Of a stretch of 64,000 bases of DNA, positions 1-64,000 are shown in pieces. Each line of letters begins with the position of its first letter. The first letter of the stretch is position 1. The stretch is from an uncultured Gemmatimonadales bacterium (GTDB lineage: Bacteria > Gemmatimonadota > Gemmatimonadetes > Gemmatimonadales > GWC2-71-9), in the NCBI GenBank assembly GCA_963828735.1, contig CAWHFW010000002.1, forward strand, positions 672,001 through 736,000. Reading direction: 5' to 3'. Under the pieces are notes generated by a model, which searched no databases, was not told where the DNA came from, and saw only the letters and a list, made by a program, of their open reading frames with translations. Position numbers and translations under genes: made by a program.

Positions 1-2
1 GT

Positions 3-2703
<2,701 letters not shown>

Positions 2704-2771
2704 GGTGTTGTCAGGCGAGGAAGGCGCCCTGGGACGCCCCAGCGCGTCGTCCCCCAACGCTGGAGGCAGTC

Positions 2772-3254
2772 ATGCATCGCATCGGAATCTGTTGTTGTGC
2801 GCTCTTCGTCCTCGCCTGCGGCAAGGCCAAGGAAGAGCCCGCCATGGATCAGGGCGCCGCGGCTCCCGCGGCCGATAGTGCGGCCATGGCGCCGGCCGCG
2901 CCGGCTCCGATCTCGCTGGCGGATGTCGCTGGAAAGTGGAAGATGCGCACCACGAACGAGGCCGGCGACAGCACGCTCGTCGAGTACTCGCTCGACGCCA
3001 CCGCTGATTCGACCTGGGTGCTCCACTTCCCCAAGCGGCCGCCGGTCAAGGCCCACGTCTCCGCGAGCGGCGACAGCATCATCACGGAGGCTGGACCGTA
3101 CGAGAGCGTGCTGCGGAAGGGCGTCCAGGTGAAGACCACCACTGTATTCCGGCTGCAGGACGGCAAGCTGGTCGGCACCATGGTCGCGCACTACACGACC
3201 AAGGGCGCTGACTCCGTACGGAACCTGCGAGCTGAGGGAACCCGCGCGCAGTAA
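2772..3254 (+). CDS. Putative lipoprotein, hypothetical
   Basis: GGAGG RBS, signal peptide with VLAC lipobox, beta-rich C-terminus. Confidence 0.75.
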   Translation: MHRIGICCCALFVLACGKAKEEPAMDQGAAAPAADSAAMAPAAPAPISLADVAGKWKMRTTNEAGDSTLVEYSLDATADSTWVLHFPKRPPVKAHVSASGDSIITEAGPYESVLRKGVQVKTTTVFRLQDGKLVGTMVAHYTTKGADSVRNLRAEGTRAQ

Positions 3255-3307
3255 GCGCCGCGAAGGCCTCGGAACGCCGGCATCCGGAACAGGAATAGAA
3301 CGAACGA

Positions 3308-3346
3308 GGGGCGGCCACTCATTGGAGAAGGCCGCCCCCTACCTTT
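3308..3346. terminator. GC-rich hairpin between convergent genes; left edge of the accessory array
   Basis: GGGGCGGCC (3308-3316) / GGCCGCCCC (3330-3338) followed by CTACCTTTT. Confidence 0.55.
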
Positions 3347-3356
3347 TGGGCAACCT

Positions 3357-3767
3357 TCACTGCACGGGTGGCCCGCTCCGGTACTCGTCGTCGCTCACCT
3401 GCTCCATCCAGTCGACGGCTTTGCCTTCGAGCGCTTCCTGAATGGCGATGTGGGTCATCGCCGTGGTAGCCGTCGCGCCATGCCAATGCTTCTCGCTCGG
3501 CTCGAACAAGACCACGTCCCCGGGTCGGATGACCGCGACCGGCCCGCCGTCGCGCTGCACCCAGCCGCAGCCGAAGGTGACGATCAGCGTCTGCCCCAGC
3601 GGGTGCGTGTGCCACGCAGTGCGTGCGCCCGGCTCGAACGTGACTGCGTTGCCGGCCGCCCGCGTCGGGGCGGTCGCACCGAACAGAGGATCGATCCGGA
3701 CCGTGCCGGTGAACCACTCGGCCGGCCCCTTGGTCGAGGGCTGTGATCCGCTGCGCCTGATCTCCAT
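3357..3767 (-). CDS. Cupin domain protein
   Basis: [13 protein letters not shown] and PGDVV..HWHGA cupin motifs. Confidence 0.9.
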
Positions 3768-3899
3768 CGTTCATCTCCTCAATGATCGACCCGTTGCTGC
3801 GCGCACCCCTGTCGCCTGTTGCGCTGCCCGGTCAACCGTGCCTCAGCCGACCATCACGCCCGCCACTCCGATCCGCTCCACCGTATCGGATGCACCGCG

Positions 3900-4301
3900 T
3901 CATGGAGCGCCCGGCCGCTGAGCCACGGCCGCAATGGCCTCGATGGAAAACAACAGGCCTCGCGGCAGCTGGACCACTGGCGTCGATCGTGCCGGTGGGG
4001 CCACCGGAAAGTACTCCGCGTACAGCGCATTGAGTTGATCGAAGCCTTCCGGGACGGCCAGAAAGCAGGTTGTCTTCACCACCCGATCCAGGCTGCTGCC
4101 GGCGTCCTCCAGGAGCGCCCGGAGATTTTCGAAGGCCTGGCGCGCCTGAAGCTCGAACGTGGCTCCAGCGAGCGCTCCGCTACCGGGGTCCAGCCCGGCC
4201 TGGCCTGCGATGAAGAGCAGATCCCCCAGCCGAACCGCTTGGGAGTAGGGACCGCGCCGCGGCACCCTGGAGCTCTCCACGACCTCATGCAAAGCCGTCA
4301 C
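3900..4301 (-). CDS. RidA/YjgF family protein
   Basis: GPYSQAV, AGQ, PARST, IEAIA; GGAGG RBS before GTG. Confidence 0.9.
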   Translation of the reverse strand: MTALHEVVESSRVPRRGPYSQAVRLGDLLFIAGQAGLDPGSGALAGATFELQARQAFENLRALLEDAGSSLDRVVKTTCFLAVPEGFDQLNALYAEYFPVAPPARSTPVVQLPRGLLFSIEAIAAVAQRPGAP

Positions 4302-4332
4302 TGTGCCTCCGAGGTTTGGTGGTATCCGCCGC

Positions 4333-4710
4333 TCATACGATGCGCCAGGGCGGACAGCGACGGTTCCGGCCCGCCCAATACAGGCACAGAGAGTTGCCTC
4401 CAGGATCCCGGAGCCGGGCCTCGCGCCAGAGCCATGGCTGATCGGCGGGCACACTGTCGAACTGGATTCCAGCCGAGCTGAGGCGCCGCACGATCTCGTC
4501 GAGGTCCTCGCACTCGAAGTAGACCACCGGGCTCGGCCCTGACCCGCGCTCGGAAACCTGTTCGAGCGACAGGGTGCTTTCCCCATCGGGGCATTCGAAG
4601 CGCGCATAGCGCGGGAGGTCCTCGACGATGAGGCGAAGTCCGAGGCGCTGATAGAATGCCACGGCGGGAGCCAGGTCTAGCACCGGGAGCGTCACTTGGT
4701 TGAGGTTCAT
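4333..4710 (-). CDS. VOC/glyoxalase family protein
   Basis: LNQVTLPV..AVAFYQ.LG and WREARLRDP.GN motifs. Confidence 0.9.
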   Translation of the reverse strand: MNLNQVTLPVLDLAPAVAFYQRLGLRLIVEDLPRYARFECPDGESTLSLEQVSERGSGPSPVVYFECEDLDEIVRRLSSAGIQFDSVPADQPWLWREARLRDPGGNSLCLYWAGRNRRCPPWRIV

Positions 4711-4895
4711 GGCAGCTATTTCGGGTGACTCCTCCGAAGGCGTGAGCGACTCGCCGCCGAGCATCCTCAGGCTAGGCAGCGCTTGCCAGAGAGGGTCTCG
4801 CTCGCACGGGAACCCCCGCCCGCACGGAGTGCGGACCAACCGCCCCATCCGCTTCCGGTTGTCAGCTGCACGTGCCGGTTTGATGACGCGACCGG

Positions 4896-5573
4896 CTAGT
4901 CGCGCTCCGGGGCGAGCTGACGCGCTCGTCCAACCTCCTGGGGCGCCGGCTGGTAGGGGATACGAAGCAAATGCACCCGCATGGCGACATTGATCGCGAG
5001 TGAGAGCCATGGTGCCACCAGTGCTATCAACGTCGCGGCGACATAGGCCACGAAGATGATCCGGTAGCCCCGGCGGATTTTGCTGACTTCGACCCCTGGG
5101 CGAAAGAGCCGGCCGCGCGTGAGCGTTTCGAGCAGCAGGTTGAATGCGACACTGCCGAAAACAAACGTTCCGCTATAGAAGGCGACTGCGGCGCTCATCT
5201 GCGGCCCTCCGAGGTTCTCCGCAAGTACCGCGGTCGGGAACGGGAGGAACGTCACATAGAGGAGGGTGCAGCCGTTCGCGAGCCGGGCCGGGCGATCCGT
5301 CGCGCGGACCAGCCGCATGAGGTCGTGATGGGTGGTCCACGTGACCAGGATGACGAAGAAGCTGAAGGCAAACGCGAGGTAGGAAGGCCAGAGTGCCGCG
5401 AGGGCACTCCACAGATTGCCCTCGACCCCCGGCGGAAGGCGAACGTCGAGGATCAGCAGGGTACACGCGATGGCGAAGACGCCATCGCTGAACGCGCAGA
5501 TACGGTCGGTGCCTTCCGTCAACGCGACCTCCGGCGTGCCCTCTAGCTCTGGGCTCGCTCCCCTGCGGCTCAC
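4896..5573 (-). CDS. TMEM175 (DUF1211) family membrane protein
   Basis: R..AFSDGVFAIA.TLL signature; start uncertain. Confidence 0.88.
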   Translation of the reverse strand: MSRRGASPELEGTPEVALTEGTDRICAFSDGVFAIACTLLILDVRLPPGVEGNLWSALAALWPSYLAFAFSFFVILVTWTTHHDLMRLVRATDRPARLANGCTLLYVTFLPFPTAVLAENLGGPQMSAAVAFYSGTFVFGSVAFNLLLETLTRGRLFRPGVEVSKIRRGYRIIFVAYVAATLIALVAPWLSLAINVAMRVHLLRIPYQPAPQEVGRARQLAPERD

Positions 5574-5994
5574 CGAGCGCGCGGCTTGAGCCTGGAAAGC
5601 CTACCTCCAACCTGGGCAACGATCTTGTGGAGTTCGCTGGTGAACATAGCTCCAACGGCGCTGGCGGCAAACGTCAGGGGCGGGCCCTCCTGGTGACTCT
5701 CATGGCCGTGGCCTGCACGGCTGGTGGGGAACAGCGTTTCTTCAGGAATCCAAGTCGCTCGACTGCGGAAACAGGACGGGCCGATGTGGCGAGGGCCGTT
5801 CGGGCGCCCCGAGGCCCCCAGCGAAAGGTGACGGTCGCGTACCGTCCAACGACATCCTCCTGAAACTCGTTTCACCGCGCGACGTACAGGACTCCGCGAG
5901 CCGGAGAAGCACATCCAGGCTTACGCCCGCGGAGGCCAATAGGATCGACGAACTTCTTCGCTTCCTGGCGCCGCTGACACCCGCGGTACTTCCC

Positions 5995-6240
5995 GTGGTC
6001 GTGTTCATCTGGTACCGCACGCGACGAGAGCTCCGAGAGATCCGACAGGAGCTCGCAGCCCTGCGTCAGGCGGAGTCGCCGCCGGACCCTCGTTTCGACG
6101 AGCTGCTTGAGGCGGTCGAAGCGATGGGCGGCGATCTGGGACGCCTGGCAGAGGCTCAGCGTGTGACGATGCGCCTGGTGTCTGAACGCGACCCGGTACG
6201 GTCGCGACTCGAGCCGGGGCCTACGACGGAACCGGGTTGA
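5995..6240 (+). CDS. Small single-TM coiled-coil protein (true start probably ~50 nt upstream)
   Basis: Hydrophobic stretch followed by heptad-like RFDELLEAVEAM..LGRLAEAQR. Confidence 0.55.
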   Translation: MVVFIWYRTRRELREIRQELAALRQAESPPDPRFDELLEAVEAMGGDLGRLAEAQRVTMRLVSERDPVRSRLEPGPTTEPG

Positions 6241-6351
6241 GAGTCGGCCGCGAAAAGCGCAGCGAAGGGACCAGCGCCAGCGCCGGCCGTCTCAAGTCAT
6301 TCCGACTCACCCGGCAGTCGGGATCACACCCCACGACCGAGTCGCTGTTGA

Positions 6352-6369
6352 GGCATGCGTGGGTTAGAC
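6352..6369 (-). repeat. attC remnant (R'' end)
   Basis: GCATGCGTGGGTTAGAC; contains the TAA stop of the Vat-like gene. Confidence 0.55.
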
Positions 6370-6996
6370 CGCGCGCTCTAGCGCTCCGACGTCTCCCGCA
6401 CAGATGATTCTGACGTTCCGGGTGACCTTCTCCACATCCCACTCCCACCACGCGATCGCGCGCAAGCGTTCGACGGTCGTCGGGTCGAACCGCGAGCGGA
6501 TGACAGCGGCAGGATTGCCGCCGACAATCGTGTAGGCGGGCACGTCCCGCGTCACGACCGCGGCACTCGCCACAATGGCACCATCCCCGATGGTCACTCC
6601 AGGCATGACCGTCGCGCGATAGCCGAGCCAGACGTCGTTCCCGACGTTGGTATCACCCCGCATCGGCCACTGCGGCCGCTCCGCCAACTCCCAGCCGTGA
6701 CCGAAAACGGGGAACGGGTAGCTGGTCAGCCATGACGTCATGTGGTTGCCGCCGTTCATGATGAACGTCGTCTCGGCCGCAATCGAGCAATACTTCCCGA
6801 TGATCAGGCGGTCACCGATAAAGTCGAAATGATACAGTACCTGCTCCTCGAAGTGCGCTGGCCCGCGAGGGTCGTCGTAGTAGGTATAGTCCCCCACGAT
6901 GATGGTAGGTCGTGTAATGAAGTTCTTCAGGAACCCGAGACGCTCGACGCCCGGAATGGGGAATGGCCGATCGGGCGAGGGGCCGTGGTCTGTCAT
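6364..6996 (-). CDS. Vat/CatB-related hexapeptide O-acetyltransferase
   Basis: [34 protein letters not shown] motifs. Confidence 0.9.
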
Positions 6997-7203
6997 TCGA
7001 CGCTCCCAGCGGGGCCTGTCGGGGACGGTGGCGGCCTTCCCTGCGAATGCACATCGCCGTGCCTCGCTTGGCCGTCTGACACGAACCTGCGTTCCGTTAC
7101 GCTCCAGACTCAGAGCACCCACATCAATCGGATGCGTCCCACGAACCGGCCAGGTGCCTTGATGGAGGGCCCTCCCTGCCGAGCACGCCGCCCAGGATGG
7201 CGT

Positions 7204-7599
7204 TCAGCCCGTGGCCGGACGCCCGCCGAAGCTGACGACGTAGCCATCGGGGTCCTCGACGTAGAAGTCCATGGTACCCCACGCGGTCGCGGTCAATGGT
7301 CTGAGGATCTGTGCGCCGTTCGCCGTACAGCGCGCATAGAACGCCTCGATGCCGTCGACGCCGGCCGCGGCGTCGAGATGCTCGTGCTCACGCCGGTGCC
7401 GGCGCTCAGCAGCATTCTTGGGCGCTTCCTTCAGGTGGAGCTCCAGCCCATCGAGTTGGCCGATCGCATAGAACCCGTCCCACGGCTCACCGAAGGTGAA
7501 GCCGAGCTTCTCATAGTAAGCGATCGACCGCGCGAGATCGTCGACCAGGAACTGGGGAGCAAAGGATGTCACCCGGGGTTTCGTTTCGAGAGTCGTCAT
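7204..7599 (-). CDS. VOC/bleomycin-resistance family protein
   Basis: PQFLVDDL..SIAYYEKLGF; WG..DFYVEDPDG. Confidence 0.88.
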   Translation of the reverse strand: MTTLETKPRVTSFAPQFLVDDLARSIAYYEKLGFTFGEPWDGFYAIGQLDGLELHLKEAPKNAAERRHRREHEHLDAAAGVDGIEAFYARCTANGAQILRPLTATAWGTMDFYVEDPDGYVVSFGGRPATG

Positions 7600-7628
7600 T
7601 TGGATCTGTGTATTCATAGATGCGGTGC

Positions 7629-7668
7629 CCCTCACGAGATGTGTATCAGCTTGATGTGCGGGTTAGGC
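7629..7668 (-). repeat. Internally deleted attC (both ends retained)
   Basis: CCCTCACGAGATGTGTATCAGC joined to TGTGCGGGTTAGGC. Confidence 0.6.
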
Positions 7669-7684
7669 CGCATCCGGCACGTGC

Positions 7685-8125
7685 TCAGACCCAGCGCCGC
7701 ACTCGCGATCTGTAGGCCCGATACGCCTCCCCGAACTTCGCCTCCAAATACCTTTCCTCTCGAGCAATCACGCCCCATCGAAGCACCGCCAGCACCGGCG
7801 CGAGCAGGAGCAGAGGCCAGAGCGCATTCACGAGCAGTGCAATGCCCGCGTAGAGCCCGCTCAGAGCGAGGTAGAGCGGATTCCGCGTGAACCTGAAGGG
7901 CCCATCGGAGACAATGGCTAACGTCGGCTGATCTGGACGGATGTTCGTGCCGGCTCGTTTCATCGCCGCCTCTGCCGAGCGAGCCAGCAAGCCGCTCGCC
8001 ATAACCAGCACGACCCCCATCATACGAGCAGGCAGCGACGGTAGCGGCTGAGCCGGACGTATCCAGTGGAGGACCAACCCGAGGGCGAGCGCGCCCGCAA
8101 AGAGAAGCGGCGGGAATATCACCAC
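7685..8125 (-). CDS. Isoprenylcysteine carboxyl methyltransferase (ICMT/PEMT) family protein
   Basis: GPFRFTRNPLY, EERYL..KFGEAY..Y...VRRW. Confidence 0.88.
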   Translation of the reverse strand: MVIFPPLLFAGALALGLVLHWIRPAQPLPSLPARMMGVVLVMASGLLARSAEAAMKRAGTNIRPDQPTLAIVSDGPFRFTRNPLYLALSGLYAGIALLVNALWPLLLLAPVLAVLRWGVIAREERYLEAKFGEAYRAYRSRVRRWV

Positions 8126-8173
8126 GCCCGGCGAATCTGGATTTCGCTGGATACGTCCTCCGGACGTGATGCC

Positions 8174-8313
8174 GCTTCACGACACGGCGCATCGCATGCA
8201 GTCCCTCGAGTCCGTGCCCACATCAATCTACGCTCTACGGCGCACTCATCGAGAGCTTTGTCCGAACGGAGGCCGGCGCCATTCCAGCCTGTCGCGGCGA
8301 GCGCGGGTTGGGC
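8174..8313 (-). repeat. Degenerate full-length attC
   Basis: GCTTCAC...CCTGTCG...GCGCGGGTTGGGC, 140 bp, just downstream of the MerB-like stop. Confidence 0.6.
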
Positions 8314-8322
8314 GCGCCGGAC

Positions 8323-8997
8323 CTAGAAGGTGTCCGCCTGTGGATCCCAGAACGGATCCTGCAGCCCGAGCCCCGCAAAGATCCTGCGCATCTCGTCGGG
8401 ACCGGGACGCCGCGCGTCGGGCGAGAGCCGGGTGGCGTACCACGTGACTGCCAGCTGCCACAGTTGCTCCATGGTCACGAGCGGCCGCCGCGTAATACCC
8501 CGCGCGCGGCACCACGCATTCACCAGTTCTTCCGACCGGAAGAAGAGCATGGTGCTTCAGGTGAAGACCAGGTCCACCCACCAGCGCACCGCCGGGACTT
8601 GGCAGTGGAAGAGCCATGGGCTGGGCTCAGGCCCGCCCGGACCGACCTGGAGGCGGAGGGGCGTGCCCGACTGCCCGCAGCTCGAGTTGACCACTCCCTC
8701 CCGATGCAAGGCGGCGGGGATACCGAGCGCGTCCCAGGCGCAGTTGGCGAAGTAGGTTTGCCGCCCCACCTCCACGGTATGCGGCGTCGGCACCCCGGAA
8801 AAGGGTGGGGCCATGCGAATGGTCTCGCCATCCGGTTCCAAGAGGAGGACGCGATTCGCGCGCAAACGGCTATAGGCTGCACGAACGTCCTCGTCGGAGC
8901 ACCGAAACTCGGCAGCGACGTGGGCAAGCACGGGTGCGTGACCTGTGCTCGCGAAGTGCTGGTAGACAGCCAGCCGGACGTTGGTATCGAACTCCAT
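8323..8997 (-). CDS. MerB-like (alkylmercury lyase family) protein with in-frame UGA, probable selenoprotein
   Basis: ORFs 8557-8997 and 8323-8550 are in the same frame, joined by ACC-TGA-AGC-ACC-ATG; NCAWDAL catalytic-type motif; SECIS-like hairpin after the UGA. Confidence 0.8.
8521..8554 (-). promoter_or_regulatory. Candidate bacterial SECIS element
   Basis: CACCA-TGCTC-TTCTTCC-GGTC-GGAAGAA-C-TGGTG on the mRNA strand; GG-containing loop starts 19 nt 3' of the UGA. Confidence 0.72.
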
Positions 8998-9066
8998 CTG
9001 GGTCTAGGCGCTCCGCGGTGGCGGCCTGCGGTATGCGTAGGTTGGACGGCCTCTTCTACAATACCC

Positions 9067-9864
9067 TCAGCGGAGTACGTCGTCCCGGGGTCCGGGTTTG
9101 CGGGCGTACCCGATGTAGCTCACCGAGGTGTCGGGGCTCTCGCCCAGCTCCATCTCCCGGAAGGCCGCGGCATAGCTCAGGAGTCCCCGCTTGCGTCGGC
9201 GCAGGGCCCGGATGAGACGCAGCGGGCTCGCACGGGGCTTGAGCCCAGTTAGCCCGACCGGCACGAGCCCATGGAGCTCCAATTCCCGCCGGAGCTCGGC
9301 GGGACGAATGAACATGTTCCAGTCATGCAACCGTGACGGCATCAAGGCGGTCCAGCGCCAATCCTGGAGCAGTTTGATCACGATCAGTCGGCTCCGGAGG
9401 GTCCGATTGATGGTCTCATAGAAATAGGTTCCCCCCGGCCTGAGCATGCGCGCTGTTTCTGCGATGACCTGGGGTAAGTCGGTCACGTGTTCCAACACAT
9501 CGCAGCAATACACGATGTCGAAGCTTGCGTCGGCAAAGGGGAGTGCCTCCCCCAGCGCGCGCTGATACCCAATGGTAAGTCCTTGAGTGGCTGCATGTGC
9601 TCGCGCCGCTACCAGTGACTCCTCCGATGGGTCCACCCCGATCACCGCGCATCCCAAGCGGGCGAACTCCTCGGCCAACAATCCCCCACCGCAGCCGATA
9701 TCCAAGACGTGGAGGCCGCCAGGGGCCACATGCAGCTCCTCAACGAGCACCCGCCGCATGTAGCCGAACCGCGCGGGATTGAGAGCGGCAAGCACATGCA
9801 GGCAGCCGCCCTCGTTCCACCAACTGTCGGCCATCCGACCGTAAACGGCATTGTCGACAGGCAC
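9067..9864 (-). CDS. UbiG-like SAM-dependent O-methyltransferase
   Basis: LNPARF, VLDIGCGGGLL, CCDVLEHV, TINRT, HDWNMFI.P.EL. Confidence 0.88.
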   Translation of the reverse strand: MPVDNAVYGRMADSWWNEGGCLHVLAALNPARFGYMRRVLVEELHVAPGGLHVLDIGCGGGLLAEEFARLGCAVIGVDPSEESLVAARAHAATQGLTIGYQRALGEALPFADASFDIVYCCDVLEHVTDLPQVIAETARMLRPGGTYFYETINRTLRSRLIVIKLLQDWRWTALMPSRLHDWNMFIRPAELRRELELHGLVPVGLTGLKPRASPLRLIRALRRRKRGLLSYAAAFREMELGESPDTSVSYIGYARKPGPRDDVLR

Positions 9865-9969
9865 CGAGGGTTACCTCGCGCGCACGCCGCCACCAACGGC
9901 GTCCCGTACGCCTGCTCTTGGTGTTGCGTCAGCCGCAGGCCAGCAGGCCGCTTCGCGGCACGTCACGGC

Positions 9970-11178
9970 TCACCGTCCGACTCCCTGCACCACAATGGGC
10001 GCCGTCCACCGGAACGTTCCCCACGCCATGGCGAGCGTACCGTGCCTGGTGTCGCTCGCCTCGATCGAGATAGTGAACTTCTCCACCGGAGTGCCCACAC
10101 TATCTGATTTCATCGGCGCCGTGCCCACATCCTGGGCCCGGCTGTATTCCGTTCCCCACTGCCCCGTCTGCCTATTCACGATGAGATCGACGCCCCTGAC
10201 GTGTGGGGCGGTCCACAGGGTGTACGTCCCCGCCGGCAGTGGCAATCCCGCGAGCGTAATCGACGATGAGCTCGTGAACTGGGTCGCGGCATTTGCTCCC
10301 GTGCGCCAGACGCGGTCATAGCTGATCACGTTGCCCAGCAGCGTCCGCCCCCGCGCAAGCGGACGCCCGTAGTCCACTGCAAAGGTGGCGGCGCCGATGG
10401 TGGCCCGTGCGGTATCCCGCACGCTGAGCTGCGACGGGCCGGTGCGTCGCTCGGCGGCAGCGAAACGCTCCCCGATGGCCTCGACGTCGGGAAGTGTCGC
10501 CGTCCGCGCGACGGCGACCTTGTAGGTGCTTCGCATCCCCGAGTAGGTCAGCATGCGCCCGCCGCTGTCGACCGTCGCATCGCCGGTCCCCGACAACCAG
10601 TCGTGCCGGAGCTCTACCTTGCCCCCGGCAAGTGGGTGCACGTAGCCCCGGTGCAGCGTGAAGCTCGGTCCGACGTCCCGATCGGGATAGAACTGCCGGA
10701 ACGGCACGCTGTCGCCCGGCGCGAGTCCGGTCGCCGCGGCGCGGCGGAGCGCCGCCGCGATCTCCAGTTCAATGACGCTGTACATCATCGACACGTGCGG
10801 CACCGTGATCGCTCCCTTCGTCGCGAACGAAGTGTCCCGCACGCCGCCGCTGTCGCGGACCGAGATGGTCACCGCCTCGTTGGAGAAGTCCGCCGTGATC
10901 CGGCGTCCACGCTCCCTCGGCGACGGGCCGTTTGGCGTTCGAACGTCCATCACCATGTGCCGGATCCTGCCGTCCTCGGTCAGATCGAATTCGGTGTGAC
11001 GCTGTCGGACGAAGGGCCATCGATCCACGCCGTCGGCGACCAGCTGGGTGGGAGAACGGGCGATCCGCTCGAGGGAGACGGTGTCGTTTCCAAGCAACGC
11101 GACAAAACCGTAGCGCTCGGGTGGCGTGGCGTTGCTGCAGGCGAGGACGAGGAGGGCGAGGAGTAGCGACCGCTTCAT
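9970..11178 (-). CDS. DUF2911 domain lipoprotein
   Basis: VLAC lipobox; C-terminal DYGRP..RGR, VWRTGANAAT, QWGTEY. Confidence 0.85.
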   Translation of the reverse strand: MKRSLLLALLVLACSNATPPERYGFVALLGNDTVSLERIARSPTQLVADGVDRWPFVRQRHTEFDLTEDGRIRHMVMDVRTPNGPSPRERGRRITADFSNEAVTISVRDSGGVRDTSFATKGAITVPHVSMMYSVIELEIAAALRRAAATGLAPGDSVPFRQFYPDRDVGPSFTLHRGYVHPLAGGKVELRHDWLSGTGDATVDSGGRMLTYSGMRSTYKVAVARTATLPDVEAIGERFAAAERRTGPSQLSVRDTARATIGAATFAVDYGRPLARGRTLLGNVISYDRVWRTGANAATQFTSSSSITLAGLPLPAGTYTLWTAPHVRGVDLIVNRQTGQWGTEYSRAQDVGTAPMKSDSVGTPVEKFTISIEASDTRHGTLAMAWGTFRWTAPIVVQGVGR

Positions 11179-11457
11179 CTGATGCCCTTTATGAAGGTGA
11201 GCCCGAGCGGTTCTCCGAGGAAGGGGCGGCGCCGCCCCCGCAGCCGGGACCACGGAAGGGACGACCGAAGGAGGGAATCCTGACACAGGCCGTGCGCGGC
11301 GGGGACCATCGTCGGCACGAAGAAAAACAGGCCCTCAGACCCGTCGCCCGCGCCAGCTTGCCTTCCGCAGCGTCCCAACGGGACCGCGTCTTGACAAGAC
11401 ATGATCATGCTCCCATTTAGGTACCCGGCCGTACCACTTTTCCTCTCGGAGGGACCC

Positions 11458-11739
11458 ATGTACATCATGGTCCAGCACACGATCTCCGAGCCAGCCGTCT
11501 TCTGGAAGGCGGCTGACCCGAGCACCTTTCCCGCAGGACTCAAGCTCCACCACACCTTCCCGACACCTGACGGCACCCGGGCCGTTTGCATCTGGGAAGC
11601 CGCGTCGATAGACATGCTGCGCGACTTTCTGGAGCCCGCCGTGGGGCGGGTCAGCCGCAACGAGTACTTCCCCGTTGAGAACCGGGAGGGCCTCGGCCGT
11701 CCTTCGCGCGTGCCACAGACCGCCGCCGCTGGCTCTTAG
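11458..11739 (+). CDS. Small hypothetical protein (dimeric alpha/beta barrel-like)
   Basis: GGAGG RBS; DG..AVC.WEA pattern. Confidence 0.7.
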   Translation: MYIMVQHTISEPAVFWKAADPSTFPAGLKLHHTFPTPDGTRAVCIWEAASIDMLRDFLEPAVGRVSRNEYFPVENREGLGRPSRVPQTAAAGS

Positions 11740-11876
11740 GCGCGACAGGCAGGAGCGCCTCCGGCTCCAGGGCCTCGGGACTGCACCCGAGGCCCTCCAC
11801 TTTGGCAACGCACCATGAGTGGCCTGGTGGTCATTCGGGCACCGTCTACCGGGACACCGATGGCCGACTCGACGAC

Positions 11877-11907
11877 TTGACAATCCATAAGTATTAGCTT
11901 ATATGTT
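11877..11907 (+). promoter_or_regulatory. Sigma70-like promoter overlapping a palindromic ArsR-type operator
   Basis: TTGACA at 11877; ATAAG-TATTAG-CTTAT inverted repeat; AT-rich -10 region just before the ATG. Confidence 0.65.
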
Positions 11908-11911
11908 CTCC

Positions 11912-12235
11912 ATGCAGACCGCGGCCGAGAACAAGATCTTCCAGGCGCTGGCGGACCCCAGCCGCCGGGCGATCTTCGAGTCGCTCACGCGCGGCGAAGC
12001 GGCGGTGAAGGACCTCACGGCGCGCTTCGACATCTCGCAGCCGGCGGTCTCGCAGCATCTCGCCACCTTGAAAGACGCCGGCCTGGTGAACGGCCGGCGC
12101 GAGGGGCGCTGCGTCTACTACCGGGTGGAGCCGCGCGGGATGAAGCCGCTCATCGACTGGATCGCGCACTACCGCGCCTTCTGGACGGAGCACGTCGATC
12201 GCCTCGAACAACTGCTGGAGAAGATGGACGAATGA
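11912..12235 (+). CDS. ArsR/SmtB family transcriptional regulator
   Basis: IFQALADPSRR, ISQPAVSQHL..L..AGLV. Confidence 0.92.
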   Translation: MQTAAENKIFQALADPSRRAIFESLTRGEAAVKDLTARFDISQPAVSQHLATLKDAGLVNGRREGRCVYYRVEPRGMKPLIDWIAHYRAFWTEHVDRLEQLLEKMDE

Positions 12236-12672
12236 CCGCCATCGACACGACCGCACCATCGCAAACCGAATCCATTTCGTTCGAGTTCGATTTGCATCAT
12301 GCGCCGGAGAAGGTGTGGCGCGCGCTCACCGACCCCGCGCTGCTCGCCGAGTGGCTCCTGCCCGTCGTCGAGCTCAAGCTCGAGCCGGGGGCGGCGTTCA
12401 CGTTCAAGACGCAGCCGCACCCCGGGTGGGACGGCACCGTGAACTGCCGGATCCTCGAGATCGAAGCGCAGAGGAAGCTCAGCTACACGTGGGTCGTCGG
12501 CGTCCTGGACACCGTCGTGACCTTCACGCTCACGCCCACGGCGTCGGGCACGCGCCTGTCCCTCGTGCAGTCGGGCTTCAAGCCGGACCAGAAGCAGAAC
12601 TTCGGCGGCGCGCGCTACGGCTGGAAGATGATGGGCGGGAAGCTCGTCGACCTGCTCGCGAGGATCCCATGA
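12232..12672 (+). CDS. SRPBCC/AHA1 domain protein
   Basis: PEKVWRALTDP..L..W; LSYTW; GTRL.LVQSGF; ATGA overlap. Confidence 0.9.
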   Translation: MTAIDTTAPSQTESISFEFDLHHAPEKVWRALTDPALLAEWLLPVVELKLEPGAAFTFKTQPHPGWDGTVNCRILEIEAQRKLSYTWVVGVLDTVVTFTLTPTASGTRLSLVQSGFKPDQKQNFGGARYGWKMMGGKLVDLLARIP

Positions 12673-12911
12673 ACTGGAACAACTGGATTCGGCAGACCCA
12701 CCGCTGGCTGTCCATCGCCTTCACGGTGACCGTCATCGCCAACTTCGTCGCCATGACGCAGAGGGCAGCCTCCCGCCTGGGTGACCTACTCGCCGCTGCT
12801 CCCGCTCGCCTTGCTCCTGTTCACCGGTCTGTACCTGTTCGTGCTGCCGTATGCCACCAAGTGGCGCAGCGGGCGACGCGCCGACCGAACGGCGGTCATC
12901 GCAACGAATGA
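12669..12911 (+). pseudogene. Small membrane protein with frameshift near 12760
   Basis: MNWNNWIRQTHRWLSIAFT continues as PPAWVTYSPLLPLALLLFTG in another frame. Confidence 0.65.
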
Positions 12912-13347
12912 AGAGACGAGTCACCCAAAGGCAGCAGGCAAGGCGGCCTCCACGACTCATCAGCGACGAGGATCGCCGAGCTGGGTGACTGGAGGGGCGA
13001 GACGCTCGCGAGGATGCGCACCCTCATCAGAGAGGCCGACCCCGATGTCGTGGAAGAAGTGGAAGTGGATGGGGACCCCGGTCTGGTCCCACGACGGGGG
13101 CATCTGCACGGGCGAGTCGTACAAGTCGATCGTGAAGCTGACCTTCTTCAAGGGCGCGTCCTTGAAGGATCCCGCCAAGCTCTTCAACTCGAGCCTCGAC
13201 GGCAACGTCAGGCGCGCCATCGACATTCACGAGGGCGAGAAGATTGACGCGAAGGCGTTCAAGGCGCTCGTCCGCGCGGCCGTCGCTCTCAATACTTCCG
13301 GCGGAAAGAAGTCCACGAAGCGCAAAGTGAGCGCCGAACGCTCATGA
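12908..13347 (+). pseudogene. DUF1801 family protein, frameshifted
   Basis: WRGETLARMRTLIREADPDVVE and KWMGTPVWSHDGGICTGE lie in different frames. Confidence 0.7.
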
Positions 13348-13423
13348 TTGTCGGTCGCACCGTGTCGTTCGGTGCTCCACGTTGGACAGGTCCGCATTGG
13401 CCGGCAGTCCCCTGCCAGGATGG

Positions 13424-13798
13424 CTACCAGAAAGCGTCGTCTTCACGGTCGCGCACCTCCCGGAGACGGTACTCGGCGATCTTGCGAATCAGACCCTCAG
13501 GCAGAGGTTTGTTGTAGGGAATCTGAAGGTAGTTCTTCGTAGTCTTGTACTTCTCCAGTTCCTTGCGACATCGCTCCAGCGCCGACGCCCCTGGCGCGAG
13601 GTTGCAGTGTGCCTTGTGGGCGGAGAAAGCGAACAGGAATCGGGGCTCCACGAAGAAGGGAGTTCCCCACTTCAATGCCTCTTCTGCCTCCGGTGCGACC
13701 TTCTTGAGAATCGCATACAGCCGGCGTAGATGCGGCCGGCCCTCGCGGGGGGCAGTCCGGATATACTCGGCGATCGTCGTCGGACGCTTGCTTGCCAT
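13424..13798 (-). CDS. DUF1801/YdhG-like protein
   Basis: TTIAEYI, LKKVAPEAEE.LKWGTP, IPY.KPLP. Confidence 0.85.
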   Translation of the reverse strand: MASKRPTTIAEYIRTAPREGRPHLRRLYAILKKVAPEAEEALKWGTPFFVEPRFLFAFSAHKAHCNLAPGASALERCRKELEKYKTTKNYLQIPYNKPLPEGLIRKIAEYRLREVRDREDDAFW

Positions 13799-13827
13799 CT
13801 TTCTTGCCACGTTTCGCGAGCGGGACC

Positions 13828-14151
13828 TCAGGTGTGGATCTCTCGCTGAGCCTCCCGCATGTACAGAAATAGCGGCAGCCCGCAAGAGACCCCGACGGTC
13901 AGGAGGGCAGCCAGCGGCGCCCAGCCACGAGCCATACCGGACCGGCGACCCTCAATCCGCACGAAAGCCCACAGCACGACCGAGGACACCAGGACATCGA
14001 GGCCGAAGAAGCTGCTGATCCGATTGACAAACAGCTGCTCCACCATCAGTCGGAGATCGAAGCCGTGGTTTCTGAGAAACGGAAGAAACTGGGAGTACGG
14101 CAGTGCGACGCCCAGTACGCAGAGCCCCAGGTACAGATGCTTCGGCTTCAT
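13828..14151 (-). CDS. DUF2834-like membrane protein
   Basis: F.N.ISSFFGLD and VGVSCGLPLFLY.RE. Confidence 0.8.
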   Translation of the reverse strand: MKPKHLYLGLCVLGVALPYSQFLPFLRNHGFDLRLMVEQLFVNRISSFFGLDVLVSSVVLWAFVRIEGRRSGMARGWAPLAALLTVGVSCGLPLFLYMREAQREIHT

Positions 14152-14256
14152 GACGCCCTCCGGTGGGTGCCCCCGAACGAGACGACGAGATCGCGGCCAG
14201 CCACGCGGGTTGCGACGGACTGATCCGCGGCATCCATGCCTTCAGGCGCGACTCGA

Positions 14257-15180
14257 TCAAAAGCGTTGGAGGTCCGCACCGATGGCTACCGCCCCCGAGA
14301 AAGAGTGCCGGATATCGGCGAGAATCCGCTCCGCGGTTGCCCGCCGCCCGTTGTGATACACGATGAGGAGCTTCGGCCGTGCTCGAGCTGCCAACACCCC
14401 CAGTTGCGACGCGGTCGTATGATACGCACGGACATAGTTTGCCCATTCCGTGGCGGACCGATTCCCCGGATGCTGCGTGGAATCCGATGGCTGCACCTCG
14501 TGGATGAGGACATCCACTCCCGTCGCCATCCGCACGAGCTCCTCGCTCGGCCGCGTGTCACCTGACAGCACAATGCTTCGGCCCGGCGTGTCGATCCGAT
14601 AGCCGTACGCTTCCCGCCATTCGCCATGAGGGACCAGGAACGCAGTGACACGCACGCCGCCACTGTCGTAGACGACACTCGGTCCGACCTCTCGCACCTC
14701 TACTCGGTAGCCTTCTCGGGATTCATGCTCGAGTCCTTCCGTGCGAATCCGGATGTCTTCGCTGAACGCCGCGTAAAGGTGCTCGGTCATTTGGGCGAGA
14801 CCGTGCGGCCCATAGACCGGGAACGGCCGTGTGCGCCCCATCACCCACGAAGTGAAGATGAGGTCTGGCAGGCCGAGCACGTGATCGCTATGGAGGTGCG
14901 TGATGAAGGCTGCCGTGACGCCGTCGATCGGCAGGCCGGCCGCGGCGAGTCGCCGCTCGACACCGACGCCGGCATCGATCAGGAACACCCGACTTCCCAC
15001 CACCACGGCGGTCGCCGGTCCCCACGCATCCGGCGATGGCCTGGGGGTCCCGGTACCGAGCATCACGACTACGGTACTCTCCCTCGCGGCGGCCGAGGCG
15101 ACTTGCGCGGACCCCACGGCGGCATTCTGACACAGCAGCGAGGCCAGGAGGACCACCGCGGCGCCCAAAGGGTTTACCAT
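14257..15180 (-). CDS. Secreted MBL-fold metallohydrolase (RNase Z/AtsA-like)
   Basis: LGTGTP, THLHSDH, SGDT, LIHE motifs; signal peptide. Confidence 0.9.
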   Translation of the reverse strand: MVNPLGAAVVLLASLLCQNAAVGSAQVASAAARESTVVVMLGTGTPRPSPDAWGPATAVVVGSRVFLIDAGVGVERRLAAAGLPIDGVTAAFITHLHSDHVLGLPDLIFTSWVMGRTRPFPVYGPHGLAQMTEHLYAAFSEDIRIRTEGLEHESREGYRVEVREVGPSVVYDSGGVRVTAFLVPHGEWREAYGYRIDTPGRSIVLSGDTRPSEELVRMATGVDVLIHEVQPSDSTQHPGNRSATEWANYVRAYHTTASQLGVLAARARPKLLIVYHNGRRATAERILADIRHSFSGAVAIGADLQRF

Positions 15181-15257
15181 GGTTCGTCTTTCGTACGCCC
15201 GGCGGGGGCGGTTGGTCTCGTGTTGGGCGGCGAGCATACCACACGCCCAATGCTCCC

Positions 15258-15704
15258 TCAATGCACGCTCAGCACCCGCACCATACCCAAGGCTGCATGT
15301 TGGGGCGCTTTGGTGGAGTCCCGGAGCGTGCACAGTATCGCGTATCGCTGCCCTTTCTGGAGATCGACCGTCATTCGGCCCGCTGAAGTCGCGCCAGGCC
15401 ACGCGAATACTACGCCGTATGGCGGTCCGTCCAGATACCGGTCCGAGAGCACGCGCACTCGGACGTCCTCACGGGCCGCCGCTACCATCTCTCGGATTCC
15501 CATGCCCTGTCGCAGCAACCCGATGACCATTTCGTGGGGGACTTGGCCTCGATTCTCCACCACGAATTGAGTTGCGCCGGCACGAACGGAATCGGGAGCT
15601 TGAAGCGCATAGTCGGTCGTCACGACTCGCACGACGCGGGGACTCCCGGTGCACCCGTAGAGGGCGAGGACCGCAACTACCCATCGTATCGAGCCAAGCC
15701 ACAT
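15258..15704 (-). CDS. Cupredoxin-like lipoprotein
   Basis: LYGC lipobox; N.G..PHEM and C.......H...GM type-1 copper-like ligands. Confidence 0.7.
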   Translation of the reverse strand: MWLGSIRWVVAVLALYGCTGSPRVVRVVTTDYALQAPDSVRAGATQFVVENRGQVPHEMVIGLLRQGMGIREMVAAAREDVRVRVLSDRYLDGPPYGVVFAWPGATSAGRMTVDLQKGQRYAILCTLRDSTKAPQHAALGMVRVLSVH

Positions 15705-15880
15705 CTGCCTCTCCTGCAGCGGAACGGAAGGCCTGACAGGTCGCCCTAACGACTGGCGTATCAGCTGGAGGCGATCATCCTCATGCACGGTTTGGCCGTG
15801 CGCACGAGGAGCGCCACCGAGCGCCCGCTGGACGCGAGGCGCTGGAGGGCCGCGAAGCCCCTTCCCCACCCCCGCTCGCC

Positions 15881-16156
15881 CTAAACGAGCGGGCTGGTGC
15901 CGGTGAAGTGCACGAAGGTGGCCTCTGGAGTCCGGCTGTCAAACCGCGTCTCGCTGACGCGCGCCGTCCCCTTCTGCCCCGTATCAAAGGTGAGTGCGAG
16001 TCGCTCATTCGGGAGAATGCCGTCCGCACTCCGCGACATGAACTCTCCGCTCCAGGACTGACGGCCCGGGCTCAGGTCCGTGATGGTGACCTGCACCTCC
16101 ACGTTGTTGAGGTCCTTCCGATTCGAGCGCTCAATGTGGGCCATGTACGCTGCCAT
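15881..16156 (-). CDS. Hypothetical protein (beta-rich)
   Basis: Clean ORF with RBS-like sequence, co-oriented with the array. Confidence 0.6.
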   Translation of the reverse strand: MAAYMAHIERSNRKDLNNVEVQVTITDLSPGRQSWSGEFMSRSADGILPNERLALTFDTGQKGTARVSETRFDSRTPEATFVHFTGTSPLV

Positions 16157-16326
16157 ACCGCAACCTGCCTTCTGGCTGACGAGGGGAGCTGCTCCGGGAA
16201 TGTAGGGTGGAGGAACCCCGGTACTGGAATGGTACTCCAACAGCCGGCGCGGCGCTCTGAGCCAAGCCACCCAGGCCCGCGGCCGCCGTTCGCACCGGCC
16301 GCCTCGGCCTCGCGCGGCGGCGCGGG

Positions 16327-16794
16327 TCAGGCCGCGTGCGTCGGAGCCGCCAGGGGGAGGGTCAGGAGCTCGCGGTCGGTGCTGTCGAAGCCAACCGCAC
16401 GATAGACTGCCTGTGCTGGCCCGTTGGTTCGCGCTACCTCGAGGTGCATGGCACGGACCCCGAGGCCCTCACAGACAGCCCTTGCGTGTCCGACCAGCAC
16501 CCGTCCTACGCCGCGATTCCGCAAGAGGGGCCGAACGAACAGGTCGACGACGAATGCACTGCGCCCTCCGTACTCCATGCTGTAGCAAAAGGTAAGCACC
16601 AGGTGACCCGCCACCTGACCTTCGAAGTCGGCCAACCAGACCTGCCCGAGGTCGCCCGGGGTGAGAAGTGGGAGAAAGGCCGAACGAGCGCGATCGGGGT
16701 TGAGCGCGTACCCGGCTTCGGCGTAGAAATCGTGCATCAGCTCGAGGAGATCGCCGAGATCTTCCGCGCCGGCTCGTCGCAGGATCACGGGCAT
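16327..16794 (-). CDS. GNAT family N-acetyltransferase
   Basis: LFV.P..RNRGVG, LEV...N..A..VY...GF. Confidence 0.9.
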   Translation of the reverse strand: MPVILRRAGAEDLGDLLELMHDFYAEAGYALNPDRARSAFLPLLTPGDLGQVWLADFEGQVAGHLVLTFCYSMEYGGRSAFVVDLFVRPLLRNRGVGRVLVGHARAVCEGLGVRAMHLEVARTNGPAQAVYRAVGFDSTDRELLTLPLAAPTHAA

Positions 16795-16981
16795 TGACTC
16801 TACCTGTCGTATGGGGTGGGACGTCGGCCCCTTCACCGGTCTCCATTGGGTGGGTCGTGGCTAGCGAGGCGGAAGGCCTGGGGAGCTTCGCGACCAGTCT
16901 GGCCCGACACGGCGCGGGTAGAGCAATTCACTTCTGCAAACGCAGGTTGGATAGTTCTGCGCGGTGCCTGGCGCGAATGCT

Positions 16982-17284
16982 TCAGGCGGGACCAGGTCCC
17001 TGACTGGCGCCGGGGCCTAGGGCCGAACGATCCTGCGCCTGGGTCAACAGTCGCTCGGCGAAGTCGACTCGATCCTGGAGCTGGCGGAATTGAGCGTCCT
17101 GGCCTGCAGAGTGCGACTGGACCTCCGCCAACGCTGAAGCCTGATCGTCGCACTGTTGCTGGAGTTGATCGAGATGGGCCTGGAGCCGCGTCGCGCCTCC
17201 GGCCCTGGCCTTTGCGACCCGTATCACCGTCTCGCCAGCGACGGTGGCCACGCCTATGATCATTAGGACGGTCAAGACATCCAT
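16982..17284 (-). CDS. Small TM plus coiled-coil protein (RVDFAERLL motif)
   Basis: N-terminal TM, C-terminal LQDRVDFAERLL. Confidence 0.7.
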   Translation of the reverse strand: MDVLTVLMIIGVATVAGETVIRVAKARAGGATRLQAHLDQLQQQCDDQASALAEVQSHSAGQDAQFRQLQDRVDFAERLLTQAQDRSALGPGASQGPGPA

Positions 17285-17498
17285 AAAGCGCGGTCCAGTC
17301 GCGAACGATGGGGAGTCAATGAACTACCTACCTCGCTCACAGTGCGGCGGCCACGTCGCTAGCGGTGAAACAAAGACGCGAGCCTCAGGACGTGGCACGG
17401 ACCGTAATCAGCTATAAGATATAGTCGCAGAGGGCAAGTGCTTCAGGACGTCGGGGCTCACACCCCGCCCGTCGAGGCGTCACTGTCGGGAGGAATGG

Positions 17499-18422
17499 AT
17501 GGACAAGCCCCGCATCTTCCTTGGGTCGTCGGGAAAGCAGGCGAAGCTGCTGCAGGCATTGACGCGCGGTCTCGAGGAGGTCGCGCACGTGGACCCCTGG
17601 ACGACGTCCTTCAATCCCGGGACCACCACGCTGGACCGTCTCGTCGAGCTCGCGCATCAAGTCGACTTCGCCGCGTTCGTATTCGCCAGGGACGACTGGA
17701 CGACCACCGGCCCCGCCCCCTCCCCTTCCGCGGACAACGGTCAGGATTCTCCGCGTGACAACGTCGTCTTCGAAGCAGGCCTGTTCGGCGGCGTCCTCGG
17801 CATGCGCCGGACCTTCATCCTCCATGCGCACGGCTCGAAGCTTCCGAGCGATCTCCTCGGCCTTACATGTGTTCGATACGGCGATGCGACGGCCGCTTCC
17901 GAGATAAAAGTCGTCAACCAGAAGCTTCGGGCCGCGATCGAGAACGAGGGGCGTCTCGCGCGCATCGAGGGCCTGTGGTGGCAGTTCTCGCTGACGGAGC
18001 GTGGCCCGCGCGAGCCGTCCGCCGTGAGCCTGCTGCGGATCTCGCGAGACCGCGACGGCGCTCTGGAGGTAAACGGCCGTTCATGGCAGGAGGATGGCAG
18101 CCTGTCCGCGAGGTACTGGAGCGAGGCGGCGAGAGAGAGGAAGGAGCCGTCGGGCGTCTTCTACTTTTGGAAGGGAGAGCGGCCCCGGGATCCGAACGCG
18201 CCGCAGCTCAGTGGGACCGGAGAGATCCGGTTGGAGTCCGCTGATCGCGCCGCCGGGTACTTCACCACTCGAGCGGACGCGGACCCGACGCTGAACATGC
18301 GGACCGCCGGTGTCTACTGGCGCGCCGAGCCCGACGATATGGACACCCTGGACGGAGGGGACGATCGGAAACGCGCCGAGTTGATCTCGGAGCGGCTGAC
18401 GCGCTGGAAGTCGATCTGCTAG
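17499..18422 (+). CDS. TIR-like nucleotide-binding domain protein (CAP12/Pycsar-type TIR) with C-terminal beta-rich domain
   Basis: RIFLGSS, DFAAFVF..DD, PRDNVVFEAGLF, LPSDL.G. Confidence 0.85.
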   Translation: MDKPRIFLGSSGKQAKLLQALTRGLEEVAHVDPWTTSFNPGTTTLDRLVELAHQVDFAAFVFARDDWTTTGPAPSPSADNGQDSPRDNVVFEAGLFGGVLGMRRTFILHAHGSKLPSDLLGLTCVRYGDATAASEIKVVNQKLRAAIENEGRLARIEGLWWQFSLTERGPREPSAVSLLRISRDRDGALEVNGRSWQEDGSLSARYWSEAARERKEPSGVFYFWKGERPRDPNAPQLSGTGEIRLESADRAAGYFTTRADADPTLNMRTAGVYWRAEPDDMDTLDGGDDRKRAELISERLTRWKSIC

Positions 18423-18505
18423 GGCCAGCATGCTGAGCCACGCGACAGCAGTATGTCGCGGGCGGCCTGAAGCGGCCAGCGGCCGGCGCTGCCAGCGAGC
18501 CTTCC

Positions 18506-19504
18506 TCAGGTCTCCGTCGCGAAGGCCGGGGGCGTAGCACTCGGGGCCGACGGCGACACATCCACGCTCACGACGCCGGGCTGGCCGTCCCGAAGCAGTC
18601 GAGTCCGCACCTCTTCCGCGGGGTGCCGCTTGCGGAGGCGGGCCTCATACTCGAGCAGGACAGCGGGGTTGCCCTCGCCACTGACCCGCGCCCGATGCCA
18701 GGTCTTGGTGAGCGCCTCGAGGAGCGGCTCGACAGCCTGTCGTCCACGCTCGACATCGGTCACCTGGATGCGGAGCAGGACGTCCCGCGAATCGGCGTCG
18801 GCCCCCTCGGGGTCGGCGTGCCGCGGCTTGGTTTTTCCTTTGCCTTTTTTCTTGCCCTTTGCCATGTCCTCCGTCTGGTCGCCTGCCGGCGCCTGATCGG
18901 CGCCCAGATCGGTCCGCCAGGTCAACACCTCGAGCAGCACGAACACCACCGACGCCATCAGCCCGATGTCGAGGGCGTAGATCCCGGCCGCGAATCCGAT
19001 CGCGACCGCCGCAAAGATGTACAGGGCGTCGCGTGACTCCTTCAGGCTGATGCGGAACCGGACGGCCGCGACGATGCCGGCGAGGCTGAAGGCCATCGCG
19101 AGGCTGTTCTGCACCACGATCAGGATCGCCGTGACGATCGACGGGAGGACCAGCACGGTGTTGGCCAGGGACTCGTCGAAGACCGCGTGGGTCCGGGTCC
19201 GCACGTAGACGATCACGATCGGGACGGTCAGGAGGAAAGCGCCCGCCATGGCCAGCAGCGCGTCGACCCATCCCGGGACGCCGAGCACCCCGGTCGTCGT
19301 GCCGAACGCGAGGCCTTCCACCGACCGGGCCCAGACCCGACGGGCACCCGCGTCGGTCAGCGGCGCGACCCGGTCGATGCCGACGACGAACGCGGTGGCC
19401 GCGGCATAGCAGCCGGTCAGGCGCCAGGCCGTGGGGGCGCCAAGCGTTCGTGCCTCACACAACGCTGGGCCGTGACGCAGCAGCCTGTGAAACATGTTCT
19501 TCAT
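18506..19504 (-). CDS. DUF4956 family membrane protein
   Basis: NSLAMAFSLAGIVAAVRFR, D..YIF..VAIG; start uncertain. Confidence 0.8.
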   Translation of the reverse strand: MKNMFHRLLRHGPALCEARTLGAPTAWRLTGCYAAATAFVVGIDRVAPLTDAGARRVWARSVEGLAFGTTTGVLGVPGWVDALLAMAGAFLLTVPIVIVYVRTRTHAVFDESLANTVLVLPSIVTAILIVVQNSLAMAFSLAGIVAAVRFRISLKESRDALYIFAAVAIGFAAGIYALDIGLMASVVFVLLEVLTWRTDLGADQAPAGDQTEDMAKGKKKGKGKTKPRHADPEGADADSRDVLLRIQVTDVERGRQAVEPLLEALTKTWHRARVSGEGNPAVLLEYEARLRKRHPAEEVRTRLLRDGQPGVVSVDVSPSAPSATPPAFATET

Positions 19505-19580
19505 GGATATCCCGGCGCTCGAGGGCAACCTACGCATTTGCGGCCGCGCTCCAGGACGGCGCCCGGCTGGGTGCGCAGGG

Positions 19581-20189
19581 TCAGGCGGCTCCCGGCGCGT
19601 CGCTACGGATCTGCGACTGGGCCAGTATTCTCTCGATCCGACGATCAGGAATCAGCCACATGAGAGCGACCAGCAAGTACAGGGCATAGGCTACGCCGGT
19701 GCCTACATACGCAATCCCGATCGCCAGGGCACACAGCAAGGGCGAGAGCTTCCCTTTGAGGTCGCGCCCCACTGCCGCGGCCAGGATGGACCCCGGCCCC
19801 TCCGAGCGCACAATCTGCCTCTGCAACGTCAAGTATGCGATGCCAGCCATCAGCAGCACCAGACCGTAGAAGGCCGCGGGGGTCGGGGTGAAGGGATGCT
19901 CGCCCATCCACCCTGTCACGAACGGCACGAGCGACAGCCAGAACAACAGGTGCAGGTTCGCCCAGAGAATCGCCCCGGTCGTTCGATGGGTGCAGCTCAG
20001 CATGTGGTGATGGTTGGTCCAGTAGATGCCGATGAATACGAAACTGAGTACGTAGCTGAGCAGGACCGGAAGCAACGGGCGCAGAGCGGCGAGCTCAGGG
20101 TCATGGGGCGTTTGCAGCTTGAGCACCATGATGGTGATGATGATCGCCAACACGCCATCGCTGAAGGCTTCCAGCCGACCTTTGCCCAT
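19581..20189 (-). CDS. TMEM175 (DUF1211) family protein, second copy
   Basis: MGKGRLEAFSDGVLAIIITIMVL; YW.NHHH. Confidence 0.92.
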   Translation of the reverse strand: MGKGRLEAFSDGVLAIIITIMVLKLQTPHDPELAALRPLLPVLLSYVLSFVFIGIYWTNHHHMLSCTHRTTGAILWANLHLLFWLSLVPFVTGWMGEHPFTPTPAAFYGLVLLMAGIAYLTLQRQIVRSEGPGSILAAAVGRDLKGKLSPLLCALAIGIAYVGTGVAYALYLLVALMWLIPDRRIERILAQSQIRSDAPGAA

Positions 20190-20226
20190 CGGTGCCCTCC
20201 CGCATTCGGAGCCGGCGCACACGACC

Positions 20227-20859
20227 CTACCTTCCGCCGGGACCCGGGTCGCGCATTGGCAATCGCCTTTCAACGGGCGCTCGCCCGTCTGAATACCGCA
20301 GCACCAGCCGGGCATTCTGGAGGACGGGGACCGTGTGCCACATCGCATTGACCACCTGTTCCAAAGCATCGGCCTTCGGGGCGGCGAGGTGAACAGCGGT
20401 TTCAGTGGGTCCCGTCCATACTGATCTGGCGTGGCCATCAGCCTCCCGGCCGACTGCCTGGTCGAGCTCACTGTAGAATCCACCGAAGTCCAGGCTCTCG
20501 TACACGTCGGGCGGCAACCCCGTGCCGTCCAGGTAGATCGTCAGCTGTTCATACTTGCCGAACGGTATGGCTTCGCGTCCGGATGCTGCGGCAAACTGGA
20601 TCGAAGAGCCGAACGGCGCGCCCATCGCTTCCAGCTGCTGAACCAGCTTGGTGACGGCGGCGTCGAGGTTCACCAGCTCGAGCTCGACGTCGGCGAACTC
20701 TATTTCCCCGTTTGCGTTCAACTGACTGCCGCCTCCCGTGACTTCCCCGAGTCCATGTTCAGTGAGGAAGGCAGCCAATGGATCCTCGTACCGCTCTCCT
20801 CGCTCGATGGGCTCGACATGCTCGGTGATTCTAGCAATGACGAGTTGACGACTGTTCAT
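20227..20859 (-). CDS. Conserved-looking hypothetical protein
   Basis: Clean 210-aa acidic ORF, P..RGE.YEDPL...GEVTGGGS. Confidence 0.75.
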   Translation of the reverse strand: MNSRQLVIARITEHVEPIERGERYEDPLAAFLTEHGLGEVTGGGSQLNANGEIEFADVELELVNLDAAVTKLVQQLEAMGAPFGSSIQFAAASGREAIPFGKYEQLTIYLDGTGLPPDVYESLDFGGFYSELDQAVGREADGHARSVWTGPTETAVHLAAPKADALEQVVNAMWHTVPVLQNARLVLRYSDGRAPVERRLPMRDPGPGGR

Positions 20860-20958
20860 CCGGGCAGTCCTGGGATAGGGGTTGGTGCCGCCAGACGACT
20901 TGTGACAACCTGTGGCCTTGTCGCTGCAAGGAGCGACTCAGGTCTGGGGAGACACGGG

Positions 20959-21085
20959 GTCTCACGAACGTGCGCATCACCCCCGCCACAGAGCTAGTGG
21001 CTGGACGCAAGGGCCGCCTGCGTTCAGGTGCCGGAACCGAGTGCGGCGGCCGCCCCGGCGACGAGTGCCATGCCCGTGCTGGCGG
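20959..21085 (-). repeat. Highly degenerate attC
   Basis: GTCTCACGAACGTGCGCATCA resembles GCCTAACGACTTGCGCATCA of intact copies. Confidence 0.4.
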
Positions 21086-21130
21086 GGCACCGTCGGAGCG
21101 GACGGCCGTCACGATACTTCTGCTTCCCGA

Positions 21131-21685
21131 TCACCGGCTCCCGTAGTCCGTAAAGACGTAGTCTCTCGTCTTCACAACCGTGTGGCACGCGAATCCACAC
21201 TTGGCGTCGTTCCCCTGCGGCGGCTTGTCGGTCGAATTCGCGGGCCTGAACTTCCCGGACGCGGTCTCATACTCGAACGCGGCCCATCCCCACCCGCCGC
21301 TGTCCGCAAACCTCTTGCTGTCCTTTACCATGAAGTCCACGTCATGCAGCGTGCCCGGCACCGTCGCTGCGGGAAACGTCTCCAGCTTCTTCGGGTTCCA
21401 GTGGATCTTCGCCATCCTGGACCCGTCGGGAAACGGCTTGCCGTTGCCAGGAATGCCGGCCCGATAGGCCTCGATCATCGCGGGATTGGCGAGGATCGCC
21501 GCAAACAGACCTCCGTCCTGACTCACCGAGACAAGGTGCCACCCTTCGTATCCCTTGAACTCGGAGAACGCGAGTCCACCCGGCACCTTCACGGTGTACT
21601 TGTCCTGGGCGGACATGGCACTGGCGCCCAAAGCACTGACGAGTACCGTCACGGCGGCAATCGTCCCGATGCCTTTGTTCTTCAT
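21131..21685 (-). CDS. Cytochrome P460 family protein
   Basis: Signal peptide; PFPDGS..AK, MVKD, GGWG.A.F, CGFACH, DYVFT. Confidence 0.88.
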   Translation of the reverse strand: MKNKGIGTIAAVTVLVSALGASAMSAQDKYTVKVPGGLAFSEFKGYEGWHLVSVSQDGGLFAAILANPAMIEAYRAGIPGNGKPFPDGSRMAKIHWNPKKLETFPAATVPGTLHDVDFMVKDSKRFADSGGWGWAAFEYETASGKFRPANSTDKPPQGNDAKCGFACHTVVKTRDYVFTDYGSR

Positions 21686-21732
21686 GACGCGTTCCTCCTT
21701 TGTGAAAGCCTGGCGGCCCTGGCTTCTGCTGC

Positions 21733-22152
21733 TTAGCGTCGGAGGGCCGCGAGTTGACCCGCGATGTACCCGCCCACGGGCAGGTCAAACCCGACACAAA
21801 ACAATGCGTACCACGACGGCGCGAACGCAGGGCCACCGGTATAGTGAAAGAAGAGGTCCCAGGCGACGTGGGCGGTCCAGCCGAGCGCCAGGAGAGCGGG
21901 CCAGCGCCGGGTGCCGAGCACAGCAGCAGCGCCATACAGGATGGCGCCGACCAGCTCGAGCTCGAGGTGGTCTCGTGGCGCTCCCAGTTGCAGGCCGAAC
22001 ACCAGATAGGCGACCGCCGTAATGCCGAGTCCGATGCCGTACACCAGCATGTCCCGGCGCGGCGCGAACCGCCGGGCGAGAAGCACTAGTGCCGCCGCAC
22101 CGAAGACACCGACCCCGACGGCAACTGTGGGTTGGGAAATGGCTGCGAACAT
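21733..22152 (-). CDS. Membrane protein (DUF6010-like)
   Basis: Four TM segments; GW..H..WD and WY..FC..FD. Confidence 0.75.
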   Translation of the reverse strand: MFAAISQPTVAVGVGVFGAAALVLLARRFAPRRDMLVYGIGLGITAVAYLVFGLQLGAPRDHLELELVGAILYGAAAVLGTRRWPALLALGWTAHVAWDLFFHYTGGPAFAPSWYALFCVGFDLPVGGYIAGQLAALRR

Positions 22153-22261
22153 GGCGAATCACTGCCTAGTGAGCGTTGACCCCGTGGGGCCGATTGATGC
22201 TGTGTCGATCGGCGTGCTTCTTCCGCTGTTGAGGGCATGAGACGGCATTTCCTTCCGGCCC

Positions 22262-22657
22262 TCAACCCTGCGTGGCGGTGACCATGTTCGCGTCCCGAAA
22301 GATGACCCAGCGGCCGTCCGCCTGCCGTCGCAGCACCGACAATACGGGACCGCTCATCAGCGTCGGGGGGCCGCCGCCGACCGGTTGGGCCTCCAGCTTC
22401 AAGTGATTCCAGCAGTAGGCCCAGTCGCCGAACACCTGAATCTCTTGGATGTCGGCCGTCCCGGTGATCACCCGCTGACCTTCCATGGCCCGTGACGCCG
22501 CGGCAAACCCCTCCCTGCCCCGCATGGGAGCGCGCCCCGGGCCAAGGAACACGACGTCGTCCGCCATCAGCTCCAACACGCGCGACAGCTCACCCTTGCC
22601 TGAGGCCTCGAGCCATGTCGCAACCAGTGTTCGAATCGCTTGCTCGTCCGCATTCAT
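22262..22657 (-). CDS. NTF2-like SgcJ/EcaC (DUF4440) family protein
   Basis: DEQAIR.L...W, LMADDVVFL, DGRW...RDANM. Confidence 0.88.
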   Translation of the reverse strand: MNADEQAIRTLVATWLEASGKGELSRVLELMADDVVFLGPGRAPMRGREGFAAASRAMEGQRVITGTADIQEIQVFGDWAYCWNHLKLEAQPVGGGPPTLMSGPVLSVLRRQADGRWVIFRDANMVTATQG

Positions 22658-22772
22658 GAGTTCATCTCACAGGCGATCATGGTCACGCCCGCACGAACCA
22701 ACGTTTCCACCGTTTTGGCCGCCGGGAAGGATGCGACCGGACGGCGTACTCGCCGAGTCTGTAGGCCGCATT

Positions 22773-23117
22773 CTAGGCTACCTGCTGCCGGAGTTCCAAC
22801 CACACCCACACGGCGCCGATCGCTAGGCAGCCTGTCGCCACCACCCCCGCCAAGAAGAAGAGCATCCCGGGACCGACGGGGTTGGGATCCGGGTCGGGCC
22901 AGAGTCCGACCTTCGCCGCAACGATAATGGCCACCAACGGGGCCGAGCCCACCAGCAGGACAGTCAACCCAGTGCGTACCCACCGCGAACGCAGATAGGC
23001 ACCTCGCTGCGATGGATTGCCGAGCACCCAGGCCAGCAGTCCCAGAGGTGGGGCCAGGAAGCACAGGAGAAGCACCAGGGCGTTGGGCCACGCGGGGCTG
23101 GAACGAGACTCCGGCAT
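22773..23117 (-). CDS. Small membrane protein
   Basis: Three TM segments, PDPNPVG loop; GGAGG RBS. Confidence 0.7.
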   Translation of the reverse strand: MPESRSSPAWPNALVLLLCFLAPPLGLLAWVLGNPSQRGAYLRSRWVRTGLTVLLVGSAPLVAIIVAAKVGLWPDPDPNPVGPGMLFFLAGVVATGCLAIGAVWVWLELRQQVA

Positions 23118-23166
23118 ACGCCGTTTCCTCCACGGGGGTCGGGGTGACGTCCAGCCGGGCTGGTGT

Positions 23167-23224
23167 CTTGCGCATCAGCTGCAAGACCTCAGGCCCGCGC
23201 CCACACAAACCTACGTTCCACTGC
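23167..23224 (-). repeat. attC remnant (half site)
   Basis: CTTGCGCATCAGCTGCAAG...AAACCTACGTTCCACTG. Confidence 0.6.
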
Positions 23225-23226
23225 AC

Positions 23227-23651
23227 TCAACCGGCCCGTTCAACGAGCGGCAGCAGCCGGGAGTCCTCCAAGGCGGCCAGCCGGTGCCCGAGGCCCTCGA
23301 GATAGCCTGCATTCGTCTCGAACGAACGGAGGCTCGCTGCGCTTTGATGTCGAACCAGCAATACCAGGTCCCACCGTTCCGCCGGCGGACCAATGAGATA
23401 CTCGGCTCCCTGCCCAAGGAACAGGACCTCACTCCCGGCCGCTGCGCATGGGCGACGTACCGCTCGTAGGCTTCAGCCCCGGTGATGGCTTGCGGTGGAA
23501 CCAGCGCGGGGCTCGCGAAATAGTCGGCCACCGCACGAAAGCGAAGCAGATTGAGCAGGACCACGGGGCCAGGCTGCGCTTGCGAGAAGTAGCGCCGACC
23601 TGCCTCCTGCGTGACCTCGAGAAAAGGATATAGTGGAGCATTGCTCGTCAC
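23227..23651 (-). pseudogene. DUF1330-like protein, frameshifted
   Basis: GPVVLLNLLRFR..AY.RY; C-terminal WD.VLLVRY...HR.AALEDSRLLP in another frame. Confidence 0.7.
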
Positions 23652-23756
23652 GAAGGTTCCGATCTGAAGGTGTGGTGAGTGCCCGCGGCCATCGACACGC
23701 GGATGAGCCGCAGAAGACCGGCTCTCGACTCGCCCGGCTAGGCGCGCGCGCCAAAC

Positions 23757-25103
23757 TCACAGGCGTGGTCGAAGTTGCAGGACCATGCGTCGTTCCCTCC
23801 CTCGGCGCATCACAACCAGCTGCACGGTTGCGCCAGGTTGGGAGAATCGCTCCCGAACGCCACTCAAGCCCAATCGCGCCGGTGATTCCCCGTCGATCGC
23901 CAGGAGCGAATCACCCGCCTGAATGCCTGCGACATCACCAGCGGAGCCGGGGGTGACGCTCAGCACGATAACGTCTTGAAAGGTTGCGCCGCTGGTGGCC
24001 AGCAGAAGGCCGCTCGCATCATACTCGAACGGGCCATGGGTTCGCGCGGTTGGCTCCAAGATCGCACGCCGCCTGCCATAATCGAACACGAGGTTGAAGC
24101 GACTCAGCAAGCCCATCCCTACCGTGCCGGCATCGCCGCGACGCTCGGTCTCTGCCGAATAGGCCGCAATCGGCCGTGTCACCGTGCTGCCTCCGATTGT
24201 CACGCTGTCGAGCCGGATCAGGTACGCCGCCACTTTGCCGCCAAGCGCCGCGCCCAGCGCGGGGGCCCGGGAGCTACCTCGGGCTAACTCGGTCTGCCGG
24301 ACGAATGAGCCATTCAGGCCGAGGATATCGAGGCTTCCCGTGTCCAGCTTGAGCTTGGCTGGGATCGCTCGCCCGTTCACATAGAGAAGCCCGAGGGCAA
24401 ACGGCTCATTCGCCTCGATCCACAGGGGCAGTATGTGGCCCGAGCCCGAGTACTCGAAGGTAGTGGGCGCGAACAGCTCCACGACACGTCGATCGTAGTC
24501 GATTCGCGTCACGTACTGCATCAGGAAATCGTGGCCGAGGATCCCCGCGTAGGGCAGGCCAAGCAGCGGCTCGACGTTGCGGAGGTCGATGACCGCCAGG
24601 CTCTCGGGTCGGAATATCAGCCGACCAATGTGGAGCCGGATCCCGGGAACGACGCCGACCTCCGCGTGCCCGCCAGGGACCACCAGCTCTCGGTGGGCGT
24701 AGCCCGGCAGGCGCAGGGAGTCCGCATAGCGACGGTTCACGACACTTGTCTCGAACCCAGAATCGAGCAGCCAGAGGCGAGCGGGGGCGCTGTCGCTTCC
24801 CACCGCCACGAAGACCATTCCACCCGCGCTGATCAGCGGCAGGGTGGCGAGCGGGCCCACGGAAGCCGTTGGCGGCGCATGAACGGCGGGGCTTGGTCGG
24901 CACGCGCAGATCAAAGTGAGTGTCGCGACCAACACCTGATCGCCACAGCGGCTAGCAGCACCTGATGGCATCGAGCACCTGTTCGGTACAATTGCTGATG
25001 GGGTTGGTCGCCCGACGGAATGCACGTCAGCTGAAACGACCCGAGAAACCCTGGGCCCTTCATCGGCCTCTGGGCGACTGAAGCTCACTGGCGCGTGGTC
25101 CAA
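23757..25103 (-). CDS. Aspartyl protease (tandem retropepsin-like) with PDZ domain
   Basis: LLDSG and KLDTG catalytic motifs, GILG.DF, GIQAGD PDZ; start uncertain. Confidence 0.85.
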   Translation of the reverse strand: MDHAPVSFSRPEADEGPRVSRVVSADVHSVGRPTPSAIVPNRCSMPSGAASRCGDQVLVATLTLICACRPSPAVHAPPTASVGPLATLPLISAGGMVFVAVGSDSAPARLWLLDSGFETSVVNRRYADSLRLPGYAHRELVVPGGHAEVGVVPGIRLHIGRLIFRPESLAVIDLRNVEPLLGLPYAGILGHDFLMQYVTRIDYDRRVVELFAPTTFEYSGSGHILPLWIEANEPFALGLLYVNGRAIPAKLKLDTGSLDILGLNGSFVRQTELARGSSRAPALGAALGGKVAAYLIRLDSVTIGGSTVTRPIAAYSAETERRGDAGTVGMGLLSRFNLVFDYGRRRAILEPTARTHGPFEYDASGLLLATSGATFQDVIVLSVTPGSAGDVAGIQAGDSLLAIDGESPARLGLSGVRERFSQPGATVQLVVMRRGRERRMVLQLRPRL

Positions 25104-25236
25104 CCGGAGGCGCCGTCGACGTGCTTCCGGCAGCGCAGGCCAGGGCGACGCTGACCAGTGGGGAGAGCCGACCGAAGCCTCCGACCGTTCGACGCGTATT
25201 CGTCAGAACACCGTTCTCCTTGACTTGTGCGTTGGC

Positions 25237-25377
25237 GCCTGGGGATGGCAATCAACTGCAGGCGTTCAGCCTGCCGCCCGCACGATGTCAACGCCTTTGC
25301 TTGTTGGCGGCGAGGAGCGTCGCGGCCTCAGGGAATCCCGGCCCGTCTCGGCCTGTCAGCTGCATTGCGGGTTAGGC
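25237..25377 (-). repeat. attC, R' core mutated
   Basis: GCAATCAACTGCAGGCG...GGCCTGTCAGCTGCATTGCGGGTTAGGC. Confidence 0.75.
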
Positions 25378-25759
25378 TGCTGGCCCGCGCGATCTCGTCA
25401 GCGTCAACCTGTACCGAGCTCTGGGTCAACAGCGTGTGCGTCTTGGCCGTAGCTAGCGTGATCTGCGCGGTCCCTGCCCCGATCGCCGTGACGCGGCCTG
25501 TGAGCGCATCGATGGTCGCCACCCCGGGGTGATCACTCGTCCATCGGAAATTGGCAGGCTGGGCGTCAGTCGGTAGACAGGCAGGGGCCGGCGTCAACTG
25601 CGGTTCAAGGGTGACGGCCTGACCGACCGCGAGCCTGGCAGAATCCGGGCTGATGGCGGCGAGTCGGATGTTGCACCGATCCACGCTGAGCGGCTCCGCG
25701 CTGCACGCACCCGCAAGCAACGCGGCGGCGTTCACGACGAGGCGAACATTCCGAGACAT
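25328..25759 (-). CDS. Ig-like (BIG_2) domain lipoprotein
   Basis: LAGAC lipobox; WTSD.PGVATID..TG.VTA.G.GTA.I; 3' end runs into attC. Confidence 0.75.
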   Translation of the reverse strand: MSRNVRLVVNAAALLAGACSAEPLSVDRCNIRLAAISPDSARLAVGQAVTLEPQLTPAPACLPTDAQPANFRWTSDHPGVATIDALTGRVTAIGAGTAQITLATAKTHTLLTQSSVQVDADEIARASSLTRNAADRPRRAGIP

Positions 25760-25834
25760 CGGGTCAACTCCTGGCATCCTGCAACTTGGAGAGGCCCCTC
25801 CCGGCCAACTTCCGTCACTCCCGCCTCGGGAGTT

Positions 25835-25881
25835 GCCTAACGACTTCGCATCAGCTGCAAGCGATCATGCTCACGCCCGCC
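25835..25881 (-). repeat. attC half site
   Basis: GCCTAACGACTTCGCATCAGCTGCAAGCGATC. Confidence 0.65.
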
Positions 25882-25916
25882 CTTAACCTGTTGGCTGGCG
25901 CTCCGCACTGACTCCT

Positions 25917-26252
25917 CTAGCGTTGCTTCGGAGGCAGGGAGCTAGCGTACTTCGCGGCACGATCTACCCACTTCTCGAGCTGCGCACCGGTGGCGACCCC
26001 GCTCGGTTCTACCAGCACCCAGGCCTTCATCGGACGCCCGGTCAGATCGAATACTCGCGTGTGCGGCTCCGTCAGGGCTTGGCCGGCCGCCTCAGGACCG
26101 AGGCGAGCAATCAGAGCATCGCGATGCACGCCGCAGCACATGTTGCCTTGCAGCATGAAGGTGATCCCGCCAAACATCTTCCGTTCGGCTACCCCTCTAT
26201 GCCTGCTCAGGTGTGCTCGAATGCGTGCCGCCAAGCTCTCATCGAATGCCAT
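25917..26252 (-). CDS. TfoX/Sxy N-terminal domain protein
   Basis: MAFDE.LA.RIR, E.KMFGG..FM, GRPM..WV.V. Confidence 0.88.
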   Translation of the reverse strand: MAFDESLAARIRAHLSRHRGVAERKMFGGITFMLQGNMCCGVHRDALIARLGPEAAGQALTEPHTRVFDLTGRPMKAWVLVEPSGVATGAQLEKWVDRAAKYASSLPPKQR

Positions 26253-26292
26253 CGGGCCTTTCGCTTGGTGGAAGAGGATGTCGGTGCATCCG

Positions 26293-26407
26293 ACTGCAGG
26301 CTATCACGGTCGCGCCCGCACAAACCTTCGTTCCATACCGCGCCCGAGGTGCCGCCCGTCCGCGCGCCGCGCCTCCCGGTCTATCGGCCGCATGCGCCGG
26401 GTTAGAC
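26293..26407 (-). repeat. Degenerate attC
   Basis: ACTGCAGG...CGCCCGCACAAACC...GGCCGCATGCGCCGGGTTAGAC; holds the TAA of the upstream gene. Confidence 0.65.
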
Positions 26408-27050
26408 GGCGCGTCGGAGCGCCAGGCCGCGAATATCGGCCGCAAGTTCCGGGAACTGGGCCTGATTGAACTCGTGGCCCCGACCATCCAGAACGCGCAC
26501 CGTGGCGTGCGGGAGGAGACGCCGATAGCGCTGCAGATGCTTGATCGGAACGTCGGCGTCGTCCAGGCTGTGGTATAGAAAGATCGGGGATAAGTCACGG
26601 AGGCGCACCCCAAAGTCGGGCGGTAGCGCAAACTCCGGAAAGTCCGGCCCCCAAAAAGGCATCGCGACAAGAAACAGGCCCGCCGGAGTCGGGCGCCGCA
26701 CGGTCTCCGCGAGATACTTCAGAAGCACCGAAGCTCCGAAGGAATGACCCACAAGAACAGGCCGGCGAGTCCTCCTGATCAGTTCATCGATACGGCGACC
26801 CAGGTCCAATACTGTGGGTGCTCGGGCCGGGGCATGCGCGGCGCCAGGACACGATACCCCCGCCCCAGCGTATCGCCGAGTAGCGGCTCCCAATACACTC
26901 TGCCTTGCCGCCGCCGAGGCTTTCCAGCACCATGAATCACGAGGATTCTCCGCGCCATGAGTGCAAGGTCGCTCCGTCAGCACGGGCGAGCAAGAAGTGT
27001 GTCGGCTGCATGCGCGGGGTAGCCGGCGCTCGCTCGACAGCGTGCGCGCG
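26402..27050 (-). pseudogene. RBBP9/YdeN-like alpha/beta hydrolase, 5' part disrupted
   Basis: LVGHSFGA nucleophile elbow, HS.DD..VP, GH; N-terminus out of frame. Confidence 0.7.
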
Positions 27051-27067
27051 ACCGTGGCGAGACCCAT

Positions 27068-27580
27068 CTACCGGCGCCTCAAGGTGACACGGGCGAACGG
27101 CCGCCGGACGCCCGCACTGTCATTATCCATATGCCACTGCCAGGAATCGGATGGCCGATGGTAGACGAACGTGGTGTGGAAACTGGCCGTCGCGGTGTAC
27201 CGGAAGAGAAACGGGATCGAATCGCCCGCCACGGTCCCGCGGCCAATGCCGGCCGGATCGAAGGCCGTGGCGCCCGTATTATCCATCCAGAGGCAAGCGT
27301 ACTCACCGGACCGTGGATCGCGGCCAAACAGGACGACGGCCTCATAGGCCGGCGTGCCATTGGAGGCTCGCTCGCGGGACACCTCGTGCATCTGAACGTA
27401 TTCGCGCCCGAGCACCCACTCGAACGTTACGTCATGCGTCGTTTCCCGGCGGGCGATGGTGCCTGCAAGGACCCATCGGCCGATAAGACGGTCGAACAGG
27501 GAGTCTGGCGGCAGCGCCTGAGCCTGCAGCGGAGCGGCGGCGAGTACGACGATCATGAGAACGCGAGAGCAGACCTTCAT
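27068..27580 (-). CDS. Secreted DUF1579-like beta-barrel protein
   Basis: Signal peptide; LIGRW, W.DN.G. Confidence 0.7.
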   Translation of the reverse strand: MKVCSRVLMIVVLAAAPLQAQALPPDSLFDRLIGRWVLAGTIARRETTHDVTFEWVLGREYVQMHEVSRERASNGTPAYEAVVLFGRDPRSGEYACLWMDNTGATAFDPAGIGRGTVAGDSIPFLFRYTATASFHTTFVYHRPSDSWQWHMDNDSAGVRRPFARVTLRRR

Positions 27581-27622
27581 AGCCTTCCTTGGCCCCTGCC
27601 ATGTAGGTCATGCACGTTTGCC

Positions 27623-27686
27623 ACCTAACGAACGGCGGATCAACTGCAGGCGCTCAGGCCCGCGCGCGCAAACCTGCGTTCCACAG
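27623..27686 (-). repeat. attC half site
   Basis: ACCTAACGAACGGCGGATCAACTGCAGGCG...AAACCTGCGTTCCAC. Confidence 0.65.
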
Positions 27687-27689
27687 CGC

Positions 27690-28115
27690 TCACACCGGCG
27701 CGGGTCGGGCCGCGTCCTGCCGTTCGTGGAGAAGCATCCAGGACGTGCCGAACTTGTCCCGGAGCATGGCAAAGCGAGACGCGAAAAAGGTCTCCTCCAT
27801 TTTCATGAAGATCTGACCGCCGTCGGACAGCAGAGCATAGAGGCGCTCCGCTTCCTCGGTACTGTCGACAGTGAGGGTCAGATAAGCGCTCCGCATCGGC
27901 TCGGACCCCGGAATGTCGGCTCCCATGAGCACGGTCCTGCCAATCTCGATCCGGGCGTGCAGGATGGCCTTCTTCCAATTGGCCGGCACGTTGGCCTGAT
28001 TCGGCTGTTGATCGTGCGTCATCATCATCGTGATCTTGCCGCCGAGGTGCTGCTCGTAGAAGCGGAACGCCTGCTCGCAGTCACCCGCGTAGTTGAGATA
28101 GACGTCGAGTTTCAT
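27690..28115 (-). CDS. VOC family protein (PhnB/YjdN-like)
   Basis: YLNY.G.CEQAF.FY, LMGAD, DKFG.SWM. Confidence 0.9.
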   Translation of the reverse strand: MKLDVYLNYAGDCEQAFRFYEQHLGGKITMMMTHDQQPNQANVPANWKKAILHARIEIGRTVLMGADIPGSEPMRSAYLTLTVDSTEEAERLYALLSDGGQIFMKMEETFFASRFAMLRDKFGTSWMLLHERQDAARPAPV

Positions 28116-28244
28116 CGGATCCTTCCTCATGAGACCGTTTGTCCCCAATCAGCCTAAGGAAGCTGCAGCAAGGCGACGGGTTCGGCCCGGCGAATGGCGC
28201 CTCAACGGCAGGCCCTCCGGCGTGTACCGCAGACCTACGTTCCG

Positions 28245-29426
28245 CTACCCGGGACGTCTTCCCAGCGTCTCGAGATAGAACGCCTCGACCCGACGCGCGT
28301 GTCCCCGGATGTCGAATGTCTCGCGCGCCCGCTGGATGCCCGCAGCCCGCAGGGCCGCGAGCCGGTCGGGCGACGCGGCCATGAGCTCCGACACCGCCCG
28401 GGCGATCGCCTCGGGAGTGCGCTCGGGGACGAGGAAGCCGGTCTCCGGTGAGAGCGCCTCCCGATTGCCGCGGATGTCTGTTGCGACCGGCACCACCCCG
28501 CAGGCCATCGCCTCGAACAACACCCGCGACAGCCCTTCGGTATCCTGGTGCGAGCCGCTCAACAGCACGTCGGCGGCCTGCAGCCACCGCTCGATATCGG
28601 ATTGCTGGGGCAGCACGCGCACGTCCTTCGTGATGTCCAGTGCCCGACTGCGGCGCGCGATGTCCACAATGATCGTCGGCGGGTCAGGTGTGCCGATGAC
28701 GAGCAGAAGCGGACGGGCAGGCGGAGCGTGTGCAGCGGCGAGCGCGCCCATCGCGTCCACGATGTCGAGCACGCCTTTGGCTGCCTTGACTTGCCCGACA
28801 AACAGCAGGACGAAACCGTCTACGGGGAGGTCGAGCGCGCGGCGCAGCGCTGCGCGGTCGTCGGGCGGGCGGAAGCGCGTCATGTCCGCCCCATCCCTGA
28901 TCGTCCGGTAGCGCGCCGTGACCCGCGGCGAAGCGGAGAATCGTTGCCGGGTGGCCTCGGACACGCCGATCATCCCATCGGCCAGGCGCTCCAGGATCGG
29001 GTCGAGGTGGTGTCGGGTGGTGAGGCGGACGAACCAGACCATCCTGGCCGGTGTGCCGAGCTTGGCCAGCCCACAAGTGAGGGCGTCGCGAGCTGCGTCG
29101 GGTGCGATGATGTCGATGGCACGTTCGCGCAGCAGGGCCCGGATGCGGCGGCTCGACCGCCAGACGGCGCGCAATGTGCGCGGCTTGATGTGGTGCAGCG
29201 GGATGTGCACGACAGGGCAGCCGAGGGCGGTGAGATGATCGCTCAGCTCCCCCGGGCCGGGACAGATCGCCAGGGGCTCGACCACGGCACGGTCGAGGTG
29301 CTCGATCAGCAGCGCCATGCTGCGCTGCCCGCCCATGCGCAGGTGCCGATGATGGCTCACGAAGGCTACGCGAATCGGGCGAGGCGGGCTCATCTGGGAC
29401 GCCCGATCCTGGGACGTGGCCATCAA
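28245..29426 (-). CDS. Glycosyltransferase family 4
   Basis: GGQRS, FVGQ...KG, EG...V..EAMACG.P. Confidence 0.9.
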   Translation of the reverse strand: MMATSQDRASQMSPPRPIRVAFVSHHRHLRMGGQRSMALLIEHLDRAVVEPLAICPGPGELSDHLTALGCPVVHIPLHHIKPRTLRAVWRSSRRIRALLRERAIDIIAPDAARDALTCGLAKLGTPARMVWFVRLTTRHHLDPILERLADGMIGVSEATRQRFSASPRVTARYRTIRDGADMTRFRPPDDRAALRRALDLPVDGFVLLFVGQVKAAKGVLDIVDAMGALAAAHAPPARPLLLVIGTPDPPTIIVDIARRSRALDITKDVRVLPQQSDIERWLQAADVLLSGSHQDTEGLSRVLFEAMACGVVPVATDIRGNREALSPETGFLVPERTPEAIARAVSELMAASPDRLAALRAAGIQRARETFDIRGHARRVEAFYLETLGRRPG

Positions 29427-29597
29427 GCAGGGTTCACAGACGCCCCGCCGCGGCCTTCAACAAGGCAATCCTTTGGGGAAAGGAGGTGCGAGTACTGATC
29501 ATGAACGCTCCTCCATGGAGCCGTCGCCTGGTCAGGGATTCTCGCTTTGACCGAAGCATCGTGCCGGTCCCAGGCGCCCCCACGTATGCGATGGCGC

Positions 29598-29885
29598 TCA
29601 GTCCCGGCCCTTCTTGTCCGGAACCTCGCTGCTGTCCGCGATGAGGTACGGGTCGCGCCCGGTCCGGGCGGCGGACAGAAGGATCCAGCCGATCCCAAGG
29701 TTGCCCAACCCTAGCCAGAGGCCGGAGTGAACGCGTCGCGACCAGGTGGGCCAGCTCGCGGCACCGACGCCGTGGAAGTCCAAGATGATCATGAGAACGC
29801 CGGCGCCCAGGAGTAGCGGGCCAAATATCCAAGCGAGCGCACGAAAGACGGGGTGCACTGGGCCGGGACGCAGGAATCGCAGCAC
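29598..29885 (-). CDS. Small membrane protein
   Basis: Two TM segments; GGAGG RBS. Confidence 0.65.
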   Translation of the reverse strand: MLRFLRPGPVHPVFRALAWIFGPLLLGAGVLMIILDFHGVGAASWPTWSRRVHSGLWLGLGNLGIGWILLSAARTGRDPYLIADSSEVPDKKGRD

Positions 29886-29917
29886 TCGCCCTCCGATCCT
29901 ATTCTGAACTCGCCGCG

Positions 29918-30163
29918 CTAGCCACCTATGCGCCGGTCTTCCCGTGCCTGGCTAAGTAGACGCTCTGCAAAATCGAGCCGTTCTTGTGTTTCCGCCAACT
30001 CCTGTTGGACGTCCTGGAGACTACGTTCAACCGCCTCGAGCCGCGCAGTGACCTCGGGCGATGCCGATCCTGGGAGAGTGGCACGCAAGCGAGCTATCTT
30101 GACCGCCGCGAAAGCAATAATCGCCGCGATCGGTACGAGTGGGCCAAGAAAAGCAGGGTCCAT
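29918..30163 (-). CDS. Small TM plus coiled-coil protein (ERLDFAERLL motif)
   Basis: AGGAGG RBS; TM then ELAETQERLDFAERLL. Confidence 0.75.
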   Translation of the reverse strand: MDPAFLGPLVPIAAIIAFAAVKIARLRATLPGSASPEVTARLEAVERSLQDVQQELAETQERLDFAERLLSQAREDRRIGG

Positions 30164-30193
30164 GTGGCCTTCCTCCTGAGACTCGTTTCCCCT

Positions 30194-30333
30194 GCCGAAC
30201 GACTTGCGTATCAGCCGCGCGCCTCGGGCTGGCGCTCGCACCACCCTACGTTGCGCTGACCTCCATCGGAGGTCAGCGCCCGGGCGGAGCCCGGCCTCCC
30301 GTTCGGTCCGTCGGCCGCATGCGCGGGTTAGGC
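30194..30333 (-). repeat. attC site
   Basis: GCCGAACGACTTGCGTATCAGC...GGCCGCATGCGCGGGTTAGGC, 140 bp. Confidence 0.8.
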
Positions 30334-30358
30334 CGCACGCCGGCTCGATCGCCACGCC

Positions 30359-30676
30359 CTAGGGTGCTCGATCTGGCGCGGCCAGGACTTCGTAGTGATG
30401 GACCGTGCTGTCGAACCGCACCAGGGCCGCTCGGGCCTCGGGTTCCACGACCGCGAGCTCGGGCTGATCGCCGGCGAAAGCGCGGATTGCGTCCATCGAC
30501 TCCCAGAGGGTAAGCACAAGGAACTCGATTTCCTCGAGCCCCTGACGGCGTAACAGGTACAAGCCTTTGAAACCGGGCAGCTGCTCGAGCTTCGGCCGGA
30601 CCGTTTGAAGCAAATGCTTGGGGTATGTTTCTCCCGCTGTAACCGCCCCATACCCACGCCACGCTCGCACGACCAT
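30359..30676 (-). CDS. Antibiotic biosynthesis monooxygenase (ABM)-like protein
   Basis: R.W.G, PGF.G, EF.V.T.WES..AI.AFAG, V.HYEV. Confidence 0.85.
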   Translation of the reverse strand: MVVRAWRGYGAVTAGETYPKHLLQTVRPKLEQLPGFKGLYLLRRQGLEEIEFLVLTLWESMDAIRAFAGDQPELAVVEPEARAALVRFDSTVHHYEVLAAPDRAP

Positions 30677-30742
30677 ACGGCTCCCAGAAGATCAATCAGG
30701 CGACTCTCGCTGCGAGCAAGGGTGACCGGGTGACGTCGGACT

Positions 30743-31357
30743 TCACCGACTAGCAAGACCCGCCGGAGGGATCAGCAGCTCGAACATCCGCGCCACATCG
30801 TCCGCCGAGAGGGACTTCGGGTGCAAGGCCATCTCCTGTATCACTCCTCGGCCCACGATATTGAGCAACCGGAGAAAGCGCTCCTCGGACATCGGCAATC
30901 GTTCACCGTTCGCTTGGTTCACCTCGCGAAAGCGCGCCGCGAGGCTCGCGACCTCCTCGTCGAAGGCTTGGCGCCCGGCCTGGTCCCAGCGATCGTTCCG
31001 CGCCGCATAAATCACGTACTCCAGGTCGAGCAAGACAACCTGACGGCTCGCTCTCGTCGACGCGACCCGCTCCGCGAAGGCCTGCAGCCGCTTGGGCAGC
31101 GGGACGCCCGGCTCCAGTAACGCGTCGAAGGCGGTTTGAGGCGAGGAATTGGCCGCCGCCACCGCAGCCACCAATGCCCCCTTGCTCGGGAAGTTGGCGT
31201 ACACCGCGCCCTTGGTGAGCCCGAGCTCGGCCGCCACCGCGTCGAGCGAGGTGTCCTCGATCCCGGATCGGAGAAACATCCGGGCGGCGGTCCGGAGGAT
31301 CGCTTCCCGAGTCTCCGCCGCGCGCGCGGTCCGGGTTAAGCTCCGCTGTTTCGGCAT
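30743..31357 (-). CDS. TetR/AcrR family regulator
   Basis: TSLDAVAAELGLTKGAVYANF.SK HTH. Confidence 0.92.
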   Translation of the reverse strand: MPKQRSLTRTARAAETREAILRTAARMFLRSGIEDTSLDAVAAELGLTKGAVYANFPSKGALVAAVAAANSSPQTAFDALLEPGVPLPKRLQAFAERVASTRASRQVVLLDLEYVIYAARNDRWDQAGRQAFDEEVASLAARFREVNQANGERLPMSEERFLRLLNIVGRGVIQEMALHPKSLSADDVARMFELLIPPAGLASR

Positions 31358-31373
31358 CGGCCTCCGCCTCGGG

Positions 31374-31410
31374 TTGACATACCAACGGTATGTAATATAC
31401 TTATGGTATC
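31374..31410. promoter_or_regulatory. Divergent promoter with TetR operator palindrome
   Basis: TTGACA-16 nt-TATACT; ACATACC-AAC-GGTATGT palindrome plus an adjacent imperfect copy. Confidence 0.75.
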
Positions 31411-31457
31411 TATGCTGGGGCAACGGCTCCGGCACTCCTCGAGCCCGGAGCCAGCCC

Positions 31458-32471
31458 GTGCCTCTCGTGACCCGACTCTCGCTCGCCCTCGTTGCCGGCT
31501 CGGCAGCGATCGGTCCCATCGCGCTGGCCCAAGCCCGCCCGGCCGAGCCACGCGACTACTCCGCTCCCGCCGGCGCGCCCTATCGCGCGGAGCTCGTGGC
31601 CGTCCCGACACCGATGGGCCACACGCTCGCCGGCACGCTCACCATTCCCAAATCGGCCACCGGGACGTACCCGGTGCCGGCGGTGGTGACCATCAGCGGC
31701 ACCGGTCCCCAGGATCGGGATGAGAATTTGGGGATCGGTGACTACCGACCGTTTCGCCAGTTCGCGGACTCGCTCGGCCGCCGCGGCATCGCCGTACTGC
31801 GGATGGACGACCGAGGCGTCGGAGCGTCGACGGGCACTTTCAAGGGCGCGACTCCGATCGACTTCGTGAAAGATATCCGTGCCGGCCTGGCATATCTCCG
31901 CACCCGTTCCGAGGTCGACCCGAATCGGCTAGGGCTGCTCGGCCATAGCGAAGGCGCCATCGACGCCCCGCTGGTGGCGCTCGAAGAGCCGTCACTCAAA
32001 GCGCTGGTTCTGCTCGCCGGTCAGGCTCGCCCTCTTGGCGGCGCCGCCGAGTTCCAACTCGCCAACATGATCCGCCGCGACACGACGCTGACTCCGTCCG
32101 AGCGGGAGGCCAGGCTCGCCCATGTCCCAGCCCAGCTCGATTCTCTCGCGGCGGCAGATCCGTACATGAAGTTCATGTTCCACTACGAGCCCGCCATCGA
32201 CGCCCGCAAAGTGAGCAAACCTGCGATCCTCATTCTCACCGGTGAGACTGACCGTCAGGCCGATGCCACTCAGGTCGGTGAATGGGTCGCCGCCTTCGAG
32301 GCCGGTGGCAATCGAGACGTGACCGGTAGGATGCTTCCGGGGCTGAACCACCTCTTCATTCCCGACCCAGATGGCTTCCCGGGTGGCTACGCCACGCTTC
32401 CGCCACCACTCAGAGTGGACCCCTCGGTGGTGGGCATGGTCGCCGACTGGCTCGCTCAGAAACTTCGTTAG
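31458..32471 (+). CDS. Secreted alpha/beta hydrolase
   Basis: GTGPQDRD, DDRGVG, GHSEG, LNHLF; signal peptide. Confidence 0.9.
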   Translation: MPLVTRLSLALVAGSAAIGPIALAQARPAEPRDYSAPAGAPYRAELVAVPTPMGHTLAGTLTIPKSATGTYPVPAVVTISGTGPQDRDENLGIGDYRPFRQFADSLGRRGIAVLRMDDRGVGASTGTFKGATPIDFVKDIRAGLAYLRTRSEVDPNRLGLLGHSEGAIDAPLVALEEPSLKALVLLAGQARPLGGAAEFQLANMIRRDTTLTPSEREARLAHVPAQLDSLAAADPYMKFMFHYEPAIDARKVSKPAILILTGETDRQADATQVGEWVAAFEAGGNRDVTGRMLPGLNHLFIPDPDGFPGGYATLPPPLRVDPSVVGMVADWLAQKLR

Positions 32472-32633
32472 GCGCTCCGCGCCCGGGCCACGACTACGCA
32501 CGCCGGCGCGCGCAGCCCCCCAACGACCCGGCAGCGTCGGCACCGGGCGCCACGCGACGACACGCAGCGACCCTCCGCCCCCCTGAGCACGCCAACGACT
32601 CGGCGAATTCGGTAGCCAACCCCTTAGACCCCC

Positions 32634-32662
32634 TTGACAATAAAAGTTGTCAATGATATTGT
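32634..32662 (+). promoter_or_regulatory. Promoter/operator of ArsR-like gene, probably leaderless
   Basis: TTGACAA-TAAAAG-TTGTCAA palindrome; TTGACA-17 nt-TATTGT; ATG 6 nt downstream. Confidence 0.7.
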
Positions 32663-32668
32663 CTCCCC

Positions 32669-33271
32669 ATGCTCGACATCCAAATCATCGATGATCCGGC
32701 GGCGGCCACGGTGGCCTTGGAGCCGATGCGAAGCCGACTCCTCTCCGAGCTGGCCGCGCCCGCCTCGGCGGCGACGTTGGCCACGCGAGTCGGCTTGGCC
32801 CGGCAGAAGGTCAACTACCACCTGCATGCGCTGGAGGCGCACGGGCTGGTGCGGCTGGCCGAGGAACGCAAGTGGGGCGGGCTGACGGAACGGCTGCTCG
32901 TTGCGACGGCCGCTTCCTACGTCGTTTCGCCGGGCGCCTTGGGCCCGGTCGCCGTCGACCCGAATCGGGAAGTCGACCGGCTGTCCGCGAGTTATCTCAT
33001 CGCCCTGGGCGCTCGGGTCGTCCGCGAAGTGGGCGACCTCGTTCGTCGCGCGAAAGAGGCGGGCAAACGCCTGGCGACGCTGGCGGTGGATACCGAGGTT
33101 CGCTTCCGGTCGGCGGCGGACCGGGCGGCTTTCAGCAAGGAGCTCACCGAAGCCATCGCGACACTCGTTTCGAAATATCACGATGCATCCGCCCCCGGTG
33201 GCCGCGCGCATCGCCTGGTCGTCATTGCGCACCCCCTACCCCAGAAATCCCAGCCCAAGGAGTTGTCATGA
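32669..33271 (+). CDS. ArsR-like winged-helix regulator
   Basis: L.P.R..LL..L..PASA..LA..VGL.RQKVNYHL. Confidence 0.9.
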   Translation: MLDIQIIDDPAAATVALEPMRSRLLSELAAPASAATLATRVGLARQKVNYHLHALEAHGLVRLAEERKWGGLTERLLVATAASYVVSPGALGPVAVDPNREVDRLSASYLIALGARVVREVGDLVRRAKEAGKRLATLAVDTEVRFRSAADRAAFSKELTEAIATLVSKYHDASAPGGRAHRLVVIAHPLPQKSQPKELS

Positions 33272-34095
33272 GCGCGAAGCAAGAAGCCTCCGGACGCCGT
33301 TCCGTTCAGGTCGAATTCGAGGTCCCCGGCACGCCGGAGGAAGTCTGGCAGGCCATCGCCACCGGGCCGGGGATTTCGTCCTGGTTCGTGCCGGCTGAGG
33401 TAGCGGAGCGCGGTGGGAAGCCCGTCGCAATGAAGTTGAACTTCGGCCCGGGCATGGAAGCCCGTTCTGCCCTGACGGCCTGGGATCCGCCGCGGAGGTT
33501 CGTCGCGCAGGGCGAGGGGTGGGCTGGCTCGCCGCCCATCGCAACCGAGTGGACCGTCGAAGCGCGCGGAGGAGGCATCTGCATCGTCCGCGTTGTCCAT
33601 AGCCTTTTCGCCAGCACGGACGATTGGGACAACCAGCTGGAGGGCGCCCAGTCCGGATTGTCGGGTTTCTTGAGCACCCTGCGGGTCTATCTCACGCACT
33701 TCCGCGGACAACGATCCGCGATCATGCAGATCATGGCTCCCGTCGCGGGTTCGGACGCGGAGGCCTGGGAGGCCTTAACCACGGCATTGGGGGTGAAAGG
33801 CTTGAGCGTCGGGCAGCGTTGGACGGCGCCGGCAGGTGTCCCCGCGTTCGGAGGCGTGGCGGAGCACGTCACCCAGAGTCCGTACGACGCCCTGCTGCGG
33901 CTCGACAAGCCCGGGCCGGGCATAGCCGCCCTTGGCGCGTTCACCTTCCCCGACGGCCGGACCATGGTTGCGATGAACTTCTACCTGTACGGCGATCAGG
34001 CGACCGAACGGGTTGCCCGCGAGACGCCGCTGTGGCAGGCGTGGATGCAAGAGCGCTTTCCGATGCCGACGGAGCAGAGTGGGGCAGTCACATGA
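33268..34095 (+). CDS. SRPBCC domain protein
   Basis: PGTPEEVWQAIATGPGISSWF; ATGA overlap. Confidence 0.88.
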   Translation: MSAKQEASGRRSVQVEFEVPGTPEEVWQAIATGPGISSWFVPAEVAERGGKPVAMKLNFGPGMEARSALTAWDPPRRFVAQGEGWAGSPPIATEWTVEARGGGICIVRVVHSLFASTDDWDNQLEGAQSGLSGFLSTLRVYLTHFRGQRSAIMQIMAPVAGSDAEAWEALTTALGVKGLSVGQRWTAPAGVPAFGGVAEHVTQSPYDALLRLDKPGPGIAALGAFTFPDGRTMVAMNFYLYGDQATERVARETPLWQAWMQERFPMPTEQSGAVT

Positions 34096-34673
34096 GACAG
34101 CTCAGGATCATCGAACACATCTCGCTGGACGGCGTGATCCAACACTCGCACGATGACGACGCTTTCCCCTACAGCGACTGGACCGCGCCCTATCGGACCC
34201 CCGCCGGCCGAGACGCAGTGATGGCCGCGCATGGCGAGCGTTTTGATCTGCTCCTTGGCCGTCGCACCTACGATATCTGGTCGGGATTCTGGCCAAAGGC
34301 GCCGAGCACTCCGATCGGGGACAGGCTCAATGCGGCAACGAAGTTTGTCGCTACGCACCGTCCGGAAAGCCTTGCATGGGGTCCGTTCGAGGGCTTTGGA
34401 CCGGACATCGTCGAGGGCGTTCGCCGCATCCAGTCGCAAGACGGCCCGAACCTCGTCATCTCGGGCAGCTCGACGCTGACATCGACAATGCTCGAGCACG
34501 GGCTCGCGGATGACGTCGTGCTGATCGTCTCTCCGGTGCTGCTGGGCACCGGGAAACGCTTCTTTGCAGAGGGAACCCCGGCACGTGCATTCGAGCTCGT
34601 CAGCACGCAAACAACGCCGACTGGCGTCATCCTCAGCACGTACAAGGTCGCCGGGCCTTTGAAGGCCGCGTAG
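34092..34673 (+). CDS. Dihydrofolate reductase/RibD C-terminal family protein
   Basis: ISLDGV, LLLGRRTY, GSS.L, PVLLG.GKR.F. Confidence 0.9.
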   Translation: MRQLRIIEHISLDGVIQHSHDDDAFPYSDWTAPYRTPAGRDAVMAAHGERFDLLLGRRTYDIWSGFWPKAPSTPIGDRLNAATKFVATHRPESLAWGPFEGFGPDIVEGVRRIQSQDGPNLVISGSSTLTSTMLEHGLADDVVLIVSPVLLGTGKRFFAEGTPARAFELVSTQTTPTGVILSTYKVAGPLKAA

Positions 34674-34736
34674 TTCGCCGACAGCGGCCACACGGCGCGA
34701 TCGATTCGCGTGTGTCCCTACATCCTGGAGTGCTGC

Positions 34737-35537
34737 ATGCACGTTCGTTCGATCCGTCTTCAGACCTTCGCCCTGCCGTCGCTCGCTGCACTCGCGCAAT
34801 CATCCCCGGTCATCGCCCTGGGCTGTGGTGTGTCGAGTGCAGCGGCACAGACGGATACGTACCCGAGGATGGCGGCGATCAGTGAATATCAGATGGAAGA
34901 AAGCGCCGAGATTCAATTGGCGCGAAGCGCCGCCCCAAACTCCATATCCGGCGACGCGACGATCCTGGTTCTGGGACGTCAGGGATACGAGACAGCCGTT
35001 GAGGGCAAGAACGGGTTTGTCTGCATCGTGGCAAGAAGTTGGATGGCCGCGTTCGACTGGCCCGAATTCTGGAACCCGCGAGTGAGAGCCGCCGACTGTA
35101 TGAACCCCCAGTCCGCACGTTCGATATTACCGATCGCTTTGTTGCGCAGCAGGATGGTGATGGCCGGTCGTTCCAAGGCGGAGATCCTATCGGCGGTCAA
35201 AGCGGCGTTCGAGAACAGGCAAGTGCCGAGGTTCGAGAGTGGCGCGATGGATTACATGATGTCGAAATCGGCCTATCTGACCGACGAGGGCGACCACAAC
35301 GCGCCTCATCTGATGTTCCTCACTACCGGCGTCGACGCCAAGGACTGGGGCTCTGGCGCGGCGGGCTCGCCGCTCATGTCGGCCCCCTATTGGTTCTTCT
35401 CGTCGAAGGAACCATCGCGAATGAAAGGGCTGCCACCGATTCTTGTGTTCCTAGTCGGGGTGGCGACTTGGTCCGACGGAACGCCTGTGGGCAAGGATGT
35501 GACTGATGAAGGCGCCGTGCGGTCGCCGGGCCTTTGA
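34737..35537 (+). CDS. Secreted hypothetical protein
   Basis: EI.LARSAAP, G.NGFVC, YMMSK, PHLMF; GGAG RBS. Confidence 0.8.
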   Translation: MHVRSIRLQTFALPSLAALAQSSPVIALGCGVSSAAAQTDTYPRMAAISEYQMEESAEIQLARSAAPNSISGDATILVLGRQGYETAVEGKNGFVCIVARSWMAAFDWPEFWNPRVRAADCMNPQSARSILPIALLRSRMVMAGRSKAEILSAVKAAFENRQVPRFESGAMDYMMSKSAYLTDEGDHNAPHLMFLTTGVDAKDWGSGAAGSPLMSAPYWFFSSKEPSRMKGLPPILVFLVGVATWSDGTPVGKDVTDEGAVRSPGL

Positions 35538-35580
35538 AGTCCGGATAGTTCGACACCTTTGAATCCCGCCATCCTGGAGT

Positions 35581-35600
35581 GCTGCATGTGCGGGTTAGGC
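35581..35600 (-). repeat. attC remnant (R''/L'' end)
   Basis: GCTGCATGTGCGGGTTAGGC. Confidence 0.65.
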
Positions 35601-35654
35601 AACTCGCCCTCGGGACCACCGCAGGCCTGGGACGCCTCGATCTTTTGGGGAGTT

Positions 35655-35795
35655 GCCTTACGGATGCCGCATCAGCTTCAAGCGATTAGGCTTAACATCC
35701 ACACCATTGGACGTTCCGTACCTCATCACCGGAGTTCGGCGCCCGCCTGGCGCCTCACGCGGGACGCGCTTGTCGCCTGCATGCGGGGGTCAGGC
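35655..35795 (-). repeat. Degenerate full-length attC
   Basis: GCCTTACGGATGCCGCATCAGC...CTGCATGCGGGGGTCAGGC, 141 bp. Confidence 0.7.
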
Positions 35796-35866
35796 CGCGG
35801 CCAAGCGCGATGCCCACACCAGCGGCGCCAGGAACTGCCGTCGAGCGAATGGTGTTAGAATGACAT

Positions 35867-36085
35867 ATGCCTAACATGACGAAACCCGACCCGCGCCCGC
35901 TGTTCACCCCCAGCACCGTCCCGCAACCCGGTGCGCCCGATCCCGTAGTCGCATTTATCGAAGACGCTCTGCTCGCCATCGCCAACCGCCAGGATGAAGC
36001 GGAGATCCGCGAGCTCCGCGAGGATGAGGCGGTGATCCGTGAGCTCCGCCAGGATGAGGCGGAGATCCCGGAGCCGTCGGCCTAA
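35867..36085 (+). CDS. Small acidic protein with 10-aa tandem repeats
   Basis: R(Q/E)DEA(E/V)IREL about 2.7 times; TGTTAGAAT extended -10 just upstream. Confidence 0.5.
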   Translation: MPNMTKPDPRPLFTPSTVPQPGAPDPVVAFIEDALLAIANRQDEAEIRELREDEAVIRELRQDEAEIPEPSA

Positions 36086-36144
36086 CGGGTTGCAATAAGC
36101 TGCAGGACCTCAAGCCCGCGCCCGCACCACTGAACGATTCCACT
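36080..36144 (-). repeat. attC half site
   Basis: GCCTAACGGGTTGCAATAAGCTGCAGG...GAACGATTCCACT, other half absent. Confidence 0.7.
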
Positions 36145-36179
36145 CCCTGACTACTAGGAGATCCGAACCAGGAGGCCGT

Positions 36180-36431
36180 ATGGCAAAGGGTCGCGACCAC
36201 CTCAGCGAACCCCACTGCTTTTGAGCGCACCAGCAAGCGGCGCAAGGGGTTCTTGTCGGAGACGCGCGTGAAGCGGGGAACCCGCGTGGTGCACGGCGAC
36301 AAAGAGCTCCTCGAGAAGCTCGGTCGAAACGACCTGTGCCCATGCGGCTCCCGGCGGCGGTTTCAAGCGCTGCTGCCTCGGCAGCGGTAAGTACGACGGG
36401 GTTCTTCGGGACTACTACTTTTAGGGACTGA
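36180..36431 (+). CDS. SEC-C zinc-binding motif protein split across frames (putative programmed +1 frameshifts)
   Basis: AGGAGG RBS + [18 protein letters not shown] in one frame, KRCC in the next; absent from the ORF track. Confidence 0.75.
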
Positions 36432-36441
36432 TCGACCAATG

Positions 36442-36479
36442 GAGAGCGGACTCAGCACACGGGTTCGCTCTTTCCTTTT
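36442..36479 (+). terminator. Rho-independent terminator after SEC-C gene
   Basis: GAGAGCGGAC/GTTCGCTCTT stem followed by TCCTTTT. Confidence 0.7.
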
Positions 36480-36488
36480 GAGCCGTTC

Positions 36489-36566
36489 GCCTAACGACTT
36501 GCGCATCAGCTGCAGGCCTTCGAGCCCGCGCCCGCCCTGCCTGGCGGCGGCATGCGCGGGTTAGGC
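36489..36566 (-). repeat. Short attC (central region deleted)
   Basis: GCCTAACGACTTGCGCATCAGCTGCAGG...GCATGCGCGGGTTAGGC, 78 bp. Confidence 0.8.
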
Positions 36567-36587
36567 GGCTGCCGGATCCACCCGCAC

Positions 36588-37007
36588 TTAGTCCCAGGGG
36601 TAGAAGCAATCGTAATTGCGTATAGCCACGATCTTGCCGTTGCGAAGCTCGAAGACCTGCGCGAATCGGGTGCGCAGCTGGGTGCCCGCCCTGAACGGCC
36701 CCGCATCGCGAGCGACTCGACCGCGCCACTCGGCCTCCACCACCACCTTGCTACCACCCGCCATGAGGCCCAACAACTCGAACTCCTGCTCAGCCATCAG
36801 TGCTTGGCCTCGTTGAGCGGCCTCCTGCATGCCCCGGAGGTCGCGACGAGTGCCAGTCGGGAGGAGACGGTTGGGGAATTCCTCTTGGACGACGTCGGGC
36901 GCGAACCACTTCTCCCAGTCAACTGTGGCGGGACCGTGAGCGATGGCAGCGTAGTAGCTGCGGATCACGGCGAGATTCCCAGCTTCTTCAGAGGCAGCAG
37001 CCCTCAC
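36588..37007 (-). CDS. SnoaL/NTF2-like protein
   Basis: FAPDVVQEEFPN.L.P.G, R.GKI...RNYDCF. Confidence 0.85.
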   Translation of the reverse strand: MRAAASEEAGNLAVIRSYYAAIAHGPATVDWEKWFAPDVVQEEFPNRLLPTGTRRDLRGMQEAAQRGQALMAEQEFELLGLMAGGSKVVVEAEWRGRVARDAGPFRAGTQLRTRFAQVFELRNGKIVAIRNYDCFYPWD

Positions 37008-37026
37008 CGGAGTTCCTTTGGCAGAC

Positions 37027-37168
37027 GCCTAACGGATTGCAAATCAGCTGCAGGCGACGATCTCACCGCCCGCACAAATGAACGCCTCCACTGCTCGGCC
37101 TCGAGGAGAGCCGCGCCCATTTGGAACTCCGGCCACCCCGGCCTGTCGGCTGCATTTGCGGGTTAGGC
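37027..37168 (-). repeat. attC site (intact)
   Basis: GCCTAACGGATTGCAAATCAGCTGCAGG...CCTGTCGGCTGCATTTGCGGGTTAGGC. Confidence 0.92.
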
Positions 37169-37186
37169 TGCAGCGGGCCGTGCGGC

Positions 37187-37438
37187 TCATGGGTGTGGCG
37201 CTTGGTCCGGGTGCTTCGCCCAGTAGAGTACGTCCTGATACTTGTGCTGGGCCGCGGCGAGGAAGTAGCCCAGACGGCCGAGATTGCCGCCACTCAGGGC
37301 GAGCATCGCACGCCGTACATGCTCGACATCACGCTCATGTGGCGACATGCCATACTGCGACAGCATCACGTGCGCTTGGCGCCGGTCGGCCGGGGCGAAG
37401 CGCTCGGCGAGTTCGTGTTCGAGAGCTGCTGAGAGCAT
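37187..37438 (-). CDS. Small hypothetical cassette protein
   Basis: V..A.L.LS.G....L.......A...Y.DVLYWA; bounded by attC sequences. Confidence 0.7.
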   Translation of the reverse strand: MLSAALEHELAERFAPADRRQAHVMLSQYGMSPHERDVEHVRRAMLALSGGNLGRLGYFLAAAQHKYQDVLYWAKHPDQAPHP

Positions 37439-37459
37439 GTGTGTCAAAGTACGCTTCGA

Positions 37460-37523
37460 GGGACGGGGCGCCCGAGCGGAGCTCGGGACCACCTCCGGCC
37501 GTCGCTGCATGCGCGGGTTAGGC
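37460..37523 (-). repeat. attC half site
   Basis: ...GGCCGTCGCTGCATGCGCGGGTTAGGC. Confidence 0.7.
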
Positions 37524-37549
37524 CCCATTCACACCGGGAAGTCCGCTCG

Positions 37550-38008
37550 TTACCCGAGACGGGTGTACGTGAGCTGGAGGTCTGGCTCCCAGCGGTCACC
37601 ACGATTCAACTCGCCCTGCCCCACCATGCGCTTGCCCCCATCGACAAGTCTACCGGTAAATCGTTGAGAGAAGCCAGGAGTGTCACGCCACCACTGCCAC
37701 TGGTCGCTGCGCAGCGCAACGGCGTAGCGCAGCGAAACCCCCCGCTCGTCGAAATACAACATGGAACATTCCTTGGCATCGTCGTCGGTGCCGAAGATCC
37801 CGATGCCACTTGGAATGTCTGGTTCGTCGATCTCCGAGCGCATGACGAGGAAAGCCCCGCCGTCGGACCACGGGAAGCTGGTGCGACCATGAAGAGTTTT
37901 GCCCGGCAACATGGGGTGCGAGCCTTCAGTGCGCCATTCGCCGACAAGGAAGTCAAGAGGCTTCAGGGCCGGGTTTGGAATGGCAGCTTCGTAGCCGATA
38001 ATAGCCAT
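37550..38008 (-). CDS. DUF1579-like protein
   Basis: L..LVGEW, YFDERGV, SQRF.G, DL.LTYTR. Confidence 0.78.
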   Translation of the reverse strand: MAIIGYEAAIPNPALKPLDFLVGEWRTEGSHPMLPGKTLHGRTSFPWSDGGAFLVMRSEIDEPDIPSGIGIFGTDDDAKECSMLYFDERGVSLRYAVALRSDQWQWWRDTPGFSQRFTGRLVDGGKRMVGQGELNRGDRWEPDLQLTYTRLG

Positions 38009-38066
38009 GCGACACAGTACCGAAGATGAGGGGAGTGTGGCCGGATGCGGATCCGGGGTGAATGCG

Positions 38067-38210
38067 GCCCAACGGATTGCAAATCAGCTGCAGGCGATCA
38101 GCCTCGCGCCCGCACCAATCAACGCTTCCACTGTTTGGCCTCGAGGAGCGCCGGCGCCCGGGCGGAGCGCGGGCCCGCTCCGGCCTGTCGGCTGCATTTG
38201 CGGGTTAGGC
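38067..38210 (-). repeat. attC site (intact)
   Basis: GCCCAACGGATTGCAAATCAGCTGCAGG...GCTGCATTTGCGGGTTAGGC. Confidence 0.92.
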
Positions 38211-38244
38211 GGCGCAATCGCACGCGGCGAGCTCCGACGCGCGT

Positions 38245-39756
38245 TCAATGTGCTTTGGCATACGCCTGGGCTCCGCGCAGCAGGTGGTCAAGATCCTTCC
38301 GCGTCAGGAGGTGTCCGTTCACGACGACCGCCCGAATGCGGGAGGCGTTGTGGACGTCCGTGAGCGGATTCGCGTCGAGTAGCACGAGATCGGCGAGCTG
38401 GCCAACGGCGATGCTACCCAGCGAGTCGGTCGCCTGGAGGAACCGGGTCGGAGCCGTGGTGGCTGCGGCTACGGCGGATCGCGGTGACAGCCCCGCCTCG
38501 ACGAGGGCGGAGATCTCCTCGTGTAGGCTGAACCCGGGGTAGACGTGGGGATCGAGCACGTCTGAGCCTGCCAGCAGCGGCACCCCGGCGCGCCCCATCG
38601 CCGCGACGATACGAAGGGAGCCGCCATACAGTTCCTGGAGGCTCGCGAAGTCTTCGCTCGACATGTCCTTGAGGCGGTCGTCGTTGCGGGGGTCCCATTC
38701 CCACCGGAGCTTGGTCGTGGCGTAGCGCAGATAGGGATCGCGGCTGGCGTCGTATTCCTTCACCCAAGCGATGCTGCGCAGCGTAACCAGAGTCGGCACC
38801 TGCCAGGTGTCGTTCTGCACGAGCCGCGCGAAGTACGGCTGGCAGGCTGCCTCGTCGAATGTGCTGACGCCGAGGTGGTTGATGGCGCGCGTCAGCATCG
38901 CGCGGTGCGTCGCGGAGGTGTCGCGCGCCCGCGTGGCGCGGAGCGAGAGGACAGAATCGGGCTGGCTGGTGCACTCCCGGCTGGCGCCCTGCAGGTGCTC
39001 GATGCTGCGTTGCCCCGAGTCCGAGACATCGCGCGGGCTCACACCGGCCGGCACGTGCCCCGCAACCGGCAGCCCGTTCGCGCGCGCGGCCCGGAGGAGC
39101 GCGAAGTAGGCCTCTGGCAGAATGTCGCCGATGACCTTGATGAAGTCGGCACCCTGCTCCTTGGCGTGCCGGACCGCAGCTATGGCGTCGGCGCTGTCCC
39201 GAACGGCATGGGTCCCTGGAAAGGGCGGCGGCTTGGCCCCCCTGAGAGCGTTCCCCGCCACGACGAGGCGCGGACCCAATAGCGTGCCGGCGGCAATGTC
39301 GTGCTTCCATGTCCGCACCACCGATGCGGGCGGGGCCACACCGGCCGAGTCGGTCCCGGCACAGATGCTCTCGCAATCACCCCACATGTCGCGGAGGCCA
39401 GTGACACCGTTGGCGAGGTACAGCGGGAACATCAGCGAGCGGGTCGTAGAATCGTCGGGCAGGTGCGCGTGCATGTCCCAGAGGCCGGGGAGGAGGAACT
39501 TGCCATTAGCAGCGACCACACGGCTGCCCGCTGGGACGTCGAGGGTCGCCGACGGGCCGAGGCCGACAATGCGACTGCCCCTGATGACGACACTCTGATC
39601 CACCAGCGATGGACTGTCGGACATGGTTAGGACAGTCACGTGTGTGAACACGACCGGAGGGACGGCCTGTTGAGCCAAAAGGCCGGTCGCAGGTGCAACG
39701 CTTGCAACACACAGAACAGCGTTCGCCGTAATGTTCCAGGATCGCATTCGCATCAT
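38245..39756 (-). CDS. Secreted amidohydrolase family protein
   Basis: PGLWDMHAH, GADFIK, SIEH, LAGSD, G..ADLVLL.ANP. Confidence 0.9.
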   Translation of the reverse strand: MMRMRSWNITANAVLCVASVAPATGLLAQQAVPPVVFTHVTVLTMSDSPSLVDQSVVIRGSRIVGLGPSATLDVPAGSRVVAANGKFLLPGLWDMHAHLPDDSTTRSLMFPLYLANGVTGLRDMWGDCESICAGTDSAGVAPPASVVRTWKHDIAAGTLLGPRLVVAGNALRGAKPPPFPGTHAVRDSADAIAAVRHAKEQGADFIKVIGDILPEAYFALLRAARANGLPVAGHVPAGVSPRDVSDSGQRSIEHLQGASRECTSQPDSVLSLRATRARDTSATHRAMLTRAINHLGVSTFDEAACQPYFARLVQNDTWQVPTLVTLRSIAWVKEYDASRDPYLRYATTKLRWEWDPRNDDRLKDMSSEDFASLQELYGGSLRIVAAMGRAGVPLLAGSDVLDPHVYPGFSLHEEISALVEAGLSPRSAVAAATTAPTRFLQATDSLGSIAVGQLADLVLLDANPLTDVHNASRIRAVVVNGHLLTRKDLDHLLRGAQAYAKAH

Positions 39757-39773
39757 CACTCCGGAGGGGGTCC

Positions 39774-39915
39774 GCCTAACGGATTGCAAATCAGCTGCAG
39801 GCGATCATCTTACCGCCCGCACAAGTCAACGCTTCCTCTGCTCGGCCACAGGTGCGCTGCGCCCGCGAGGAGCGCCGGCCCGCCCCAGCCTGTCGGCTGC
39901 ATTTGCGGGTTAGGC
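39774..39915 (-). repeat. attC site (intact)
   Basis: Same consensus; contains TAA of the upstream cassette gene. Confidence 0.92.
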
Positions 39916-40497
39916 GGCGCCGTCGATAATCTTTAGTGCTTCTCGGTTCTCGAGCCTCAGCCAATAGATCGTTTGGGTGACTGCTCCAACGATATCGTAA
40001 AACTCTGACTGAAATGGGATAGCCATGTACTCGTGTTCCATCCAGCGCGAGTACTCTTCAGTCTTGTCGCGATGCGTATGAGCCAAGCCGCCATAGAGAA
40101 AGACGTCAAGAATTCGGCGGCGACTCACCGGTTGCTTCTGCCAGACAATCGGGCTTTCCCGGTCCAGGTAGGTGTTCATCTTGTTTCGAATCCCCGAGAC
40201 GCGGTCGGTTAACGAGGCTAGTTCGGGCGCATCGGCGTAGAGCGCCGCGAGGCGGCGAATCGAAATTGGCTCGTTGTCTTGGATGAAGAGTCGAAACGTC
40301 AGAACAAAGGCATCCACCTCATCCACGGTAGCAAGATCGCCAGTAACCTGCATGGGTTTGCCGACGCGGCCCTCGAACTTGTACGAACCCTTGCCGGCTC
40401 TCAGGGCAGCTAGGAACTGCAGCCCATTAAGTTTTTCGGCCTTCTCGTTGAAGAGCCGGAGGGTCCGGCGGACATCGCTTAGGTCGCTATCAGACAT
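39910..40497 (-). CDS. Hypothetical helical protein, atypical (lower-GC) codon usage
   Basis: Fills the space exactly between two intact attC sites. Confidence 0.8.
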   Translation of the reverse strand: MSDSDLSDVRRTLRLFNEKAEKLNGLQFLAALRAGKGSYKFEGRVGKPMQVTGDLATVDEVDAFVLTFRLFIQDNEPISIRRLAALYADAPELASLTDRVSGIRNKMNTYLDRESPIVWQKQPVSRRRILDVFLYGGLAHTHRDKTEEYSRWMEHEYMAIPFQSEFYDIVGAVTQTIYWLRLENREALKIIDGAA

Positions 40498-40509
40498 GGT
40501 CGTGCGTCC

Positions 40510-40652
40510 GCCTAACGGATTGCAAATCAACTGCAGGCGATCACCTTCACGCCCACACTAATCAACGCTTCCACTGCTGGGCCTACCGGAGGGCCGCGCC
40601 CGCACAGAGCTCCGGCCCGCCCCGGCCTGTCGGCTGCATGCGCGGGTTAGGC
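40510..40652 (-). repeat. attC site (intact)
   Basis: GCCTAACGGATTGCAAATCAACTGCAGG...GCTGCATGCGCGGGTTAGGC. Confidence 0.92.
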
Positions 40653-40680
40653 AGCAGCCCGGGCGAGTCCACCCATCGCC

Positions 40681-41358
40681 TCACCAAAGGCCCGGCACGA
40701 GCCGGGAGCGAACGCGCCCCGCATACTCCGTATACGCCGGCAGCGCTTGGACCAGTACCCGCTCCTCCAACACGAGGCGCAGGGCGAGCAAGCCGATCGG
40801 AATGAGCGCTACCCCGAGACCGATCGGCGAGCGGAGCCAGATGGGAACCCCCAGCAGCGCCGCCACTAGGCCGGCATACATCGGGTGGCGCACCACACCG
40901 TAGACGCCCGCGTCCACCACGGTGTGTCTGCGCTCCGGTTGATGACGCACGACGGTCGTGGCATAGGCGTTCGTTTCGAGCGCGCGCATGACGAGCATCC
41001 ATCCCACAGCGAAGAAGGCGAGCCCGAACCAGGCGAGCATCGGTGATAGGGCCGTCGCCCAGCGCCAGCGTTGCCGGTCCAGTCCCGTCAGCACCAATTC
41101 ACCTGCGTAGGAAGCCATGAAGGCCAGGAGGAGGATCTTGTCCGACAGCGGCTGGCCGGGCTGCCACGGTCCCTTGGCCCGCTCGGGCAGCAGGCCTGGG
41201 TTGGCTCGAACAATCCGGACGGTGCCAATCATGTGGATCACGAGGTAAAGGCCAACGAGTACCCAGGCGCGCCCCCAACTCCAGGCGCCCGTAGGGCCGA
41301 GGAGGGCGGCACCGAAGAGAAGCGTGGCGAACAAGGTGTTCAAGAGCGCTCGGAACAT
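40681..41358 (-). CDS. ICMT family methyltransferase, second copy
   Basis: VVDAGVY.VVRHPMY, EE..L...LP.Y..Y...VR.RL.P. Confidence 0.88.
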   Translation of the reverse strand: MFRALLNTLFATLLFGAALLGPTGAWSWGRAWVLVGLYLVIHMIGTVRIVRANPGLLPERAKGPWQPGQPLSDKILLLAFMASYAGELVLTGLDRQRWRWATALSPMLAWFGLAFFAVGWMLVMRALETNAYATTVVRHQPERRHTVVDAGVYGVVRHPMYAGLVAALLGVPIWLRSPIGLGVALIPIGLLALRLVLEERVLVQALPAYTEYAGRVRSRLVPGLW

Positions 41359-41405
41359 GGTGTTCAGCGGCTTTCCGTGTGCAAGTCGGGGTGCTGGTTG
41401 CTGCT

Positions 41406-41534
41406 GCCTAACGACATGCTAATCAGCTGCAAACGACCTTAGATAACCTACGGTCCGTTGTTGTCGCTGGGAGGGGCGGATGCGGGCGGAGTGCGGCTCC
41501 GCCCGCGTTTGTCGGCTGCATTAGCGGGTTAGGC
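41406..41534 (-). repeat. attC site (divergent subtype)
   Basis: GCCTAACGACATGCTAATCAGCTGC...GCTGCATTAGCGGGTTAGGC, 129 bp; compensatory CTAAT/ATTAG change. Confidence 0.9.
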
Positions 41535-41963
41535 CGCGCGGCGCTCCCAGGCACGCACGCGACCGCGCACCATGCGGAATAGTGGGTGAGCGGCCGGATG
41601 GCGAGTCGTCACCAGCTGTTGGTAACGCTCCGGGGCCCGTTGCCGGAGTTTACTCAACAAGTGCACCCATTCGGCGGCCAATTGTCCTGTAGTTTCCGTA
41701 ATCCGCAGGCCCGAGCGGGCACGCCCGAGCTTTTTCGGGTCGAAAGCGTACCCGCGACGGCAAGCCTCCACGTACACGGCCGCCAGGTACTGGTTCAGAG
41801 ACTCCACCGGACGGGCCTGCTCCCGGAATCGCGTCAGTTGGGGGTGGTGCCGGTAACCCCGGGTGCCGCCGCGGAGCACGGCCCGGGCGAGCAGCGCCTC
41901 GCGCCAGAGAGCCACCAACCCGCGGGCGTCCAGGTATTTTGGGTGCACGGTCCAGAGCCGCAT
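41529..41963 (-). CDS. Pyrimidine dimer DNA glycosylase/endonuclease V family protein
   Basis: MRLWTVHPKYLD..GLVALWRE.LLA, Y.HHPQL.RF. Confidence 0.9.
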   Translation of the reverse strand: MRLWTVHPKYLDARGLVALWREALLARAVLRGGTRGYRHHPQLTRFREQARPVESLNQYLAAVYVEACRRGYAFDPKKLGRARSGLRITETTGQLAAEWVHLLSKLRQRAPERYQQLVTTRHPAAHPLFRMVRGRVRAWERRAA

Positions 41964-41982
41964 TCCTAGATCTCCGGCGTCG

Positions 41983-42125
41983 GCCTAACAGATTGCAAAT
42001 CAGCTGCAGGCGAGCATCTTCACGCCCGCACTATTCGACGCTTCCACTGTTTGGCTACGAGGAGCGTCGGGCCCGCACGGAACGCCGGCCCACCCCGGCC
42101 TGTCGGCTGCATTTGCGGGTTAGGC
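41983..42125 (-). repeat. attC site (intact, first of the array)
   Basis: GCCTAACAGATTGCAAATCAGCTGCAGG...GCTGCATTTGCGGGTTAGGC. Confidence 0.92.
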
Positions 42126-42266
42126 CGCTTCCCCGCGCGGATGGCGGCTTGCGTCGGCAGTCGATCATACGAGCTGTCCTATCCGACTGCCTGGTCGCGG
42201 GTGACCCCAGCACCCGATGCGTACCGGAAGCCCGCCGCGTCACGTCGCCTCGGACACCTCCCCGAT

Positions 42267-42524
42267 CTACAGCCGCACCGGCGGCCGCGGCCTGGCCACG
42301 CCTGGTCCCCAATCGTCGCCCTCGAATCCGTCCTCCGGCGCCCGTCCGCTCTCGAGCTCCCGCACCTCCTCCTCCGCCGCCTCGAGCTCCTCCCGGTCGA
42401 TACCGTCGTCGCCGACGAGCCGTGGACCCGGGTGGCGCGGACGCCGCACCAGCCACACCGCCAGCGACGTGATCGCCGCGGCCGCCACCAGCAACGTTCC
42501 CACCGGCCCGGTCACGAACGGCAC
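42267..42524 (-). CDS. Small membrane-anchored acidic protein
   Basis: TM helix, D.EEL..AE.EVR.L, DDWGPG; directly after pdp. Confidence 0.7.
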   Translation of the reverse strand: MPFVTGPVGTLLVAAAAITSLAVWLVRRPRHPGPRLVGDDGIDREELEAAEEEVRELESGRAPEDGFEGDDWGPGVARPRPPVRL

Positions 42525-42525
42525 G

Positions 42526-43860
42526 TCAGTCCACCGCCGCCAGGACCTCGACGCCGCGCGCCGTGATCCGGTGCGAGATCAGCGGCGTGAGGCGGCCGGC
42601 GTCGCCGATGGACACGGCCTCGCCCAGCGCGGTAGTACCCAGCGCGATCCCGGCATCGTCCCGCGCGAAGATAGAGGCGATGGGCTCCCCCGCGCGCACG
42701 GGATCCCCCGGCTTCACCGTGATGACGAAGCCCACCGTCGGGTCCACCGCATCCTCGACCGCCATGCGCCCGCCACCCAGCTCGACGATGGCGCGGCCGA
42801 TCCGTCGCGGCTCCACCGCGACAACCACTCCGGTCCGCGCCGCGCGATAGACCTCCACCGCCTGCGCCTGGGGCAGCACGCCCGGGTCCTCGATCACGCC
42901 CGGGTTGCCGCCCTGGGCCTCGACCACCCGCGCGAAGGTCTCGAGCGCACGGCCCGACGTGACCGCCTTCTCGAGCCGGGTCCGCGCCTCCTCCAGGCTC
43001 GCCGCCGCGCCCACCAGCACCAGCATCTCGGCGCCGAGGGCGTAGGTGACCTCCAGCAGGTCGGCCGGCCCGCTGCCGCGGAGCCCTTCGATCGCCTCTT
43101 CCATCTCGAGGGCGTTGCCGCAGGCGCGCCCCAGCGGACGATCCATCGCCGTGAGCAGCGCGACCGTGGGACAGCCGCGCGCCTCACCCAGCCCGATCAT
43201 TGTACGGGCCAGCTCGATGGACTTGGAGAGGTCGGTCAGGAACGCGCCGCTCCCCGTCTTCACGTCGAGCACCAGCCCGTTGAGCCCTTCGGCCAGCTTC
43301 TTCGACATGATGCTCGCGGAGATGAGCGGGATGGATTCCACGGTCGCGGTCACGTCGCGCAAGGCGTAGAGCCGCTTGTCGGCCGGCGCGATCTCCGGCG
43401 TCTGGCCCAGCATGGCGCAACCCAGCCGGTCGATCTGGGCGCGCGCCTCCCGCAGGGAGAGGTTGGTGCGGAACCCGGGAATGGACTCGAGCTTGTCGAG
43501 CGTGCCGCCGGTGTGGCCCAGGCCGCGCCCCGACATCATCGGGACCGCCACGCCGCAACTCGCGACCATCGGGGCGAGCAGGAGGGAGACCTTGTCACCC
43601 ACGCCGCCGGTGGAATGCTTGTCGACCACCGGACGCGCATAGCCGTCGAACCGCAGCCGGTCGCCCGAGTCGATCATCGCGTCGGTGAGCGCCGCCAGTT
43701 CCGCCGGCTCGAGGCCGCGGAAATAGATGGCCATGAGCAGCGCGGACAACTGGTAGTCCGGTACCTGCCCCGCGACATAGGCGCGGATCAGCTCGGACCA
43801 TTGAGCGGGTGTGAGCGCGCCGCCGTCCCGCTTGTGCTCGATGAGCGCCGGAATCACCAT
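42526..43860 (-). CDS. pdp: Pyrimidine-nucleoside/thymidine phosphorylase
   Basis: DKHSTGGVGDK, SGRGLGHTGGTLDKLE, SIMSKK, DVK.G.GAF. Confidence 0.95.
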   Translation of the reverse strand: MVIPALIEHKRDGGALTPAQWSELIRAYVAGQVPDYQLSALLMAIYFRGLEPAELAALTDAMIDSGDRLRFDGYARPVVDKHSTGGVGDKVSLLLAPMVASCGVAVPMMSGRGLGHTGGTLDKLESIPGFRTNLSLREARAQIDRLGCAMLGQTPEIAPADKRLYALRDVTATVESIPLISASIMSKKLAEGLNGLVLDVKTGSGAFLTDLSKSIELARTMIGLGEARGCPTVALLTAMDRPLGRACGNALEMEEAIEGLRGSGPADLLEVTYALGAEMLVLVGAAASLEEARTRLEKAVTSGRALETFARVVEAQGGNPGVIEDPGVLPQAQAVEVYRAARTGVVVAVEPRRIGRAIVELGGGRMAVEDAVDPTVGFVITVKPGDPVRAGEPIASIFARDDAGIALGTTALGEAVSIGDAGRLTPLISHRITARGVEVLAAVD

Positions 43861-43886
43861 TCGGAATCATCCTCGACCAGGACCCA

Positions 43887-44684
43887 TTGCCTCGTCACGC
43901 GTCGATCCGACTCGCCGCCCTGCTCTCGATCGCTGCCGCGGCCGCCGCCGCGCCGGTTTCTGCGCAGGGCGTGCGCGACCACGTCTCCCTGGGCACCTCG
44001 GCCCTGCAGGTGCACGACCTGCCCACCGCCCTCGCGCACTACGAGGCGGCGCTCGCGCTCGACTCCACCGACTACGAGGCGAACTGGCGCGCCTCGATCG
44101 TCCTGCTCGACCAGGGCGAGCAGATCCCCGACAGCATCCGGAGCCCCGAGCGCGACTCGCTCTACGCCCGCGCTGAGCGCCTCGCCCGGCGGGCCGTGGC
44201 CGCCGACTCGCTCGGCGCCGACGGGCATTTCGCGCTCGCGGCGTCCGTGGGGCGCGCGTCGCTCAGCATGGGGAAGAAGGAGCGGATCCGCCGGGCCAAG
44301 GTCATCCGCGAGGAGGCCCTCCGCACCATCGCCCTCGACCCGCGCCACGACGGGGCCTACCACATCCTCGGACGGTGGAACGCGGAGATCATGCGGCTCT
44401 CGGGGCTCAGCCGCTTCTTCGCGAAGTCGCTCCTCGGCGCCGGGATCTTCGGCGAGGCGTCCTGGGACGGCGCCGTCTCGAACATGGAAAAGGCGGTCGC
44501 GCTGGACCCGGGGCGCCTCTACCACCGGCTCGAGCTGGCCGAGATCTACGTGGACCGGAAGCGCTACGACGACGCGCGGGCGCAGCTGAAGGAGCTCGAG
44601 GCCCTGCCGGATCGGGAGATCATGGACAGCGTGTACCGTCGCGAAGCGGAGGCGCTGGGCCGCCAGATCGCCGACAAGAAGTGA
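43887..44684 (+). CDS. Secreted TPR-like helical repeat protein
   Basis: Signal peptide; repeated A..LDP motifs. Confidence 0.8.
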   Translation: MPRHASIRLAALLSIAAAAAAAPVSAQGVRDHVSLGTSALQVHDLPTALAHYEAALALDSTDYEANWRASIVLLDQGEQIPDSIRSPERDSLYARAERLARRAVAADSLGADGHFALAASVGRASLSMGKKERIRRAKVIREEALRTIALDPRHDGAYHILGRWNAEIMRLSGLSRFFAKSLLGAGIFGEASWDGAVSNMEKAVALDPGRLYHRLELAEIYVDRKRYDDARAQLKELEALPDREIMDSVYRREAEALGRQIADKK

Positions 44685-44883
44685 TGCTCGACGCGCCCCG
44701 GCGCGCGGGCTCCCTGCAACCTACCCCCGTCCGGTGAAGCGTCAACCATCATGACACCATAGACTTTTGACAGATAGGCTGCACATTCCTTCATGAGTTT
44801 TCGGGTAGGGGCCGCCGTCGTATACTGGTGCAGGCGGCGCCCCTCCGGGGGCCCGTGTCGGCCCCTTAAATCCAGGACGCCCA

Positions 44884-47675
<2,792 letters not shown>

Positions 47676-47713
47676 CTTCGAGCGCCTCCACTCACCCCGA
47701 CACCGGTATCGCG

Positions 47714-48289
47714 ATGACCGCACAGCCGTCTCACCCGCACCGTCCCGGGGTTCGCCTGGGCCGCAAGGTCCTCCATCAGCTTCGCGCCGCGCTCGAGCGC
47801 GACACGGGGCTCCAGGCCGCCAGCTACCTGCAGGAGGCGGGCTTCGCCGGCGGGGAGGAGCTGTACGGGGAGTTCGCGGAGTGGCTGCTGGCGACGCGCG
47901 GTGTGGAGCGGCCGACGGACCTCGACGCCCAGTATCTGAACGAGATCCTGTCGCAGTTCTTCACCGAGCTGGGCTGGGGCTCCCTCTCGGCGACGGCGCT
48001 CGGCTCGGCCGTGCTGGCGCTGGATTCCACTGAGTGGGCGGAGGCGTCGGACGAGGCCCGCGGCGAGTTCCCGTCGTGCCATCTGACCTGCGGCTTGCTG
48101 GCGGACTTCTTCGGGCGCCTCTCCGACGGGCTCGTCGCCGTGATGGAGGTGGAGTGCCGGTCCCGGGGCGACGCCCGCTGCCGATTCCTCGCAGGCGCCC
48201 CCGAGACCCTCAGCTCGCTGTACGAGCGCATGGCGCAGGGCACCAGCTACGCCGACGCCCTGGGGGTCAATTCGCCTTCAGCAGCTTGA
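47714..48289 (+). CDS. V4R domain protein
   Basis: GWG, C.L..G.LA.FF, EVEC.S.GD..C.F. Confidence 0.85.
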   Translation: MTAQPSHPHRPGVRLGRKVLHQLRAALERDTGLQAASYLQEAGFAGGEELYGEFAEWLLATRGVERPTDLDAQYLNEILSQFFTELGWGSLSATALGSAVLALDSTEWAEASDEARGEFPSCHLTCGLLADFFGRLSDGLVAVMEVECRSRGDARCRFLAGAPETLSSLYERMAQGTSYADALGVNSPSAA

Positions 48290-49343
48290 TGCCGCCGGAC
48301 CCGGTCTCGATCGCGATCGATCCCTCCCCGTCCCCGATCGTCCCCACCATGTGATCCCGGCTCTGCCGGGTGACCTGCAGCGGAAAATCGGTCTCGATGT
48401 CGCCGCTGGAGGTCTCGATCTCCACCGCCGCGCCGAGCGTGGCCGGGGCGCGGATCGCGATGTCGCCCGAACCGGTCTCCACCGCGAGCGAGGACACGTC
48501 CCGGCGGAGGTCCGCCGTGATGTGGCCGCTCCCCGTCTCGAGCGAGAGGCGCGGCGATGTCACGTTCGTGAGCTTGACCTCGCCGGACCCGGTGTCCACC
48601 GACAGCTCGTCGCTCACGAGATCGCTGCCGGTCACCTCGCCGGAGCCCGTGTCGATCGAGAGCACCGTACCCTGGAAGCCGGTCACCTCCACGGCGCCCG
48701 AACCGGTATCCACGTCCACGTCGCCCCGCGCCTGCGTGATTCGCACGTCGCCCGCGCCCACGTCTACACTGAGCGTGCCCCGGGTCCCGGAGGCGGTGAC
48801 CGGCGCGCTGTGCGTGTCGAGCGTGAGCTCGCCGTCCACGTTCGTGACGGTGACCGAGCCGATCGCGAGGTACACGGCCAGCTGGGCGCCCTTGGGCATC
48901 CGGACGAGCAGGTCGGCGCGGGCGTCGAGGCCCTCCGTGCCGTCGGAGATGGTCACCCGGCGCCCTTCCTCCCAGCGATGGTGGTCCGTGTGGCCATGCT
49001 GGTACTGGTCGTGGTCGCCGAAGGTCCCGTCGTCGCGCACGCGAAGCTGGGTGGACCCGTTGCTCCGGATGCTGCCCGATCGGACCCGGTCGCTCGGATA
49101 GACGACGCGCAGCGTCGAGCGGCCGTCGATGTCTCCCTGACCAATCTTGAGCTGGGCGGCATCGGCGCCGGCGCGGGTCACCTGCACGACGACCGCGCCT
49201 TCGCCGGGCTCGATGCGGAGCGCTCCGACCAGGTTGTACACGGCGGCGGGACCCTCGTCGAGGGTATAGCGCTCGGATTGCTGCGCGCACAGCGCGGCCG
49301 GCAGGCCGAGCACCAGGCAGGATACTATCGGAAACCGCATCAT
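48267..49343 (-). CDS. DUF4097 (adhesin-like beta-repeat) protein
   Basis: Repeated (D/E)TGSG.(V/I) units; signal peptide. Confidence 0.88.
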   Translation of the reverse strand: MMRFPIVSCLVLGLPAALCAQQSERYTLDEGPAAVYNLVGALRIEPGEGAVVVQVTRAGADAAQLKIGQGDIDGRSTLRVVYPSDRVRSGSIRSNGSTQLRVRDDGTFGDHDQYQHGHTDHHRWEEGRRVTISDGTEGLDARADLLVRMPKGAQLAVYLAIGSVTVTNVDGELTLDTHSAPVTASGTRGTLSVDVGAGDVRITQARGDVDVDTGSGAVEVTGFQGTVLSIDTGSGEVTGSDLVSDELSVDTGSGEVKLTNVTSPRLSLETGSGHITADLRRDVSSLAVETGSGDIAIRAPATLGAAVEIETSSGDIETDFPLQVTRQSRDHMVGTIGDGEGSIAIETGSGGIKLLKAN

Positions 49344-49434
49344 CAGGGGCGCTCCAAAGGAGGGGACCCCGCTTGGATGGGCCGGACGCCTGCAGGGTTG
49401 CAGGGTGCCTGGGCGCGCCGGTGGAGCGGCCGGT

Positions 49435-49941
49435 TCAGGAGAGGCGGGCGGCGTAGTCCGGGCGGACGACCAGCTCGCCGCCCTGGATGATTTCGCGGTC
49501 CCAGGGGAGGATGATGAAGCTTTCGGTCTCGAAGGCGTGATAGTCGGGCGCGTACTCGCCCGTCTTGAACGACACCGCGGAGCGGACCTCGGCGGGCTTG
49601 AGGGCCCGCACTTCGCTGAGGGCGAGCCGCATCGTGCTGCCCGATTCGCAGGTCTCGTCCACCACGAGGATGCGGCGGCCGCGGATGCTGGCCGGCGGAC
49701 CGGACACCAGCACCGGGGCGGCGTCCTCCTCCCGGCGCGTCAGCGTCATCGAGGTGAACTCGCATTGCAGGATGGAGGCGACCACGACGCCGGGAATGAC
49801 CCCGGCGCGGGCCACGCCGAGCACGATCTCGGGCTGGTAGTCGCGGGCGACGCGCAGGGCCAGCGCGCGGCAGATCTCGCCGAAGAACGGCCAGTCCACC
49901 TCGAGCACTCCCCGCGGCCCGCTGGGTACGGAACGGCGCAC
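49435..49941 (-). CDS. Phosphoribosyltransferase (Gpt-like)
   Basis: LGVARAG, ILVVDE...SG.T, I..PW. Confidence 0.88.
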   Translation of the reverse strand: MRRSVPSGPRGVLEVDWPFFGEICRALALRVARDYQPEIVLGVARAGVIPGVVVASILQCEFTSMTLTRREEDAAPVLVSGPPASIRGRRILVVDETCESGSTMRLALSEVRALKPAEVRSAVSFKTGEYAPDYHAFETESFIILPWDREIIQGGELVVRPDYAARLS

Positions 49942-50099
49942 GTCGTCATCCTCCCGTCGAGTTGTCCCCAACCTACGCCCGTCGGGCCGGGTCAGCAACC
50001 GCGTACCGTCGCGTTGCGGCACCTCCTCACGCGGGATATCTTTGCCGAAGGCCAACACATTGTGCCCGTTCGACTTTGCTCGGAGAATCGCCCTCGCCC

Positions 50100-50543
50100 A
50101 TGAGCTTCTGGAACCGCCTGTTCGGCAAGGAGAGTCGGGAGGCGCTGCAGCCGCAGCGCCTCGACTATCTCAACGAGGGATTGGCGCTGGAGCGCCAGGG
50201 GGACTTCGAGGCCGCGCTCACGTCCTACCGGCTCGCCTTCCGGGACAATCCCACGGATTCGCGCATCCTGCTCAACATGGCCATCGCGTTCACTAAGACC
50301 GGCCAGCCGGAAGAGGCCATCCGCCACTACAAGCGCGCGCTCGAGCTGGACGACAGCCTCGTCGGCGCGCACTACGGCGTCGCGTTTCTGCTCCTCAAGC
50401 GCGGCGACTCGCAGCAAGCGGCCGAGCACCTGCGGGCCTTCCTGGCGCGGCCGCCGCGAGGGCCCGATGCCGAGCGATGGGTTCGCCACGCGGAGACCGC
50501 GCTGCGCGAGATCGCGGGCAGCCCGGCCCCGGAGACGCTGTGA
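50100..50543 (+). CDS. Tetratricopeptide repeat protein
   Basis: Three TPR-like repeats. Confidence 0.85.
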   Translation: MSFWNRLFGKESREALQPQRLDYLNEGLALERQGDFEAALTSYRLAFRDNPTDSRILLNMAIAFTKTGQPEEAIRHYKRALELDDSLVGAHYGVAFLLLKRGDSQQAAEHLRAFLARPPRGPDAERWVRHAETALREIAGSPAPETL

Positions 50544-51235
50544 GGCGTGCGCTCGGGTACTTGCTCGCGGCCATGACGGCAGGATGCAGCGGATTGACGG
50601 AAGACGAAGGCGGGGTCGTGGGAATCGAGGTGCAGGTGCCGGGCCCCGACAGCCTCGAGGTGGGGGAATCGATCCAGCTCGCCGCCCGGCCGCTCGACAA
50701 GAATGGCGACAGCGTCGCCGCCACGGTCGTCTGGGTTTCCGTTGACCCTACTGCCGTGATCGATGCCTCGACGGGCGTGCTCACCGGCGTGAGCGTGGGC
50801 TCCGCGCGCGTGCAGGCGACCGTCGGGAGCCTCGGCTCGAATCTCATCACGTTCAGCGTCGTCCCTCCGGCCGACACGCTGACCATCTCGGGTGACTCGG
50901 TCTTCGTTTCCCCCGTCGATGCCGCGACCCTGCCGGACTTCGTCACCCTGGTCAGCAGCTTCAACCCGCCCGGGCCGGTGCCCAATCTGGGCGTGATCTA
51001 CGCCATCACCGATCCCGACCCGCTCACCACGACACCGGCGGTGGTGCTCAACACCAACGGACAGTCCACCGACACCGTTCCGACCGGATCGGACGGCACG
51101 GCGCGCTCCGCGCTCCGCCTCCTCCCGGGCGTGACACCTCCCGAGAGCGTCATCGTCGCCGTTGGAGCCACGCGCATCCACGGCGTACACGTCCCCGGCT
51201 CTGGCGCGCGGTTCATCCTCCGGTTCCAGCAGTAG
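50540..51235 (+). CDS. Lipoprotein with Ig-like domain
   Basis: TAGC lipobox; V.W.S.D...A.ID..TG.LTG. Confidence 0.78.
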   Translation: MRRALGYLLAAMTAGCSGLTEDEGGVVGIEVQVPGPDSLEVGESIQLAARPLDKNGDSVAATVVWVSVDPTAVIDASTGVLTGVSVGSARVQATVGSLGSNLITFSVVPPADTLTISGDSVFVSPVDAATLPDFVTLVSSFNPPGPVPNLGVIYAITDPDPLTTTPAVVLNTNGQSTDTVPTGSDGTARSALRLLPGVTPPESVIVAVGATRIHGVHVPGSGARFILRFQQ

Positions 51236-51309
51236 GAGGCGTCACGCCCAGCACGCTGACCGAGCTCTATTTCGGGGCCGTCGAGCGGTTCGCGGCCCGA
51301 CCCGTCGCC

Positions 51310-53049
51310 ATGCGGATCCGGCGCCAGGGCCGCTGGACCGACCTCTCTTATCACGCGCTCGCCGAGCAGGTGCAGGCGGCCAGCGTGGGGCTGTGCGAGC
51401 TCGGCCTCCGCGACGGCGACCGGGTGGCGATCCTGTCCGAGAATCGGCCGGAGTGGGCCATCGCGGACTACGCCTGCCTTGCCGCGCGATGCACCGACGT
51501 GCCGATCTATCCCACGCTTCCCGCCCGTCAGGCCGAGTACATCCTGCGCGACTCCGGCGCCACGGTGCTCCTGGTCTCCTCCGCCGCCCAGCTCGAGAAA
51601 GCGCTCGCGATCCGCGACGGGCTGCCGGCGCTCCGTCACATCGTGGCGTTCGACGAGGGCGTGCGCGGGCCGGACGTGCTCAGCTTCGGAGAGTTGCTGG
51701 CCTGCGGGCGCGCGGCGCTCGCACGCCACCCGGACTGGCGCGCCCGCGCGCTCGGCGCCGGCCCGGATGATCTCGCCACGCTGATCTACACCTCCGGGAC
51801 CACCGGCGACCCCAAGGGCGTCATGCTGACGCACGGGAACATCGCGTCCAACGTCACCAGCTGCGTCGGGCTGTTCGATTTCCGCGAGAGCGACGAGTGC
51901 CTCTCCTTCCTGCCGCTGTCCCACATCTTCGAGCGGATGTTCGGACATTATTCGATGTTCCACGCCGGCGTGCTGATCAACTATGCCGGCGGCATCGATA
52001 CCGTGGCCGCCGACATGCAGGAGCTCCGGCCCACGATGATGGCCTCGGTGCCGCGGCTCTACGAGAAGATCTTCGCGCGCGTGCTCGACAGCGTGCGCGC
52101 GAGCTCGCCACCTCGGCGCCACATCTTCAGCTGGGCCCGCAAGGTCGGGGAGACGTGGGTGGAGCGGCGCCTCTCGGGCGGCCCGGTTCCGGCGGGGCTC
52201 GCCCTCCAGCGTCGCGCGGCGGATCGGCTCGTGTTCTCCAAGCTTCGCGCGCGCACCGGCGGGCGCATCCGGTTCTTCATCTCGGGCGGCGCGCCGCTCG
52301 CGCCCGAGATCGCCAGGTTCTTCTTCGCCGCCGGCATGCCGATCCTCGAGGGCTACGGCCTGACCGAGACGTCGCCCGTCATGGCGGTGAACGTGTTCGG
52401 CCAGACCAAGCTGGGGACCGTGGGCCGGCCGATTCCCGGCGTGGAGGTGCGCATCGCGCCCGACGGCGAGATCGTCACCCGGGGACCCAACGTGATGCAC
52501 GGGTACTACGGGAAGCCGCAGGCGACGGCCGAGGCCGTCGATCCAGACGGGTGGTTTCACACGGGCGACATCGGACTGCTCGACGCGGAGGGCTACCTCC
52601 GGATCACCGATCGGAAGAAGGACCTGATCGTGACGGCGGGCGGCAAGAACATCGCGCCGCAGCCGATCGAGAACCTGGCCAAGACCAGCAAGTACGTCTC
52701 CAACGCGGTGATGATTGGCGACCGCCGGCCCTTCCCCGTCATGCTCGTCGTGCCCAACGCCGAGCCGCTCAAGGCGTGGGCCGCGCGCGCGGGGCTTCCC
52801 ACCGACGATCTCGAGCGGCTGGTCAGCGACGGCCAGGTGCAGGCCAAGCTCGAGCGCGAGGTGCAGCGCACGCTCCGTGACCTCGCGCAGTTCGAGATGC
52901 CGAAGAGGTTTTTGATCCTGTCGCGGGATTTCAGCGTGGAAGGCGGGGAGCTGACGCCGACCCTCAAGGTCAAGCGGCGGATCGTCGAAGAGCGCCATCG
53001 GGCGGCGATCGACGCCCTGTACACGGAGCGAGCCGCGGAATCGTCCTGA
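51310..53049 (+). CDS. Long-chain fatty acid-CoA ligase (AMP-binding)
   Basis: YTSGTTGDPKG, EGYGLTET, GWFHTGD, DRKKD; frame extends upstream to about 51241. Confidence 0.93.
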   Translation: MRIRRQGRWTDLSYHALAEQVQAASVGLCELGLRDGDRVAILSENRPEWAIADYACLAARCTDVPIYPTLPARQAEYILRDSGATVLLVSSAAQLEKALAIRDGLPALRHIVAFDEGVRGPDVLSFGELLACGRAALARHPDWRARALGAGPDDLATLIYTSGTTGDPKGVMLTHGNIASNVTSCVGLFDFRESDECLSFLPLSHIFERMFGHYSMFHAGVLINYAGGIDTVAADMQELRPTMMASVPRLYEKIFARVLDSVRASSPPRRHIFSWARKVGETWVERRLSGGPVPAGLALQRRAADRLVFSKLRARTGGRIRFFISGGAPLAPEIARFFFAAGMPILEGYGLTETSPVMAVNVFGQTKLGTVGRPIPGVEVRIAPDGEIVTRGPNVMHGYYGKPQATAEAVDPDGWFHTGDIGLLDAEGYLRITDRKKDLIVTAGGKNIAPQPIENLAKTSKYVSNAVMIGDRRPFPVMLVVPNAEPLKAWAARAGLPTDDLERLVSDGQVQAKLEREVQRTLRDLAQFEMPKRFLILSRDFSVEGGELTPTLKVKRRIVEERHRAAIDALYTERAAESS

Positions 53050-53096
53050 GAGCACTGCCTGACCGCACCGCGCCCGCTAACCGCTGGCCCTGCCGT

Positions 53097-53681
53097 CTAC
53101 CGTCGTAGGGTCCCCACCCAAACCCCATCCGCGCTGGCCATGAGGTCGATGGTCTCGGCCGAGGGGTCGGGTCCCTCCCCCACGACGCGCAGGCCCGGCA
53201 ACAGAACACGCGCCGCCTCCTCGACCCACCCGGCATCCCCACCATACGGCGCGCCGAGCACAACCCCTCGCATCGAGTGCGCCTTGAGCGGCAGGCGGCC
53301 GCTCCGAATCACGCTGATGCCCGGCTCATCCGCGACGCTGCCGGGCGGGTTGACCGCCACCAGGCCCACGCCCGGAATCAGCGTCGCAATGTCGCGCCAC
53401 TGTTCCGCCGGGCCGCCGACCAGGACCAGGTAGCCGCCCGGGCCGCCCAGGCCCACGAGCGGCGCGACCGCCGCCGGCGACAGCCGCGTCGCTGGCGGCG
53501 GTCCGGACCCGTCGCCCGTGTCGAAGACGCCATCGAGCACGGCAAAACGCCGGTCGCAGACCGGACAGCCGAGGGTCCCGGACCGCACCGACCGTCCGTC
53601 GAGCTGATCGGGGAGTAACACCAGGAACGCCTCGTCGTGCTCGACCGGACAGCGGAGGTGGTCCGTGAGCTCGATGAACAT
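53097..53681 (-). CDS. Hypothetical protein with Trm112-like N-terminus
   Basis: L.CP..H, G.L.CP.C...F.V.DGV; methyltransferase-like tail. Confidence 0.7.
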   Translation of the reverse strand: MFIELTDHLRCPVEHDEAFLVLLPDQLDGRSVRSGTLGCPVCDRRFAVLDGVFDTGDGSGPPPATRLSPAAVAPLVGLGGPGGYLVLVGGPAEQWRDIATLIPGVGLVAVNPPGSVADEPGISVIRSGRLPLKAHSMRGVVLGAPYGGDAGWVEEAARVLLPGLRVVGEGPDPSAETIDLMASADGVWVGTLRR

Positions 53682-55255
53682 CAGGGCTTGAACACCACCC
53701 AGGTGAGCTTGCCGGCCTCCACGGTCACGTGGCGGTACACCTTCTTCCCGCCGATCTCCGTTCCGATCACGTACTCGCCCATCGGCACGTCGCTCACGGC
53801 GAAGTGCTCGTCGTAGAGCGGGTGGCCGTGCGCCTTGTCGCCGTAGGTCTCCGCGTACGAGAAAGGAGTCTCGACGGGGTCCCGCTTCACCAGGCCGTAA
53901 ATGCGCGCCTGTGGGACCGGCGCCCCGCTGGCGTCGAACACCTGGCCCGCCACGATGCCCGTATTCGGCAGCGGCTCGAGCCAGAGCTCCGGGTTGACGG
54001 TGTACGGCGGGAACCGCTGCAGGGAGTCCACGATCGCCCCGATCGAGTCGGTCGGCGAAGCGGCGAGCTCGAAGTGCAGGTGATCGTTCGTGGCCCGGCC
54101 GGTGTTGCCGACTCGGGCGATCACCTGCCCCGTCTTGACGGTCTGCCCCACCTTCACGGCGAGCGACGTGTTGTGGTAGTAGATGGAGTAGAGCCGGAAC
54201 GTCTTGCCGTGGGCCTTCACCGTCGTGTCGTGCCGGATCGCGACCGTGTTGGCCCCCTCCTCCGCCCGACCGGCGTACACGACCCGGCCCCGCAGCGCCG
54301 CCATCACCGGCGTCCCATCGGGGTTGTTGAATTCGACGCCCTGGTGCTGCTGGAAGAACCCGCCCATGGTGGAGCCGTACCGGTACGTCTGGTCGATGTA
54401 GGCGTTGTCGGTCCGCGCGATCGGCCGCTTGAGCCAGACGGTGAGCGGGTCCTTAGGTGCACCCGCGTCCGGCGCGGTCCGCTGGAAGCACGGCAGCGTA
54501 TCGGTGGCCGGTCGCAGTCCGCATTGCGTGCCGCGGTACTGCACCCGTCCGATCAGCACGGCGTTCGCCGGGGGAAACGCCGCCGCGGCGAGCGGCTGCG
54601 CCTTCCAGCCGGCCTCGGTGTGCACCAGCCGCTGGTTCCCGCGGAGGGTGGTCACGTTCCAGCCACGGCGGTCGGGCGCCAACCGTCGCACGTACTCGTT
54701 GGTGAGCAGCGGCAGGGCCGTGTCCGCCGGACCGCGCGCGGGCGGACCGACCGCGTCGCCGATCGCCGTCCAGTGCGCGCCATCGTCCGTGGTGATCTGG
54801 AGGCCATCCGCCGTCGCCACCACGGTCGTGTCCCCGCGGATGGCGATCCCCGCCGGGATCACGTACTGCCATTCCGGCCCGAGCTGGTCGTAGGTCCAGT
54901 TCCGCCAGGTCCGGCCACCGTCGAGCGACAGCCCCCACCCGTTGCCCACGGTCCCGTACCACGCCTCCCCCTTCGGGCCGAACGCGATGGCCTGCACGAA
55001 GTCCATCGAGATCGAGGTCGCCGTCGTGTCGTGGCGAATGGACTCCCAGGCGGTGGCGCCGGGAGGGAGACGGTAGATGCCCTCGCCGTAGGTTCCGACC
55101 CAGAGCGTGCCGCCGGGATCACGCACGACGGTGAGGACGTGAACGCCCCAGCCGGCGCTGTCGGGCAAGGCCGGGAGTGCGCCCTGCGCCCCGAGCGTGG
55201 GCGCGGCGAGGATGAGGGCAGCGATGACGGCGAGGACGAGCCGGCGCAGGCGCAT
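53681..55255 (-). CDS. M23 peptidase with N-terminal beta-propeller
   Basis: H.GV(E)F, Y.H, GNTG.AT..HLHFE; S.DGG.TW repeats. Confidence 0.88.
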   Translation of the reverse strand: MRLRRLVLAVIAALILAAPTLGAQGALPALPDSAGWGVHVLTVVRDPGGTLWVGTYGEGIYRLPPGATAWESIRHDTTATSISMDFVQAIAFGPKGEAWYGTVGNGWGLSLDGGRTWRNWTYDQLGPEWQYVIPAGIAIRGDTTVVATADGLQITTDDGAHWTAIGDAVGPPARGPADTALPLLTNEYVRRLAPDRRGWNVTTLRGNQRLVHTEAGWKAQPLAAAAFPPANAVLIGRVQYRGTQCGLRPATDTLPCFQRTAPDAGAPKDPLTVWLKRPIARTDNAYIDQTYRYGSTMGGFFQQHQGVEFNNPDGTPVMAALRGRVVYAGRAEEGANTVAIRHDTTVKAHGKTFRLYSIYYHNTSLAVKVGQTVKTGQVIARVGNTGRATNDHLHFELAASPTDSIGAIVDSLQRFPPYTVNPELWLEPLPNTGIVAGQVFDASGAPVPQARIYGLVKRDPVETPFSYAETYGDKAHGHPLYDEHFAVSDVPMGEYVIGTEIGGKKVYRHVTVEAGKLTWVVFKP

Positions 55256-55279
55256 GGTCGGTCGAGTCGGGTGGCGGGG

Positions 55280-55969
55280 TCAGATCGGGCCGAGCCGCAG
55301 CCAGTCGATCAGCACGTGCGGCGGGCGGGTGGCAACGAACAGCACGGCATCGGCGACATCGCCGGGCCGAAGCATCCTGGCCCGGCTCGGAAACCCCTCG
55401 CGGTGGTCGGGGTCGAATGGCTCCCAGGCGTCGGTGTCGGTCGGCCCGGGAGAGACGAGCGTCAACCGCACGCCGCTGCCGCGATACTCGGCGGCGAGCG
55501 TCTCGTGCAGTCCGCGGAGCCCGTACTTGCTCGCCGCGTAGGCGGCATTCTCCGGAAACCCCACGTGGTCCGCCACGCTGCCGACGCTGATGAAGGACCC
55601 GCGTCCGGCGTCGCGCTGCAGCGGCAGGATCGCCCGCGCGAGCGTGAAGGCCGCGCGCAGGTTGATGGCGAGGAGCGCGTCGAACTCCTCGACCGTCGTC
55701 GCCTCGAGCGGCCGGAGCAGGAACCCGCCGGCATTGCTGACCACCACGTCGGGAACCCCGGCCGCGCGCTGCAGCCGCCCGGCGAGCTCGCCAACCTGTC
55801 CCGCGTCAGCCAGATCGGCCGGCAGATCGATGTACCCCTCTGCCGGCGCCAGCGACCGCGCCACGCGCACCACCCGCGCGCCGGCGTCCCTGAGGACCTC
55901 GGCGGTGGCCGCGCCGATGCCGCGGGACGCCCCGGTCACCAGCGCGACGCGGCCGTCGAGCGGCCTCAC
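55280..55969 (-). CDS. SDR family oxidoreductase
   Basis: [21 protein letters not shown]. Confidence 0.92.
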
Positions 55970-56625
55970 TCGGCCAGCTTGCCCCCGTGCGCCAGCCGGA
56001 GGAACTCGACGCGCGTCTTCGAGTCGTCGCGGAAGATGCCGCGGAGGGCGCTCGTCACCGTGCGCGAGTTCTGCTTCTCGACCCCCCGCATCATCATGCA
56101 GAAGTGGGCCGCCTCGATCACGACGCCTACCCCGGTCGGCCGAAGCACGTCCATGATCGCGTCCGCGATCTGGTCCGTGAGCCGCTCCTGGACCTGGAGG
56201 CGCCGCGCGAAGACGTCCACGATGCGCGCGACCTTCGAGAGACCGAGGATCTTGCCGTTGGGGATGTAGGCCACGTGCGCACGGCCGAAGAACGGCAGCA
56301 GGTGGTGCTCGCACAGCGAGTAGAGCTCGATGTCGCGCACCATGATCATGCTCTGGTGCCGCTCTTCGAACACCGCGTCCCCGATCACATCGGCGACCGA
56401 CTGGCGGTAGCCCTGGGTGAGGAACCGGAGAGATGACTCGACGCGCTCCGGCGTCTTGACCAGCCCTTCCCGCCCCGGATCCTCGCCGATCGCGCCCAGG
56501 ATCTCGCGGACCTTGTCGGCGAACGGCTCGAGGTGGGCGTCCCTCCGCTCCACATGGGCCACTCCCTCGCGCGCGGGCCGCATGGGGGCGGGGGCCCCAT
56601 CGTCAGTCGCCTTCGTAGTCGACAT
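55966..56625 (-). CDS. folE: GTP cyclohydrolase I
   Basis: [32 protein letters not shown]. Confidence 0.96.
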
Positions 56626-57016
56626 AGTTCCTCGGTGTTTCCCACAGGCGCAGGTGCAGGGACAGGTTGGCCGGAAGCGCCGCACGGAGCTCCCGCCAAC
56701 AGACCACGGCGATGTTCTCGGACGTGGGGACGAGATCCCGGAACCACGGCACGTCCAGGTTCAGGTTCTTGTGGTCCAGGTGCCGCAGCAGGCGCTCCTG
56801 GGCGAGGTCTTTGAGGTGGTTCAGGTCCATCACGTAGCCGGTCTGTGGATTGATCTCCCCTGCTACCGACAGATCCAGCTCGTAGTTGTGCCCGTGGTAG
56901 TTGGGGTGATTGCACACCCCATAGGTCGCCTGGTTCCATGCCTCGGTGGCGTCCGGATTGTGGAGGCGGTGTGCGGCGTTGAAGTGTACCCGCCGCGTCA
57001 CTCGGCATCGGGGCAT
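56603..57016 (-). CDS. queD: 6-pyruvoyl/6-carboxy-tetrahydropterin synthase
   Basis: F.AAHRL, C..P..HGHNY, LDHKNLN, TSEN, ETP.N. Confidence 0.9.
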
Positions 57017-57335
57017 GGCCGGTCCCAGGACAAGGGTTGTTGAGGAAGTAGGCGGGAGCCTGAAGGAAGGTCAAGCCGGGTAAAGACACGTGCGCCGACC
57101 GGAGATCCGATCGGCGCACGGCGGTACGGCAACGAGGAGGATTATTGAAGCCCAATGAGAACTTGCGGCGCCCTCACCTTGGCTCCTGCCTTCCCCCGGG
57201 GGGCATGACATCGGCCACGGCATTCGGGCCCATCACTGGACCTGTTGGCTCAATAATGTGGCTCCCCGCTACCGCGTGCACTAAGATAGGAGTGCCCGTC
57301 AGTGGAATCAACCGACGAGAAAACGGACTCTCGAT

Positions 57336-57497
57336 ATGGCATCGACGTTGCTGACATCCACGCTCGTCGTGGCGATTACGGCCCTGGTCGCGTGGGCGTT
57401 TCTCATTTTTGGCCGGTTGACGACCTCGGGTGTGACACATCTGTTGCTTGCCGTAGGTAGCGTACTCCTCGTCCGGTGGTGGGCTCTGCGCGCCTGA
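57336..57497 (+). CDS. 53-aa two-TM membrane protein (below ORF-track cutoff)
   Basis: MASTLLTSTLVVAITALVAWAFLIFG...HLLLAVG..LLVRWW. Confidence 0.55.
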   Translation: MASTLLTSTLVVAITALVAWAFLIFGRLTTSGVTHLLLAVGSVLLVRWWALRA

Positions 57498-57646
57498 CCC
57501 TGTAGCGGTCTGCGAGTGCCATGTGGGTGGCCTACCACACGAACCCGCAGAGCTCCTGGAAAACGACAGTTGAACTTCATAGTTAATCCGTTGCTACGCA
57601 ACGGTTTACATAGGTGCAAGCTCGTGCTCTCCAGCCTACCCCTCCC

Positions 57647-57662
57647 GGGCATAGATCGTGCT
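57647..57662 (+). promoter_or_regulatory. Possible sigma54 (-24/-12) promoter of the sugar transferase
   Basis: GGCATAGATCGTGCT = GG-N10-GC. Confidence 0.45.
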
Positions 57663-57775
57663 AAAACGGGCGCGTGGCCGACGTGCGCCGCCGAGCCTCC
57701 CCGCAAGGTCGCTCGTCACGAGTGGAATCGGTGGCCCCTTTCTCACGAACTCGAGAGACACGGACGATTCACGCG

Positions 57776-58543
57776 ATGCGTTCGAACGAAGCGCTGACCG
57801 CGCGCGCCGAAAGCTCTGCGATTCGCCCCGGCCAGGATGACCCCTGGTCCGGCGCGGGAGCGCGCTCGCCCGACGTCGCCTCATCGGACGCCGCGAGCGA
57901 ACGTCGTCAGCTCGCCACGCGCGCGCTGAACGTCGTGCTCGCCGTGCTGGCGCTGCTGGCCCTGCTGCCGGTGTTCCTCATGCTGGCCGTGATCATCAAG
58001 CTCACCTCCCGCGGCCCCGTGTTCTACCTCCAGGAGCGCGTCGGGCTCGATCGCCGCACCCCTGGCCCGGACGACCACAATCACCGCCGCTCCCAGGACC
58101 TCGGGGGCCGGCCGTTCACGATCTACAAGTTCCGCACGATGCACGTCGACGCCGAGCGCCACAGCGGCGCCGTCTGGGCCGCCGAGGCCGATCCCCGGGT
58201 CACCCTGGCGGGCCGGGTGCTGCGCCAGTACCGGCTCGACGAGCTGCCCCAGCTGCTCAACGTGCTCCGGGGCGAGATGAACATCGTGGGCCCCCGCCCC
58301 GAGCGGCCCACCATCTTCGCCGAGCTGCGCAGCCACATCGCCGAGTACCCGCTGCGCCAGCGGGCCAAGCCGGGCATCACGGGGCTGGCCCAGATCAACC
58401 ACCACTACGACCGCTCGCTGGACGACGTGCGGACCAAGGTGACCTACGACCTGGAGTACATCCGCCGCCAGAGCCTGCGCGAAGACCTGCGCATCATGCT
58501 CAAGACCATCCCCGTCATCCTCCTCCGCCGCGGCGGCTGGTAG
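57776..58543 (+). CDS. Priming sugar transferase (Bac_transf)
   Basis: KFRTM, DPRVT, LDELPQL.NVL.GEM..VGPRPE, KPGITGLAQ. Confidence 0.93.
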   Translation: MRSNEALTARAESSAIRPGQDDPWSGAGARSPDVASSDAASERRQLATRALNVVLAVLALLALLPVFLMLAVIIKLTSRGPVFYLQERVGLDRRTPGPDDHNHRRSQDLGGRPFTIYKFRTMHVDAERHSGAVWAAEADPRVTLAGRVLRQYRLDELPQLLNVLRGEMNIVGPRPERPTIFAELRSHIAEYPLRQRAKPGITGLAQINHHYDRSLDDVRTKVTYDLEYIRRQSLREDLRIMLKTIPVILLRRGGW

Positions 58544-58711
58544 GACCCATCCGGCCACACATCCACCGGCCTACAGGGTCGGTCCCATCCGCCCGCAGGC
58601 GCCGCCATCGCATGTCTGCTAGACTTGTCACGTCGGCGACGGGCCGCCGGGCGCCCGCGCGCCCGACCCTGGACCTCGAGCGACCTCGCCATCACGCGAT
58701 CAGAGGGCGTC

Positions 58712-60262
58712 ATGCACGTTGAGCAGCCTCGGCCGGTAGTCGAACCTTCCTCGAGCCCCGAGCCCGTCGCATCTCCGCCGGCTCAGGAAGGCCGGCCAGG
58801 GTGGCGGCCCGCCATCATCGTCGCGGGGCTTACGCTGCTGGCCGCGATCCTCCGTTTCTACCGGCTCGGCGCGTGGGGCATGGACAGCGACGAGGTGTTC
58901 ATGCAGCGGGATTCCATCGACCTGCGGTTCACCAATCCGCGTCCGCTGATGTACGCCCTCAATCACTACCTCATCCAACCCCTGCATCCCCTGAACGAGC
59001 TGGGGGTCAGGATCCTGCCGGCGATCGCCGGCGTCCTCGCCGTGCCGGCGTTCTTTCTGGTTGCTCGACGGCTGGTTGGCGCGCGCGCCGCGCTGTTCGG
59101 CGCGTTTCTGGTCGCCACCAGCGCGCTCCTGGTGTACTACTCGCAGTTTGGCCGCTACTGGACCCTCGTCTTCCTGTTCTCGTCCATCTACCCGTACGCC
59201 CTGTATCTGGCCCTCCGCGACGGCGATCGCCGCATGCTGGCGTGGGGAATCATCGCCGGACTGCTGGCCGTCGTTGCGCACCCCGTGTCCGTCATCCTGC
59301 TCGGCGGATTCGGCCTGTGGCTGGTCTTGGCCTATCTGAGCCGGGATCAGATGGCACGCCTCTGGAGAGACCCGGCCGCCCGCTGGGGACTCTTGATCTG
59401 CGGGATCGTGGCCGCCTTGATCGCGCTGCGGTTCGTTCCCGTCCTCCAGCACTGGATCGCGGTGCACGACAAGGTGCCGCTCAGCGAAAGAGGCGGCGAG
59501 TTTCTCCTGCACCGGCCCGGCGGACGGGCCGCAAAGCAGGCCGCGCTCCTCCTGGCTTACGTGGTCAACCTCACGCCGGCATTGGTGCTGGCCGGGATCC
59601 TGGGCGTGTGCATCCTGTGGCAGAGCCGGGACCGAACCCTGGCGAAGCTCCTCGTCTACCTCATCTGCTTCCATATCGGGTTCATCGCGCTCGTCTCGAT
59701 CCGGACCGCGGTGTCGACGTTCTATCTCGTGCCTGCCATCCCCGTGCTGTTCATCGGCGCCGGAGTCTTTCTGGATCGCCTGATCGGGACCGGGTCGGGG
59801 ATTCGGCCCCCGTGGCTCCTGTCGGCGGTCGTGACCACCATGATCCTGGCCGCCGGCCTGCCCACGCTTATTTCCCAGTATCGGGACGGGCAACGATGGG
59901 ACTTTCGCGGCGCCTCGGAATGGCTTCACAGCCGCCTCGCGGCCGGCGACGTCATCTATTCAGACCAGCCCCAGGTCGTCGCGCACTACCTGCCCGACCA
60001 GCAGGTCTACCGGCTCGTGGCGGACTCAGTCCGGCTCGCTCGCGCGGCACAGATCGTACAGGAACGTGGCGGGAAGGCGCTGTGGATCGTCTCGCCGGCC
60101 CCCTCGCATGCGTTCAGGACCAATCCCAGGCTCAACAGCCTGACTACCTGGATCTACGACAACTGCCAGCTCCGCAGCACCATCGGGGTCGGGCGGGTGG
60201 ACTTTCGCCAGAACTTCCTGCAGGTCTACCGGTGCCCCCCGGTCGTTGGCTCCCCTCGCTGA
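58712..60262 (+). CDS. GT-C fold membrane glycosyltransferase (PMT_2/GT39-like)
   Basis: LRF..LG....DE, multiple TMs, YSQ..R. Confidence 0.82.
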   Translation: MHVEQPRPVVEPSSSPEPVASPPAQEGRPGWRPAIIVAGLTLLAAILRFYRLGAWGMDSDEVFMQRDSIDLRFTNPRPLMYALNHYLIQPLHPLNELGVRILPAIAGVLAVPAFFLVARRLVGARAALFGAFLVATSALLVYYSQFGRYWTLVFLFSSIYPYALYLALRDGDRRMLAWGIIAGLLAVVAHPVSVILLGGFGLWLVLAYLSRDQMARLWRDPAARWGLLICGIVAALIALRFVPVLQHWIAVHDKVPLSERGGEFLLHRPGGRAAKQAALLLAYVVNLTPALVLAGILGVCILWQSRDRTLAKLLVYLICFHIGFIALVSIRTAVSTFYLVPAIPVLFIGAGVFLDRLIGTGSGIRPPWLLSAVVTTMILAAGLPTLISQYRDGQRWDFRGASEWLHSRLAAGDVIYSDQPQVVAHYLPDQQVYRLVADSVRLARAAQIVQERGGKALWIVSPAPSHAFRTNPRLNSLTTWIYDNCQLRSTIGVGRVDFRQNFLQVYRCPPVVGSPR

Positions 60263-60379
60263 CTTGGACCGGCCGGATGGCATCGCATCGGGACCCTTCC
60301 GCCTCTTGCCCGTGGCGGTGAAGCGCGCCGCGCGCCTTGCGGCCGCACCCCGCGGCGGCGCCTGACCACGCCGGCACTC

Positions 60380-61519
60380 ATGGCCGCGAGCGGAGCCATC
60401 GCCTTCTTTCTGCCCTCGCTTGTCGGAGGGGGCGCGGAACGTGTGACCGTCAACCTGGCGGAAGCGATCACCCAGCGCGGCCTCCCGGTCGATCTCGTCC
60501 TCGTGGCGGCTGAGGGTGTGTTTCTGGACCAGTTGTCCCCGAGTGTTCGGGTCGTGGATCTGCATGCCCGCCGCACATTGCGCAGCATCGGACCCCTGGC
60601 CAGTTATCTCCGGCGTGAGCGACCCCGGGTATTGGTGTCATCCATGGGGCATGCGAACCTGGTCGCGCTCTGGGCAGGCAGGCTGGCACGTCAGGTGGCG
60701 CCCATCGTCGTCGTGGAGCACAACACGCTCTCCCAGGAGGCGGGACAGGAGCGTCGGCTTGCCGGCCGCATCTGGCCTCAGCTCCTGCGCACGTTCTATC
60801 CGTGGGCCGATCGGATTGTCGCCGTTTCCCGGGATGCTGCCGACGACCTGGCCCGCACCTCGGGGCTGGCTCGGGACAGCATAGAGGTGGTGTACAACCC
60901 GGTGATCACGCCGAGCCTGCTGGGCTCCGCCCGAGAAGTTCCCGACCACGCCTGGTTCGGCCCGGGCGAGCCGCCCGTCGTGCTCGGCGTCGGCCGCTTG
61001 ACCCGGCAAAAGGACTTCGGTACGCTGCTGCGCGCGTTCGCCCAGGTTCGACGCCAACGACCCGCCCGCCTGCTCATCCTGGGCGATGGCGAGGAGCGAG
61101 CCGCCCTGCAGGCGCTCGCCGGCCAGCTTGGTGTAGTCGAGGACGTATCCCTGCCAGGCTTCCACCAGAACGCGCTGGCGTACATGGCCGGTGCGGCCGT
61201 GTTCGCGCTCTCGTCGGCGTGGGAGGGACTTCCGACCGTGCTGATCGAGGCGCTGGCGATGGGTGCACGCGTGGTGTCTACGGACTGCCCGAGCGGGCCC
61301 AGGGAGATCCTTCAGGACGGCAGACTCGGGACGCTGGTGCCGGTCGGCGACCCCGTGGCACTGGCGACGGCGATTCTCCAGGCCCTGGACCGGCCGGCGA
61401 GCGGTGCTCCGATGGATGCGCTTGCCCCGTTCACTCGCGACGCCTCGGTTGACCACTACCTGCGGGTGATCGAGAGCGTCTCCCCCTCCAACGCTCCTGC
61501 GGGAATGCCCCTTCGATGA
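60380..61519 (+). CDS. Glycosyltransferase family 4
   Basis: GGAER, GRL..QK.F, EGLPTVLIEA. Confidence 0.92.
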   Translation: MAASGAIAFFLPSLVGGGAERVTVNLAEAITQRGLPVDLVLVAAEGVFLDQLSPSVRVVDLHARRTLRSIGPLASYLRRERPRVLVSSMGHANLVALWAGRLARQVAPIVVVEHNTLSQEAGQERRLAGRIWPQLLRTFYPWADRIVAVSRDAADDLARTSGLARDSIEVVYNPVITPSLLGSAREVPDHAWFGPGEPPVVLGVGRLTRQKDFGTLLRAFAQVRRQRPARLLILGDGEERAALQALAGQLGVVEDVSLPGFHQNALAYMAGAAVFALSSAWEGLPTVLIEALAMGARVVSTDCPSGPREILQDGRLGTLVPVGDPVALATAILQALDRPASGAPMDALAPFTRDASVDHYLRVIESVSPSNAPAGMPLR

Positions 61520-62336
61520 CGCCTAAAGTGAGTGTGGTCACGACCGTCTACAACGGGGAGCCCTACGTCGACCGCGCCATCCCCGGCATCCTCGGGCAGA
61601 CGTTCAAGGACTTCGAATGGGTCCTCGTGAATGACGGCTCGCAGGATCGCACAGGAGAGATTCTGGACGAGCTGGCGCGCCGTGACCCGCGGGTGCGGGT
61701 CTTCTCGCCCGGTCGCCTCGGCATCTCGGCGGCAGCCAACTACGGCGTCGGCCAGGCGAGGGGGAATACATCGCCCGCCAGGACTTCGACGACCGCAGCT
61801 ATCCGGACCGGCTGCGGCTGCAGGTGGAGGCCCTGGACGCGGATCCGAAGCTGGGGGTGGTGGGCGGGCAGTACGTGCTGGTGGACGAGAATCGGAATGA
61901 ACGGTATGTGAGGATCCCGCCTGCCGAGCACTCCGCGATCGTGGCATCGATGGCGAAAGGCATTCCCTTCGCGAATACGCTCGTCGCCTTCCGCCGGCAG
62001 GCCTGGACCGAGGTCGGCGGGTACCCCGACGTGGCCGATCTCGAAGACTTGCTGCTCTGGATCAAGATCGCGAACCGGGGATGGCGGTTTGGCTCCATCT
62101 CAGAGCCGCTGGGCGAGCACTTCGTCCACCCCGCCAGCTTCTTTCACCGTTCCTTCAAATATGCGCAACGGCAGCGGGGGCTCGCGAAGGTGCAGGCACA
62201 GGCCGTTCGCGAGCTCGGACTTCCGAGTTGGATGCACGTGTTCGCGCTCGGACGATACGCCTATGCATACTGTCCAACGATCCTGAAGCGCGCGATGCGC
62301 CGCGTGCTCGCCGGCTCACAGGAGCGGGACTTCTGA
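61516..62336 (+). pseudogene. Glycosyltransferase family 2 with one frameshift at the G-run 61760-61764
   Basis: VSVV..VYN and NDGS.D in one frame, YIARQDFDD onward in another; may be an assembly indel. Confidence 0.8.
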
Positions 62337-62425
62337 TCGTTCAGGGTCGAACCCGCAGACTCTGACTTGGGTCAGGCCCCGAGCGTGCCGGCCCTCTGAG
62401 GCGGGTGGTCAGGCGTGGCAGTCCG

Positions 62426-63592
62426 TCAGAGAGATGTGCGGCCCGCGACTTGGGCAAACGGCCTCGGGGACGGCAATGTGATCCCCTTGCGGGCCGAGGC
62501 CTCTCGATAGACCTCCTCCCATTGCTCGACCACCCGGGCCAGCCCGTACCGCGCTCCAACATGATCCCTTCCGCGGGCGCCCAGCCTCTCCCGCTCGCCG
62601 GCCGGTAGCTCCATCACACGCGTCATGGCCGACGCGAGCTTCTGGTGGTCCCGCGGGGCGACCAGAAAGCCCGTCTCGCCGTCCAGCACGGCCTCGGCGT
62701 TGCCGCCTACGTTCGTCGTGACGACAGGGAGGCCGCTCGCCGAAGCCTCGAGCAGCACCATGGGGAGCCCTTCCCACGCCGACGACATCACATAGCCATC
62801 CGCCGCGTTGAGCAGCGCGGGGACGTCGTCGCGAACGCCGAGAAAGCGAACCGCGGAGTCGAGATGGAGCTCGCGCGCCAGCGCCTCGGTCTCGTCCTGC
62901 AAGGCGCCCCGTCCCGCCAGCAGCAGCACGGTCTCCGGATGCCGCTGCCGCACGAGGGCGAAAGCGCGCAGCATGTTGGGGTAGTCCTTCGCGATCTCGA
63001 ACCGTCCCACCGCGAGCCACGCAAACGCCTGGCCGACGCCCAAGTCCTGCCGCACCCGGTCCCGGAACCCGGCGGGCTGCCGGTAGAGCGCGGAGTCCAC
63101 GCCGTTCGCAACGACCCGAAGAAGGTGTGGAGGAACGATTCCCTCGCGAACGAAGCGCTCGGCGGCGGCCTCGCTGATGATGGTCATGTGATCGACCAGA
63201 CCATTCGTCAGCCGGTACGCGCCCATCAGCAGCCAGCCGCCCTCGTAGATGTTGTGAATGGTGGAGACGAGGACCGGTACCGGCGCGACGAGCCGGACCG
63301 CACGCGCCATGAGGTTGGCGTGAACCATGTGGCTGTGCAGCACGTCCGGACGCCAGGCGCGGATCAGCCGGGCGAGCTGCAGCAGGCCTCGAGGGTCCGG
63401 AATGCCCCGCGGCATCTCGAGGGACGTCGTCGGGATCCCGAGGTCCCGCGCCCGCAGGCCCATTGGGCCGAGGGTCGTCAGCGAGACAATCTGCACCTCG
63501 TGACCGCGTGCCAGAAACTCCTGAGCCGCGGCGAGCAGCTGGCTGTCCGCGCCGCCCATTCCCATGCTCGAGGACAGAAACACGATCTTCAT
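62426..63592 (-). CDS. Glycosyltransferase family 4
   Basis: GGAD, VGR....KD, EGLP..LLEA. Confidence 0.92.
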   Translation of the reverse strand: MKIVFLSSSMGMGGADSQLLAAAQEFLARGHEVQIVSLTTLGPMGLRARDLGIPTTSLEMPRGIPDPRGLLQLARLIRAWRPDVLHSHMVHANLMARAVRLVAPVPVLVSTIHNIYEGGWLLMGAYRLTNGLVDHMTIISEAAAERFVREGIVPPHLLRVVANGVDSALYRQPAGFRDRVRQDLGVGQAFAWLAVGRFEIAKDYPNMLRAFALVRQRHPETVLLLAGRGALQDETEALARELHLDSAVRFLGVRDDVPALLNAADGYVMSSAWEGLPMVLLEASASGLPVVTTNVGGNAEAVLDGETGFLVAPRDHQKLASAMTRVMELPAGERERLGARGRDHVGARYGLARVVEQWEEVYREASARKGITLPSPRPFAQVAGRTSL

Positions 63593-63611
63593 CGCCGGCC
63601 GTCCCGGTGCG

Positions 63612-64000
63612 TCATCTCCTCGGGCCCATCCCGAGGCGTCCCCCGACGGGTCTCGGCGGGTGGGACCCGGCGACCACCGGCGGTTCCCACATGGCGGGAT
63701 CCGGGCTCCCGCGCTCGAGGGACAGCTTCTGGCGCACGAGCATGGGCGTGGAGAACCCGACCAGCCATGCGGTCACGAACCAGACCTGCTTCTGATCCTC
63801 CCACGAGAGCGGGAGCATGGCCATGGTCAGAGTCGCCATGAGAATGAGCGCGAATCGTCGCTCGGGATTTGGCAGTCGCAGAATGGAGAAAAAGACCGAC
63901 GCGATCATCGTGGTGTACAGCACAAGTCCCACGATCCCCTCTTCGACGAGCACGGACAGGTACGAGTTGTGGGCCACATTGGCGTCGGGTCCGACTTCGG
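63612..64000 (-). CDS. O-antigen ligase/polymerase family protein, C-terminal part
   Basis: AHNSYL.VL.E.GIVG motif; 5' end beyond window. Confidence 0.8.
   Translation of the reverse strand, partial: EVGPDANVAHNSYLSVLVEEGIVGLVLYTTMIASVFFSILRLPNPERRFALILMATLTMAMLPLSWEDQKQVWFVTAWLVGFSTPMLVRQKLSLERGSPDPAMWEPPVVAGSHPPRPVGGRLGMGPRR

Follow-up and report, generated by a model that had tools for sequence, protein, structure and literature searches.

A bacterial family of SEC-C mini-genes apparently decoded through serial +1 frameshifts at UUU-pyrimidine sites

A short gene of an uncultured Gemmatimonadales bacterium belongs to a real and conserved family that apparently represents a form of programmed +1 frameshifting not described before. 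The gene is located within a stretch of 64,000 nucleotides (hereafter the window) taken from contig G000:C2 of the host genome G000 (4.78 Mb, 7 contigs). When TTT followed by a pyrimidine (TTT-Y) is read as one four-base Phe step from the ATG at 36180, the gene gives a SEC-C protein of 82 residues ending at the TGA at 36429-31, and the decoding departs from the standard code at exactly three steps. The real decoding path is very probably a series of +1 ribosomal shifts at UUU-Y.

The gene is on the forward strand. A Shine-Dalgarno (SD) sequence, AGGAGG (36170..36175), precedes the start codon (36180; AGGAGG-ATG spans 36170-82), and a leader segment of 13 codons in frame 0 (36180..36218) runs up to the first junction, J1 (TGC-TTT-T(GA), 36219..36222), where the frame-0 reading stops at TTT-TGA (36219-24). 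The decoded frame then encodes a conserved basic core and the first half of the SEC-C motif (36223..36360), with its internal Phe encoded by TTC. The second junction, J2 (CGG-TTT-C(AA), 36361..36364; TTT-CAA, 36361-66), is located within the SEC-C motif and is followed by the second cysteine pair and a conserved [YF]DG..R.YY tail (36365..36418). At the third junction, J3 (TAC-TTT-T(AG), 36419..36422), the reading reaches YYF and TTT-TAG (36419-24), and a third +1 step leads to R-D-stop (36423..36431).

These elements, from the SD sequence to the R-D-stop, had been pointed out in a preliminary description of this DNA, and all of them are present in the sequence. The +1 frame was said to have no start of its own, and no ATG, GTG, or TTG occurs from the stop at 36148-50 to J1. 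The decoded product contains CPCGS...FKRCC, whose KRCC is supplied only by the second +1 shift at TTT-CAA, as had been proposed. The restriction of TTT to junctions in a TTC-rich genome should also be noted: all three TTT codons of the gene are junctions, the sole other Phe codon (KG-F) is TTC, and the long ORFs of G000 contain 27483 TTC and 2902 TTT codons. The terminator placed after the gene stands in part. Folding gives a terminator-like hairpin followed by a U-rich tract at 36440..36479 (-22.3 kcal/mol, z -2.2), whereas a strict terminator scan makes no call there. A structured-RNA search of positions 33000-42000 found no Rfam match at E<=1, and no sigma-70 site was detected in the window.

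An over-called T in each run had been named as a possible artifact, and comparison with assembled contigs (not raw reads) from independent studies reveals zero indels. Contigs of three other studies cover one or more of the junctions, and a fourth dataset (X1) has no coverage of the gene. Contig X5 (36000-36412) covers J1 and J2 with 0 differences and contig X6 (36163-36448) covers J1 to J3 with 3 substitutions, both gap-free, while contig X10 covers J1 without a gap. Together with the homologues that share the junctions, these contigs rule out an assembly error.

Homologues were analyzed as the best 80 of at least 266 confirmed genome loci, the best 80 of 568 metagenome loci, and three viral loci. 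Removal of duplicate cores, nine loci without a called start, and two truncated loci left 155 scored loci. The TTT-Y rule restores the full protein in 123 of these (69/81 genome, 53/72 metagenome, and 1/2 viral loci), whereas the unshifted reading gives it in 0/155, and control rules on AAA, CCC, GGG, TTC, or CTT give 0/82 each. The proposal that the gene depends on recoding is thus borne out, with +1 junctions conserved at UUU-pyrimidine, and the uninterrupted homologues that would have spoken against it did not appear, none of the 155 being full-length in one frame. The rule fails in the remaining 32 loci, owing to TTT-C inside the gene, junctions at CTT-C, tails with TTT-TTC in frame, apparent decay, or strictness of the pattern. 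All retrieved database entries of the family are broken fragments: of 378 proteins, none reaches from the core as far as the R-[DE] end without a change of frame, and 6 extend from the core to DG. Databases annotate the middle frame.

The positions of the junctions were counted in 122 decoded paths, for which the start finder selects an SD sequence plus a start; an SD and start 9-25 codons ahead of the core in 122/122 paths is therefore imposed by the selection. The leader is unconserved in sequence, and its length is 11-12 codons in 82/122 paths. J1 is found in 116/122 paths and J3 in 105/122. J2 is found in 83/122 and an alternative site ten codons later (J2b, at GCF/DG) in 44/122, with either or both in 117/122; the site thus changes position within the gene and is nevertheless retained. 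No path has fewer than two junction types, and each gene has two to four sites. Homologues without a given junction carry the same residues there in frame, which confirms the decoded sequence. The R-[DE] tail, for example, shows synonymous variation and is in frame without a shift in L024, L047, L064, L071, and L084. In L054, L058, and L074, two four-base steps occur back to back (TTTT-TTTC). In three further copies (L169-L171, from G220, G208, and G138), an additional CTT-C junction splits the core (KEL-L/H-EK), and such copies are under-counted by contiguous-core searches; L171 has TTC-T at J1.

The frame transition is thus conserved at a conserved slippery sequence, as in programmed +1 frameshifting, and the new-frame product is also under purifying selection. 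Synonymous variation is free in the core, Ser AGC/TCN included. After J2, variation is concentrated at third positions of the decoded frame (third-position variation 0.49). Stops are absent from this frame in all 63 sequences but interrupt the other two frames in 21 and 51 of them. These patterns show selection at the protein level along the shifted path, also past J2 and J3.

The codons 5' of the sites are biased toward C endings. Cys is encoded by TGC at 52/52 sites versus 370/500 (74%) elsewhere, Tyr by TAC at 75/80 versus 107/189 (57%), and Ser by C-ending codons at 38/43 versus 350/631 (55%); since the loci are related, the trials are not independent and p-values are overstated. Arg at J2 lacks the bias (38/104 versus 582/1350 elsewhere). 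The bias at Cys, Tyr, and Ser matches the influenza PA-X cassette UCC_UUU_CGU, in which UCC before UUU raises shifting according to the available text of PMC5009743. Outside the junctions, TTT-C is avoided within the gene: the KG-F codon is TTC-C in 94 loci and TTT-C in 8, whereas flanking ORFs use TTT at 372 of 925 Phe codons before C. In about 11 loci, CTT-C takes the place of a junction, at two different positions. Since CTT-Y is also read in frame 31 times, and since a TTT-C inside the gene has to be decoded without a shift in eight loci, the shifting is probabilistic rather than a change of the code.

The preliminary description further proposed that perturbed termination is a signal for the shift. 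The next old-frame codon is a stop at just 142/362 sites (11/83 at J2) and not a stop at 220/362, and a stop is therefore not required for the shift. The stop in the A-site that characterizes prfB-type sites is thus not a general property of the family. The earlier interpretation is partly supported: the recoding part holds, and the termination part fails. The zinc that it named for the motif is putative; SecA-type motifs are described as binding iron in vivo (bioRxiv 10.1101/613315).

The protein was assigned through an in-frame homologue. L041 gives a whole-motif match with four cysteine ligands to the SEC-C profile PF02810 (E 1.2e-7, 31.8 bits, cut-off 20.4), while the window core alone has no match at 1e-4; PF02810 is hence matched only when the two halves at J2 are joined. 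The NCBIfam YecA/YchJ/SecA families reach at best 32 bits against a cut-off of 140, and every NCBIfam score falls far short of its cut-off, so that the protein belongs to none of these families. Sequence matches to the SEC-C chains 9l6b, 1sx0, and 1ozb are found, and fold matches to the same chains are weak. The fold models have pLDDT values of 56.6 and 69.8, and their fold matches are to the SEC-C knuckle only (E 0.4-4); a wide fold search with model 1 gave no match, and the ESM Atlas gave only unnamed SEC-C clusters. In the AlphaFold model of an in-frame homologue, pLDDT is 72-87 over residues 31-67 and drops to 51-59 over the 30 basic residues at the N-terminus, for which no fold match was found. 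This basic arm, conserved and modeled with low confidence, is probably disordered. SecA-type metal-binding domains bind SecB and ribosomes, as the available text of bioRxiv 10.1101/613315 describes. A basic arm joined to a SEC-C knuckle would point to RNA or the ribosome as a partner. Given the low confidence of the arm and its lack of a fold match, ribosome binding is predicted by analogy.

The family comprises about 850 sequence clusters (E<=1e-10), and its carriers fall in 14 named phyla. Isolates are among them, including Caulobacter vibrioides OR37, Rhizobium pisi, Novosphingobium fluoreni, and Chthoniobacter flavus. In Gemmatimonadota, the gene is rare (4/300 genomes apart from G000); among 100 relatives, three genomes of the same genus carry the gene with the same three junctions as the window gene. 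Two Manganitrophus plasmid records cover the core, whereas the matches in annotated phages are all short or weak and leave the basic core poorly covered. A tree of 69 cores (138 nt) has only two strong branches, and a single origin of J2b may be compatible with it. Literature searches, whose coverage excludes subscription papers, found no published description of the family.

The neighbors of the gene were surveyed by Pfam on 468 of 1984 ORFs chosen by a heuristic (four antisense picks were replaced by hand) and by tblastn. RtcB, TROVE/Ro60, Hen1, Thg1, or RNA ligase genes lie within 3 kb of the gene in 17/83 genome loci and in 7/80 of the shorter metagenome loci, on the same strand as the SEC-C gene in 15 of the 17, and are accompanied by PrfH-like, AAA_33 kinase, Band-7, and PcfJ genes. 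Arrays of at least three tRNAs occur at the gene in 6/83 genome, 7/80 metagenome, and 2/3 viral loci, and the gene can be located inside them, for example between Arg and Cys tRNAs. These raw counts suggest that the gene is enriched beside genes for RNA repair and beside tRNA arrays. Roughly four of every five genome loci lack a repair neighbor within 3 kb. The repair genes do not clearly avoid TTT-Y (38/125 versus 44/107, p 0.10). The window locus is not linked to a repair gene or a tRNA array, and a tblastn search of G000 found no RtcB, TROVE, Hen1, Thg1, RNA ligase, or kinase. Genome-level co-occurrence with RtcB was not seen in the genus: RtcB is in 0/4 carriers versus 11/60 genus genomes searched (including the unpublished G047). 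The sensor role suggested in the preliminary description would thus draw circumstantial support from the neighbors in other genomes and none from G000.

Several other features of the loci were observed. In L043, L046, L062, L069, and L083, a conserved element TGCGGGCCG..GGGTTATC..CCCCACGTTCACCAACTTG(C/T)CCGCA lies just past the gene stop and again upstream; it precedes TROVE/Ro60, with related tRNA-like units upstream. No fitting Rfam family was found for the element, which may represent Y-like RNAs. The post-J2 frame of L069 (2981-5044) is open into the downstream TROVE gene, so that a skipped J3 would give a TROVE fusion; this is not so in L046. On the viral contig L085 (2446-10887), 21 tRNAs surround the gene; three of them are Phe, and the rest are Leu, Ser, or Tyr. 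In L130, a tRNA-like gene (4409-4484) with an 8-nt loop, whose anticodon ARAGORN gives as ctgt, is located 1.5 kb away from the SEC-C gene. The words enriched in 120 upstream regions are mostly tRNA loops, plus GTGAACC, which occurs about 70-140 nt before the core (11 versus 1.4 expected; L073, L075, L096, L103, L104, L108, L113, L117, L129, L130, L141, and L142) and is a possible promoter or operator word. A sigma-54-like motif is present in just 2/120 of the upstream regions.

The window gene itself is flanked by repeats. Outside the gene, the left half of a repeat, which we take to be attC-like from its RYYTAAC/GTTRRRY ends, lies at 36080..36110 with no matching right end before the gene, and a complete attC-like repeat follows at 36489..36566. 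Approximately nine such repeats (GCCTAAC..CTGCA / TGCA..GTTAGGC) flank small variable genes between 25361 and 42125, and this region looks like a cassette array. The annotation continues with SnoaL, a gene of the opposite strand, and neighbors vary among loci. A leader-peptide attenuator of the pheL or ermCL type was rejected for this locus, since no same-strand gene lies directly downstream and the peptide is strongly conserved.

The reading that we favor, and to which we assign about an even chance, is a gate for translational stress, in which serial +1 slips make a SEC-C recovery factor predicted to bind ribosomes or tRNA. We infer the trigger, the function of the protein, and the making of the shifts by ribosomes. 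The P-site tRNA-Phe(GAA) would re-pair from UUU to UUC or UUU; UUU_Ynn is prone to +1 shifting in bacteria even without a stop, as stated in the available text of PMC5009743. The efficiency would be conditional, either on slow filling of the A-site when tRNAs are cut or scarce or on damage to ribosomes or their inhibition by drugs. The yield would be the product of the site efficiencies, and three sites at a few percent each would give a negligible amount. Sites in series would thereby sharpen the response, a useful product appearing only if slippage rises sharply. The product would help translation recover and, like release factor 2, might damp the slippage from which it arose.

The use of TTT-C in ordinary genes bears on the trigger. 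In 1415 long ORFs of G000, TTT makes up 22.5% of Phe codons before C versus 2.5-7.8% before other bases, and TTT-C is not avoided in ordinary genes. Global slippage would therefore be costly, and any state prone to shifting has to be short-lived or confined to this mRNA. A bolder reading, which we put forward tentatively, is that the gene acts as a coincidence detector for frame loss, constructed in such a way that it can be made only by ribosomes that slip again and again at UUU, its product being an unrecognized ribosome- or tRNA-binding rescue factor that acts with spare tRNAs and RNA ligases. If true, bacteria would have a physiological state in which most UUU-Y is decoded as a word of four bases.

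It is possible, though unlikely, that the shifting is constitutive and that leaky serial C-UUU-Y sites simply hold the level of a protein that is potent or toxic very low, at a set ratio and without sensing. The intrinsic +1 tendency of UUU_Ynn, together with the very low level at which PA-X works without stimulators (available text of PMC5009743), is consistent with such a mechanism, as are the absence of a detected conserved promoter motif or 3' structure across loci and the genome-wide abundance of TTT-C. A strong SD sequence combined with two to four sites kept in 14 phyla would, however, be a costly way to lower expression, and the placement in stress-type tRNA and repair loci suggests conditional use. 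Because of these repair and spare-tRNA neighbors, the stress gate is favored over a set ratio.

Rather improbable, in our estimate, is a sensor of tRNA-Phe position 37 (the MiaA/MiaB ms2i6A modification, which is iron-sulfur dependent), in which hypomodified tRNA would slip under iron, sulfur, or oxidative stress and make an iron-binding SEC-C protein. The sites are almost all Phe, and G000 has miaA, miaB, and one normal tRNA-Phe, with A37. UUU-Y shifting reportedly rises on loss of miaA, a result attributed to Schwartz and Curran in 1997. SecA-type motifs bind iron in vivo, with iron preferred (available text of bioRxiv 10.1101/613315). Against this, Leu CTT-C junctions replace Phe at two positions, most tRNA-Phe genes in the arrays carry G37, and the neighbors are repair genes rather than iron or mia genes. 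Loss of the modification genes as the cause of shifting was rejected, miaA being in 3/4 carriers and miaB in 4/4; miaA was not found in G020 (93% complete).

We consider it more doubtful still that slippage is stimulated locally, by the nascent basic peptide or by the protein acting in trans on its own mRNA, as an autoregulation without global stress. Avoidance of TTT-C only inside the gene fits this proposal, and nascent-peptide stimulators of +1 shifting of up to 60% exist (available text of PMC3082878). The upstream anti-SD pairing is also somewhat stronger at J2 (-3.2 kcal/mol) than in the background (-1.8 +/- 2.4 kcal/mol, sd), with -0.7 at J1 and -1.8 at J3/J2b, a few J1 sites being counted as J2. 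On the other hand, J1 comes after just 9-16 unconserved codons in most paths, ahead of any conserved peptide.

Restoration of the frame at the RNA level, through transcriptional slippage or deletion of a U, or by a dedicated four-base tRNA is very improbable. At the DNA level, an RNA change is equivalent to a ribosomal shift, but the runs here are 3-4 T, and the slippage sites described in the available text of PMC3711429 are T runs longer than 8. No tRNA-Phe with an 8-nt anticodon loop was found, all Phe(GAA) tRNAs found having 7-nt loops, and a frameshift-suppressor tRNA-Phe is thus rejected among the tRNAs found. An internal start of the middle ORF, in line with the database annotation and with a Met at core position 4 in 16/83 loci, or a pseudogene or assembly error, is largely refuted already and hardly credible, given an out-of-frame leader with SD and start in 74/80 loci, the selection that persists after J2 and J3, and the gap-free independent contigs.

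Known bacterial regulatory +1 frameshifts are few and single-site, and this family keeps two to four moving sites. Slippery sites that move and are nevertheless retained point to a selected use of frame infidelity. The gene could serve as a natural reporter for bacterial frame loss at Phe codons and is a candidate new player in the response to tRNA damage; if the multi-site stress gate is true, the system would be categorically new.

Comparison with known systems delimits the family from several sides. The SecA C-terminal domain, YecA, and YchJ (PF02810) share the GRNDxCPCGSGxxFKxCC motif with the family, whose members differ in being stand-alone proteins of approximately 80 residues with their own basic N-terminal half, a DG..R.YFR[DE] tail, and a motif split by a frameshift. 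A minority of the gene copies sit inside tRNA L-array/RtcB/Ro60 stress modules, whereas most copies, including that of the window, stand alone. In Anabaena, translational stress induces tRNA L-arrays along with rtcB (available text of PMC8421152), and 'SEC-C' is absent from the main text of PMC8421152 and PMC10272220.

Among frameshift systems, prfB (CUU_UGA) resembles the family in its short zero-frame leader, in the location of the functional part in the new frame, and in P-site re-pairing onto UUU/UUC; the UUU-stop at J1 and J3 of the window gene is a further likeness. The prfB site has an internal SD sequence. In contrast to the family, with two to four sites that are nearly all Phe and mostly (220/362) without a stop, prfB has one stop-dependent site at Leu. 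Its frameshift is described as a sensor-effector in the available text of PMC5009743. Influenza PA-X (UCC_UUU_CGU) and the bacterial UUU_Ynn cases (argI and YopN-TyeA) have the same slippery core and a 5' codon ending in C, but theirs are single low-level sites that yield a minor extra product, whereas here the only conserved product needs all the sites. Multiple frameshifts per gene are shared with Euplotes and some mitochondria, in whose genomes frameshifting is widespread. Genes with 2, 10, and 12 frameshifts are described there in the available text of PMC5009743. Those systems are eukaryotic or organellar, whereas the gene described here is bacterial and the other genes of its genome use TTT-C in frame.
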